Source: Felis catus
Taxonomy: Eukaryota
Direction of reading: 5' to 3'
Length of the DNA: 64,000 nt
Assembly (NCBI RefSeq): GCF_018350175.1
Contig: NC_058368.1
Coordinates: forward strand, 83,826,001-83,890,000
This document shows, piece by piece, positions 1 to 64,000 of the stretch. Position 1 is the first letter of the stretch. Each line of letters opens with the position of its first letter. Under the pieces are notes generated by a model that saw only the letters and a program-made list of their open reading frames with translations, did not search any database and was not told the DNA's origin. The position numbers and the translations under genes are program-made.

Positions 1-1651
1 TCTGTCCATTGCTGTAAGTGGGGTGTTGAAGTCCCTACTATTATGGTATTACTATCGATGAGTTTCTTTATGTTTGTGATTAATTGATTTACATATTTGG
101 GTGCTATCACATTTGGCACATAAATGTTTACAATTGTTAGGTCTTCTTGGTCTATAGACCCCTTGATTATGATATAATGCCCTTCTTCATCTCTTGATAT
201 AGTCTTTATTTTAAAGTCTAGGTTGTCTGATATAAGTATGGCTACTCCAGCTTTCTTTTGTTGACCATTAGCATGATAGATGGCTCTCCATCCCCTTATT
301 TTCAATCTGTAGGTATCTTTAGGTCTAAAGTGGGTCTCTTATAAACAGCATATAGATGAATCTTTTTTTCTTATCCATTCTGTTACCCTATGTCTTTTGA
401 TTGCAGCAATGAGTCCATTGACGTTTAGAGTGAGTATTGAAAGATATGAATTTATTGTCATTATGATGCTTGTAGAGTTGGAGTTTCTGGTGGTGTTCTC
501 TGGTCCTTTCTAATTTTGCTGCTTTTGGTGTATATATATATATATATTTTTTTTTTCACCTTTTCTCCCCTCAGAGAATCCTCCTTTAAGTTTCTTGCAG
601 GGCTGGTTTAGTGGTCACAAACTCCTTTAAATTTTGTTTGTCTGGGGAACTTTTAATCTCTCCTTCTATTTTAAGTGACAGCCTTCCTGGATAAAGAATT
701 CTTGGATGCATATTTTTCTGATTCAGCACATTGAATATATCCTGCCACTCCTTTCTGGCCTGACAAGTTTCTGTGGATAGGTCTGCTGCAAACCAGATTT
801 ATCTTCCCTTTTTCATTAAGGATGTTTTTTTCCCTTGTTGCTTTCATGATTCTTTCCTTAACTGAATATTTTCTAAAATTAACTATGATATGCCTTGTTG
901 ACTGTTGGGTTTTGTTGAATGTAATGGAAGTCCTCTGTGTTTCCTGGATTTTGATGTCTGTGTCTATCCCCAGGTTAGGAAAGTTTTCCACTATGATTTG
1001 CTCACATAACCCTTCTACCCCTATTTCTGTCTCTTCCTCCTCTGGGACCCCTATGATTCTGAGGTTGTTCCTTTTTAATGAGTCACTGATTTCTCTAATT
1101 CTTAAATCATGCTCTTTTCCCTTAATCTCCCTCTTTTTTTCTGCCTTATTATTCTCTATAAGTTTGTCCTAGATATTGCTGATTCTCTGTTTTGCTGATT
1201 CTCTGTTCATTCATCTTTGCCACCGCTGCATCCATCCATGATTGCAGCTCAGTTATAGCATTTTTAATTTCATTCTGGCTATTTTTTACTTCTTTTGTCT
1301 CTGCAGAAAGGGATTCTAATGTATTTTTGACTCCAGCTAGTATTCTTATTATCGTGATTCTAAATTCTGGTTCAGACATCTTGCTTGTATCTGTGTTGGT
1401 TAAATCCCTGGATGTCGTTTCTTTGTGCTCTTTCTTTTGGGGTGAATTCCTTTTGGAGCTTCTTGCTCCCCAAATTCAGCTCTTCATGTCTCATACCTGC
1501 TGAATTCTGTGGTTCAGGTTGTGCAGATTGTTGTGTTAATCTTCCAATCAGTTTTCTAGGTGTGTAGGATGACTTAGTGTTTGTCTGGCTCTACTACATG
1601 GACATGAGACACACAAAAAGCTTCCATGCTGTTCTGCCATCTTGGCTCCTT
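1..1651 (-). mobile_element. L1 (carnivore) 5' portion: 5' terminus, decayed ORF1, start of ORF2 endonuclease; runs off the window
   Basis: Minus ORFs 1149..1379 (MSEPEFRITIIRILAG) and 671..991 (ENFPNLGIDTDIKIQE) are L1 ORF1-like. Bases 1-450 are the reverse complement of endonuclease-domain sequence. The minus strand at ~1650 reads GGAGCCAAGATGGC, a typical L1 5' end. Confidence 0.9.
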
Positions 1652-2683
1652 CAGCAGGCAAACAATCTTGAGGCCACAGTGTGGAAACAACAATTTGAAA
1701 AAAGCCTGGTCCACACAAGGAGCAGATTATTCATTCATCTCCGAGTGCTTACCTGAGAGCAATGGGCACAGAGACCCCTCTCTGGAGACAAGCTGGCTAA
1801 ATACATTTTCCTCCACCAACCTTCAGTATAAACACAGAAGTAAACAGCAAAGCTGCATAACCTGCTTACACCAAATTCGACATGTCTGTGCTGTCACCAC
1901 TGCCCTTCTAAGTCAAGTTTGCCTCAGTCCCAGAGCAATGGGTCTTTTACCCTGAGAACCAGCACTCTCCAGTGTTGAAATTCCTGCCAACACCACAGCT
2001 CCCAACCAAAGAATTCTTCAAAAATAAACTATCAAGTTTTCATCAAAATAAAAACATCTGCACAGTGAAGGAAATAATCGGCAAAATTAAAAGGCAATCT
2101 ATGGAATTGGAGAATATATTTGCAAATGACATATCAGATAAAGGGTTAGTGTCTAAAATTATAAAGAACTTATAAAACTCAACACCAAAGCAAACAAACA
2201 ACAACCCAATTAAAAAATGGGCAGAAGATATGAATAGACATTTTTCCAAAGAAGACAACCAGGTGGAAAATAGGCATATGAAAAGACACTCAAAAGCACT
2301 TATAATCAGGGAACTATAAATCAAAACTCCAATACCAGTCAGAATGGCTAAAGTTAAAAACGCAGGAAACATCAGGCTTTAGAAAGGATTTGGAGAAAGG
2401 AATCTTGGACTGTTTGGAAGGCAAACTGACATAGCTACTCTGGAAAAGAGTATGAAGTTTCTTTAAAATGTTAAAAGAGAACTATCCTATAACCCAGTGA
2501 TTGCAGTACTAGTTATTTACCCAAAGGATACAAAAATACTGACTTGAAGGCATATATGCACCCCCATTGTTCATAGCTGCATTATCAACAATAGTCAAAT
2601 TATGGAAATGGAAAGAGCCTAAGTGTCCGTTGACTGATGAATGGATAAATAAGAAGTGATTATATGTGTACACACACACACAT

Positions 2684-2721
<38 letters not shown>

Positions 2722-3103
2722 AATGGAATATTACTCAGCCATAGAAAAGAATGAAATCTTGCTATTTGCAACAATGTGAATGAAGCTAGAGAGTATTATG
2801 CTAAGTGAAATAAGTTAGAGAAAAACAAATACCATATAATTTCACTCATATGTGGAATTTAAGAAACAAACAGACTAACGTAAGGGGAAAAAAAGAGAGA
2901 GGCAAACCAAAAAACAGACTCTTAAATATAGAGAACAAACATGACTAGACGAGACAAGGAAGGTGGAGAGACAGGTTGAATAGATGATTGGGGTTAAGGA
3001 AGGCACTTGTGATGGGCACTGAGTATTGTATGCAAGTGTTGAATCACTAAACTCTACACCTGAAACTTATGTTACATAGTTAACTGAAATTTAAATTAAA
3101 AAC
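1652..3103 (+). mobile_element. L1 fragment: 5'UTR-like piece followed by ORF2 C-terminus and 3'UTR
   Basis: ORF 1972..2175 contains [17 protein letters not shown] (ORF2 C-terminal motif). The 3'UTR ends in TTAACTGAAATTTAAATTAAAA at ~3100. The 5'UTR assignment of 1652-1970 is weaker. Confidence 0.8.
2667..2719. repeat. (CA)n microsatellite within L1
   Basis: Direct reading; one interruption. Confidence 0.95.
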
Positions 3104-6100
3104 GATTTTTTTTTCTTTTGGGTTCTTGGATTCTTGAAATTTTAAACGTTTTTGTTAAATTTTCAGTTAGTTTACATACAGTGTAATATTGATTTCAGGT
3201 GTACAATATACCAATTCGACACTTCCATATGACACCCGGTGCTGATCACAAACAGTGAACTCCTTAATCCCCATGTTTTTCACCCTAAATCTCCTCTGGT
3301 AACCATAAGTTTGTTCTATATATTTAGAACATATATAGGGTATGTTTCATGGATTTTGCCCCTCTCACTCTTTTTTTCCCCCCTTTGCTCTTTGGTTTTG
3401 TTTCTTAATTTCCACGTAGGAGTAAAATCATATGGTATTTTTCTTTAACTTATTTCGTTTAGCATAACACTCTCTAGCTCTATCCATGATATTGCAAATG
3501 GCAAGATTTCATTCTTTTTTATTGCTGAATAATATTCTATTTTATATGTAAATATGCTACATATTCTTTATCCATGCATCAGTCAATGGACAATTGGGTT
3601 GTTTCCATAATTTAGCTATTATACATTGGGGCGAATGTGTTCCTTTGAATTATTATTTTTGTATCTTTTGGATAAATACCTGGTAGCTCAATTCAGGATT
3701 ATAGGGCAGTTCCATTTTGAACTTTTTAAGGAACCTCCATGCTGTTTTTGAGAGTGGTTACACCAGTTTGCATTTCCGCCAACAGTGCGAGAGAATGCCT
3801 CTTTATCCATATCCTTGCCAACATGCATTGCTTCCTGTGTTATTGATTTTAGCCATTCTGACAGGGCTGAGGTGATATTTCATTGTTGTTTTGTTTTGTA
3901 TTTCCCTGATAAGTGATGTTGAACATCGTTTCATGTGTCTGTTGGAAAAATGTCTATGCATGTCTTCTGCCCATTTTTTAATTGGACTATTTTTTTAAGT
4001 GTCAAGTTTTATAAGTTCTTTATATATTTTGGGTACTAACCCTTTATCAGATATGTCATTTGCAAATATCTTCTCTCATTCCATAGGTTGTCTTTAGTTT
4101 TGTTATTTCCTCTACTGTGCATAAGATTTTTATTTTGATGAAGTCCTAATAGTGTATTTGTGCTTTTGTTTCCTTATCTCAGGAGCCACATCTAGAAAGA
4201 AGTTGCTATGGCTACAAAGAGATTACTGCTTGTGTTCTCCTCTAGTACTTTTATGATTTGGGGTTTCACATTTAGGTCTTCTAAGCTTTATGTTTTGTTT
4301 TTGTTTTTGTTTTTTGTATGTATATATGGTGCAAGAAAGTGGTAACAGTTTTGTCCTTTTGCATGTTGCTACCCATTTTACCCAACACTGTTTCTTGAAG
4401 AGATTTATTCCCATTGTATATTCCTTCCTTCTTTTTCAAAAATTAATTGTCGATATAGTTGTGGGTTCATTTTTGAGTTTTCTATTCTGTTCCATTGATC
4501 TATGTGCCTATTTTTGTGCCAGTACTGTAATGTTTTGATCACTACAGATTTTAATGTAACTTGAAGTCCAGAATTGTGATGCCTCCAGCTTTGCTTTCCT
4601 TTTTCAAGATTTCTTTGCCTTTAGGTGTCTTTTCTGGTTCAATACAAATTTTAGGAATGTTTGTTCTAGCTCTGAAAAATTTTGTTGGTATTGTGATTTG
4701 GTTGCATTTGGTGTGTAGATTCCTTTGGGTAGTATAGACATTTTTAAACTATTCTTCCAGTCCATGAGAATGAAATGTTTTTCCATCTTTGCGTCCTCTT
4801 TAATTTCTTTCATTAGTGTTTTATAGTTCTTCAGTTTTATAGTTTTTCAGAATACAGATCTTTCACCTCTTTGGTTAGGTATATTCCATGATATCTTATT
4901 GTTTTTGTTGCAATTGCAAATGGTATTCATTCCTCAACTTCTCTTTCTGCTGTTTCATTGTTGGTGTATATAAACGCAACAAATTTCTTTATGTTGATTT
5001 TGAATCATGCAAATTAAAATAATTCATTTATCAGTTCCAGCAATATTTTGGTGGGTTTTTTGGGGTTCTCTATATAAAGTATCAAGTCATCTGCAAATAG
5101 TGAAATTTGACTTCTTCCTTGCCAATTTGGATGCATTTATTTTTTTCTTTGTGTTGTCATGACTTTAAGTTCTAAGTCAAATGACAGTGATGAAAGTGGA
5201 CATCTCTGTCTTACCCTTAGAGGAAAAGCTCTCATTTTCTTTCTGTTTGAGGATGATATTAACTCTGGGTTTTTCATATATGGTCTTTATTATGTTGAAG
5301 TATGTTCCTTCAAAACATACTTTGTTGAGGGTTTTCTCATGAATGGATATTGTACTTTGTCAAATGTTTCTGTAGCTATTGCAAGGATCAAATGGTTCTT
5401 ATCCTCTTTTTTTAATGTTGTGTATCACATTGATTTGTGAATATTGAACCACACTTGCAACCCAGGAACAAATCCTACTTAATCGTGGTGAATGATTTTT
5501 GTAATATATTGTTGGATTCTGTTTGTTGGTATTTTATTGAGATTTTTCCACCCTATTTCATTAAGAATATTTGCCTACAGTTCTCTTTTATAGTGGAGTC
5601 TTTATCTAGTTTTGGAATAAGGGTAATGTTGGCTTCAAATAATGAATTTGGAAGTTATTGTTCCTTTTCTGCTTTTTGGAATAGTTTGAGAAGAATATGT
5701 ATTAACTCTTCCAAGATGTTTGGTAGAATTCATTTGTGAAGTCATCTGTCCCTCATTTTTTGTGCTTTGGTTTTGATTTACTGGTTCAATTTCTTTTTGG
5801 TTATCAGTTTGTTCAAGTTTTCCATATCTTCTTCTTTCCAATTTGGTAACTTATATGTTTCTAGGAATTTGTCTATATCTTCCAGATTCTACAATTTGTT
5901 GGCATAAAATTTTTCATAATATTCTCATATTTGTTTGTGTTTCTGTGATGTTGGTTGTTATTTCTCCTCTCTCATTTGTGATTTTATTTATTTGGGTCAT
6001 TTCTCTTTTGTTTTTGATAAATCTGGCTAGAGGTTTATCAATTGTATATTTTTTTCAAGAAACCAGCTCTCGGTTCCCTTGTGCTGTTTTTTGTTTGTTT

Positions 6101-9100
6101 GTTTGTTTTTAGTTTCAAAATCATTTATTTCTGCTCTTACCTCTATTGTTTCCCTTCTTCTGTTTTTGGGGTTTTATTAGTTCTTTTTTTCTATCTCTTT
6201 TAGGTACAAGTTTAGGTTGTTTATCTGACATATCTCTTGCTTCCTCAAGTAGGCCTGTATTGCTATATACTTCCTTCTTGCAACAGCTTTTTCTGCATAC
6301 TACAGATTTGGACCATTATGTTTTTATTTTCAATTGTTCCCATTAATTTTTAAGTTTCTTCTTTAATTTCCTGATTGACCCATTCATTCTTTAGTAGCAT
6401 GTTCTTTAACTTCAATGTATTTGTAGTTTTTCCAAATTTTTTCTTGTGGTTGACTTCAAGTTTCATAGTGTTGTGGTCAGAAAATACGCATGGTGTGATC
6501 TCAATCTTTTTGTATTTATTGAGGTCTGATCTGTGACCTAATATATGATCTATTCTGGAGAATGTTCCATATGCTATTGCAAAGAATGTGTATCCACATT
6601 AATGTATTCCATTAAGGAATATTATGTTTCCATTAAGGTGGAATATTTTGAATGTTAAGTCCATCTGATCCAGGGTGTCATTCTAAACTATTATTTTCTT
6701 GTTGATTTTCTTTTAAATGATCTGTCCAGTGCTGTAAATGGGGTGTTAAAATCCTCTACTGTTACTGTGTTACTATCAGTGAATTCATTTACATTTGTTA
6801 TTGTTTTATATATTTGGGTGCATTCATGTTGGGTACATTAATATTTACAATAGTTATATCTTCTTGTTGGATTGCCCCTTTTGTTATTATATGGGTTCCT
6901 TGTTTTCCTTTTGTCACAATTTGTTTTAAAGTCTATTTTGTCTGACATATTACTACCCTCACCTTCTTTTGACATCCATTTGCATGAAAAATATTCCTTC
7001 TTCCCCTCACTTTGAATCTGTACGTTTATATCTGAAATGAGTGTCTTATAGGAAACATATAGATGGGTCTTATTTTTTTATCCATTCTGTTACTCTATGC
7101 CTTTTGATTAGAGTGTGTAGTGCTTTTGCATTCTAAGTAATTATTTATAGGTATGTATCTTTTGCTATTTCCTTACCTGTTTTGTGGTTGTTTTATCATT
7201 CTTGATTTTTCATACTTTTGCTGTCTTCTCTCAAGGTTTGCTGGGTTTCTTTGTGATATGATTGGATTATTTTATCTTTATTCTTTGTATATCTATGACT
7301 CGTTTTGATTTTTTGTATATCATCAGGTTTGTATATAACATCTTCTGTATATTACAGTCTATATTAAATTGATGATTGCTTGAATTTGAACACATTCTTT
7401 ACTTCTCTCCTCCCTTTTAAGTATATGGTATCATACTTTATATACTTTTATTTTGTAAGTCTTTTGAATGATTTTTACGCATATATTTTACTGCTTTAGT
7501 GCTTCCTACTTTTCTTGCTTTTATTTATGGTCTTTCCTTTCCACTCAGAGTCCCTTTTAACATTTCTTTTAGGCTTATTTAGTGGTCACAAACTCCTTTA
7601 GTTGTTTTTGTTTGTTTGTTTGTTTGGTTGTTGTTGTTCTTCTTATTCTTCTTTTTCTCTCCTTATAGTCTGAATGATAGCCTTGCTGGATGGAGTATCC
7701 TTGGCTGCAGACTTTTCCCCTTCAGCACTTTGAATATATCATGACACTCCCTTCTGGTATGCAAAGGTTTTGCTAAAAAATTCACTGATGCCCTTATGGG
7801 ATCTTCTGTGCATATAGCTATCTTTATTTTGCTTGCTGCTTTTAAAATTCTCTCTTTAACACTTCTGCTTCCTATTTTAATTACTATGTGTCTTAGAGTG
7901 GACATTCTTGGGTTGATTTTGTTGGAGAAATCTCAGTACCTCCTGGATATGGTTATCTGTTTCTTCCCCCAGATTAAAACTGTTATTTCTTCAAATAAAT
8001 TTTCTTACCCCTTTTATATCTCTTCCTTTACTGGGATCCTAATAATACAAATGGTATTATCCTTGATGAAGTCATTGAGTTATCTAAGTCTATTCTCATT
8101 TTGCAGACTTTTTTTCCCTCTCATCTGCCTAGCGTTGCTTTCCACTATTATAACCTTAGGTCACTAATGCACTCCTTTGGTTCCTCAAACCTGCTATTTA
8201 TTCCATCTAGTATATTTTTAATTTCATTTATTATGTTTATTTCTGATTGGTTCTTTTTTATCTCTTTGTTAAGAGCCTCAGTAATCTCCATTCTTTTCTC
8301 AAGTCCAGTGAGTATATTTATGATTATTATTTTAAATTATCTATCAGGCATGTTACTAATCTCTTTCATATTGGTCTCTTACTTATTTTTTTCCCTGTTC
8401 TTTCATTTGAAACTGATTCCTGTGTCTCCTTATTTTATCTAACCCTCTAGTTGTTTCTCTGAGTTAGGAAATTCAGCTACTTTTTCTGCTCTTGAAAGTA
8501 ATTCCTTATGAAAAAGGGGTCCTGTAGTGCTCTTCTGGGTAGTGCTCCAAGTTCACCAGAATCTGATGCTTCAGGGGTATCTGCTATGTGTGTATGTTGT
8601 GTGTATTCTAGTATTGTATTTTGGCCAGTTTTTCCATCTGCCCAGTCATCTGCAGTGGCTCTTCTTGCTTGTTATGGGCAGTGTTTGGTCCTTGTGTTGT
8701 TAGTGGACCTGTCTGGGGCCACTTTGTGCTTGAGTGAATTAGACCAGGCATGTGTCAAAGATGTAGTAGCACTCTACTGCAAGGTACTTTCCCTGTGTTG
8801 TCTCCTGAGAAGTTTTCATTGGTGGTCAGGGCCTGCAATTAGACCCAATGTCAGCCCCCCATTGCAATAAGGGGGGTGGTTATCTTCCCCTCATCCCAGA
8901 GCAGGAGTAACTTTAAAGTGGTGTTGTCCTCTGTCAAGCTTTCTTGTACACTGCAAGGTTTGTGGCCCCTGTTTGAATGGTCTCCAGCCAAAAGCATAAT
9001 GTTGGGGACTTGCCTCTATAGCTGGGACAGGCCAGCCAGGGTTGGGTGTCCAGTTTAACAAGTTGCAGCTGGGCTGCTTGTGAAATGAACTACTGTGTCC

Positions 9101-9153
9101 TTGAGGAGACCAGGGGCAGATCTGCAAAGCATACATTGGTGAGATATGCATTT

Positions 9154-9402
9154 AATTTTTTAAATGTGTATTTAACATGTTTATTTATAAATAAATGCTT
9201 ATTTATTTATTATTTATTTTGAGAGACAGAGTGTGAGCAGAGGGGGGAGGGGCAGAAAGAAAGGGAGACGCAGAACTGGAAGTGGGCTCCAGGCTCTGCG
9301 CTGTAAGTACTGAGCCCAATATAGGGCTCAAACTCAGGAACCGTGAGATCATGACCTGAGCTGAAGTCAGACGTTAAGCACCCCCCCCCCATCAGGCTCT
9401 CC
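9154..9402 (-). mobile_element. Can-SINE
   Basis: SINE body, (CT)n tract and A-tail on minus; TSD GTGAGATRTGCATTT at 9139-9153 and 9403-9417. Confidence 0.92.
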
Positions 9403-9936
9403 GTGAGATGTGCATTTTAACAAGACATATTTCTCTTTTGTGGGTCACACTGCCATTGCTGCTGGGACTGAGGCGCTGCAAAGCATGCAGGTCCAGAGCC
9501 ATGGTGTTAATGTTTACACTGGCCTTCCAAGAGATGGTAGTGGCAGCACTGGGACTGAGGTATAGTTGACTAGAAAGGGCTTATCTGATGAAGCCTGGGG
9601 TTCTGGGGCTTGGTGTAAGTGAGTTAGGTAGTGAATGTCAGCCCTGTGCTGGTTTCCACAGGTGTCCTTGTGCTTGTTCTGGGGATCAAGGGAAGGAGAT
9701 AATGCCAGTTAGCTCCTTTGTTCCTGAAAAAGACACTCAGGAACCCTTCTTCTCCAGACATGCCCTGAGATTAGTAAATAAATCTCCCTCACTCCCTATG
9801 TGTTTTTCAAACTGCCTCTTCTATACTATATCTGCATGGCTGTTTCTTGTGTTATCTCTTTAAGGGCAGGGAATCAGCTTTCTATTGCCCTCAACTCTCT
9901 CAGAGCAGATCCAACTTATTTTTAAAATGTCAAGAT

Positions 9937-10155
9937 GGGGCGCCTGGGTGGCGCAGTTGGTTAAGCGTCCGACTTCAGCCAGGTCAGGATCTCACGGTCT
10001 GTGAGTTCGAGCCCCGTGTCGGGCTCTGGGCTGATGGCTCAGAGCCTGGAGCCCGTTACAGATTCTGTGTCTCCCTCTCTCTCTGCCCCTCCCCCGTTAA
10101 TGCTCTGTCTCTCTCTGTCCCAAAAATAAATAAACGTTGAAAAAAAATTTTTTTT
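9937..10155 (+). mobile_element. Young felid Can-SINE (SINEC_Fc-type)
   Basis: GGGGCGCCTGGGTGGCGCAG head, B-box GTTCGAGCCC, (CT)n, AATAAA tail; TSD AAATGTCAAGAT at 9925-9936 and 10156-10167. Confidence 0.96.
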
Positions 10156-10715
10156 AAATGTCAAGATGCAGGTTATAAAAACTCATGAAATTTGGCCCCA
10201 CTGGTTTACAAAGACAAATGTTATGGGGATTTGCCTTCCCCATGTAGATTTTCTGGTGTGAGGGTCTGCTTCTCCCTTGTTTGTTTCCATGGTTCCCTCC
10301 CTCCCACATATGGAACGTGGTTGCTTTAGGTCCCTACCACCTCTTAACCTTTCCAAACCCCTTTAATGTGGCTTCTTCTCTACTTTTAGTTAAGGAGTTT
10401 GTTTTGCCAATCTTTGCATTGCTTTCTAGGTTATTTACACTGATGAGTTACCTAGTGGAAAAAGGTGAGCTTGGTGTCCTCCTACCCTGCTATCTTCCCA
10501 GCCTCTCCAGGGATACTTGATATTTAAGAGATATTCACTTATGTCTTAACTAAAATGAGTTCTGTATGAATTTAATAATATTCAGAAAATAATAATTGAA
10601 CTGTGTAACAGAAATGCCAGAAGGGGCAGACACTGATATTAGAAGTTACAAAAGCAATGAAAAATAATAAATAAAAATTGTCTTTGTTTGCTATATTGTT
10701 TAAAATTCCGATTAT

Positions 10716-10910
10716 GGAGTGCCTGGGTGACTCAGTCAGTTAAGCATCCAACTTCAGGTCAGGTCATGATTTCACAGTTTGTGAGTTCAAGCCCTACATC
10801 AAGGTCTCTGCATTCAACACAGAGCATGCTTTGAATCCTCTCCCTCTCTCCCTATTCCTCACTCTACTCATGCTCTCTGTTTCAAAAATAAACATTAAAA
10901 AATAAAATAA
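10716..10910 (+). mobile_element. Older Can-SINE
   Basis: GGAGTGCCTGGGTGACTCAG head, CT-rich tract, AATAAA tail. Confidence 0.9.
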
Positions 10911-12281
10911 AATTCACTACTTATTAATGATCTGACTTATCCCTTTAATGAATATATTATTTGTTTCACAGAAAGTAGTAAGTATGGTTCTGTCTGTAAT
11001 TTCCATTCAGATCCCAATCCCATTTAAAAAAATAAAATAAAATAAAGCAAAAGTTTGCAGGAAAATGAGAACATAACAAGAAGGAAAGAAAAAAGGTACA
11101 TATTAAAAAAAATAATGCAGTCAGGCACAAGGTTCATAGGAATTATATGCAAGTATATAACAGATAATTCTAAAGAGTCCAGATAATTTGTGTCTGAACT
11201 TTCCAAGGCAAATAATATGACCCTCTTAGCCTCAGTCATTTTATCTCTAGAAAACAGTTATTTATCACTGTAATATTCATATTTGAAAGAAATTGAGGGA
11301 CTGAATGACAATCATAACTCTAAAAATCATAAAATTGTATAAAATATTTTCATAAGGAGAGCAAAATTTGGAAAATCTGTTACTGATCATAGGCTAATAT
11401 ATGTAAAGATTATGGTGTAGTTTTCTGGAAGAATTTTTTATAGGTTTAAATCCCAGAACTGCTGTTTATAAGCGGAAAGAATGTGAGTTTTTATAAATCT
11501 ACCTAAGTTTGTACTTTGAGTTGCTAATTGATGATGTTATGAGAAACAAATGAATAAAAAATCTAAAAGTGAGGAGTAATGTATTAAGTAATTGATAAGT
11601 GTGAAATTATTCAAGTCTATATTTTCAAACCCATAAGAATTTAAGACGTGAATATTATTATTTTTACCTTGTTATGACACTTGGGGTATGAGTCACGATA
11701 AAATCAATAAGTTATTCAAAAAGCAGAGAAAGGGAGAAAAGGGCAAAGCAAATTATTACCTCATATCATTCTGATCAATAATTCAACTAGCCATAGTCTC
11801 TGCCTGGTGTAATTCTTGTATTTTACTTATTTTTTACAGGAACTATAAATATTTTAACCAAACTATGAATGCCAGAATTGTCAAAAAAATTAAATTTTAC
11901 TTGAACTTTATTATATATTGCTCTAAATATCTAATAGATTGATTTGGAGAAATAAGGAAGACATTTAAATATTTATAACAATAATTAGACCAATTGAGAA
12001 AAATGTTAACAACAAAAAATAAAAAAAAACTTTCATTAAATGTTCTTATTTTTTTTCCAATATATGAAGATTATTGTCAAATTGGTTTCCATACAACACC
12101 CACTGCTCATCCCAAAAAGTGCCCTCCTCAATACCCATCACCCACCCTCCCCTCCTTCCCACCCCCCCATCAACTCTCAGTTTGTTCTCAGTTTTTAAGA
12201 GTCTCTTATGCTTTGGCTTTTTTCCACTCTAACCTCTTTTTTTTTTTCCTTCCCCTCCCCCATGGGTTTTTGTTAAGTTTC

Positions 12282-15200
12282 TCAGGATCCACATAAGAGT
12301 GAAATCATATGGTATCTGTCTTTCTCTGTATGGCTTATTTCACTTAGCATCACACTCTCCAGTTCCATCCACGTGGCTACAAAGGGCCATATTTCATTCT
12401 TTCTCATTGCCATGTAGTACTCCATTGCATAAATAAACCACAATTTCTTTCTCCATTCATCAGTTGATGGATATTTAGGCTCTTTCCATAATATGGCTAC
12501 TGTTGAGAGTGCTGCTATAAACATTGGGGTACAAGTGCCCCTATGCATCAGTACTCTTGTAATCCCTTGGGTAAATTCTTAGCAGTGCTATTCCTGGGTC
12601 ATAGGGTAGGTCTATTTTTAATTTTCTGAAGAACCTCCACACTGTTTTCCAGAGTGGCTGCACCAATTTGCATTCCCACCAACAGTGCAAGAGGGTTCCT
12701 GTTTCTCCACATCCTCGCCAGCATCTATAGTCTCCTGATTTGTTCATTTTGGCCACTCTGACTGGCGTGAGGTGATATCTGAGTGTGGTTTTGATTTGTA
12801 TACCCCTGATAAGGAGCGACGTTGAGCATCTTTTCATGTGCCTGTTGGCCATCTGGATGTCTTTTTTAGAGAAGTGTCTATTCACGTTTTCTGCCCATTT
12901 CTTCACTGGGTTATTTGTTTTTCGGGTGTGGAGTTTGGTGAGCTCTTTATAGATTTTGGATACTAGCCCTTTGTCCGATATGTCATTTGCAAATATCTTT
13001 TCCCATTCCATTGGTTGCCTTTTAGTTTTGTTGGTTGTTTCCTTTGCTGTGCAGAAGCTTTTTATCTTCATAAGGTCCCAGTAGTTCATTTTTGCTTTTA
13101 ATTCCCTTGCCTTTGGGGATGTGTCAAGTAAGAAATTGCTATGGCTGAGGTCAGAGAGATCTTTTCCTGCTTTCTCCTCTAGGGTTTTGAAGGTTTCCTG
13201 TCTCACATTCAGGTTCTTTATCCATTTTGAGTTTATTTTTGGGAATGGTGTGAGAAAGTGGTCTAGTTTGAATCTTCTGCATGTTGCTGTCCAGTTCTCC
13301 CAGCACCATTTATTAAAGACACTGTCTTTTCTCCATTGGATATTCTTTCCTGCTTTGTCAAAGATCAGTTGGCCATACGTTTGTGGGTCTAGTTCCGGGG
13401 TTTCTAGTCTATTCCATTGGTCTATGTGTCTGTTTTTATGCCAATACCATGCTGTCATGATAATTACAGCTTTGTAGTAGAGGCTAAAGTCTGGGCTTGT
13501 GATGCCTCCTGTTTTCTCTTCTTCTTCAAAATTACTTTGGCTATTCAGGGCCTTTTGTGGTTCCATATGAATTTTAGGATTGCTTGTTCTAGTTTTGAGA
13601 ATGCTGGTACAATTTTGATTGGGATTGCATTGAATGTGTAGATAGCTTTGGGTAGTATTGACATTTTGACAATATTTATTCTTCCAATCCATGAGCATGG
13701 AATGTTTTTCCATTTCTTTATATCTTCTTCAATTTCCTTCATAAGCTTTCTATAGTTTTCAGCATACAGATCTTTTACATCTGTGGTTAGATTTATTCCT
13801 AGGTATATATGCTTCTTGGTGCAATTGTGAATGGGATCAGTTTCTTTATTTGTCTTTCTGTTGCTTCATTGTTAGTGTATAAGAATGCAACTGATTTCTG
13901 TACATTGATTTTGTATCCTGCAACTTTGCTGAATTCATGTATCAGTTCTAGCAGACTTTTGGTGGAGTCTATCGGATTTTCCATGTATAATATCATGTCA
14001 TCTGCAAAAAGCAAAAGCTTGACTTCATCTTTGCCAATTTTGATGCCTTTGATTTCCTTTTGTTGTCTGATTGCTGATGCTAGAACTTCCAGCACTATGT
14101 TAAACAACAGCGGTGAGAGTGGGCATCCCTGTCATATTCCTGATCTCAGGGAAAAAGCTCTCAGTTTTTCCCCGTTGAGGATGATGTTAGCTGTGGGCTT
14201 TTCATAAATGGCTTTTATGATGTTTAAGTATGTTCCTTCAATCCCGACTTTCTCAAGGGTTTTTATTAAGAAAGGGTGCTGGATTTTGTCAAAGGCCTTT
14301 TCTGCATCGATTGACAGGACCATATGGTTCTTATCTTTTCTTTTATTAATGTGATGTATCACATTGATTGGTTTGCGAATGTTGAACCAGCCCTGCATCC
14401 CAGGAATGAATCCCACTTGATCATGGTGAATAATCCTTTTTATGTGCTGTTGAATTCGAATTGCTAGTATCTTATCGATAATTTTTGCATCCATATTCAT
14501 CAGGGATATTGGCCTGTAGTTCTCTTTTTTTACTGGGTCTCTGTCTGGTTTAGGAATCAAAGTAATACTGTCTTCATAGAATGAATCTGGAAGTTTTCCT
14601 TCCTTTTCTATTTTTTGGAATAGCTTGAGAAGGATAGATATTATCTCTGCTTTAAACGTCTGGTAGAACTCCCCTGGGAAGCCATCTGGTCCTGGACTCT
14701 TATTTGTTGGGACATTTTTGATGACTGATTCAATTTCTTCGCTGGTTATGGGTCTGTTCAAGCTTTCTATTTCCTCCTGATTGAGTTTTGGAAGTGTGTG
14801 GGTGTTTAGGAATTTGTCCATTTCTTCCAGGTTGTCCAATTTGTTGGCATATAATTTTTCATAGTATTCCCTGATAATTACTTGTATCTCTCAGGGATTG
14901 GTTGTCATAATTCCACTTTCATTCATGATTTTATCTATTTGGGTCATCTCCCTTTTCTTTTTGAGAAGCCTGGCTAGAGGTTTGTCAATATTGTTTATTT
15001 TTTCAAAAACCCAACTCTTGGTTTCATTGATCTGCTCTACAGTTTTTTTAGATTCTATATTGTTTATTTCTGCTCTGATCTTTATTATTTCTCTTCTTCT
15101 GCTGAATTTAGGCTGTCTTTGCTGTTCTGCTTCTAGTTCCTTTAGGTGTGCTGTTAGATTTTGTATTTGGGACTTTTCTTGTTTCTTGAGATAGGCCTCG

Positions 15201-16137
15201 ATTGCAATGTATTTTCCTCTCAGGACTGCCTTCGCTGCATCCCAAAGCATTTGCATTGTTGTATTTTCATTTTCATTTGTTTCCATATATTGTTTTAATT
15301 TCTTGTCTCATTGCCTGGTTGACCCACTCATTCGTTAGTAGGGTGTTCTTTAACCTCCATGTTTTGGAGGTTTTCCAAACTTTTTTCTGTGGTTGATTTC
15401 AAGCTTCATAACATTGTGGTCTGAAAGTATGCATGGTATATTTTCAATTCTTGTAAACTTATGAAGGGCTGTTTTGTGACCCAGTATATGATCTATCTTG
15501 GAGAATGTTCCATGTGCACTCGAGAAGAAAGTATATTCTGTTGCTTTGGGATGCAGAGTTCTAAATATATCTGTCAAGTCCATCTAATCCAAGGTATCAT
15601 TCAGGGCCCTTGTTTCTTATTGACCGTGTGTCTAGATCATCTATCCATTTCTGTAAGTGGAGTGTTAAAGTCCCCTGCAATTACCACATTCTTATCAATA
15701 AGGTTGCTTATGTTTATAAGTAATTTTTTATATATTTGGGGGTCCTGTATTTGGCGCATAGACATTTATAATTGTTAGCTCTTCCTGATGTATAGACCCT
15801 GTGATTATTATATAATGCCCTTCTTCATCTCTTGTTACAGCCTTTAATTTAAAGTCTAGTTATATAATGCCCTTCTTCATCTCTTGTCTACAGTCTTTAA
15901 TTTAAAGTATGGCTACTCCAGCTTTCTTTTGACTTCCAGTGGCATGATAAATAGTTCTCCATCCCCTCACTCTCAATCTGAAGATGTCTTCAGGTCTAAA
16001 ATGAGTCTCTTGTAGGCAGCAAATAGATGGGTTTTGTTTTTTTTTTTTTATCCATTCTGATAACCTATGTCTTTTGGTTGGCACATTTGGTCATTTACAT
16101 TCAGTGTTATTATAGAAAGATATGGGTTTAGAGTCAT
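12282..16137 (-). pseudogene. L1 ORF2 (endonuclease / reverse transcriptase / C-terminal domain), frameshifted
   Basis: ATG at 16137 (MTLNPYLSIITLNVN). Fragments carry [35 protein letters not shown] and the CWRGC..HCWWEC zinc-knuckle. Split across at least 8 ORFs. Confidence 0.95.
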
Positions 16138-16187
16138 AATGATGTCCGTAGGTTTCATGCTAGTAGCAATGTCCCTGGTACTTTGTC

Positions 16188-17077
16188 TCACAAGATCCCC
16201 CTTCGGATGTCTTGTAGGGCTGGTTTAGTGGTGACGAATTCCTTCAGTTTTTGATTGTTTGGGAAGACCTTTATCTCTCCTTCTATTCTAAATGACAGAC
16301 TTGCGGGATAAAGGATTCTCGGCTGCATATTTTTTCTCTTCATCACATTGAAGATCTCCTGCCATTCCTTTCTGGCCTGCCAAGTTTCAGTACAGAGATC
16401 AGTCACGAGTCTTATAGGTCTCCCTTTATATGTTAGAACACGTTTATCTCTAGCTGCTTTTGGAAGTTTCTCTTTATCCTTGTATTTTGCCAGTTTCACT
16501 ATGATATGCCATGCAGAAGATCAATTCAAGTTATGTCTGAAGGGAGTTCTCTGTGCCTCTTGGATTTCAATGCTTTTTTCCTTCCCCAGATCCGGGAAGT
16601 TCTCAGCTATTATTTCTTCAGGTACCCCTTCAGCACCTTTCCCTCTCTCTTCCTCCTCTGGAATACCAATTATGCATAGATTATTTCTCTTTCATGCATC
16701 ACTTAGTTCTCTAATTTTCCCCTTATACTACTGGATTTTTTATCTCTCTTTTTCTCAGCTTCTTCTTTTTACATAATTTTATCTTCTAGTTCACCTATTC
16801 TCTCCTCTGCCTCTTCAATCCGAGCCGTAGTTGTCTCCATTTTATTTTGCATCTCGATAACATTTTTTAGCTCCTCCTGGCTGTTCCTTAGTCCCTTGAT
16901 CACTGTAGCAAGAGATTCTCTGCTGTCCTTTATACTGTTTTCAAGCCCAGCGATTAATTTTATGACTATTATTCTAAATTCACTTTCTGTTATATTGTTT
17001 AAATCATTTTTGATCAGTTCGTTAGCTGTTGTTATTTCCTGGATGTTTTTCTGAGGGGAATTCTTCCATTTCGTCAT
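16188..17077 (-). pseudogene. L1 ORF1 (RNA-binding coiled-coil protein), interrupted
   Basis: ATG at 17077 (MTKWKNSPQKN..EFRIIVIKLIAGLE); C-terminal piece ARKEWQEIF..PRILYPASLSF ends at 16188; split into two ORFs. Confidence 0.93.
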
Positions 17078-17972
17078 TTTGGATAGTCCCTGGACTGGTG
17101 CGGGACTTTGGGGCACTTCCCCTGTGCTGTGGTGTATAACTGGAGCTGGTGGGCGGAGCCGCAGTCAGACCTGATGTCTGCCCCCAGCCCACCTCTGGGG
17201 CCACAGTTAGAATGGTGTGTGCCTTCTCTTCCCCTCTCCTAGGGGCGGGATTCACTGTGGGGTGGCGTGGCCCATCTGGGCTACTTGCACACTGCCAGGC
17301 TTGTGGTGCTGGGGATCTGGCGTATTAGCTGGGGTGGATTGGCAAGGTGCACAGGGGCGGGAGGGGCAGGCTGAGCTTGCTTTTCCTTTGGAGATCTGCT
17401 TCGGGAGGGGCCCTGCGGCACCAGGAGGCAGTCAGACCCGCTAGAGGGATGGATCTGCAGAAGCACAGCGTTGGGTGTTTGCGCAGTGCAAGCAAGTTCC
17501 CTGACAGGAACTGGTTCCCTTTGGGATTTTGGCTGGGGGATGGGTGAGGGAGATGGCGCTGGCGAGCGCCTTTGTTCCCTGCCAAGCTGAGCTCTGTTGT
17601 CCGGGGCTCAACAACTCTCCCTCTCGTTGTCCTCCAGCCCTCCCATTCTCAGAGCGTACTGCTGATCACTTAGATTCCACCTACACCTGCCTAAATTACC
17701 CAGAAAACCGTCAGAAGACTTGCAGAACGGAGTCTCTGGAGCCAAATGCAGATGAGAGGCCCAAAGAAGAGGGTAGGAAAGGCAGCGAGGAGGTGCTCTC
17801 TCCAGGGACTGGCGGGAGGGAGCCAGGGTGGAGGGGTGGCCTGCCAGCCAAGCAGAGCCCCTGAGTCTGGCTTGCAAAAGTGGAGGGGCCGACTGGAGTG
17901 TGTTCCGACAGCACGAGGGACTTGACATCTGGAAGGTTATAAGTTAACAGCTCTGTTCGGAGAATGGGAGGG

Positions 17973-19090
17973 TGTGTGGACCCTGGTGTAAGCAGGTTAG
18001 TCAACCAGTGTCAGTGTTGTGGCACTGAAGGTGGTCCTGTGTTTATGCTGAGGTGCAGGAGAAGGAAATGGTGCCAGCCAGCTTTGGCCCTGGAGAAGAG
18101 TCTCAGTGTTTACTACTTTCAGGAAAGTACTCTTTGAAGTGCAAATAATCTCCTCACTGTGTGTCTCAGGCATTTTTGACCACTGTTTTCATGCTGTCTG
18201 TGTCCAGATTGTTTGCCTGCCTTGTCTTCAGGAGCATCGCAGTGCCCTCTGGGCTCTGTCTCAGCCAAGCCTGCTTGCTGACTTTTAAAACTCCAGGCAT
18301 TAATGATCTGGTACAGTTAGGGGCTGCATTGGTCTCCTAAAGGTCACTCTACTCTGGGACTGAAGGAGGTTTGACGTTGGAGCAGAGAATTCACACCAGA
18401 GAACAGGGGCGTGGAGCTTGACAAAGTAGGTTAGGTAGCCAGGGACAGGACCAAGCTGCCCTTGGAGGGTGGATCTGCTTTAATGCTGAAGAGCAGGGGT
18501 GAGAAATAGTGCTAACAGACTCATTTGTCCACAGAGAGACATCTCTATCCTTGCTACCTCTCATGGATGCTTTATAAGAAGAGCAAATGGTTCCCTTCTC
18601 CCCACCATATGCCCCAGACCTTCCTCAGATTGCACTGTCTGTCCCAGGCTGTTTACCTTCCTTCTCTCCAGTGCCCTCAAGGCTCTATTCCAGCTAAGCC
18701 TGCCAACCTTTAAAAGTCCAGTCTTCACGTCCCCTCCCCACCCCCGTTACAAAAACTCATGAAAATCAGCCCCTCTCATTTTCCCAGCCAGTAATTGTGG
18801 TAGTGTTCTTTTTGTGTGTTCCCCTTGTGCCTCTGTCTTTCAGGACTTTCACTGCAAACAGGTCTCCCTCCACTCTGCAGCACTTGCAATCTGTTTCTCC
18901 CACAAAACATGTTTCCACACTTCCTAGAGTCCTCAATGTGAACTCTTCTCTCCTTCTAGTTCTGGAGTTTGTTCTGTCAATCCTCAGGTTGATTTCTGAG
19001 GTATTCAGAATGATTTGATAGTTATCTACTTGTTTTTGAGGAACAAGACAAGCCTAGGGTCCTCCTACTATGCTGCCATCTCAGCTCCTC
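17973..19090 (-). mobile_element. Orphan 5'UTR of an older L1 with two degenerate repeat units
   Basis: Similar to 9560-10510 and 58631-59090 (shared AAAACTCATGAAA and GGAAATGGTGCCAG-like blocks). Ends in the L1 5'-terminal motif, plus strand GCCATCTCAGCTCC at ~19075-19088. Confidence 0.75.
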
Positions 19091-22000
19091 TGTCTTGGGA
19101 TGACAATTTTAACAGCTAAAAAAAGTCAAATGAGAATTCAATATCCAGTGTAACTATTCTTCAAAGTGAACTAAAAAAATAAGGCATTCCTAGATTAACA
19201 AAAGCTTTGAAACTCTGCAACTTGTAGATCCTACATACAAGAAGTGCTAAAAGGAGTTTTTTAAGCCAAAATTTAAAAAGCAAAAAAAAAAAAGTAACTT
19301 AAAGTCATATGAAGACAAAGAACACTGACAAAATAATTGCATGGAAATAAAAAGATAGGAGGAAACAGAAGCTAACACTAAAGGAAGAAAGAGAATAATA
19401 AAAAAAAAAGAGGTAAAAATCTAAGATAGGAATACAGTAGAGAAAATTAACTAAACCAAACAGTGGTTGTTTAAAAGAATCGACAAAATTGACAAAACCT
19501 GGACCAGAATTATCAAAATACCAAAGAGAAAAGAATAAAAGTGTAAAAATCAGAACCTGTGTGTGTGTTTGTGTGTATAAAGAAGATGTGACATATAGAT
19601 AGGTAGATCGATTGATCGATACACACATACATACATACATACACACACACTACTGTTGCTTCTATAGCATAGCTATTGTACATAATGCTGAAATCCAAAA
19701 ACAAAACAAGTGAATAAATATCAGACATATAAATTCAGAGAATATACTAATGTTTTTCATAAGAGATAGAAATAAAGTGATGGGCAAAATGACTGAAGGG
19801 GAGTGAGAGAAACAGGCTTCTGGTTATGGAATGAATAAGTCACAGGAATGAAAGGTACAGCATAGGAAACATAGCCAATGGTATTGTAATAGTGTTATCT
19901 GTCAAAAGATTGTAGCTACACTGCTACACTGTGGTTATCCTAGCATAGCATATAAACTTATTGAATTGCTATATTGTACACCTGAAGCTAATGTAACACA
20001 ATATATCAACTATATTAAAATAAAAAGAAGAAAAATAAGAAATGAAAAAAAAATCATAACTTAAAGTGAGGACATCATTATCATAAAGAAATAAATATGA
20101 TAACAAATGAAAGAATGCTATGGACAGTTTTATGTTGAAAATATAATCAAAATTAGATGGGAAAATTCCTAGAAACATACAAACCTTCAAAACTGACTCT
20201 AAATCTTCAAAAACTTGAATGTATTCCCCTAGAATATACTTGGAACAAGTAAAACTAGAATTAGTAATCAAAACAAAACAAAACAAGACCAGATTACTTC
20301 AAACATAAATTCAACCAAAAACTTCAAGAAAAATTAACATTAATGTTTCTGAAATATTTTGAAAGGACAGAAAAAGAGCAAACTTTCTCTAAATCAATTA
20401 TTAGGTCAGCATTACCCAAATACCAAAGTTAGAAAAGGAAATAACAAGAAAACTCAGAACAATATCACTTTTGAACAGAAAAATCTCCAACAAAATACTA
20501 GCAAATAAAATCCAACAGCATATTAAAGGGATTATACACCGTTGTCAAGTAGGATTTATCCTTAGAATGCAAGTATGGCTCAACATACATAAACCAATCA
20601 GTGTAATATGACATGTTAGCACACAATTTCTCAACATCAACCTAACACTGAAAGTCAGCTAGAACAATTACACAAAAACAAGCAAATAAACAAAAACCTT
20701 CCTTATCAGAGGTGAAAGAAGTCAAATTATTTCATTTTGCAGATAACAAGATCTTACGTAGAAAATCATAAGACCACACACACACACACACAAATCCAGC
20801 AGAGGTGTTGGACACAAAATCAATATACAAAAATGAGTTGCATTTGTATACACTAACAACAATTATCCAAAAAATAAAATTATAGAATGGCTCCCATTTA
20901 CACTACCACTACTACGTTACAGTATTATAGTATTAAAATTACATACTGAATAATAAACTGAAACAAGGAGGTGAAAGACTTGTATACTACAAACTCTAAA
21001 ACACTGGTAATACAAATTAAAACAGGCAAAAATAACTGGAAAGGTATTCCATGTTTATGAATTGGGATAATTATTTTTTAATGTCTGTATTATCCAAAGG
21101 TGTCTATAGATTCTGTGAAATTCCTAACAAAACCCCAATGTCACTTTTTCTACCAAAAAAAAATAGAGAAAAGAATTCTAAAGTTCATGTAAAAACATAA
21201 AATACCCCAAATAGCCCAAACAATTTTGATCCATATGAGTAAAGCTGAAGGTGTCATGTTTGCTGCTTTCAAATTGTATTACATAGCTACAGGAATCAAA
21301 AGAATATGATACTAGCACAAAAACTGAGATATATAACAATAGAACAAAATAAAGGGTCTAGAAATGAGCACACATGTATACAGTCAATATATCTTCAAAA
21401 AGGATGCCAAGAATAGAAAATGGGGAAAAATATAGTCCCTTCAACAAACCACATAGGGAAAACTACGTATTAATTTGCAGAAGAATTATATTGGATTCTT
21501 ACACTACAGAAAAATGTATTAAAGCCTCAAACAAGAGACATGTGATCCTAAGATTCCCAGAAGAGAACAGGAGAAAAGTTTTTGTATGCTGACATTGCTA
21601 ATGGTTTCTTGGATATGACACAAAAATGCAGGTAACAAAAGTCAAAAACTAAGTGCAATTACATCAAACTTAAAAGCTTCTCCATAGCAAATGAAACTGT
21701 TAACAAAATGAGAATGCAACCTACAGAATGGAAGAAAATATTTGTAAGCCATATACCTGATAAAGAGTTAATATCAAATATATAAGGAACCCATATAATT
21801 CGATAGCAAAACAAAACAAATAACCTATTTAAAAATTGGCAAAGGAACTAAATAGACATTTCTTCAAAGAAGAAACACAAATATGACACAGTATGTTAAC
21901 TGTATTTCAAATTAAAAAAAATACAAGAACATATACAAATTTCCAGCAGATGTATGAAGGGGTAATCTATATCATTAATTATTAGGTAAATAAAAAATCA

Positions 22001-22457
22001 AATCTGATGCTGTTTTGGATGGCTATTATTAAACTGAACAAAGGACAACTAATGTTGAGCATGTGATGAAAAGGTAACCTTTATTAATTTTTGGTTGAAA
22101 AGTGAAATGGTGAAATGATTTAATAAAACAATATGGAGGTTTCTAAAAATACTAAAAATAGAATTACCATTTGATTCAGCATTTTCAATTCTGAGTATAT
22201 ATCTAAAGAAATGAAGTCTGGATCTTGAAGAAATATTTGTCTTCCCATGTTTATTGCAGCATTATTCACAAGAGCCAATATGTAAGAGAAATATAAAAGT
22301 CCATTGATAGAGGACTACATAAAGAAAATGTGGCATATGAATACAATGGTACATTCTATAACTTTAAAGAAAAGTGCACATTTTACAACATGCATAAACC
22401 TGAAAGACATTAAATGAAATAAGCCAAACAGAAGGAAAAATGCTAAATACCATTTTT

Positions 22458-22675
22458 TTTTAAATTTTTTTTCAACGGTTATTTATTTTTGGGACAGAGA
22501 GAGACAGAGCATGAACGGGGGAGGGGCAGAGAGAGAGGGAGACACAGAATCGGAAACAGGCTCCAGGTTCTGAGCCATCAGCCCAGAGCCTGACGCGGGG
22601 CTCGAACTCAGGGACCGCGAGATCGTGACCTGGCTGAAGTCGGACGCTTAACCGACTGCGCCACCCAGGCGCCCC
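22458..22675 (-). mobile_element. Young felid Can-SINE
   Basis: CpG-rich, consensus-like body; TSD CTAAATACCATTTTT at 22443-22457 and 22677-22691. Confidence 0.97.
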
Positions 22676-23130
22676 ACTAAATACCATTTTTAAGAGGAAT
22701 ATAAAATGGTGAAATGCATATAGCAAAAGGTAGAAGAGTGGTTCCCAGATGCTGTGAGGAGGAGAGAACAGAGTAGTAGTAGCAAAAGTGTATCAAATTT
22801 TTGTTATATATATATAGAACACTAGAGTTCTAGTGTACAGCATATTGCCTACAGTTAGTAATGCTGTACTAAGAGGGAGGTTTGCCTCCTTCTTGGCAAT
22901 TCTTAAGTATATAGTATAACGTTTTTAATTATAAGCAAACCATAAGATACTCTTAAATACAAAGGAGAAACTAGGGATTGCTGGAGGGGAGGTGGGTGGG
23001 AGGGTTGGGTTAGGTGGGTGATAGACTTTGTGGAGGGCACTTTGGGGATGAGCACTGTCACACATAAGAGATGAATCATTGGGTTCTACTCCTGAGACCA
23101 GGACTGTACTGTATGTTAACTAACTTAAAT

Positions 23131-23162
<32 letters not shown>

Positions 23163-23190
23163 ACTGACTAATCTTACATAAAGTGCTCTT

Positions 23191-23219
23191 TTTTAATGTT
23201 TTTTAAGCTTTGTTTATTT

Positions 23220-23250
<31 letters not shown>

Positions 23251-23402
23251 AGAGCATAATCAGGGGAGGAGCAGAGAGAGGGAAACACAAAATCCAAAGC
23301 AGGCTCCAGGCTCTGAGCTGTCAGCACAGAGCCCAATGCAGGGCTCAAACTCACGAACCATGAGATCATGACCTGAGCTGAAGTCAGACAGCCAACTGAG
23401 CC
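23191..23402 (-). mobile_element. Can-SINE, slightly 5'-truncated
   Basis: TSD AAAGTGCTCTT at 23180-23190 and 23403-23413. Confidence 0.93.
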
Positions 23403-23424
23403 AAAGTGCTCTTATCACAGAATT

Positions 23425-23830
23425 GAAGAAGAAAGAAGGAGAAGGTGAAGGAGGAAGAGGAGGAGAAGAAAGGGGAGGAGGAACAGACAAGGAGGGGAAG
23501 AGAGGGGAAGGGGGAGGAGGAGAAGAAGGACAGAAAGAGGAGGAATTAGACAGTAGTATGAAACTTTGAATAAACAGTATTATGGTATATGCCAATTTCC
23601 AAACTCATCTAGTTCTACACATTAATTATCTACATTCTCTATATGTATGGAAAACTAAAGAATAAATATAAGAGCCTATGTATAGCTAGCTTAAGCATTC
23701 TTACCGAAAGAAGGAGAAGAAGATGACAACAAATATGAGAAAGGAGAAGAAGAAGGAGAAGGAGAGGAAGAAGAAGAGGAGGAAGATGAAGAGGATTAGG
23801 AAAAAAAAGAATATGAGGAAGAAGAAGAGA
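23425..23830. repeat. Two purine-rich (GAA/GGA) low-complexity tracts
   Basis: About 23425-23545 and 23705-23830 are almost entirely A/G on the plus strand. Confidence 0.9.
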
Positions 23831-24140
23831 TAGTGAGAGATACGTGAGTTCATGTATATAAACACTTCCATGGTTGCCCCATACAGATACTGTTAGCTGT
23901 CTGTGACCATTAATAGTGCCTAGGTAGTTTCTAAATGTTATCAAAGTCCTCATATGTGCATCATTAAATCAAATTCCTACAACAAATCTATTTATTAAAT
24001 ATATTTCTCCTTTTTATACCTGAGGAAACTGAAGCTCAGATAAAGTACTCTTCACCCTATTAATTTGAGACTAGGGCAAGAAAATGATCTGCCAAAATTA
24101 CTCAACCAATAAACAGTAAATACAGACTGGAAAACAAAAA

Positions 24141-24342
24141 TTTTATTTAAGTTTATTTATTTCTTTTGAGAAAAAGTGGCGGGGCAGGAGATGGACAGAG
24201 AGAGAGGGAGAGAGAGAATCCCAAACAGGCTCCATGTTGTCAGCACAAAGCCCAATAGGGGGCTCTATCCCACAAACCCTGAGATCATGACCTGAGATGA
24301 AACCAAGAGTCAGATGCTTAACCAACTGAGACACCCAGGCAC
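24141..24342 (-). mobile_element. Can-SINE
   Basis: Reverse complement of SINE head (CACCCAGGCACC), body and tail. Confidence 0.92.
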
Positions 24343-25801
24343 CACTGCAAGATTTAGAATTTAAGGGCATTGAATTAAGGAAAAATAATTTTCCTTAAAA
24401 CAACTAAAAATTGAAAATCTGATGAGAAGAGACATAAGAACTAAGAAAACTGAACCTACCCCTGCCAGCAGCATCTGTCTCAGGAGAAACGTACTGCACA
24501 CTGAGAGGTTTGTAAGGCAGAGATGTCTAGTGCAACAGTGGAAGTTCCCTCCCCTCTTACTAGGTGACAGAATTGTCAAGTCCTCACCTGTCCTAAGGTA
24601 TCCCCTCAGAGGCAGAAGTGGCTTTTCTTCTAGCCTCAGTGGGTCCGGGATCTACTCTCATCTGGAATGACAGGGTGGGCAGTGAGAGAGAAGAACGAAC
24701 ATCCCCTCTGCATGGCAGTCACCATGAGTGGATATATTCAGGGTGTTCATGTGTCTGCACTGCCTGTGGATATCAGAGTTCTTTCATGAGTTGGTCAGTA
24801 ACTTTGGTACATGCAGTCAGCACATGGCCTAGAGGGGATTTCTCATTAGGGAAACCAAAACTGGAGCCTAAAGAGAGTGCACATTCTCACTGGGCTGTAC
24901 AACAAGGTCACTGCCCAGGTGGAGAGCTGCCCTTATGAAAAATGGCTGCAGAAGACATTGACTGGGGAGTACCCAGACACTGATAAGGCTGGTTTCTACA
25001 AGTTGTCTTAAGATAACTACTTTGCAAACAAACCTATACACATCGGATAAAGCCCTGTTCCAGACAAGTGAATCCCTGCAAAACCTGGATATTTGGCCTC
25101 AATGTCCCCACCCCCAACAAATGGGTAATATAGAGCTGTTCTTATATGCTCCCATCACTGTGACTGCCTAACCCTTAGAATAGCAAAATTTATGTGTATT
25201 TTAAAATAACAGCATCTCAGCAGCAGCAAGTGTGTGCCTTTTAAGAACTAGTTTGCACTAGAGAATAGCTGCTACTGCTACTCCTACTAGTGAAGAAAAT
25301 GACCCACATGACCTCTGCCTTCCTTAGATCCTTCCTTATACATGTACTTTCCCTAACATCCCTAAAGATGTACTGTTCATATAGGGTGTACTTCTGTCAA
25401 CACCCTACAGGATATCCTTTCTACATAGTCTCATTCAGGTAGAAAGGGCTCGGATGTAGCCCTGACAGAACCACTTCCAGGCACATCCCTATGTAATGTC
25501 AGGAAAGCATCCATCTCTAGAGGAATGCTGCCCACCTTTGCCATATTTAGCCACTCTGGTCTAGAAATACTCCTATATACCCTTCTTCCCACATACAGAA
25601 CATATCTTCTCAAGAGACAAGGCCCAAAGTTTTATTCAGTTATCACATACGACTTAAGATCCAAGATACCTGGAGCAACCACAAACCTTTTCCATCAGAA
25701 CCAAATAATGTGGGTTCTCCAGCACTAGTCACCTATTGACTAAATTTGTAAACCATCTCAGAAACATGTATCCACATGTTCATAACTTGAACACTAATGT
25801 A

Positions 25802-25803
<2 letters not shown>

Positions 25804-25837
<34 letters not shown>
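25804..25837. repeat. (CA)n microsatellite
   Basis: Direct reading. Confidence 0.95.
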
Positions 25838-25839
<2 letters not shown>

Positions 25840-27484
25840 ACAGGGAATAAAACAGTAGCAAAATGATTTTTTAAAAAGTTACCCTAAGAAAAGAATAATA
25901 AAAGGACATGCATGTTTATACCTATGTCACACAGTAGACATAGGCCTATGGTGATTCTACCATTGCAATATGAAACTTTATAAATGAGGATGTAGAAGCT
26001 ATTTCAAAAATTCCTGGTTCTGCTTTCAAGAAGTAAGACCCTTGGCACTGTTGTCTGTACCTCCCTGGCAACCTCTTGGCATAGGATTACCCCCTCTATG
26101 TCCACCTATGCAGTGAGATTGAGATACATCCTCTTTAGGGGCTGCAATGTTTCCAAGGCCACCTGTCCTCTGTTGTGTAGCTGTAACTATGCAGAATTCT
26201 TGTCTATCTCTTAGATTACTTTTTTTTAATATGAGGTCTGTGACTGTTTTAATAATATAAAATGTGTGAAGTATTTGTTTCCTGTAAATTCCATGTATCA
26301 GTAACCAGAGAAATATTTTCTAGAAACAAACTGAATCTTTACTTATTTACTTATTGGACCCCTGTACTTCTCTCCATATGAATATTTACTTTGAAACCAT
26401 CTGAAATAAGAGGTATAAATGCCACAACCTTAACCTGCAGGAACTTTGACTGAGAAATTTTACTGGAACATTATTACTGAATGAAAAATATTCTGAGGAG
26501 ACTATTCATCAAATTTATTATTATTTATTCTTACTCTTTGGATTACAAAGGTAATCAGATTTTTCAAACCTGCAAAACATTGGATTTTTAATCTCATCTA
26601 CCCCATTTCGTTTTTGTTGATTATTAGCCACTTCTTTCCTGTGCTCCTTTCTTTGTTCTAACCCTTTGCAAAGGCAACTGACAACAGTAAGCAAACATGT
26701 TCTATGTTTCATTTTCCAGTCAGCTCTGTTAGCATTAGCAACTCCACAGGCATAAGGTCTCACTTCAAATTATCACAGGCAACCATTTAAAAAAAATACA
26801 TAAACATTGTTGAAAAGAGACAGCTCTCATTCTAGCATTTAAAATGAGTTTCACACCATCATCACCTGACCTTCCTTTCCAAGTATATAGATTTTAGGTT
26901 TTATAATGTCAGTGCCAACTCAGGTTGTAAATTCCACCATGAGAGAATGTCTCTAAATGCTAGCTTCTATAGTAACAAAAACAAAAACAAACTAAACATG
27001 AAATTTTAATGAAGTTATGTAAAAACATGTTGTTTCATCCTATGCAAGGTCTACTGTAGAAATTCTTAGTTGAGTAGATCTTCTGGGTTTCTCCTTTCCT
27101 CTAGTGGGATTCCTTTACTGGATCCTCTATACTCATAGAGGTGACAAAATAATATCGGAGTGGAGGTTAGGTGCACCTCTTTCTAGACTACTCTTAAGCC
27201 TCAAAATAACATAAACCTCAGAAGCCACAATGGTAGTTATTCTTCATTCCCAGGCATTACAGATTGGGAAATGTAGTAGCTGGTGGACTTTCAATTCCTT
27301 ATAGTAATTACCAATTATAGCCACACATGGCTTATTTACTCTTTATTCAGATTACAATACAAATGGGCCTTACCAGAGATATCTTCCCTTACCATTAAAT
27401 CTAAATAAAGGCAACCACCATTCACTCACCATTATATTAACATGATTTATGTTTATCCATTTGGAATATAAAATTCTGAGATTT

Positions 27485-27520
27485 TATCTATGTTATCTAT
27501 GTTATCTATGTTATCTATGT
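27485..27520. repeat. 9-bp tandem repeat (TATCTATGT)x4
   Basis: Direct reading. Confidence 0.9.
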
Positions 27521-27699
27521 ATCCATTGATCTCTCCCCACCACAAGATCTTAAAAACTGTGGAGAAGGAGTTTGTTTTGGTTGTTATTTGGCTCTCATAT
27601 CTAGAAGCATGCATACCTTTTGTAAGGCAGTATAAATACTTATGAAATAAACACAATCAATGAAGTATTTTAATAATCCATAGTAAAATTCAGAAAACT

Positions 27700-27903
27700 G
27701 GGGCACCTGGGTAGCTCATCTAGTTAAGTGTCTAACTCTTGATTTTAGCTCAAGTCATGGTCTTATGGTTTGTGAGTTCAAGTCCCACATCAGGCTCTGC
27801 ACTGACAGCAGGAAACCTACTTGGTATTCTCTCTCCCTCTTTCCCTGTCCCTCCCCTGCATATACTCTCTCTCACTCTCACTTTAAATAAACATTTAAAA
27901 AAA
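27700..27903 (+). mobile_element. Older Can-SINE
   Basis: GGGGCACCTGGGTAGCTCA head, CT tract, AATAAA tail. Confidence 0.92.
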
Positions 27904-28289
27904 TAATGTACATACCACAAGATATCAGAATGCATAACCACAATAAATTCTATTTATACATATATTCCAAGATAAAAAAATGCTACTCATTATATGCAAG
28001 TGTACACAAAAATAAAACATATATATAAACAATATTTTGACATAGCAGAAAATATAAGAAAGCTACAAGTCTTTCAATTAAACAATAGAATAAAATTATT
28101 TGTTATGAAGTTATCAGTATAATCCAGTAAATCCTGAAAGATGGATCTCAGGACAACCAAGATCATTGAAAACAATAAATTCTGAACAGTCTGTGTAGAA
28201 TCATGGTATAGGTGTAAATTTAAATAATTTTGGGAAAGACTCTACTGCTCTCCATTGACTTTCTAGTTCTACTTTCTATGCACTCAGCT

Positions 28290-28635
28290 CATCTTCATTT
28301 CTTAGGCTCCTTTTCAGTTGTGGCTGTGTGATTTAATTTTGACTAATGAAATGTTAGTGAAATTGATATAAACTCATTTCAATCCTGACTCCTAAGACTC
28401 TCTTAGGCATGCTCCTCCATGTCTTTTGCAACTCTTTTATAGGTAGGTCCTGAGAAACCAAGTCACTGGGTAAAGATAGCAGAACTACAAAATAAAAAGA
28501 GCATGGGTGTCTTCATCACCATGTGGAAAAGAGGTCTCAATTGGTAACAAAGGTCTGATTCAGACTTTATGTGAGTTAGAAATAACTTTCCACTTTGAAG
28601 CTTTATCAGTTTTGGGGCTTGTTGAAGTAGTTATC
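28290..28635 (+). mobile_element. Ancient MaLR (MLT1-like) solo LTR
   Basis: Blocks AAGATAGCAGAACTACAA..AGAGCATGGGTGTCTTCATCACCATGTGG and GACTTTATGTGAGTTAGAAATAACTTT..TTTGGGGCTTGTT resemble the MLT1 3' half as I recall it. Confidence 0.6.
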
Positions 28636-29324
28636 ATTCATCCCCCTTTCTAGTTCATGTGCATTAAGCAAACACTAAATGTTTGGATACACATTATGTA
28701 AGACAATCAGTCTTGAAGGATACCATTACTCAAATAGACATTGTTTTAGGCAAAATATAGAGATGAATGATGCCCAATGTGTTTGATTAATTTGAACATA
28801 TTTCTCTATAATGATTCTTTTTTTCTCAAACACCTTGGTTCCACTGGATAAAAAAGGGTTGAGAATGGGGTAAAAGTTAAAGTTATCAGGAAATGCTAAG
28901 ACTCTGCCCACATAACTATCTTCACTTAGATTGAGGCTTATTCTGGGAAGTAGTCAGTACTTCAGAATCAGAAGCATTCCTTGCTCTTTTCCATAAGTAT
29001 TCACAGAATATTATATGTTCTATTGTGTCAGGTAAAAAGTAGTCTTAGATAAACCAGCACCCACTGGATGTTCGTAGCTTGTTAGCCAGAAAGTCTGACC
29101 TGCCCATTACCTGGTTTCTGTTGAAACCTGCAAGTTGTCATTTGGTCTTTGTAGATGTTATGCAAACATTTTGGTATCTTCCAATGTATCTTTAGGTGTG
29201 AAGTTTCTTAAACAAGAAGCTACTTCACTGAAAATTCACTTGATCAACAAGTATGTATGAATGTCTTCACTGAGGGTCTTGGGGAATGCTGGAGTTTTTA
29301 CATGACATATCACCTTGTGGGGAG

Positions 29325-29327
<3 letters not shown>

Positions 29328-29357
<30 letters not shown>
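29328..29357. repeat. (TG)n microsatellite
   Basis: Direct reading. Confidence 0.95.
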
Positions 29358-29358
<1 letters not shown>

Positions 29359-30248
29359 CATGAAAAACCATCCACTGAATAACTGGGTATAAGATAATAT
29401 TGTTAGTAAAAACTGGCTTTAAAAAACAAAATTAGGAGTATTGTTAGCAAAAATAGCAGAGTAAACGTCCAAACTTCCACCTCACTACAAAAGCAGCAAA
29501 TAAATTGAGCAAGACTGTCAGAACTATGGAAATTATTCAAGGGTTTACAACAATCATTTGAATCCTTAATGAAGGGAAAACAGTTTATATTTGGTAAAAG
29601 AGCTTTTTGCCCTCACTCTCTGCTCCCCAGTCCACATTTCCAGTGTAGATTACGAATACTTGCAGGAGCAAAATAGACTTTATTCATGTGTAATTGTGGT
29701 GGTATATTTTTACTTGTCTGATGGCTCCATGAAGGACTATCACAAAGGTCTTTCATCTAATTTAGAACTCTCCAAGGCTCAGGTGGATACCCAGGGAACA
29801 TTTGAAAAAGTATTTAATATCAAACCCATTAGTGATTGGGGGAAGAAAGCCCGGGGAATGATTTACTTTAGAGAATAAGGGATTTAAACGTCACCCACAT
29901 GACCTTGTGAACCTACAATTCAAGTACATGTCCAGGGCTGGGTGCACATTCAAAAGAAACCTGAAAATGCCCTAATCTCTCACTATTGTCTTACCCTTAG
30001 TCTGTAATCAGGCAAGAAGTTATGACTCAGGCAGAATCATAAACTACCTGTTTAGAGTAAAGGAATGCCCCAAAATATACATAAGGCATACATATACATA
30101 TACAAAGTATACATAAGCCCATTGACAAAGACTGCAGAATAGTATTTGTTTTCCAGTTGTTTAAGAAAATCCCTGTCAACTTAATAGTTGATGATTAGGT
30201 TAATGAAATAGAGACTTCAGTGGACACCATCAAAAATGGATAGAGGGT

Positions 30249-30478
30249 GGGACACCTGGGTGGCTCAGACAGTTCAACATCTGACTCTTGCTTTCGACTC
30301 AGGTCACGACCTCATACTCTGTGAGTTCGAGCCCCACATCAGGCTCTGTATTGACAGTGCAGAGCCTGCTTAAGGTTCTGTCTCCCTCTCTCTCTCTCTG
30401 ACTCTCCCCTGTTCACTCTTTCTCTCTCTGTGTGTCTCTCAAAAATAAATAAATAAACATTAAAAATCTATAATAAAA
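30249..30478 (+). mobile_element. Can-SINE
   Basis: Head, B-box, (CT)n and tail; imperfect TSD CAARAATGGATA. Confidence 0.93.
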
Positions 30479-31026
30479 CAAGAATGGATACATACTTCAT
30501 AAATTTAATTCAGAATAATTTAATAATACATACTTCATAATAATACATACTTCATAAATTTAATTCAAAAAAGAACAACTTTGACAACTTTGCAAACTCT
30601 GTTGTTGGAAAAATCTGATTTCCAAGGTTACCCCTTTATAATATAAGTAATCAGTTTTCAGCAAAATAAGAAACTGACAAAGGAAAACAGAAAGAATGGT
30701 CCCTACATAGGAAAAAGAAAAAGAAATTTATAGAAATTGTATCTGCAGAAACCTTAGAAAATATTTTACATAAACTAATTTTAATATATTCAAGGAGCTA
30801 AAGGAAACCATTACCAAAGAAATAAAGAAAACAAAAAGAACAATGCCTACTTAAATATAGAACATCAATAAATAAAATATTTATAAATAGAGGTTTTAAA
30901 AAAATGGAAATAAAAATTCTGGAGTTGGGAGACTAAATTAACAGAAAGGAAAAGTCACCATAGTGTCACAAGAGAAGATTTTAGGAGACAGAACATGAAG
31001 ATAGCTCAATTAAGAATATTCAATCT

Positions 31027-31246
31027 GGGGGCGCCTGGGTGGCTCAGTCGGTTGAGCGTCCGACTTCAGCTCAGGTCACTATCTCACGGTCCATGAGTTC
31101 GAGCCCCGAAGTCGTGCTCTGGGCTGATGGCTCAGAGCCTGGAGCCTGTTTCCGATTCTGTGTCTCCCTCTCTCTCTGCCCCTCCCCCATTCATGCTCTG
31201 TCTCTCTCTGTCCCAAAAACAAATAATAAAACGTTAAAAAAAAAAA
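31027..31246 (+). mobile_element. Young felid Can-SINE
   Basis: TSD AAGAATATTCAATCT at 31012-31026 and 31247-31261. Confidence 0.97.
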
Positions 31247-33104
31247 AAGAATATTCAATCTGAGGGATAAAATAAAAAGCATTATTTTAAAAATGGACAG
31301 AGCCTTTGGAGCAGTGTTGTATCATGAAACTTGTGGGGAAAAAAACCATAATGGGAATCTCTCCTGAATAAGGGGAGAGAATGGGACAGAAAGTTCATGT
31401 TAAGAAAAATATGGCTGAAACATTCAAAATCTGATGAAAGGCATGGAAATACACATCCAAGAATCCTAATAAATCCCAAATAGGATAAACTGAGAGATTC
31501 ACATAGAGGAACATCATAACAAAACTATTGAAAGCAGAAAGCAAACTTAAAAACAGCAAGAGAAAAGCAAACTATAACATATAAAAGATTCTGAATAAGT
31601 AAAAAAAAAAAATTCATCAGAAGCCATAAAGTGGTAGAATGATGTATTCACAATACTGAAAAAAAAGCTGTCAGTCAGAAATTCGAAGTCTAGAAATCTG
31701 GCCTTCAAAAATTAAACAGAAAAAAATGCATTCCCTGATCTACAAAAACTGGGAGAGTTGATTGCTAGTAGAACTGTTCACCAGAAATGCTAAAAACTAG
31801 TCTTTCGTGTTAGAATTAAAGTATGTAGGCTGTAAACCAAATCCACTAGAAGAAATAAGAACACCAAAAAAGGGAAATGCACAGGAAAATATAAAATGAA
31901 TATAACTTTATAATTGGTTTGTAACCCATCTAAAATTACTATATTATTCTCCAGTTACCTAAAACAATAATTACAAATATATATTGATGGGAAGACATAT
32001 AAAAAATGTAACTTGTGATATAATATGAAGGAAAATGGGGCTTAATTTTGGTATACTATTGAAACTAAGTTAATATTAAATAAAACTAATGAAAGACAAT
32101 AGAAATCACTCGGATTGCCGCTAACTATAAACTAAAAAGCACATATTAAACAAAATGAGAAGGAAAACAAATTGTCCACTAGAAGGTAAATTTCTAAAAC
32201 AAAACACAGCAGTAATGAAGGAATTAAGGAACAAAATAACCATGACATATTTTAAAAATCAGAAAATAGAAAAATTTAGTTATTTCTTACCTATAACTAT
32301 ATTAAATTAAATTATGTTGTATTAAGTTATATTAAATGTAAACAGATTAACTCTCCAACCAAGAAGCAGAGACAGGAAAAATGGATTAAAAAAACGTAAT
32401 TTGACCATACTTTATCTAAAAGACTCATTTTAGATCAAAGACACAAATGGGTTTAAAGTGAAATGATGAGAAAGTTATATCCTACACACAAAAAAAAAGA
32501 AAAAAAAAACAAAAGAGAGAAGGAATGACTATGATTATAAAGACAAAATAGATAAACATATTTTAAGACAAAATTTCTTACAAGACACAAAGGACTTTTT
32601 CCAAAATACATGAAGTATGTGAAAGAATACATATACTATATATTATATTTGATATAAAAGTATATGAAACAAAAATTGGCATAATTCAAGGGAAAAAGTT
32701 TCAAAATAGCAGTTGGAGGCTTAAATATTCCACTGTCAATATTGGAAAGAGCAATTACATAAAATACAGGGAAGGAAATCAAACACTCAAAAAACACTGT
32801 AAAGCAGTTACATCTAACAGAGATATATAGACCAATCCTCCCAACCACAGCAGAATAGATAAGCTACTTAATTGTATATAACATATTCTCCAGGTAAGAC
32901 CATATATTAAGCTACAAAATAAGTTTTTAAAAAACTTGCAAGTATTGAAACTATTATATAAAGTACCTTTTCTAACTGCAAAATAATTAATTTAGAAATC
33001 AATAACAGAAAATCTGAAAAAAAATCACAAATATATGGGAATAAAACAAAACATTTTAAGCAGAAGGAGAAATGAAACGAAAATTTAAAAATCACTGAGA
33101 TAAA

Positions 33105-33299
33105 AGGTGCCTGGTGGCTCACTTGGTTGGACATTTGACTCTTCCTTTAGGCTCAGATCATGATCTAACCTGAGATGGCGCCCCCATCAGGCTCTGTGCT
33201 GACAACAGAGAGCCCCCTTAGGATTCTCTTCCACTCTCTTGCTTCTGCCTCACTTTCTCTTGCTCTCTCTCTCTCTCTTTAAATAAATAACTTTAAAAA
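33105..33299 (+). mobile_element. Older Can-SINE
   Basis: Degenerate body; TSD AATCACTGAKATAAA on both sides. Confidence 0.88.
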
Positions 33300-33578
33300 C
33301 AATCACTGATATAAACCAAAACTAAATCACAGCACACTAATTGTATGGGACACAGCTATGCAGTGCTCAGTAAAATTTATGAATGTAAGCAGTTAACATA
33401 AAAGAGAAGAAAGATCTCAAATCCATCACCAACTTAACACATGAAGTAATTAGAAAACTAAAAGGAAATTAAAAAGACAAAAAAATTACAAAGGTTATGT
33501 TAAAGGAAAATAAAAGAGAAACTTAAAGAAAAAATAAAATCAAAGAAACGAAAAATTATTTAAAATATCAGCAAAATT

Positions 33579-33790
33579 GGGACACCTGGGTGGCTCAATT
33601 ATTTAAGTGTCTTACTTGGGCTCAGGTCATGATCTCGCGGTTTGTGGGTTTGAGCCCCACTTCTGGCTCTGTGCTGACAGCTCAGAGCCTAGAGCCTGCT
33701 TCAGGTTCTGTCTCCCTCTCTCTCTTCCCCTCACACTCGTTCGTACTCTGTCTCTATTTCTCAAATATAAATAAACATTAAAAATTATTT
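33579..33790 (+). mobile_element. Can-SINE
   Basis: Full body; flanking direct repeat includes AAAATATCAGCAAAATTG. Confidence 0.94.
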
Positions 33791-33976
33791 AAAATATCAG
33801 CAAAATTGATAAACAATTAGAAACACAGAAGCAGAGGGAAGTCAGTCAAGAAAACCGGGCAAGAAAAAGAAATGAAAAACATGCATATTAAAAAGGAAGA
33901 AGCAAAATTGTCTATTTGCAGATGACATGACCTTATTATATATAAAGAATTTTAAAGGCTCCAGGTCCCCCTTTAA

Positions 33977-34188
33977 TTTTTTTTAACATTTATTTATTTT
34001 TGAGAGACAGAGAGAGACAGAGCATGAGCAGGGGAGGGGCAGAGAGAGATGGAGACACAGAGTTTGAAACAGGCTGCAGGCTCCCAGCTGTCAGCACACA
34101 GCCGAATGTGGGGCCCAAACTCACAAATCTCCAGATCATGACTGAGCTGAAGTTAGACGCTCAACCAGCTGAGCCACCCAGGAACCCC
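33977..34188 (-). mobile_element. Can-SINE
   Basis: TSD CTCCAGGTCCCYCTTTAA at 33959-33976 and 34189-34206. Confidence 0.94.
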
Positions 34189-34471
34189 CTCCAGGTCCCT
34201 CTTTAAAGAAAAAAGCCTGTTGGAACTAAAAATGAATTTAGTAAAGTTTCAAAATAAAAAAAAAATACGCAAAATTATGTTCTTTCTAACAAACTAATAA
34301 TGAACAATTAGGAAAAGAAATTTAAAAAAAAATCCCATTTACAATTGCATCAAAAATAATACAATACATAGGTATAAATCCAACCAAGGAAGTGAAATAC
34401 TTGTACACAATAAAGTGAGAAATTATACAGAGAAATTATAGATGAAACAAATAGATGGAAAGATATTCCAT

Positions 34472-34791
34472 TTTCCCTTTTCTAATTTATTTTGTTTCTT
34501 AAATTCTACATAGGAATGAAATCATATGGTATTTTTCTTTCTCTGACTGAATTATTTTACTTAAGAGAGAGAGAGGCAAAACAAGAAACAGACTGTTAAC
34601 TCTAGAGAACAAACTGATGGTTACCTGAGGGGAGGTGTTTGGGGGAATTTAAATTGGTGATGGAGATTAAGGAGTGCATTTGTTGTGATGAACACTGGTG
34701 TAGAGAAGTGTTGAATTACTATATTGTATACATGAAACTAATATTACACTCTATGTTAATTAACTGGAATTTAAATAAAAACTTAAAAAAG
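34472..34791 (+). mobile_element. Short 5'-truncated, 5'-inverted L1
   Basis: 34472-~34562 is antisense and ~34563-34791 is sense L1 3' end; TSD AGAYATTCCAT at 34461-34471 and 34792-34802. Confidence 0.85.
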
Positions 34792-34946
34792 AGACATTCC
34801 ATATTTTTGAATTGGAAAAATTTATATTGTTAATATATCCACACTACAAAAAACAATCTACATATTCAATGCAACCCTTGTTAAAATTCCAAGAGTATTT
34901 TTCAGTTTTAAGATTTGTATGTAGCCACAAGTGTCCCTGAAAAGTA

Positions 34947-34980
<34 letters not shown>

Positions 34981-35259
34981 TATTGACAAATAACAGATCT
35001 AGAGGTATTCTGCTTTTCAATTTCAATCTTTATTACAAATCTATAATATAGTCAAAATAGCATAATCCTGGAATAAAAACAGATTCATAAATAAATGGAA
35101 CAGAATTAAGAGCCCAGAAATAAACCCATGTATATGTTCAAATAATATTTAACACAGACACAAAGGATACACAATTAGGAAAGGATAGTTTTGTATAAGT
35201 GGTGTTAGGAAAACTGGATATTCACATGCAAAAAAATAAAACTGAAATTTTGTCTTAGA

Positions 35260-38200
35260 GTTCCAGTTTAAGATGGAAATGTAGGAAGAGTCTGAACCCA
35301 CGTCCTCCAGGGAGCACATCAAATTACACCTATTAATAGAAAAATTTCTCCTGAAGAAAAACTTGGGCCTGACTGAACAGCTATTGAACAATCAAAAAAC
35401 AGAACCTGAAGAGAATAGCAAGAGAAATGGAGACATAGTAACAAAGGAAAATCCCACCCCCAAAGCTGTGACCAGCAATGTGGAGGGACAGAACTGAGGG
35501 ACCAGGAACAGATCCTGTAATTGGGCACAGAAAAGAAGCAACTAACATATAAAAGAGACAACAGTAGAACACTGCCAAGTGGTGGAAAAACTGTGGGAAA
35601 GCTCTCCAGGTCAAAGGGAGTGGAGAACAATGCAGTTTACACACCTCACCTTAAGAGTCTAGACTAGAGCAGGGTCCAGACACCATAATGGGAAGGTCAG
35701 GATAACTTAGTGAGTGTGTGACTTCAGCATACCCAGTGTCCACAAACCCACACAAACCAAGAAGTACTGGGACACAGAATAAAAAAACAAACAAAAACAA
35801 GCATAATTTAAAAAGGGAGAGGAACTGTGAGAACCCTCTCTCCCCTTCCACCTTGAAAGCACAGTCTGGAGCAAAGTCCAGCTGATTGTGAGTTTGCAAC
35901 CTCAGCAAGACTAAGGACCACAAGCCCATGCTGGCCACTCTGTGATGTTGGGGCACAGAGAACAAGTTACATATTTGCACTTTTAAAAATTGTTACTGCT
36001 TTATTTTATTTTATTTACTTTTTAAAATTTGTCTTCTCTTTGCTTTTTTTTTCTTTTTGGTTTTGTTATTTTCTTTCCAGTTCTCCTTTCTTTCAAGTTT
36101 TCCTTCTTTCTTTCTTCTTCCTTACTTTGTGTCCTTTTTTCTTTCTTTTTGAATGTTTCCTTCATTTTCTTTATCAGTTTTCTTCTTTTTAATTTACCAT
36201 TTTTTTCTTGATCTCTCTGTAAAAAGCTATGGTTTAAAAGAGTAACTAACATATACAGCCACAACTCCAGCCAGCCAGCACAAGTCACCAACCACACATA
36301 GTTTGCAAAGGGGATCATATACACAAGACCACTCTTTCAACTTTAGAGATAAATATTTCACCTAATCCATAGGGCAACAAACACAGAGAGTCAAACAAAG
36401 TAGGAGTCAAACAAAGTAGGAGCACAAGAATGTGCTCCAAAAGAAAGAACAAGAAAAAGACTCAGAAAAAGAATTAAATGAAGCAGAGATAAGCAATATA
36501 CCTGATAAAGAATTTAAAATAATGATCATAAAGATTGGAGAAAACAATGGAACAACTCAGTGAGAATTTTAATAAAGAGAAGGAAAATATTTAAAAGAAC
36601 CAATCAGAACTGAAGAATGAAATAACTGAAATAAAAAATACACTGGCAGAAAATCAATAGATTAGAAGATGCAGAAAGTATCAGTAATCTGGATGACAGG
36701 GTAATGGAAAGTACACAATTTGAACAGTGTAAAGAGAAAAGAATTTAACAAAATGAGGGGAGTTTAAGAGATCATTTGGACAACATCAAGTGAACATTCA
36801 CATTATAAGAGCCACAGAAGAAGAGAGAGAGAGTGAAAAGTATAGAAAACCTTTTAAAGAAATAATCAGTGAAAAGTTCCTTAACATAAGGAGGAAAATA
36901 GACATTCAAGTCCAATAGGCACAGAGACTTCCAAATAAAATAAACACAAGGAAGTCCACACAACAGCACATAGTAATGGAAATGTCAAAGGTTAAATACA
37001 AAGAGAATCTTAAAGCAGCACAAGAGAAACAAAAAGCTACCTACAAGGGAAAACTTATTAGACTACCAGCTGATTATTTATTACAAACTTTGCAAGACAG
37101 AAGAGTGTGGTATGTTATACTCAAAGTGCTGAAAGGAAAAAGAAAACAACTTACAAAGAAGTATATTCTACCCAGCAATGTTATAATTCAGATTTGAAGG
37201 AAAGATATAGAGTTTGCAAATAAAAAAAGGTAAAGGTGTTTATCACCACTAAGAAAGACTTAAAAGAAATGTTAAAAGGTTTTCATTAAATGGAAAATAA
37301 ATGGCCATAATTAAACATTAGAAAAATATGAATAAAAAGATATAAAATATGTCTACATATACATAAAATGCTAAGCAGGGAATAACAAGGAATGAGAAGT
37401 GAAAATTTCCTTTTTCTCTTTTTTTTTCTAGAATGTGTTTGAACTTAAATAGCCATAAAATTACTATGGACTGATAGTTATTTAGGACATTATATATCAA
37501 TCACATGGTAAGCATAAATACAAAACTTATGACACAAAAAATAAAAGGAAAAATAGTATAGAAAATCATCAATCACAAAGAAATAGAACAAGAAAAGAAA
37601 AAAAGAACAAAGAAGAATTACAAAATCAACCAGAAAAAAAATTTTAATGGCAATAAGTACAATGATTGCATTAAATGTAAATGACCTACACGATCTCACA
37701 GTCGGTGAGTTCGAGCCCCGCGTTGGGCTCTGGGCTGATGGCTCGGAGCCTGGAGCCTGCTTCTGATTAAAATGTAAATGACCTAAATGCTCCAATCAAA
37801 AGACATAGAGTGGCAAAATGAATTAAATCGAAGAATGAGGCCCATCTATATACTGCCTATAGGAGATTCATCTCAGACCTAAAGACACTACAGACTGAAA
37901 GTGAAAGGATGGAAAAACATTCATCATGCGAATGGAAGTGGTGGAAAAGAAAAAGCCAGGGTAGCAATACTTATATCACATAAAGTAGACTTTTAAATGA
38001 AAACTGTAACAAGAGACAAAGAAGGATATTACATAAGATCAATCAAACAAAAGGATATAATAATTGTAAATATCTATGTACCCAAAATTGAAGCACCTAA
38101 GTACATAAAAGCAAATATTAACAAACATACATAGACAAAGTGATCGTGATACATTAATAGTAAGGTAATTTAACACTTTACTTAAAACAATGGATAGATC

Positions 38201-39523
38201 ATCCAGGCAGAAAATCAATAAGAAAGTAATGTGTTTTGATGACACATTGGGCCAGATGGGCATAGCAGATATACAGAACATTTTATCCAACACTAAAAGA
38301 ATACACACTCTTTTCAAATACCCATGGAATATTCTACAGAATTATCACATATTAAGCCATAAAACAAGCCTCAATAAAATTAAGACAATTGAAATCAAAC
38401 CATGCATTTTTCCAACCACAATGCTAGGAAACTAGAAATAAATTACAAGAAAAAAAAACTGGGAAAAAGACCCACAAATGTAGAAGATAAACAACATGAT
38501 ATCAAAAAAAAAATAATAATGGGACAGAGGATCAATGAAAGAAGAAATAAAAAAATACATTGAAACAAATAAAAAAATAATGTTTCAAAATCTGAGGCAC
38601 AGGTAAAGCCATTAAAGATCAGAAGTATATAACAATATAGGCCTATTTCAAAAAATCAACTAAACAATCCTTTATCTTACACATAAAGGAACTAGAAAAA
38701 TAGACAAAAACAAATCCCAAGGTGAGTAGAAGAAAGGAAATAATGAGTATTAGAGAAAAATAAATGCTTTAAAGACTAAAGAAAAAATAGAAAAAATCAT
38801 TGGAACCAACAGTATGCTCTACAAAAAGATTAAAACTTTAAAGTTTATCTAAAAACCCTTACCCGGATTCATCAAGGGAAAAAAGGACCCAAACAAATAA
38901 TATCAAAATTAGAGAGGAGTAATAAAAACTGATACCACATAAATAACAAAGAGTTATAATACTATGCAGAAATATATTCCAACAACCTGGACAACCTATA
39001 AAAAATAGACAAATTCCTAGAAACATACCTAGAAACATTCCAATACTGAACCAAGAAAGAATAGAAATTCTTAATAGACTGATTAAAAGTAAAGAAATTG
39101 AATTGGTAATCAAAAACTATAAAAAATAAATGCCCAGGAGCAGATGAACTCAAAAGTGAATTCTCCAGACATTTAAAGAGAAGTTAATACCTATTCTTCT
39201 GAAAATATTCCAAAAAAATATATAAGAGGAAAGAATGTTTCCAAATATATTCTGGAAGGTCAACATAATTCCAATACCAAAACTAGGCACCACACAAACA
39301 CAAAACCTACAGGCCAATTACCCTGATGAATATAGACTAAAAAATCCACAACAAAATATTAGTAAACCACATGCAGTAATACATTTAAAAGCCCACTCAT
39401 CATGATAAGGTGGGATTTATTCCTGGGATGCAAGGGTGGTTCAATGTTCACAAATCAATCATTATACACCATGAAAACAAAATGAAGAATAAAAATAATA
39501 TGATAAATAGATGCAGAAAAAAA
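35260..39523 (+). mobile_element. L1 with 5'UTR, decayed ORF1 and ORF2, broken in the RT domain
   Basis: 5' motif AAGATGG..GTAGGAAGA at ~35270; ORF1 remnant 36976..37197; endonuclease remnant 38190..38435 (MDRSSRQKINK); stops at the IDAEK-encoding ATAGATGCAGAAAAA. Confidence 0.88.
37689..37769 (+). mobile_element. 81-bp internal Can-SINE fragment without head or tail, flanked by a TSD
   Basis: CACGATCTC..GTTCGAGCCCCGCG..GGAGCCTGCTTCTGATT; perfect repeat AAATGTAAATGACCTA at 37673-37688 and 37770-37785. Confidence 0.92.
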
Positions 39524-39635
39524 ATGGTTTCTGTCACACAAGTGACACCAGAAAAGCAGAGATGGTATTGGTCATAGGCAAGGATGGGGGGTGGGGTGGG
39601 GGAAGTGGTCAGAAGGCAGTGGGACATGGTGGACC

Positions 39636-40020
39636 AGTGTTTATCTTACTTCCCTGGGGAGAGAGGTTCTTAATGGCAACATGGGTTGTGTCCAGCTTGT
39701 GATGATGTCCAGATTGTGATAGTGTGTTAGTGTGAGTCAGCCTCATCATCAGGCTGCAGGTCAGGGTTGATCAAACCAGAAGCAGTGGAATTGGCCTGCG
39801 ACCCTGAAGGTACATCACTGCTGTCCTAGGTCACAAACTTAAGGGATCTGCCTGGGAGACCTTGATACCAGTTGCAATGGTAACCTCCACTGTGCCTGTT
39901 ACACTCTGTGTGACAAAAGGTGACCTTCTCTTTAGAATCTTATTGAGAATTTCAGAGGGAGTGTTGTTGCACATATTAAGGAGTTTCTGATACTCCACAA
40001 CCATGCCTGACACCCTGGGT
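39636..40020 (-). pseudogene. Immunoglobulin lambda variable-like (IGLV) pseudogene fragment
   Basis: Minus frame 39930->39727 translates EKVTFCHTECNRHSGGYHCNWYQGLPGRSLKFVT*DSSDVPSG...LINPDLQPDDEADSH*. This matches the IGLV pattern QKVTISC-13aa-WYQQLPGxAPKLLIY-7aa-G...LTITGLQxEDEADYYC. Both canonical Cys are lost and two stops are present. Confidence 0.8.
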
Positions 40021-40212
40021 GCTTAAAAGCCCCTACAGGGCAGAAGAGGAGAAGAGGAAAATCTCAAATCATTACCTAACCATACACCTAAAGGGCTACA
40101 AAACAACAGCAAATGAAACTTAATGCCAGAATAAGAGGGGGAATAATAAAGATTAGGGAAGAAATAAATGATGTAGGAATAAACAACAGCAACAACAACA
40201 ACAAAACAATAG

Positions 40213-40302
40213 TGGAGCACCTGGGTGGCTCAGTTAGTTAAGCATCTGACTCTTGATGTCAGCTCAGGTCATGATCTCACGGTTCATAGGATCAAGATCA
40301 AG
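40213..40302 (+). mobile_element. Can-SINE 5' half
   Basis: GGAGCACCTGGGTGGCTCAG..GGTTCATAGGATCAAG, then abrupt loss of similarity. Confidence 0.88.
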
Positions 40303-40683
40303 CACAGTGTAATTATCCTTTTTAGTGGAGTCTTTGGTTTTGGAATCAAGGTAATTCTGGCCTCGTAGACTGAGTTTGGAAGTTTTCCAGACATCTCTAT
40401 TTTATGGAATAGTTTGAGAAGAATAGGCATTAACTGTTCTTTAAAATTTTGGTACAATTCTCCTGTGCAGTCGTCTGGCCCTGGACTTTTGTTAGTTGGA
40501 GAGTTTTGGTTACTGATTGAATTTTTTTGCTGGTTATCAGTCTGTTAAAATTTTCTATTTTTTCCCGCTTCAGTTATTGTTATTTGTATATTTCTAGGAA
40601 TGTACCCATTTTTTCCAGATTTCCCACTTTGTTGGCATATATATATATATATATTTTTTTTTAATAAAATTCTAATTGTATTT

Positions 40684-40890
40684 GGGGCATCTGGGTGGCT
40701 CAGTCGGTTAAGTGTCTGCCTTCAGCTCAGGTCATGATCTCACAGTTTGTGAGTTCGAGCCCCACGTCAAGCTCTGTGCTGACAGCTCAGAACCTGGAGC
40801 CTCCTTTGGATTCTGTGTCTCCCTCTCTCTCTGCCCTCCCCTGCTCATTCTCTGTCTCTCTCTGTCTCAAAAATAAATAAAAACATTTAA
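40684..40890 (+). mobile_element. Can-SINE
   Basis: TSD AAAATTCTAATTGTATTT at 40666-40683 and 40891-40908. Confidence 0.95.
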
Positions 40891-41059
40891 AAAATTCTAA
40901 TTGTATTTCTGTGGTGTTGAATTTGATTGTACCTGTCATTCATGATGTTATATATTTGTTACTCTTTTCTTTTGGTTAGTCTGGCTAGGGGGTTATCAAT
41001 TTTATTAATTATTTTAGAGAACCCATTCTTAGTTTCATTACTGTATTCTATTTTTGGTC

Positions 41060-41188
41060 TAAATATTTATTTATTTTGACAGAGGGAGAGAGCGTGCGCG
41101 CACATGAGTGGGGAAGGGGCAGACAGAGAGGGAGAGAGATAATACCAAGCAGGCTCCAGACTGTAACACAGAGCCCAATTAGGGGCTG
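41060..41188 (-). mobile_element. Can-SINE 3' half
   Basis: Minus strand AGCCCCTAATTGGGCTCTGTG..CT tract..AAAATAAATAAATATTTA; no head. Confidence 0.85.
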
Positions 41189-42449
41189 TGTGTTAACTAA
41201 CTAGAACTTAAATAAGATTTTTTAAAAAATATATACCATGATACTGGCGCAAAAGTAGACACACAGATCAATGGAACAGAATAGAAAACCCAGAAATGGA
41301 CCCACAACTATAGATCAACTGATCTTTAACAAAGCAAGAAAGAATATCCAATGGAAAAAAGAAAGTCTCTGAAAAAAATGGTGTTTGGAAAACTAGACAG
41401 AAAATTGCAAAAGAATAAAACTGGAGCACTTACTTACACCATGAACATAAATATATTCAAAATGAATGAAAGACCTGAAGTTGAGAGAGGAAACTATGAA
41501 AATCCTAGAGAAGAAAATGGGCAGTAAACTCTTTGAACTCAGTCATAACAACTTACTAGTTGTTGCCAGAGGCAAGAGAAACATGTTGCCAGAGGCAAGG
41601 GAAACAAAAGGGAAAACTAGACATGTTGCCAAAGGCAAGGGAAACAAAAGCAAAACTAACTATTGGGACTTCACCAAGGTGAAAAGCTTCTGTACAGGTA
41701 AGGAAACAATCAAGAAAACTAAAAGGCAACCTTTGGAAAGGTAGAAGATATTTGCAAATGATATATCTGATAAAGGGTTAGTATCCAAAATCTATAAAGA
41801 ACTTACCAAGTCAACACCCAAAAAAGAAATAATCCAGTGAAGAAATGGGGAGCCTACCTGAATAGACACATGCACTCCTTTGTTTCTGGCAGCATTTTCA
41901 GCAATAGCCGAATTATGAAAACAGCCCAAATATCCATCAGATATAGATATAGATCTATATATAGATATCTATAGATATATAGATATATATACAATAGTGT
42001 CAGCCATAAAAAAAAAATGAGATTTTGCCATGTTCAAGACACAGATGGAGCTAGAGTGTATATGCTAAGTGAAATAAGTCATTCAGAGAAAGAAATTTAC
42101 TATATGATTTAAACTCATGTGTGGAATTTAAGAACCAAAATAGATGAAAATGGCAGCAAGAAAAAAAAGGAGAGAGCAAGGTAAACCATAAAAGAGACTC
42201 AACTATACAGAACAAACTGAAGGTTTCTTGAGGAGAGGTGGACAGGGGGATGGGCTAAATTGGTGATGGGTGTTAAGGAGGGCACTTGTGATAAACACTG
42301 CATAATTATATAAACACATCATATGTAAGTGATGAGTCAAAAAATTTTATTCCTGGAACTAATATTACACTATGTGGTAACTAAGTAGAACAAAATTAAA
42401 TACAAACTTTATAAAAGAAAAAAAAACAAAAAAGTTAAATAAATTTTAA

Positions 42450-42900
42450 AACATAAAAAAGGACATCTTGCCATTTGTGGGTACAAGGATAAGTCTACAG
42501 GACATTAGGCTAAGTGAAATAAGTCTGATTGAGAAAGACAACCACTATGGGTTTAAGTAATATGTGGAATCTAAAAGCACAATTTAATAATAATAATAAT
42601 AAAAAGCAGAAAAAGAACTATACAAAGAACAAAACAGTGGTCTCCAGAGGCCAGAGGGGTATAATGACGGGCAAAATGGATGAAAGGGAAAGAGAGATAC
42701 TGTCTTCCAGTTTGAAATGAATAAGTCACAGTAATAAAAGGCAGGGCATAAGGAATATTGTCCATGATATTTAAATACTGTTGTATGGTGACAGATGATA
42801 GCTACAGTTGTGGTGACAATAGCATAACTTCTATACTTGTCAAAGCACTATTCTGTACACCAAAAACTAACGTAATGTTGAATGTTGTAAAATAGGTTTT
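42450..42900 (+). mobile_element. Older L1 3' end
   Basis: GCTAAGTGAAATAAGTC, ATGTGGAATCTAAAA, GAATAAGTCACAG, TGTATGGTGACAGATG and TGTACACC landmarks. Confidence 0.8.
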
Positions 42901-43859
42901 TTAAATACTATTTGAAAAAAGGTTAAATAAATCTATAAACTAGTTAGCTCAGTATCTATAGTACTCATTAGTACTGTACTTAGTACACAGTAAACCTCAA
43001 TAAATGAAAAAGCTAGATACATATTCATTCACATACTCACATACATGTATTTGTATAAATATGTACATATATGCATACAATGTTGGCAAGTTAATTACTC
43101 ATCTAACAATTCTGTCCTGCTTATAGAGTATTATTTAGCATTCACAAATGAAACTAGTAAGCATTTTATAAGTCAGCCTGAATTTTACACCTTGTGATCA
43201 ATCTAGGGAACCACTGTTATCCAGATATCTTCTGCTCAAAGCCTAAGGTTATGTTCTTAAAGTTTAACCAGTGAAATTAATTGTTACCTGGACAATTCAG
43301 AACTTTGCTTAAGATGTTAACTGAAATTTATCATTATCTCTACTATGCACACGTGTGACAGACATATTTTCACGACTCAGATTTGGAACCTGTAATCTAT
43401 CAATAACTTATTATACCAAGCAACTGGAACTTCCTTGGAGGCTAACATCTATATAGAGGGAATATCCAATCCTTCTACAACTATGCAAAACAAACATCTG
43501 TGGTTACAATATGATATCAATAATACCTTATTTTATCTTTTATATTGCAACTTTATGGCATGTATGCATACAGCATTTAAAAATTATACTGTAATTAAGG
43601 TATAATTATTCACACGGGAAATCATTTGAAAATAATGTGTCACATCTATCTTCTCTTAGAAAATGTACAGTATCCATGAGTGAATTGGAGTATAAGTAAA
43701 TTGGTTTTCTCTGGAACTTGGTATCACCAAGTTTTCAGTCTAGAGTAAAGATGACAGAACTAACTTTAATGAAAATCACTATTTTTCACAATAGAAAGGC
43801 CCAGTCACTCAAGTAACTCTGAGTTCATGCATATTAGCAAATATCAATTTGGATATTAC

Positions 43860-44170
43860 TACCTAATGGCCTCAAACAAAATATTTAACCTGTTGGTGCC
43901 TTAGTTTCCTTCTCTGTAAGAAGGACATAATAAAAATAGGTGCCTTATAGTCAACAATCGTATAATGTACACTTGAAAGTTTGTTAATAGGTTGATATCA
44001 TGATAGGTGTTCCTATATGAAATAAATAAATAAATTTATATTCCAAAAAATAAATTTAACAACCACCTCCACCAAAACAAAAATATTATCTTCCTTGATA
44101 AGTTTAAGAGATTTAAATAAGTTTATATGTGATATCGTTAGAACAGTGACTTACACATAGTGTAAAATAA
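43860..44170 (+). mobile_element. MIR remnant interrupted by a short old L1 3' end (~43945-44050)
   Basis: MIR core-like ATTTAACCTGTTGGTGCCTTAGTTTCCTTCTCTGTAA and later GTTAGAACAGTGACTTACACATAGT. Confidence 0.55.
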
Positions 44171-45624
44171 ATAACTAAATAAAATAAGCCATAAAAAATA
44201 AAAAGCAGAAAATTTGTAGAGAATAATGCAAGCTTCCCCGCCTAATCCATGTTGGTTTGCTACTAAATTTGGTAATAATTTCAATCACAGTTCTTCATGT
44301 CCTTTGGAAGGTACAGAAAACTTAGAGTAAAAATAATTTGACCAGATGCTGGTGGAATCACGAGAAACAAACAAGAACATATTTTGAAGTTTGTGCATTT
44401 TAAACTACTTCAGTGCACAGCTGCTTTATGTAGCAATGTAGGCAAGTGCATGTGAGTGCCAAGAAACTCTTCTATTTGTTGTTTACACTCTAAATGAAAA
44501 ACAATTTGGAGCAGCAAATATTCCTTTATGGCTAGTAATTCTGAGTATCAAGTACTATGTATAATTTGACTAAGATTTTCAAACTGCATACTTCTTATAA
44601 ATCCTTATTAGTATCAGATATAAAAAATTATATTTTAATATTTTATTTAAAAAACAATTCATCATTCTAAAACATTTGCATCTGTTGTTTTTTTTTTCCA
44701 CTTGAGATAAAGTAAAAATTATTCTTTGAAAAAGTATGTTTCTATAACACATTTGTTTTGTTTAGCTCCATCTTGGTTCACATGTTCACAGTGTTTTAAC
44801 TGGAACCATCAAATGTGTGTGTCATTATGATATAACAAATTGAGGGATGATGTACACAGTACTCAATTATTTTGTAAGTTAAAGAGTATACATATTTCAT
44901 GTATTTCATTAGACTGAAAAAAAAGAGTGTAAACTAATTTTCCAACATTACTTCCCCAAATACTGCAAGATCCTTATTTTATATCCATGAAGGTATTGAT
45001 TGTGTCAAGAGAAAAAGGAAATCTCCACTTTTGAAAGCACCTAATTCACAAGTTGTCACAGCTAATTGGAAACTGGTATGCAAGCAATCAAATTTGTGGT
45101 TTTCAGGAACAGATTCAACAAAGCCCTGCTTATCCCCTAAAGCCTCTAATTCCACTTAGAATCATCCATTCCACTTAGATCAACACTATTAAGCTCATCG
45201 TCCTCACACACCTGGTCTCCATATTTCCTGTATTTCTCCTCTCCAATTCATTCTCTGATTTAACTTTTGAAAAATCCAACTCTCATCATTTTCTGATAAT
45301 TTGTGAATACCTGGGTCACAAAAGGGCAAGAACTGAGGCTATTAATTGAACCCAGAAAGGAGGTGTCATTGGAACATTTCTCTCCTGCTTGGTCAACCAT
45401 CTGAACTTTGCTTATAATGTTCCTTTTCTGTGACATCATGTCCTTGAGCAAGACCCGTGGTTCCAGCCTCCTGTAGTCATATGAAGGTAATAGCTAGTCA
45501 TCATTCAACACTGAACTCTAGGGTCTTTTTCAGCCTCTTTGGCCAAACTCATAAGTCGTAGGTAGAAGTAGTGTGTTCATATGAGTTGTACCCTTTCCTT
45601 ATATGCCTCAAAAAATTTTATGTT

Positions 45625-45832
45625 GGGGCGCCTGGGTGGCTCTGTTGGTTAAGTGTCTGACTTCAGCTCAGGTCATGATCTCACAGTTTGTGAGTTCAAG
45701 CCCCATGTCGGGCTCTGTGCTGACAGCTCATAGCCTGGCACCTGCTTCAGATTCTGTGTCTCCCTCTCTCTCTGACCCTCCTCTGCTCACACTCTGCTCT
45801 CTCTCCCTCAAAAATAAATAAAAATTTAAAAA
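45625..45832 (+). mobile_element. Can-SINE
   Basis: GGGGCGCCTGGGTGGCTC head, body, CT tract, AATAAA tail. Confidence 0.94.
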
Positions 45833-46855
45833 TATTTTTAAAATATGTATTTTTTTATTTTTTATTACAACTATTGACACAAACTGCACTTATGGATCAA
45901 ATTCCTTAGGGACAGCAGATATTTGTTATTTATATGTGAAATACACTTGGCTACTAGTTATTTTTTATTATAAAATAGCATAAGATGTGTTTTTTAATAA
46001 ATGAAGGATTGAATGTTTCATGGGCTTTCTCTGCTTGTTTGAATAAGAAGTTACATACTTCAGGTGTCAGCTCTGATATTACCTTATGCTGGAGAGCTTC
46101 CCTAAGCCCTTCTTCTTGGTGTTAATAATTTTTTCCCACAATCCCTTCTACCCCAATGTATTAATGATTTCAGAGAGGTAAAAGGCATTAAATATCTTCA
46201 TATTTGGAACCTAAAGAACAAAACTTCCCTAATTAAATGCAGGCCAAGAAATTGATTGTTGCAGTAATGACCAGCCATGATAACATGAGCATGATTTCCA
46301 AGATTTATCACTTACACAGCCACCATGCACCAAGGACAACTTTTGAAACAGACAAAAGCCTGATAGTTTATGTTTTATTATTAAGTAATTTTTAAGTTAC
46401 AGAAAATTAATATGAATAATAGTAATAGTACACTTATTATGAATTTTAATAATAGTACAATAAACAACATAACTTTTGCTTAGATTCTCTTAACATTACA
46501 CCCCATTTGGTTTAGCACCTCTCTCTCTATCTCTCTCTTTCTCACCAGTTCTACATATTATGGTCTTTGTTTCTAAATATTTTATTATATATTTCATAAG
46601 AATATGAGCATTTCCCACAGAGTCACAGTGCAGTTATCAACTTCAGAAAAATATAACATGTATACAATACCATTGTGCAAATATTTTGAATGCAGAAATG
46701 TAAAAATGAAGAGCTTTCTGGTACAGGGAAACAATTCCTGTGAAAGGGATAAATGACAACAAATCATGCTATAATAATCTGAGGAATAACATTGGCATAG
46801 GATCCTACAGTTTTAATTTGTAGAGTGCAGGAAAAAACATTAGTACAAATATTTC

Positions 46856-47815
46856 CTACTTTATAGTTTCCTGAAAGACAAATTCCACATTCAACATTTT
46901 TTTTAGTGCCTTTGTAACATCCTTATTCCTAAGACTATAAATTAAAGGGTTTAGAACAGGAGTGAGTATGGTGTAAAAGACAGATACAATCATGTCATTC
47001 TCAGGGGTGTGGTAGGAATTGGGGAGCATGTAGGTATACACGGCAGCCCCATAGAAGAGGATGACAACAGTCATGTGGGAAGAACAAGTAGCAAAGGCCT
47101 TTTTCCGCCCCTCTGCTGACTTCATCCTGTGGATGGTGAAGAGGATGAAAGAATAGGAGCTTGAAATGACTGTCACAGGAATGAGGAGCATGAGAACGCA
47201 ACATAAGTACATAAGTGTCTCATAGATGGAAGTGTCTGAGCAGGAAAGCTTCATTACAGCAGGGACTTCACAGAAGAAATGATGGATCTCCCTGGATCTG
47301 CAGAAAGGGAAGGTCATGGTGACAGGAGTGAGCATAAATCCATCCACAGATCCCAGCAACCAGCAGGAAGACACCAAGATGAGGCATACCCTATGGTTCA
47401 TGAGGATAGGATAACGGAGTGGATGGCAGATGGCCACATAGCGGTCATAGGCCATGGCAGCTAGAAGGAAAAATTCTGAACCTACCAGTGTCAAATAGAG
47501 AAACATCTGCATCCCACATTCAGGGGCTGAGATCTTATTCACACCCATAACCTGGTCCATGAGCATCTTGGGCACAATGACAGAAATGTACATCACATCC
47601 ATGAGAGACAACTGAGTGATAAAAAAGTACATGGGGTTATGAAGGTGAACATCATAGTGTATCAAAAGGATCAGCATGGTGTTTCCAGACAAGGCCATCA
47701 GGAAAACCACAAAAATGACCACACAAAGCAGAGATGGGTGCTTGGATTGACTGAAGAGTCCCACTAGATCAAAATCTGATCGTACAGTATGGTTGGCCAC
47801 CCAAGTGTTTTCCAT
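46856..47815 (-). CDS. OR2T29: Olfactory receptor, family 2 subfamily T (OR2T5/OR2T29-like), intact 319 aa single coding exon
   Basis: OR signatures: N-glycosylation [78 protein letters not shown]2T-specific stretches [31 protein letters not shown]. The OR call is near certain; the exact paralog symbol is only a best guess. Confidence 0.96.
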
Positions 47816-47825
47816 TGGATTTCAC

Positions 47826-47850
47826 CTGGATCACCAAGGAGAAATATGGA
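47826..47850 (-). promoter_or_regulatory. Candidate splice acceptor 10 nt upstream of the OR ATG
   Basis: Minus strand TCCATATTTCTCCTTGGTGATCCAG|GTGAAATCCAATG; OR genes typically have spliced 5'UTRs. Confidence 0.55.
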
Positions 47851-48054
47851 GTTAATGGATGATTCATGTGATATCATTACCTGAAATAAATGTTTCAGTA
47901 AGTTTGTGTGTGTATGTTTACACATGGAAAACCAGTGTGCTAATAAGGGGAAGTTTCAAGGACTTGGAAGTTTTAGGATTATAAATTACCTGTAATTGAA
48001 CAAATTTACTGACATCTAAGAATTCAGATCTACAAATCAAAAATATTGGTATTT

Positions 48055-48943
48055 TATAATTCCACTATTGGGTGTACATTTTCCCAAGAAAACAAAAATG
48101 ATAATTCAAAAAGATATATGCATCTCTATGTTTATTTTAGTTTTTCTCAAATTTCCATACGAACTTTATTTTTTCAAGTTTTAATTTAAATTCCAGTTAG
48201 TTAACATACAGTGTAATATTAGTTTTAGATATGCAATATACTGATTCAACTCTTTCATAGACCATCCGGTACTCATCAGAATTGTACAACAAGAAATCCT
48301 TTTGATCTGGACTTTTATTGGAATGTTCTGATTACTGAGTCAATGTCTTTATTAGTAATCATTCTGTTAAAATATTCTATTTCTTTTTGTTAAGTTTTTT
48401 TAAATTTAAATCCATGTTATTTAACATATAGTGTAATAATAATTTTAGGAATAGAATTTAGTAATTTATCACTTATATATAGCACCCAGTGCTCATTCCA
48501 AAATGTCCAGTTAATATATGTTGTAATATTAGTTTTGGTGTAAAATGTAGTGATTCCACCTACATAAACACATGAAGATTATTATATCAAGAGTATTCCT
48601 TAATCCCATCACCTATTGTAACCATAAGTTTGTTCTCAATATTTAAGAGTATGTTTCTTGGTTTCTCTCTTTTTTCCCTTTGATCAATTGTTTTATTTAT
48701 TAAATTCCACATATTATTGAAATAACATTGTATTTTTATTTCTCTGACTGACTTGTTTTGCTTAGCATGGACTTCCATCCATGTCATTTCAAATGGCATG
48801 ATGTCATTCTTTTATATGGCTGAGTAATATTCCGTTGTATATTTTTTATATCCACTCCTATGCTTATTACAGCATTATTTACAAGAGCCAAGATATGGAA
48901 ACAACTTAATTGTCCATTGAAAGATTAATGGATACAGATTGAG

Positions 48944-48980
<37 letters not shown>

Positions 48981-49768
48981 CACAATGGAATATTATCCAG
49001 CCACAGAATCCATAAGATCATGCCCTTTGTGACAACATGGATGTGCATAGATGGTATCATGCTAAGTGAAGTAAGTCCGACTGAGAAAGACATATACGTG
49101 ACTTCACTCCCATATGTGGAATTTAATAACACAAATGAATGAACAAACAAAAAGTAAAATCAGACCTATAAATACAGAGACATAAATGATGGTTGCCAGA
49201 GAAGAAATTGATAGAGCATGACAAAATGGGTGAAGAAGAATTCCAATTATGGAACAAGTAAGTCACAGGAAAGATGGCACAGTATAAGGAATATAGTCAA
49301 TGACACTGTATGTTTTCTTTTATTTTTTCTTTTATTTTTCTTTTATTTTTGTATTTTTTTCATCCATTTTAATTTAATTTATTTTTTTTAATTTGAGTAT
49401 AGTTGGCAATGTTCCATTAGTTACAATTGTACAACTTAATAGTCTAAAAAGTTTATATATTATGCTATCTTCACCACACTTATACCTACCATCTGTCCCA
49501 TTACATTGCTGTTAAAATATCATTTACCATATTCTTTATGCTCTTCTTTTTATCCCTGTGACTTATCATTCCACACTGGGTGGTCCATACCTCCATCTCC
49601 CCTTCACTCATTTTTCCCTGTCTTTATCACCCTGATACTGTTTGGTGACAGATGGTAGCTACATATTTTGTGAGCATCACATAACTTTTATCCTGATTGA
49701 ATCACTATGTTGTACACCTGAAACTATTGAAACATTATGTGTCAGGTATATCCTAATAAAAAAATTAA
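48055..49768. mobile_element. Nested stack of L1 3' ends (plus-strand host, several minus-strand inserts)
   Basis: Host plus L1 at 48055-48135 resumes at ~48858 (repeat CTATGYTTATT), and again at ~49633 after a minus insert (repeat TGAYACTGTWTG). (TG)n at ~48947-48977. Confidence 0.78.
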
Positions 49769-50268
49769 AGTATATTGGTAATTTATAATAAGATTTCCAC
49801 AATTAAAGCTTTTGAGATTTCCTGAACAGTGTTGTTTTGTCCATGACTATAGAAATCTGTATAACCCCTGCCCTATATAAAAACAAAAAGAGAATCATTT
49901 AAAAAAGAATAAAACCCCTTATTTCCAAAGGTTTTTTTTTTGTTATGGAAGTCAGAATGGAATCAACCTTTCCTGTTTAAGGATTCACTGAATCTAAAAA
50001 ACTCTTAGAGATGCATTCCATATAATAAATATTTATAAAGCAACTGAAGCAAAATTTGGGGAATATTCATAGCAAAAGTTTGAACCCCCCTTGTCTGAAT
50101 AATCAGGCAAGTAGTGATGCTCTGTGCTTGTGTGGGGTAAGCTATCCATCAACAGGAACGGATGGGGTCTTCACCAATGGCCAAATCCTAAGACATCATA
50201 GGAACATCAATTTAGGAGGTAATACTTTGAGTCTGGACTATGACTGTGGGTCCAGATTATCCTCTATC

Positions 50269-50271
<3 letters not shown>

Positions 50272-50314
<43 letters not shown>
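50272..50314. repeat. (TA)n microsatellite
   Basis: Direct reading. Confidence 0.95.
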
Positions 50315-50316
<2 letters not shown>

Positions 50317-50762
50317 CTTATTTTAATTCAGGTTAAACAAATATTTATGGGGAATCTTACCTTAATTTTGTCTAGTATGTCTAGTATGTTCATCTCCAAC
50401 TTCATGCACTTAAAACTCCTACCATTTGTTCTTAATTTAAGGGGGAAGATCTAGCATTTAGAAGGTCATTGTCATTTACAAGACAAGTCTTTAGTTGTTT
50501 CCACAAGCATCATCTACTTTATTGTCTATAGCAACAAATTTTTCATGGAAACTGAGATGTAGAGTGGAAAACCGAACAACATCGAGTTGCTTGTGACTCC
50601 AATTCATTTCCCCTCTTTATCTGGCTACCCAAATCCTACATCTGTGTTAAATGCTAAAAGCAAAAGAAAAATTGCATTGGTTACATTGAAGGAGGGCAAA
50701 GCCCATCTATTCAGGCAAAAATACTGCATGTGTGTGTGTATGTGATTTAAAATGGAATCCTA

Positions 50763-51004
50763 GGGGCGCCTGGGTGGCGCAGTCGGTTAAGCGTCCGACT
50801 TCAGCCAGGTCAGGATCTCGCGGTCTGTGAGTTCGAGCCCCACGTTGGGCTCTGGGCTGATGGCTCAGAGCCTGGAGCCTGTTTCAGATTCTGTGTCTCC
50901 CTCTCTCTCTGCCCCTCCCCCGTTCGTGCTCTGTCTCTCTCTGTCCCAAAAATAAAATAAAAACGTTAAAAAAAATTAAAAAAAAATAATAAAAAAATAA
51001 AAAT
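50763..51004 (+). mobile_element. Young felid Can-SINE with long A-rich tail
   Basis: TSD AAAATGGAATCYTA at 50749-50762 and 51005-51018. Confidence 0.97.
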
Positions 51005-52419
51005 AAAATGGAATCTTAAAATAGCACAAAATAAGAACAATGAAAGTATAGTATATCTGTCCTTTCTGAAAAAAATCAGTAATAACGTACTTATTCTCTT
51101 ATGAATATTAAACATTTGAAACTTTTTAATTTCTGACATGTTAAATGTTAAATTTGAAAAATCCCTATCAATAACAAAAACAAAAAAAGAAATACTGGCT
51201 CTTCTCTCTAAGAAGAGTTTGCAAGCGATTATGATATTTCAGGAATAATCTCCAACTTTGAAAACATTTTGTACTCTTGTAATTATTCAAAAAACCTATT
51301 AAAATATTCAAATTATTAACAGTACCTAGTTCTGGGGTGCTAGAGCAGTAGAAAACACTGAAAATTAATTTGATGCCTTAGTGTAATTATTCAACAAATC
51401 TGGTACACATTGCACGTCAAAATATAGTCTGTCAAATTCTACACCTACTGGCAGAAGAAAGTGAAAAATTAAAAACAGCCTGATAAAAGCAAAACATACC
51501 TTCTTTCTTAATCAATATTTGTCACCAAAGTGAAATAAATCTTTACTGCAATTTGGTAAATGAGAGTGACTGTGATCAAGCCACACTGAACAGCCCACCT
51601 GGCACACCAGATAGACAATGGAATGCTTTCTGTAAGGTAATTGGCCTCCCTGTTTATTCTTATTTTTCTGTATCCAATTTGTTGAGTTTAATATAAACAC
51701 AACAGTGTATTATTTAATTTGCAGAATTATTAATAATGGTGGTAAAATAACATCAAATCTTTATTGAAGCTGACCACATTCCAGAAATTGTTCTATTGCT
51801 TTACCATATTTTATCTTCCCCAAGAGTCAATGAGGTACTTCCTCATCTGATTTTCTCCTTTTATAAATTCAATAATTCAGATTCCCAGGGCATCTGCCTA
51901 ACATCACATAATTTACCTGCGGGAGGACTTGTGTCTCAACTCAGATGTTGGGGCCCAGAGCCTATAATGCTGCCTTAATTCTCTAGAACACTATCTCCCC
52001 TCCAGTCTGCAAGTTGCATATGACCTCTCTTTGTAAGTTTCATCTAAGAAACATAAATATGATAGAGACATTGGTTTTGGTTTTTTAACTACCAGAAATA
52101 ATTCTCACTCAAAGTAAAAGCAGTCTCATTTCTTCTGCAAAAATTTCCACTTCAAGAAAAAAAAAAAAAACATTATCCAATAATATAGGAGGGATATGTA
52201 CTCTTTTGTCCCTACATAATGGAAATTAAAAAAAAAAACTGCTTCCTAACATGTTGCAGTAAATTACATTAAACATTCAATCAAAAAAGGGCAATTAAGA
52301 GTACATTTATCTTGATGAGCTCTGAGAAATGTATATAAATGTTGAAACATTATATTGTACTAGGGAACCTAATATAACACTGTACGTTAATTATACTTGA
52401 ATTTAAAAAACACGTTTGT

Positions 52420-52612
52420 GGGGCACCTGGGTTGCTCAGTTGGTTAAGTGTCTGACTCTTGGTTTCAACTCAGGTCATGATCTCATGATTCGTGAGTGCA
52501 AGCCCGGCATCGGGCTCTGTGCTAACAGTGTGTAGCCTGTTTGGGATTCTCTCTCCCCTTCTCTCTTCCCCTGCCCCACTTTCTCTCTCAAAATAAATAA
52601 ACTTTAAAAAAA
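52420..52612 (+). mobile_element. Can-SINE, directly after a short L1 3' end (~52290-52410)
   Basis: GGGGCACCTGGGTTGCTCAG head, body and tail. Confidence 0.92.
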
Positions 52613-53258
52613 TATTTCAAAACTGAAACGAACATTTGCTTTTCTACATAAAAATAGATGATAGGAGAAAAGTTGAGAAAATATATTCAAGAATTAATAT
52701 ATGCATCACAAGGATAACAAGTCAAAAACAATAATTACCTTTGCTCCTGCAGTTCTTTCTTTATGGTTGAACTCAGCATTAGATGCTGCTGCAACCCTTA
52801 CCCATATAAGTATTGGAGTGTGGCCATGGTGAACTGTATGAAGATAACCAGGAAAGTGACATCATTCTGGTTTTACTATGCCCATCATGGGAGTTGATGA
52901 ACTTTATTGATAAATTCCTTCTGGGGCTTTGAAGAAGAATGCAATTAAGAGACCTAAAAACGACAACAAAAAGGAATAGGTATCTGTGTTGCACTGTTCT
53001 GGGTCTCTCCCCATGTCTTTTTAAAATCTATTATTATTATTATTATTAATTAAACTGGAAATCTTAACCAATATAACAATGTCTCAAATTTCAACATCAT
53101 CAATAATCTCTTATCTGTGAAATAGATGTCACTTTATATGTGGCCTTAGCCTTATCCACATTAAAAATATTTTTATATTGTATATATCTCTCCTTATTTA
53201 ATTTCAGCAGTGTTGTGTGAGTTATAGTTCCCTTATCTTTCACTGATGGAGCTTCTGA

Positions 53259-53271
53259 AACTTATTAATGA
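53259..53271 (+). promoter_or_regulatory. Candidate extended homeodomain (Lhx2-type) site of the OR promoter
   Basis: AACTTATTAATGA is a 12/13 match to the AACTTTTTAATGA motif of the mouse H/P elements; 5.4 kb upstream of the OR ATG in unique sequence. Confidence 0.4.
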
Positions 53272-53279
53272 AATGATGT

Positions 53280-54445
53280 GTCAATCTCTTTGGTTAAGTT
53301 TATTCTTAGGTATTTTGCTATTTTTGGTGCTATTGTAAATGAAATTCTTGTCTTAATTTCTCTTTTAGTTACTTCATTAGTAGTTTATAGCAATGCAACA
53401 TATTTATGCATATTGAGTTTGTGTCCTGTGATGTTACTCAGTTTATTTAGCAGTTCTAGTAGTTTTTTTATGGAGTTTTTAGAGTTTTATGTATAGAATA
53501 TCATGTCATCTGCAATAGTGAAAAATTATCTTCTTTCTTTCCAATTTGGATGTCTTTTATTTCTTTTTGTTGTCATATTTCTGTGGTTGGGACTTCCAGC
53601 ACTATGCTGAATAAAACTTATGAGAGTGGGCTTCTTTGCCTTGTTCCTGATCTTAGGGGAAAAGCCCTAAGTTCTTCACCACTAAGTATTAAATTGGCTG
53701 TGGAGTTTTCATATATAACTTTTATTATGTTGACCTATGTTCCCTCTAGATTAATTTGTTGAGTGTTTTTTTGTTTGTTTTTGATTGTTTGTTTGTTTTT
53801 TACTATGAATGGATGTTGTACTTTGTCAAATGCTTTTTTGGAGTCAATGGAAATGATCATACAGTTTTTACCTTTTCTCTTGTTGATTGATGTATCACAT
53901 TGATTGATTTGCAAATATTGAACCACCTCTTTGTAGAGAGGTTTTGCATCTATGTTCTTCAAGGATATTGACCACTATTCTTTCTTCTTTTCTTTCTTCT
54001 TTCTTTCTTTCTTTCTTTCTTTCTCTCTTTCTTTATCTTCTTCCTTTCTTTCTTCTTCCTTTCTTTCCTTTTTCTTAATGTTTTATCTGGGTTGGTATCT
54101 GTGTGGTACTGGCCTTATAGAATGAATTTTGAAACTCTCCTTATTCTAATTTTTGGAGTAATTTGAGAATAATTGGTATTAACTCTTCTATAAACATTTG
54201 GTAGAATTCACCTTTGAAGTCATCTGGTTCTGGACTTTTGTTTGTTGGGAGTATTTTGATTACTGATTCAACTTCCTTGCTGGTAATGGGTCTGTTCAAA
54301 TTTTCTGTTTCGTCATTATTTAGGTTTTGGAGGTTGGGCGTTTGTAGGAATTTATCCATTTCTGCTATATTTTCAAATTATTTGGCATGTAGTTTTTCAT
54401 ACTGCCATCTTATTATCCTTTGTATTCGTGTGATGTTGGTTGTCC
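53280..54445 (-). mobile_element. L1 ORF2 (RT region) fragment
   Basis: ORFs 54141..54359 (LNRPITSKEVESVIK..KSPEPDDF) and 53735..53962 (IISIDSKKAFDKVQHPF); (CTTT)n-like tract at ~53980-54075. Confidence 0.88.
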
Positions 54446-54449
54446 TTTC

Positions 54450-56188
54450 TCTTTCTTTTTTTTCTTTCCAAGATTATATTTAAATTCAAGTTAGTTAACA
54501 CATAGCATAGTATTGATTTCAAGAATAGAATTTAGTGATTCATCACTTACATATAACACCCAGTGCTCATCACAAGTGTCCTCCTTAATGCCCATCACCA
54601 TTTAGACCATCCCCCCACCAAACTTCCCCCCAGCACCCCCTCAGTTTGTTCTCTACAGTTAAAAGTCTCTTATGGTTTGCCTCCCTTTCTGTTTTTATTT
54701 TATTTTATTTTTCTTTCCTTTCCCTATGTTCATCTGATTTGTTTATTAAATTCCACATATGAGTGAACTCATGGGTATTGGTCTTTCTCTGACTGACTTA
54801 TTTAGCTTACCATAATACTCTGTAGCTCCATTCATGTCATTGCAGGTGGCAACATTTTATTCCCTTTTATGGATGAGTAATATTACATTGAATATGTACA
54901 CCACTTCTTTATCCATAGACCAGATGATGAGCTGTTTCCATAATTTGGCTATGGTAGATAATGCTGTTATAAACATTGGGGAGTATGTACCCTTTGCCTT
55001 AGAATTTTTTGTATTCTTTGGGTAAATAGTAGTGCCATTGCTGGATTGTATGCTAGTTATGTTTTTGACTTTTTGAGGATCTTTTTGATTGGCTGCACCA
55101 GCTTGCATTCCCACCAACATTTATTTTTTTGTGTTGTTATTTTAGCAATTCTGATATATTTGAGGTGATATATCATTGTAGTTTTGATTTGTATTTCCCT
55201 GATGATGAGTGATGTTGGGCATCTTTTCATGTTTTTTATTGACCATCCATATGTCTTTGGAAAAATGTCTATTTTTACCTTTGGGTAATGGGATTATTTA
55301 TTTTTTTGGATGTTGTGTTTTGTAAGTTCTTTATATATTTGGATATATCAGATTAGTCATTTGCAAATATCTTCTCCAGTTCTGTAAGTTGGCTTTTAGT
55401 TTTGTTGATTATTTCCTTGCTGAGCAGGAGGTTTTTGTTGTTGTTGTTGTTCATTTTTGTTTTAATGAAGTCCCAGTAACTTATTTTTGCTGTTTTCTTT
55501 GCCTAAAGAGACATATCTAGAAATAAGCTGCTACTGCTGGTGTCAAAGAAGTTACAGCCTGTGATCTCCTCTAGGATTTTATGGTTTCATGTCTCCATTT
55601 AGGTATTCTATCAATTTTAAATATATTTTCGTGTATGATGTAAGAAAGTGTTCCCATTTCATTCTTTTGCATGTTACTGTCCAGTTGTCCCAACACCATT
55701 TGTTAAAGAGATTATCTTTTTTCTGTTGGGTATTCTTTCCTGTTTTGTCAAAAACTAATTGATCACATAGTTGTGGGTTCACTTTGGGTTTTCTATTCTT
55801 TTTAATGCCAGTACCATGCTGTTTTGATCACTACAACTTTGTAATATAACTTGAAGTCTGAAATGATGATACCTGCAACTTTGCTTTTCTTTTTCAAGAT
55901 TGCTTTGGGTATTTGGGATCTTTTGTGGTTCCACACAAATTTTAGGATTGTTTATTATAGCTGTGTGAAAAATGTAGTTGGTATTACAATCGGGATTGCA
56001 TTAAATCTGTAGATTGCTTTGGGTGGTATAGACATTTTAACAATATTTTTCCTTCTAATCCATGAGCATGGGATTTTTTTTTCCATTTCTTTGTATCACC
56101 TTATTTTCTTTCATTAGTGTTTTATAATTTTCAGAGAACAAGATTTTCAACTTTTTAGTTAGATTTGCCCCAAGGTATATTTTCTTTT

Positions 56189-56232
<44 letters not shown>

Positions 56233-59090
56233 GTGAAACTGTAAAGGGTATTGATTGCTTAATTTATTTTTCTGCTACTTCATTATTGTTGTGTAGAAAT
56301 GCAACATATTTCTGTATGTTGATTTTGTATCCTATGGCTTTACTGAATTCATGTATCTGTTCTAGCATTTTTCCAATGAGTCTTTCAGATATTCTACATA
56401 GATTATCATGTAGTCTGCAAATAGTGAAAGGTTGAATATTTGTGTGCCAATTTGGATGCATTTTATTTCTTTTTCTTGTCTGATTCCTGTGACTAAGACT
56501 TCCATTACTATGTTAAATAACAGTGGTGAGAGTGGACATCCTTGTCTTGTTCCTGACCATGGAGTAAATGCTCTCAGTTTCTGCCCTTTGGACATGATAT
56601 TAGTTGTGGCCTTTATTATGTTGAAGTATTCCTACATTGTTGAGTGGTCTTATCATGAATTAATGTTGTACTTTCTCAATTACTTTTTCTGCATCTATGG
56701 TAAATGATCATATAATTCTTATCCTGTCTTTTATTAATGTGGTGTATTACACTGGTTTGCAAATATTGAACCACACTTACACCACAGGAATTAATCCCAT
56801 TTAGTCATGGTGAATGATTCTTTTAATGTATTGTATGATTCAGTTTGCCAGTGTTTTGTTGAGAATTTTTGCATTCATGTTCATCAGGCATTTTGACCTG
56901 TAGTCCTTTGTATTTATTTGGTTTTGTTATCATGGTAATGCTGGCCACATACAATGATTTTGGAAGCTTTCCTTTTTTCCCCTAATATTTGGCAAAGTTT
57001 GAGAAGAATAGATATTAACTCTCTTTTAACATTTGGTAGAATCCACCTGTGAAGCAATCTGGTCTTGGACGTTTTTTCATTTGGAGATTTTTTGTTTGTT
57101 TGTTTCTGTTTTTTAATTGTTGATTCATTTTCTTTACTGGTTATCAATCTGTTCAAGTTTTCTATTTCTTCCTGTTAATCATTTGCTAGTTTATATCTTT
57201 CTAAAAATTTATCCATTTCTTCCACGTTGTCTAATTCTTTCTCATAATATTCTCTTACACTTATATTTCTGTGTTATTGGCTGTTATTTTACTCTCTCAT
57301 TTGTCGTTGTATTTATTTACTTTTTTTCTGTCTTTTTTTTGATATGTCTGGCTACCAGTTATCAATTTTATTATTTTTTTATAGAACCATCTCTTGGTGT
57401 CTCTGATATGTTCTATTGTGTTCTTAGTTTCTATATCATTTATTTTTGCTCTAATCTTTATCATTCTCCTTCTGATGGCTTTAGGCTCCATTTGTTGACT
57501 TTTTTGTAGCTTCCTTCAGTATAAGCTTAGGTAGTTTATTTGAGATTTTTCTTGAGGTAGACCTGTATTGCTCTACACTTCCTTCTTAAGACCACTTTTG
57601 CTGTATCTCAAAGATTTTTGACATTTGTGTTTTGACATCTGTTTTCATTTTTTTTATTTCTTTTTTGATCTCCATGTTGACCCACCCATTGTGTAGCATG
57701 TTGTTTAACTTCCATGTATTTGTGCTCTTTTCAAATTTTTTTTCTTGTGGTTGCTCCAAGTTTCATAAAATTGTGGTAAAAAAAATGTGCATGGTATAAT
57801 CTCAATCATTTTGTACTTCCTGAGGCCTGATTTGCTGTCTATTCTAGAGAATGTCCCATGTGCACTTGAAAACATGCATTCTGCTCTTTTAGGGTGGAAT
57901 GTCCTGAGTATATATGTTAAGTCCATGTGGTCCACTTTGTCATTCAAACCCAATGTTTCCTTCTTGATTTTCTGTTTAAATGATCTGTCCATCAATGTGC
58001 TTGAATTGTTAAAGTCCCTGTTTTTTCTTTTACTTTATTATTTTAATTGTTCCTTTATGTTTGTTATTGTGTTCTATATTTAGTTTCTCCCAGGTTAGTG
58101 CATAAATATTTATAATTGTTAAATATGCTGGTTGCATTTTTCCCCTTATTATGATATGGTGCCCTTCTTCATCTCTTATTACAGTTTTAGTTTAGAGTCT
58201 ATCTTGCTGCATATAACTATTGGTACTCCATCTTTCTGTTGACATTTGTTTACCTGATAAATGTTTCTCCATTCCCTCCTTTCAATGTGCAGGTGCCTTT
58301 AGTTCTAAAATGCATCTCTGGTAGTCAGCACATAGATGGGTCTTCTTTTCACATTCTTTCTGACAGGCTATGTCTTTACATTGTAGGGTTTAATCCTTTA
58401 TGTTCTTTTTGAGAAGCCTGGCTAGAGGTTTATCAATTTTGTTTATTAAAAAAAAAAAAAACTCTTGCTTTCATTGATCTATTCCATATATTTTTTATTC
58501 CATATAGTTTATTTCTGCTCTGATCTTTAGTGTTTCTCTTCTTCTGCTGGGTTTGGGGTGTCTTTGCTGTTTTGTTTTTATTTCCTTTAGATGTGCTGTT
58601 AGATTTTGTATTTGGGATTTTTCTTGTTTCGTGTGGGAGGTTCTGGACAACAGGATAGTGTTGGCGTGAGACATGTTGTTAGCTAGCTGGGTGGAGTGTG
58701 TTCATGCTGCACTGATTACTGCAGTTGTCCCTATCTTGGCTGGGGATTGGGGAAGGAAATGCCTTCTGCCAGATTTTTTTTAATTTAAATTCAAGTTATT
58801 TAATATACAGTGTAGTCTTGGAAAATTCTCCTAAAGATCCCTGCTCCTCCAGAACACATTCTGAGATAAGTCTTTTTTCAGTATACTCCAGGCATTTTTA
58901 AACTGCTGCTTCTATGCTGTATCTCAGTGGGGCTGTTTGTTATACTATCTCTGTAAGGGCAGGGACTCTTCTTCCTTTCATCTTTGGCTCTCCCAAAACC
59001 ATGAACCCTGAATTTTAAAATTTAGGTGTCAAGACCCACTGATTATAAGAACTCATGAAAGTAAACCCCTCTGGCTCTCAAACAAAGAAA
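54450..59090 (-). mobile_element. L1: 3'UTR, decayed ORF2 to ~58400, ORF1 missing, 5'UTR piece 58631-59090
   Basis: ORFs 55579..55782, 56362..56595 ([22 protein letters not shown]) and 57705..57995; (CTTT)n at ~56180-56232. Confidence 0.88.
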
Positions 59091-59094
59091 TGCC

Positions 59095-62000
59095 GAAGCC
59101 AAAGGACTTTGAACCCCAGGATTATGGGAGGAAAGGGGCTGAATCGACCAGGAAGAAAATGGGACAACTTGAGAAAAGACAAGTTGGTGACTGCAAACTG
59201 GGGGAGATAAAATAGGCCGAATAGGCAAGGAGGGGAGGGGACATGTTGTTTTTATGTGCATTGTGTGTTGCAGCTAAGGGGATCCTTCTGCAGAGAGACA
59301 AAGGGAAGAGAAAGAACGGCTGGGAAAGTGTAGGACTTTATGAGGTAAGAGAAAAAAACCTCAGACTGGGACTGAGAGAGATTCTATCTCTATGCAGCTT
59401 TCTTCAGACTGGGGCTGGCTCCCTGTTCATGCAACTGGGAAGGAGAGGAACCAGCCCTGGGTTCAGTGGTAGATCAAGGGCACAGTCCACAGTGTAAGAA
59501 AGTGGTCCCATCCCTGGAGGCCTGTGGGACAAGACAGCCTGCCTGTGTCCATCACCCCTGGGCACAGTGGCTAGGTCAAAGTCACAGTCCACAGGAGGAT
59601 AAAGAGGTCCCTTCCCTGGAAAGCTGCACAATAGAACAAAGCCTGCTTGCATCTGGCACATGCAGGCTTGGTGGTGAGGTCAGCAGTGCAGTCTACAGAA
59701 GGAAAAAGCGGTCCTCCCTGAAGTGCAGCAGCACAGACAAAGCCAGCCAGGACCACATACTGAGCCACACAGAAAAGCATTTCCCCAGTGCCAGAGTGCA
59801 CAGAGCGGGTCTTTGAATCCTAGCCAAGAGTCAGGCCAGGGGAGTCAGTGGAACAAGAAGGACTGCCACATCCACACCACGGCACAGTGAGGACAACTTT
59901 AAAGGAGTCCAGCAGGGTGTGGAGAAGAGAAGAGGGGATCGCCATTCCCTCACCACCACCACCACCTCAGGGATCAGTCCTGGGGCCCAGGGTGGAGGTG
60001 GGACCAGCCTACATCAAACCATGCCCCTCCGTGGTGGGTAACTGTGTTTCTGCAGGAACCAGATAGATGCTGTGCAACCAGACGGTTCCATCATCCAGAC
60101 AAGTGATGATGCATAGCCTGGATTAATTCCAGGAAAATTCTTGTTATTTATATATATTCTCCCCTCCTATCTCTTCCCTCCTATAGGCTGGATACTCTGG
60201 TTGTTGGTTGGTTCAAGCAGACATATTTAATCCATCCCCTTGATACATGTTCTACATCTCCTACACTTACCTTTCTCTCTCTCTGTAATAATCAAGCCAT
60301 ATAGTTTCTCTGGGTAACTTTATCTTCATTTATTTTCCCTGCCTCTTTCCTTATTTTCTTTTCTCTCTCACTGGATTAAACCATTTAGTCTCTCTCCCCA
60401 GTCAATGTTTATTATCTCTTTGTCACCACCCTTGTCATTTCTCCCTTCATATGTGCTTTTCCATGAGCACAGCCTCCACCCTATTCTTTACTTGTAACTA
60501 GTGTTTCTGGTTTCTTTTTAGCTTTTTTTTTGTTTTTTTGGTTTTTTGTTTGTTTGTTTTAGCTTTTGGCTTTTGGACTGTTTTTATGTGTGGGTGTGTA
60601 TGTGTGTGTGTGTGTGTGTGTGTCCGTTTGTTTGTTATATTTGTCTGTGTGTATGCATGTCTTTGTTTCCTCCTTGTCCATGTCTGTTTGTTTACCTTTC
60701 CAGAGCTACTTCAAGGAACAAATCAAAGCACACCTGGTGGAGGGTCCAACACATCACTATGAGTACAGAAATAAAATAACCAAAGTCACAATAGACAGCA
60801 AGTAACACTCTCCAAAAAACACCTACTGAAGGGCCAGGCCCTGGACAGTGTGTGAACCCCCCCTTTAATATAGCAGTGTTCACAGGTGAAGAGCTAATAA
60901 CAAGCTTTTAAAACTAATAAGGGACAAGAAGCTAGCCAAAATGGCAAAACAGAAAAATTCCCCTCAAAAGAAATTCCAGGAAGAAGTGACAGCTAAAGAA
61001 TCGATTAAAACACATATAAGTGATATGACTGAACAAGAATTTAGAATAATAGCCATAAGATTAATCACTTGGCTTGAAAAAGGCATAAGACACAGCAGCA
61101 AATCTATTACTGCAGAGATCAAGGAACTAAAAAATAGTCAAGATGAATTTTAAAAAAATGCTATATATGAGGTGCAAAATAAAATGGAGGCAGCCATAGC
61201 ACGGAAAAGAGGCAAAGGAGGAGAATAGGTGAATTAGAAGATAAAATTCTGGAAAAAGAAGAAGCTGACAAAAAGAGAGATAAAAAAAAATTCAGGATCA
61301 AGAGGGGAGATTTAGAGTACTAAGTGACGCAATCAAATGGAATTCCAGAAGAAGAGAGAGAGAAAGGGACTGAGGTGTACTTGAACAACTCATAGCTGAG
61401 AACTTCCCTGATCTGGGGAAGGAAAACAGCATTGAAATCCAAGAGGCATAGAGAACTCCTTTCAGATGTAACTTGAATCTGTCTTCTGCATGACATATCA
61501 TAGTAAAACTGGCAAAATACAAGGATAAAGACAGAATTCTGAAAGCAGCTAGGGATAAACAGGCATTAACATACAAAGATAGAGCATAAGGGTAGTAGGA
61601 GACCTATCTACTGAAACTTGACATAGGGTATCAGAATGGATAAAAACAAACAAACAAACAAACAAACAAAAGACCCATCTACTTGCTGTCTACAAGAGAC
61701 TCATTTCAGACCTGAAGACAATTTCAGATTAAAGTGAGGGGATATTCAACTATCTATCATGCTACTGGAAGTCATAAGAAAGCTGAAGTAAAGTAAAGGT
61801 TGTAATAAGAGATGAAGAAGGGCATTATATAATACAGGACCTATCCATCAGGAAGAGCTAACAATTATAAATGTCTATGCGCCGAATTCGGGAGAACCCA
61901 ATATTTAAAACAATCACAAACATAAGAAATCTTAATGATAATAATGTGGTAATTGCAGAGGTTTTTAATATCCAACTGGCAGCAATGAACATATCATCTA

Positions 62001-64000
62001 GACAGAGAATCAGTAAAGAAACAATGGCCCTGATTGATACATTGGGCCAGATGTACTTGACAGATATATTTAGAACTCTACATCCCAAAGCAGCAGAATA
62101 TACTTTCTTCTCAAGTGCACATGGAACATTCTCCAAGATAGATCACATACTGGGTCACAAAACATCCCTCAAAAAAGACAAAAGTATTGAGACCATACCA
62201 TGCACAATTTCAGACCACAATGCTATGAAACTTGAAATCAACCACAGGAAAAAGTCTGGAAAATATCCAAAAGCATGGAAGTTAAAGCATATCCTACTAA
62301 AGAATGAGTGAGTCATCCAGGCAATCAGAGAAGAAATTAAAATATATGTGGAAACAAATGAAAATGAAAATACAACAGTACAAACCCTTTGGATGCAGCA
62401 AAGGCAATCTTAAGAGGAAAACACATTGCAATCCAGGTGTATCCCAAGAAACAAGAAAAATCTCAGATACAAAATCTAACAGCACACCTAAAGGAAGCAA
62501 AACAGCAAAGACATCCCAAACCCAGCAGAAGAAGAGAAATACTAAAGATCAGAGCAGAAATAAACTATATGGAATAAAAAAACCCAGCAGAATAGATCAA
62601 TGAAACCAAGAGTTTTTGTGGGTTTTTTTTTAATAAACAAAATTGATAAACCTCTAGTCAGCCTTCTCAAAAAGAAACAAGAGAGGACCAAAATAGGAAA
62701 ATCATGAATGAAAATCGATTTATTAAAACCAATCCCTCAGAAATACAAGCAAATATCAAGGAACACTATGAAAAAAAATATGTGCCAACAAACTGGACAA
62801 CCTGGAGGAAATGGGCAAACTCCTAAATACCCACACAACTCCAAAACTCAAACGTAAAGAAATAGAAAATTTGAACAGACCCATAAGTAGTGAAGAAATT
62901 GAATCATTCATCAAAAACCTCCCAATAAATAAGAGTCCTGGACCAGATGGCCTCTGTGGGGAATTCTACCAGACATTTAAAGCAGAGTTAATACCTATCT
63001 TTCTCAAGCTGTTCCAAAAAATAGAAAGGGAAGGAAAATTCCAGACTCATTCTAAGAAGACAGCATTACTTTGATTCCCAAACTGGACTGATACCCAGCA
63101 AAAAAGAAAGAGAACTACAAGCCAATATCCCTGATGAATATGATTGCAAAAATTCTCAACCAGATACTGGTAAATCTAATTCAATAGCATATATAAAGCA
63201 ATATTCACCATGATCAAGTGGGATTCATTCCTGGGCTTCATGGCTTGTTCAATATTTTCAAATCAATCAATGTGATAAATCACATTAATAAAATAAAATA
63301 TAAGAACCATATGATCCTGTCAATAGATGCAGAAAATGTATTTGACAAAATACAGCATCCTTTCTTCATGAAAACCCTCAATAAAGTCGGGGTAGAAAGA
63401 ACAAACTTGAACATCCTAGAAGCCATTTATGAAAAGCTCACAGCTAATATCATCCTCAATGCGGAAACATTGAGAGCTTTCCCCCTGAGATAAGGAACGT
63501 GACAAGGATGTCCACTCTCACCACTGTTGCTTAACATAGTATTGGAAGTCCTAGCATCAGCAATCAGACAACAAAATGAAATAGAAGGCATCAAAATCAT
63601 AAAGATAAAGTAAAACTTACACTTTTCACAGACTACATGATAATCTACATGGAAAACCTGCCAGACTCCACCAAAAATCTGCTAGAACTGATACATGAAT
63701 TCAGCAAAGTTGCAGGCTACAAAATTAGTGTACAGAAATCGGTTGCATTTATACACCAATAATGAAGCAACAGAAAGAGAAATAAAGAAACTGATTCCAT
63801 TCACAATTGCACCAACAAACATAAAATACCTGGGAATAAACCTAACCAAAGATATAAAATATCTGTATGCTGAAAAGTATAGAAAGCTTATGAAGGTAAT
63901 TGAAGAAGATACAAAGAAATGGAAAAATATTCCATGTCCATGGATTTGAAAAATAAATATTTTTAAAATATGAATACTACCCAAAGCAACCTACACATTC
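59095..64000 (+). mobile_element. L1 with long 5'UTR, ORF1 from 60941, decayed ORF2; runs off the window
   Basis: ORF1 start MAKQKNSPQKKFQEEVTA; ORF2 pieces 61871..62311 (IDHILGHK, SDHNA), 62811..63074, 63218..63493. Confidence 0.92.
59470..59730 (+). repeat. Three degenerate ~100-bp monomers in an L1 5'UTR
   Basis: Recurring CAGTCYACAG..AAAGNGGTCC..TCCCTG at ~59483, ~59585 and ~59689. Confidence 0.75.

Follow-up and report, generated by a model that had tools for sequence, protein, structure and literature searches.

The question raised by this locus is how a sequence resembling an immunoglobulin lambda V gene (IGLV) came to lie close to an olfactory receptor gene of the OR2T group in the cat genome. 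The sequence in question occupies the minus strand of a 530-bp non-repeat island (39525..40054) within the window, i.e. the whole 64-kb stretch of DNA that was analysed, and the island stands out by its base composition, with 49% G+C as compared to 36% in the window. Comparison of the island with all repeat copies in the window yielded no match, and a six-frame scan for retroelement domains also yielded none.

Identity and anatomy of the decayed V exon

The minus-strand frame from 39930 reads as quoted in the initial annotation, with two stop codons, a TAG at 39828 in place of the Tyr that should follow FR2 and a TAA at 39729 in the Cys104 position, and the only open reading frame at the locus (39831-40004, 57 aa) lies, as had also been stated, in the wrong frame. 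When the translation of 39930-39727, with stops as X, was compared with the PDB, 2187 matches were recorded at E up to 10, the best of them at 3e-9. The best 60 of these are antibody light chains or single-chain fragments, and every one of the 60 that names a class or gene is lambda. A neighbouring frame returned a single match at E 1.5. A full HMMER scan of 1.84 billion representatives yielded 6 matches, all of them immunoglobulin V domains (five lambda-type and one fish kappa). Two lambda HMMs run on the six frames of the window gave one match each, at E 7e-11 and 7e-7, with next best values of 2.4 and 2.8. Their scores for the relic were 40.5 bits as compared to at most 11.4 in shuffles (1906 scored of 2000), and 27.3 bits as compared to at most 9.6 (1745 scored of 2000), one HMM being partly circular, as the proteins used to build it had been retrieved with the relic, and the other being one step removed.

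At the DNA level, an nhmmer profile of three V genes has its sole match in the window at 39891-39735 (E 3.6e-5), and the relic is the only V-like match in the 64 kb. A stricter alignment to one of these reference V DNAs (L002) reaches a score of 79, against at most 67 in 150 shuffles; loosely scored alignments to L002 and L003 are no better than shuffles. The DNA pattern scan returned nothing in viral contigs or metagenomes and one contaminant in genome contigs. This contaminant (L001:1-347) is a 347-bp contig of a marine bacterial assembly and carries a rearranged lambda V-J antibody sequence.

The reading as a decayed IGLV, to which the initial annotation had opposed the outcome of no significant IGLV match, is borne out by the PDB match, by HMM scores above those of all scored shuffles and by the nhmmer match. 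Judged by its sequence, the relic is a lambda V gene by descent, of clan I and of IGLV1/2-type. Pfam detects no immunoglobulin domain in it and a word-index protein search finds no match, which places the relic below routine annotation. A sub-threshold Pfam match to Myc_target_1 (E 0.016, 15.6 bits against a cut-off of 31.1) was taken as chance.

The core of the exon, from the end of FR1 to the Cys104 position (39727..39930, minus strand), is the part delimited by the homology searches. Position 23 is His and position 104 is a stop, so that both cysteines are gone; of the features of a functional IGLV, Cys23, Cys104 and the open frame are absent and only Trp41 remains. The 13 residues between position 23 and Trp41 confirm the lambda-like spacing noted earlier; among 95 usable proteins of a set of 120 functional lambda V proteins (P0008-P0127), this spacing is 13 in 34 and 14 in 59. 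The FR2-to-CDR2 stretch comprises 23 residues and aligns with IGLV1/2 without gaps. These two features together fit IGLV1/2, the stretch speaking against IGLV5 and presumably against VpreB, and the lengths of CDR1 and CDR2 are those of clan I. Nucleotide identity to three V DNAs, none of them from cat, is 48-59% on ungapped blocks, against the subgroup criterion of >75%. FR3 is indeed shortened, with 6-7 codons missing. The V domain of a predicted raccoon dog protein (P0006) is also shortened in FR3, by a different and longer deletion, and it is for this reason that P0006 scores best against the relic.

Upstream of the core, a weak FR1 match, placed by geometry, probably represents the exon start (39931..39986, minus strand), shifted by about one base relative to the reading frame of the core, as suggested by a spacing of 32 against 33 expected. 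Alignment of FR1 to L001 and L002 reaches 39961-39963, and FR1 aligning from 39963 would place the splice acceptor at about 39987. The exon start proposed earlier at 40019 lies 28 nt too far out, and the FR1 geometry makes a candidate acceptor at 39987..39990 (minus strand) the more likely one. The intron ends of L002 and L003 show no homology at either acceptor site. No leader exon was detected in the 80 nt before FR1, where 76 and 313 of 1000 shuffles score as high, and no octamer promoter in the right orientation was detected upstream of the relic. Leader-peptide (43 sequences) and RSS read-through tail (18) HMMs, which have little power, matched nothing in the window. Overall, intron, leader and 3'-flank homology of the relic does not rise above chance.

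The 3' end retains a CDR3 remnant (39692..39735, minus strand) with two tandem duplications, one of 17 nt at 39725-39692 (14/17 matches, reached by 1 of 1000 shuffles) and a probable one of 8 nt at 39735-39720 (7/8 matches, reached by 18 of 1000). Beyond it, a possible dead 23-RSS spans 39636..39674 (minus strand). The resemblance to a spacer end and nonamer at 39654-39636 that had been pointed out holds weakly above chance, and the heptamer, already reported as unrecognisable, is absent at its expected place (39674-39668). The motif ranks 9th or 35th of 127,962 positions, and its occurrence within 170 nt of the exon has a P of about 0.01-0.05. In 17 of 18 read-through proteins the Cys104 and heptamer codons are nine residues apart, so a nonamer is expected 59 nt after the Cys codon; the candidate starts at 82 nt, and at 57 nt once both duplications are removed. 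With the heptamer lost and the spacer end and nonamer weakly recognisable, the element is not a functional 23-spacer RSS, and its reading as a dead one is only suggestive. Elsewhere in the window, 29293-29331 (minus strand) resembles a 23-RSS by chance; a CA repeat supplies its heptamer where it ends, and there is no V sequence upstream.

Extent of decay and probable age

The relic has diverged far from functional genes. Its best framework identity to the 95 usable proteins is 22/41, as compared to a mean pairwise identity of 74% among the functional proteins. The top framework matches are to one bat and one monkey protein, while the identities of seven felid proteins are no higher than 16-18 of 41. 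Relative to L001, the three codon positions show 15/14/21 mismatches, against 6/7/16 between two functional genes; erosion of the first and second codon positions to the extent that neutrality predicts indicates neutral decay. The island has also lost its CpG dinucleotides, with one in 533 bases and an observed/expected ratio of 0.03 against 0.33-0.42.

In simulation, an identity of 22/41 corresponds to about 0.2-0.4 changes per site, a rough measure of age, as only 41 residues are compared, and to functional genes other than the true parent. At mammalian rates, decay of this size suggests that the relic arose long before the cat family did, and its age could come near to that of the placental radiation, though part of the decay may have taken place inside the IGL locus before the move.

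Chromosomal setting and route of arrival

The only olfactory receptor match in the window is an intact OR2T29-like gene of 319 aa (46856..47815, minus strand), 6.9 kb from the V relic and 97-99% identical to felid proteins. It lies on a contig of 239,367,248 bp that also bears a Felis catus-named paralogue, and its felid orthologues sit on contigs of 235-240 Mb. In an OR tree of 26 of the 120 matches, the gene and its felid orthologues form a well-supported branch of their own, which does not include another OR2T29-like cat gene carried by this contig (89% identical). The tree has no bearing on the relic. By inference, the chromosome of the window is cat A1. Chromosome D3 is presumably under 100 Mb. 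The relevant passages of PMC5629197 map cat IGLV and IGLC to D3 and unplaced scaffolds. With IGL on D3 and the window on a 239-Mb contig, the relic lies outside the major locus and is an orphon, as the initial annotation had suspected; the same ground rules out its other suggestion, an IGL locus adjoining the OR cluster in this lineage.

The island is bordered by two L1 elements, both on the plus strand. The left one (35255..39524) is an old L1 that runs from a 5' UTR-like start, which we take to be such by eye, through ORF1 to the reverse transcriptase start of ORF2, and ends at an A8 run 23 nt after AATAAA (39488-39524). As AATAAA followed by an A run fits premature L1 polyadenylation, it is possibly a prematurely polyadenylated copy. 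To the right, 40055..42425 belongs to another old L1, which has a 5' truncation where it borders the island and carries SINE insertions, and whose pieces probably make up one element. Its inner piece 40313-41052 is inverted, with the break near the end of the 40055-40188 piece and a SINE fragment at the breakpoint; an extension of this L1 to about 40017 was dropped, being unsupported in 3 of 4 copies. The L1 coordinates covered by the two elements overlap, and their sequences differ at 29% of sites. Of 253 sites, 3 are exclusive to the pair, as compared to 12 for a related pair and no more than for unrelated copies, and the two are therefore not one split element. Their sequences identify them as independent insertions. 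No target-site duplication was found for either, and their JC distances to the youngest L1 copy of the window are 0.22-0.35. This youngest L1 (12087-17164, minus strand) retains long ORF1 and ORF2 pieces with broken frames; translations of 31254-33105 (plus strand) resemble very old L1 ORF1/ORF2 that self-comparison missed.

Taken together, these observations probably reflect an ancient and inert IGLV1/2-type orphon pseudogene, which arose when germline lambda-locus DNA was copied into the OR2T region and was then decayed and trimmed. A piece of the lambda locus would have been copied there as DNA in the distant past, probably at a time before there was a cat family, with duplicative transposition or break repair as the probable route. 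As there would be no J-C cluster on this chromosome, the V copy could never have joined a light chain, and its uselessness would have left it to neutral decay, with loss of both cysteines, stops, the FR3 deletion, small tandem duplications, CpG loss and loss of the heptamer. L1 insertions and deletions on both sides would then have stripped the leader and promoter and left the 530-bp island. Since intron, leader and 3'-flank homology is lacking, arrival at the DNA level is something we infer; the sense 3' end bears no poly(A) and is followed by a T run.

The initial annotation had pictured a capture in which only about 0.5 kb of germline IGLV was patched into a break that separates two pre-existing L1 fragments. 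The abrupt stop of the left L1 in ORF2 where the island begins, an uncommon feature among L1 elements, agrees with such a capture, as do the sharp edges of a G+C-rich island containing little besides the V exon and RSS. However, the flanks are two unrelated L1s without a detectable target-site duplication, the right edge shows the usual 5' truncation of an L1, and AATAAA with the A8 run at the left edge fits premature polyadenylation or a later deletion. Two independent insertions make a broken L1 unnecessary, and the island could equally represent older DNA that remained as L1 insertions and deletions took place around it. Capture is unlikely. A retrocopy that the L1 machinery produced from a sterile germline V transcript would suit the size of the piece and its L1-rich setting; such a transcript could conceivably run through the RSS, and a processed IGL orphon is known in human from the portion of PMC7555362 that treats orphons. 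Nevertheless, a T run in place of an A tail, no target-site duplication and no leader exon match in the 80 nt before FR1 make this route very improbable.

A lost physical link, with the lambda locus once beside the OR cluster and a distal V pseudogene left behind on parting, would accommodate the deep decay of the relic. The mouse Igl locus presumably adjoins Or2m/Or2l genes on chromosome 16, an adjacency for which the open literature searched held no confirmation, and the window presumably lies close to where a human-chromosome-13 block ends, which is likely to be an edge of rearrangement. On the other hand, the relic is a single V sequence in 64 kb of A+T-rich DNA, and the IMGT-based account in PMC13113880, as far as its passages on IGL 5' neighbours go, gives TOP3B in 6 of 13 species, SLC5A1 in 3 and none defined in 4, and includes no OR gene; a lost link is improbable. 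It would be a long shot, too, that the relic dates back to the placental radiation and is orthologous in many mammals, recording an early contact of the lambda locus with OR2T/2M/2L genes, whether through a linkage since lost or through a stray V copy from which the mouse Igl-Or2m/Or2l rearrangement later started. Misjoining of an IGL piece into the OR cluster during assembly, for which the misplaced Ig genes of cat assemblies described in part of PMC5629197 offer a precedent, is scarcely credible. A unique piece of 530 bp is an unlikely misjoin, and all 57 sampled words of 39520-40060 are present in 20 of the 24 sequencing runs listed, although these words extend only a few bases past the island edges and so show that the island exists and not where it lies. 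Of these 20 runs, 14 are flagged as a possible source, and the flag is missing from the other 6, which come from 4 studies. In three runs listed for a second organism next to none of the words occur, which carries no weight either way.

Comparison with known immunoglobulin genes

The relic resembles functional IGLV1 and IGLV2 of carnivores and other mammals in its spacing of 13, its ungapped FR2-CDR2 and the motif before Cys104. It differs from them in a framework identity of at most 22/41, the loss of both cysteines, two stops, the FR3 deletion and the missing heptamer. The motif before Cys104 is also common to IGLV5-type genes and VpreB. However, IGLV5-type domains need a longer CDR2 than the relic has, and they score E 0.002 and 0.097, as compared to 3e-6 to 8e-5 for intact IGLV1-type domains. 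VpreB does not appear among the best 60 of the 2187 PDB matches.

Neither a cat IGLV orphon nor an IGL-OR adjacency was found in the open literature searched, a scope that excludes subscription papers and IMGT gene tables, and the relevant portions of PMC8945572, PMC9614664 and 10.1101/2022.05.01.489089 hold nothing further bearing on the relic. In human, according to the orphon section of PMC7555362, 76 of 465 IG genes are orphons, four of them IGLV; the IGL orphons listed by IMGT comprise two IGLV on chromosome 8, a further two IGLV, together with two IGLC, on 22q but outside the locus, and one processed IGLJ-C on chromosome 18. Like these, the cat relic is a lambda segment outside the major locus that makes no contribution to light chains; unlike them, it is a fragment without leader or promoter beside an OR2T gene. 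We also take the human IGL orphons to be far less decayed.

Orphons are an established class, to which the cat relic adds one member, notable mainly for its apparent great age. Its functional meaning is slight, as it is unusable in an antibody. It does show that immunoglobulin orphons can persist below standard annotation, with no Pfam match. If it proves common to carnivores or beyond, the relic would put a date on DNA traffic that linked the lambda locus to an olfactory cluster, and would preserve an early V gene of clan I in fossil form.
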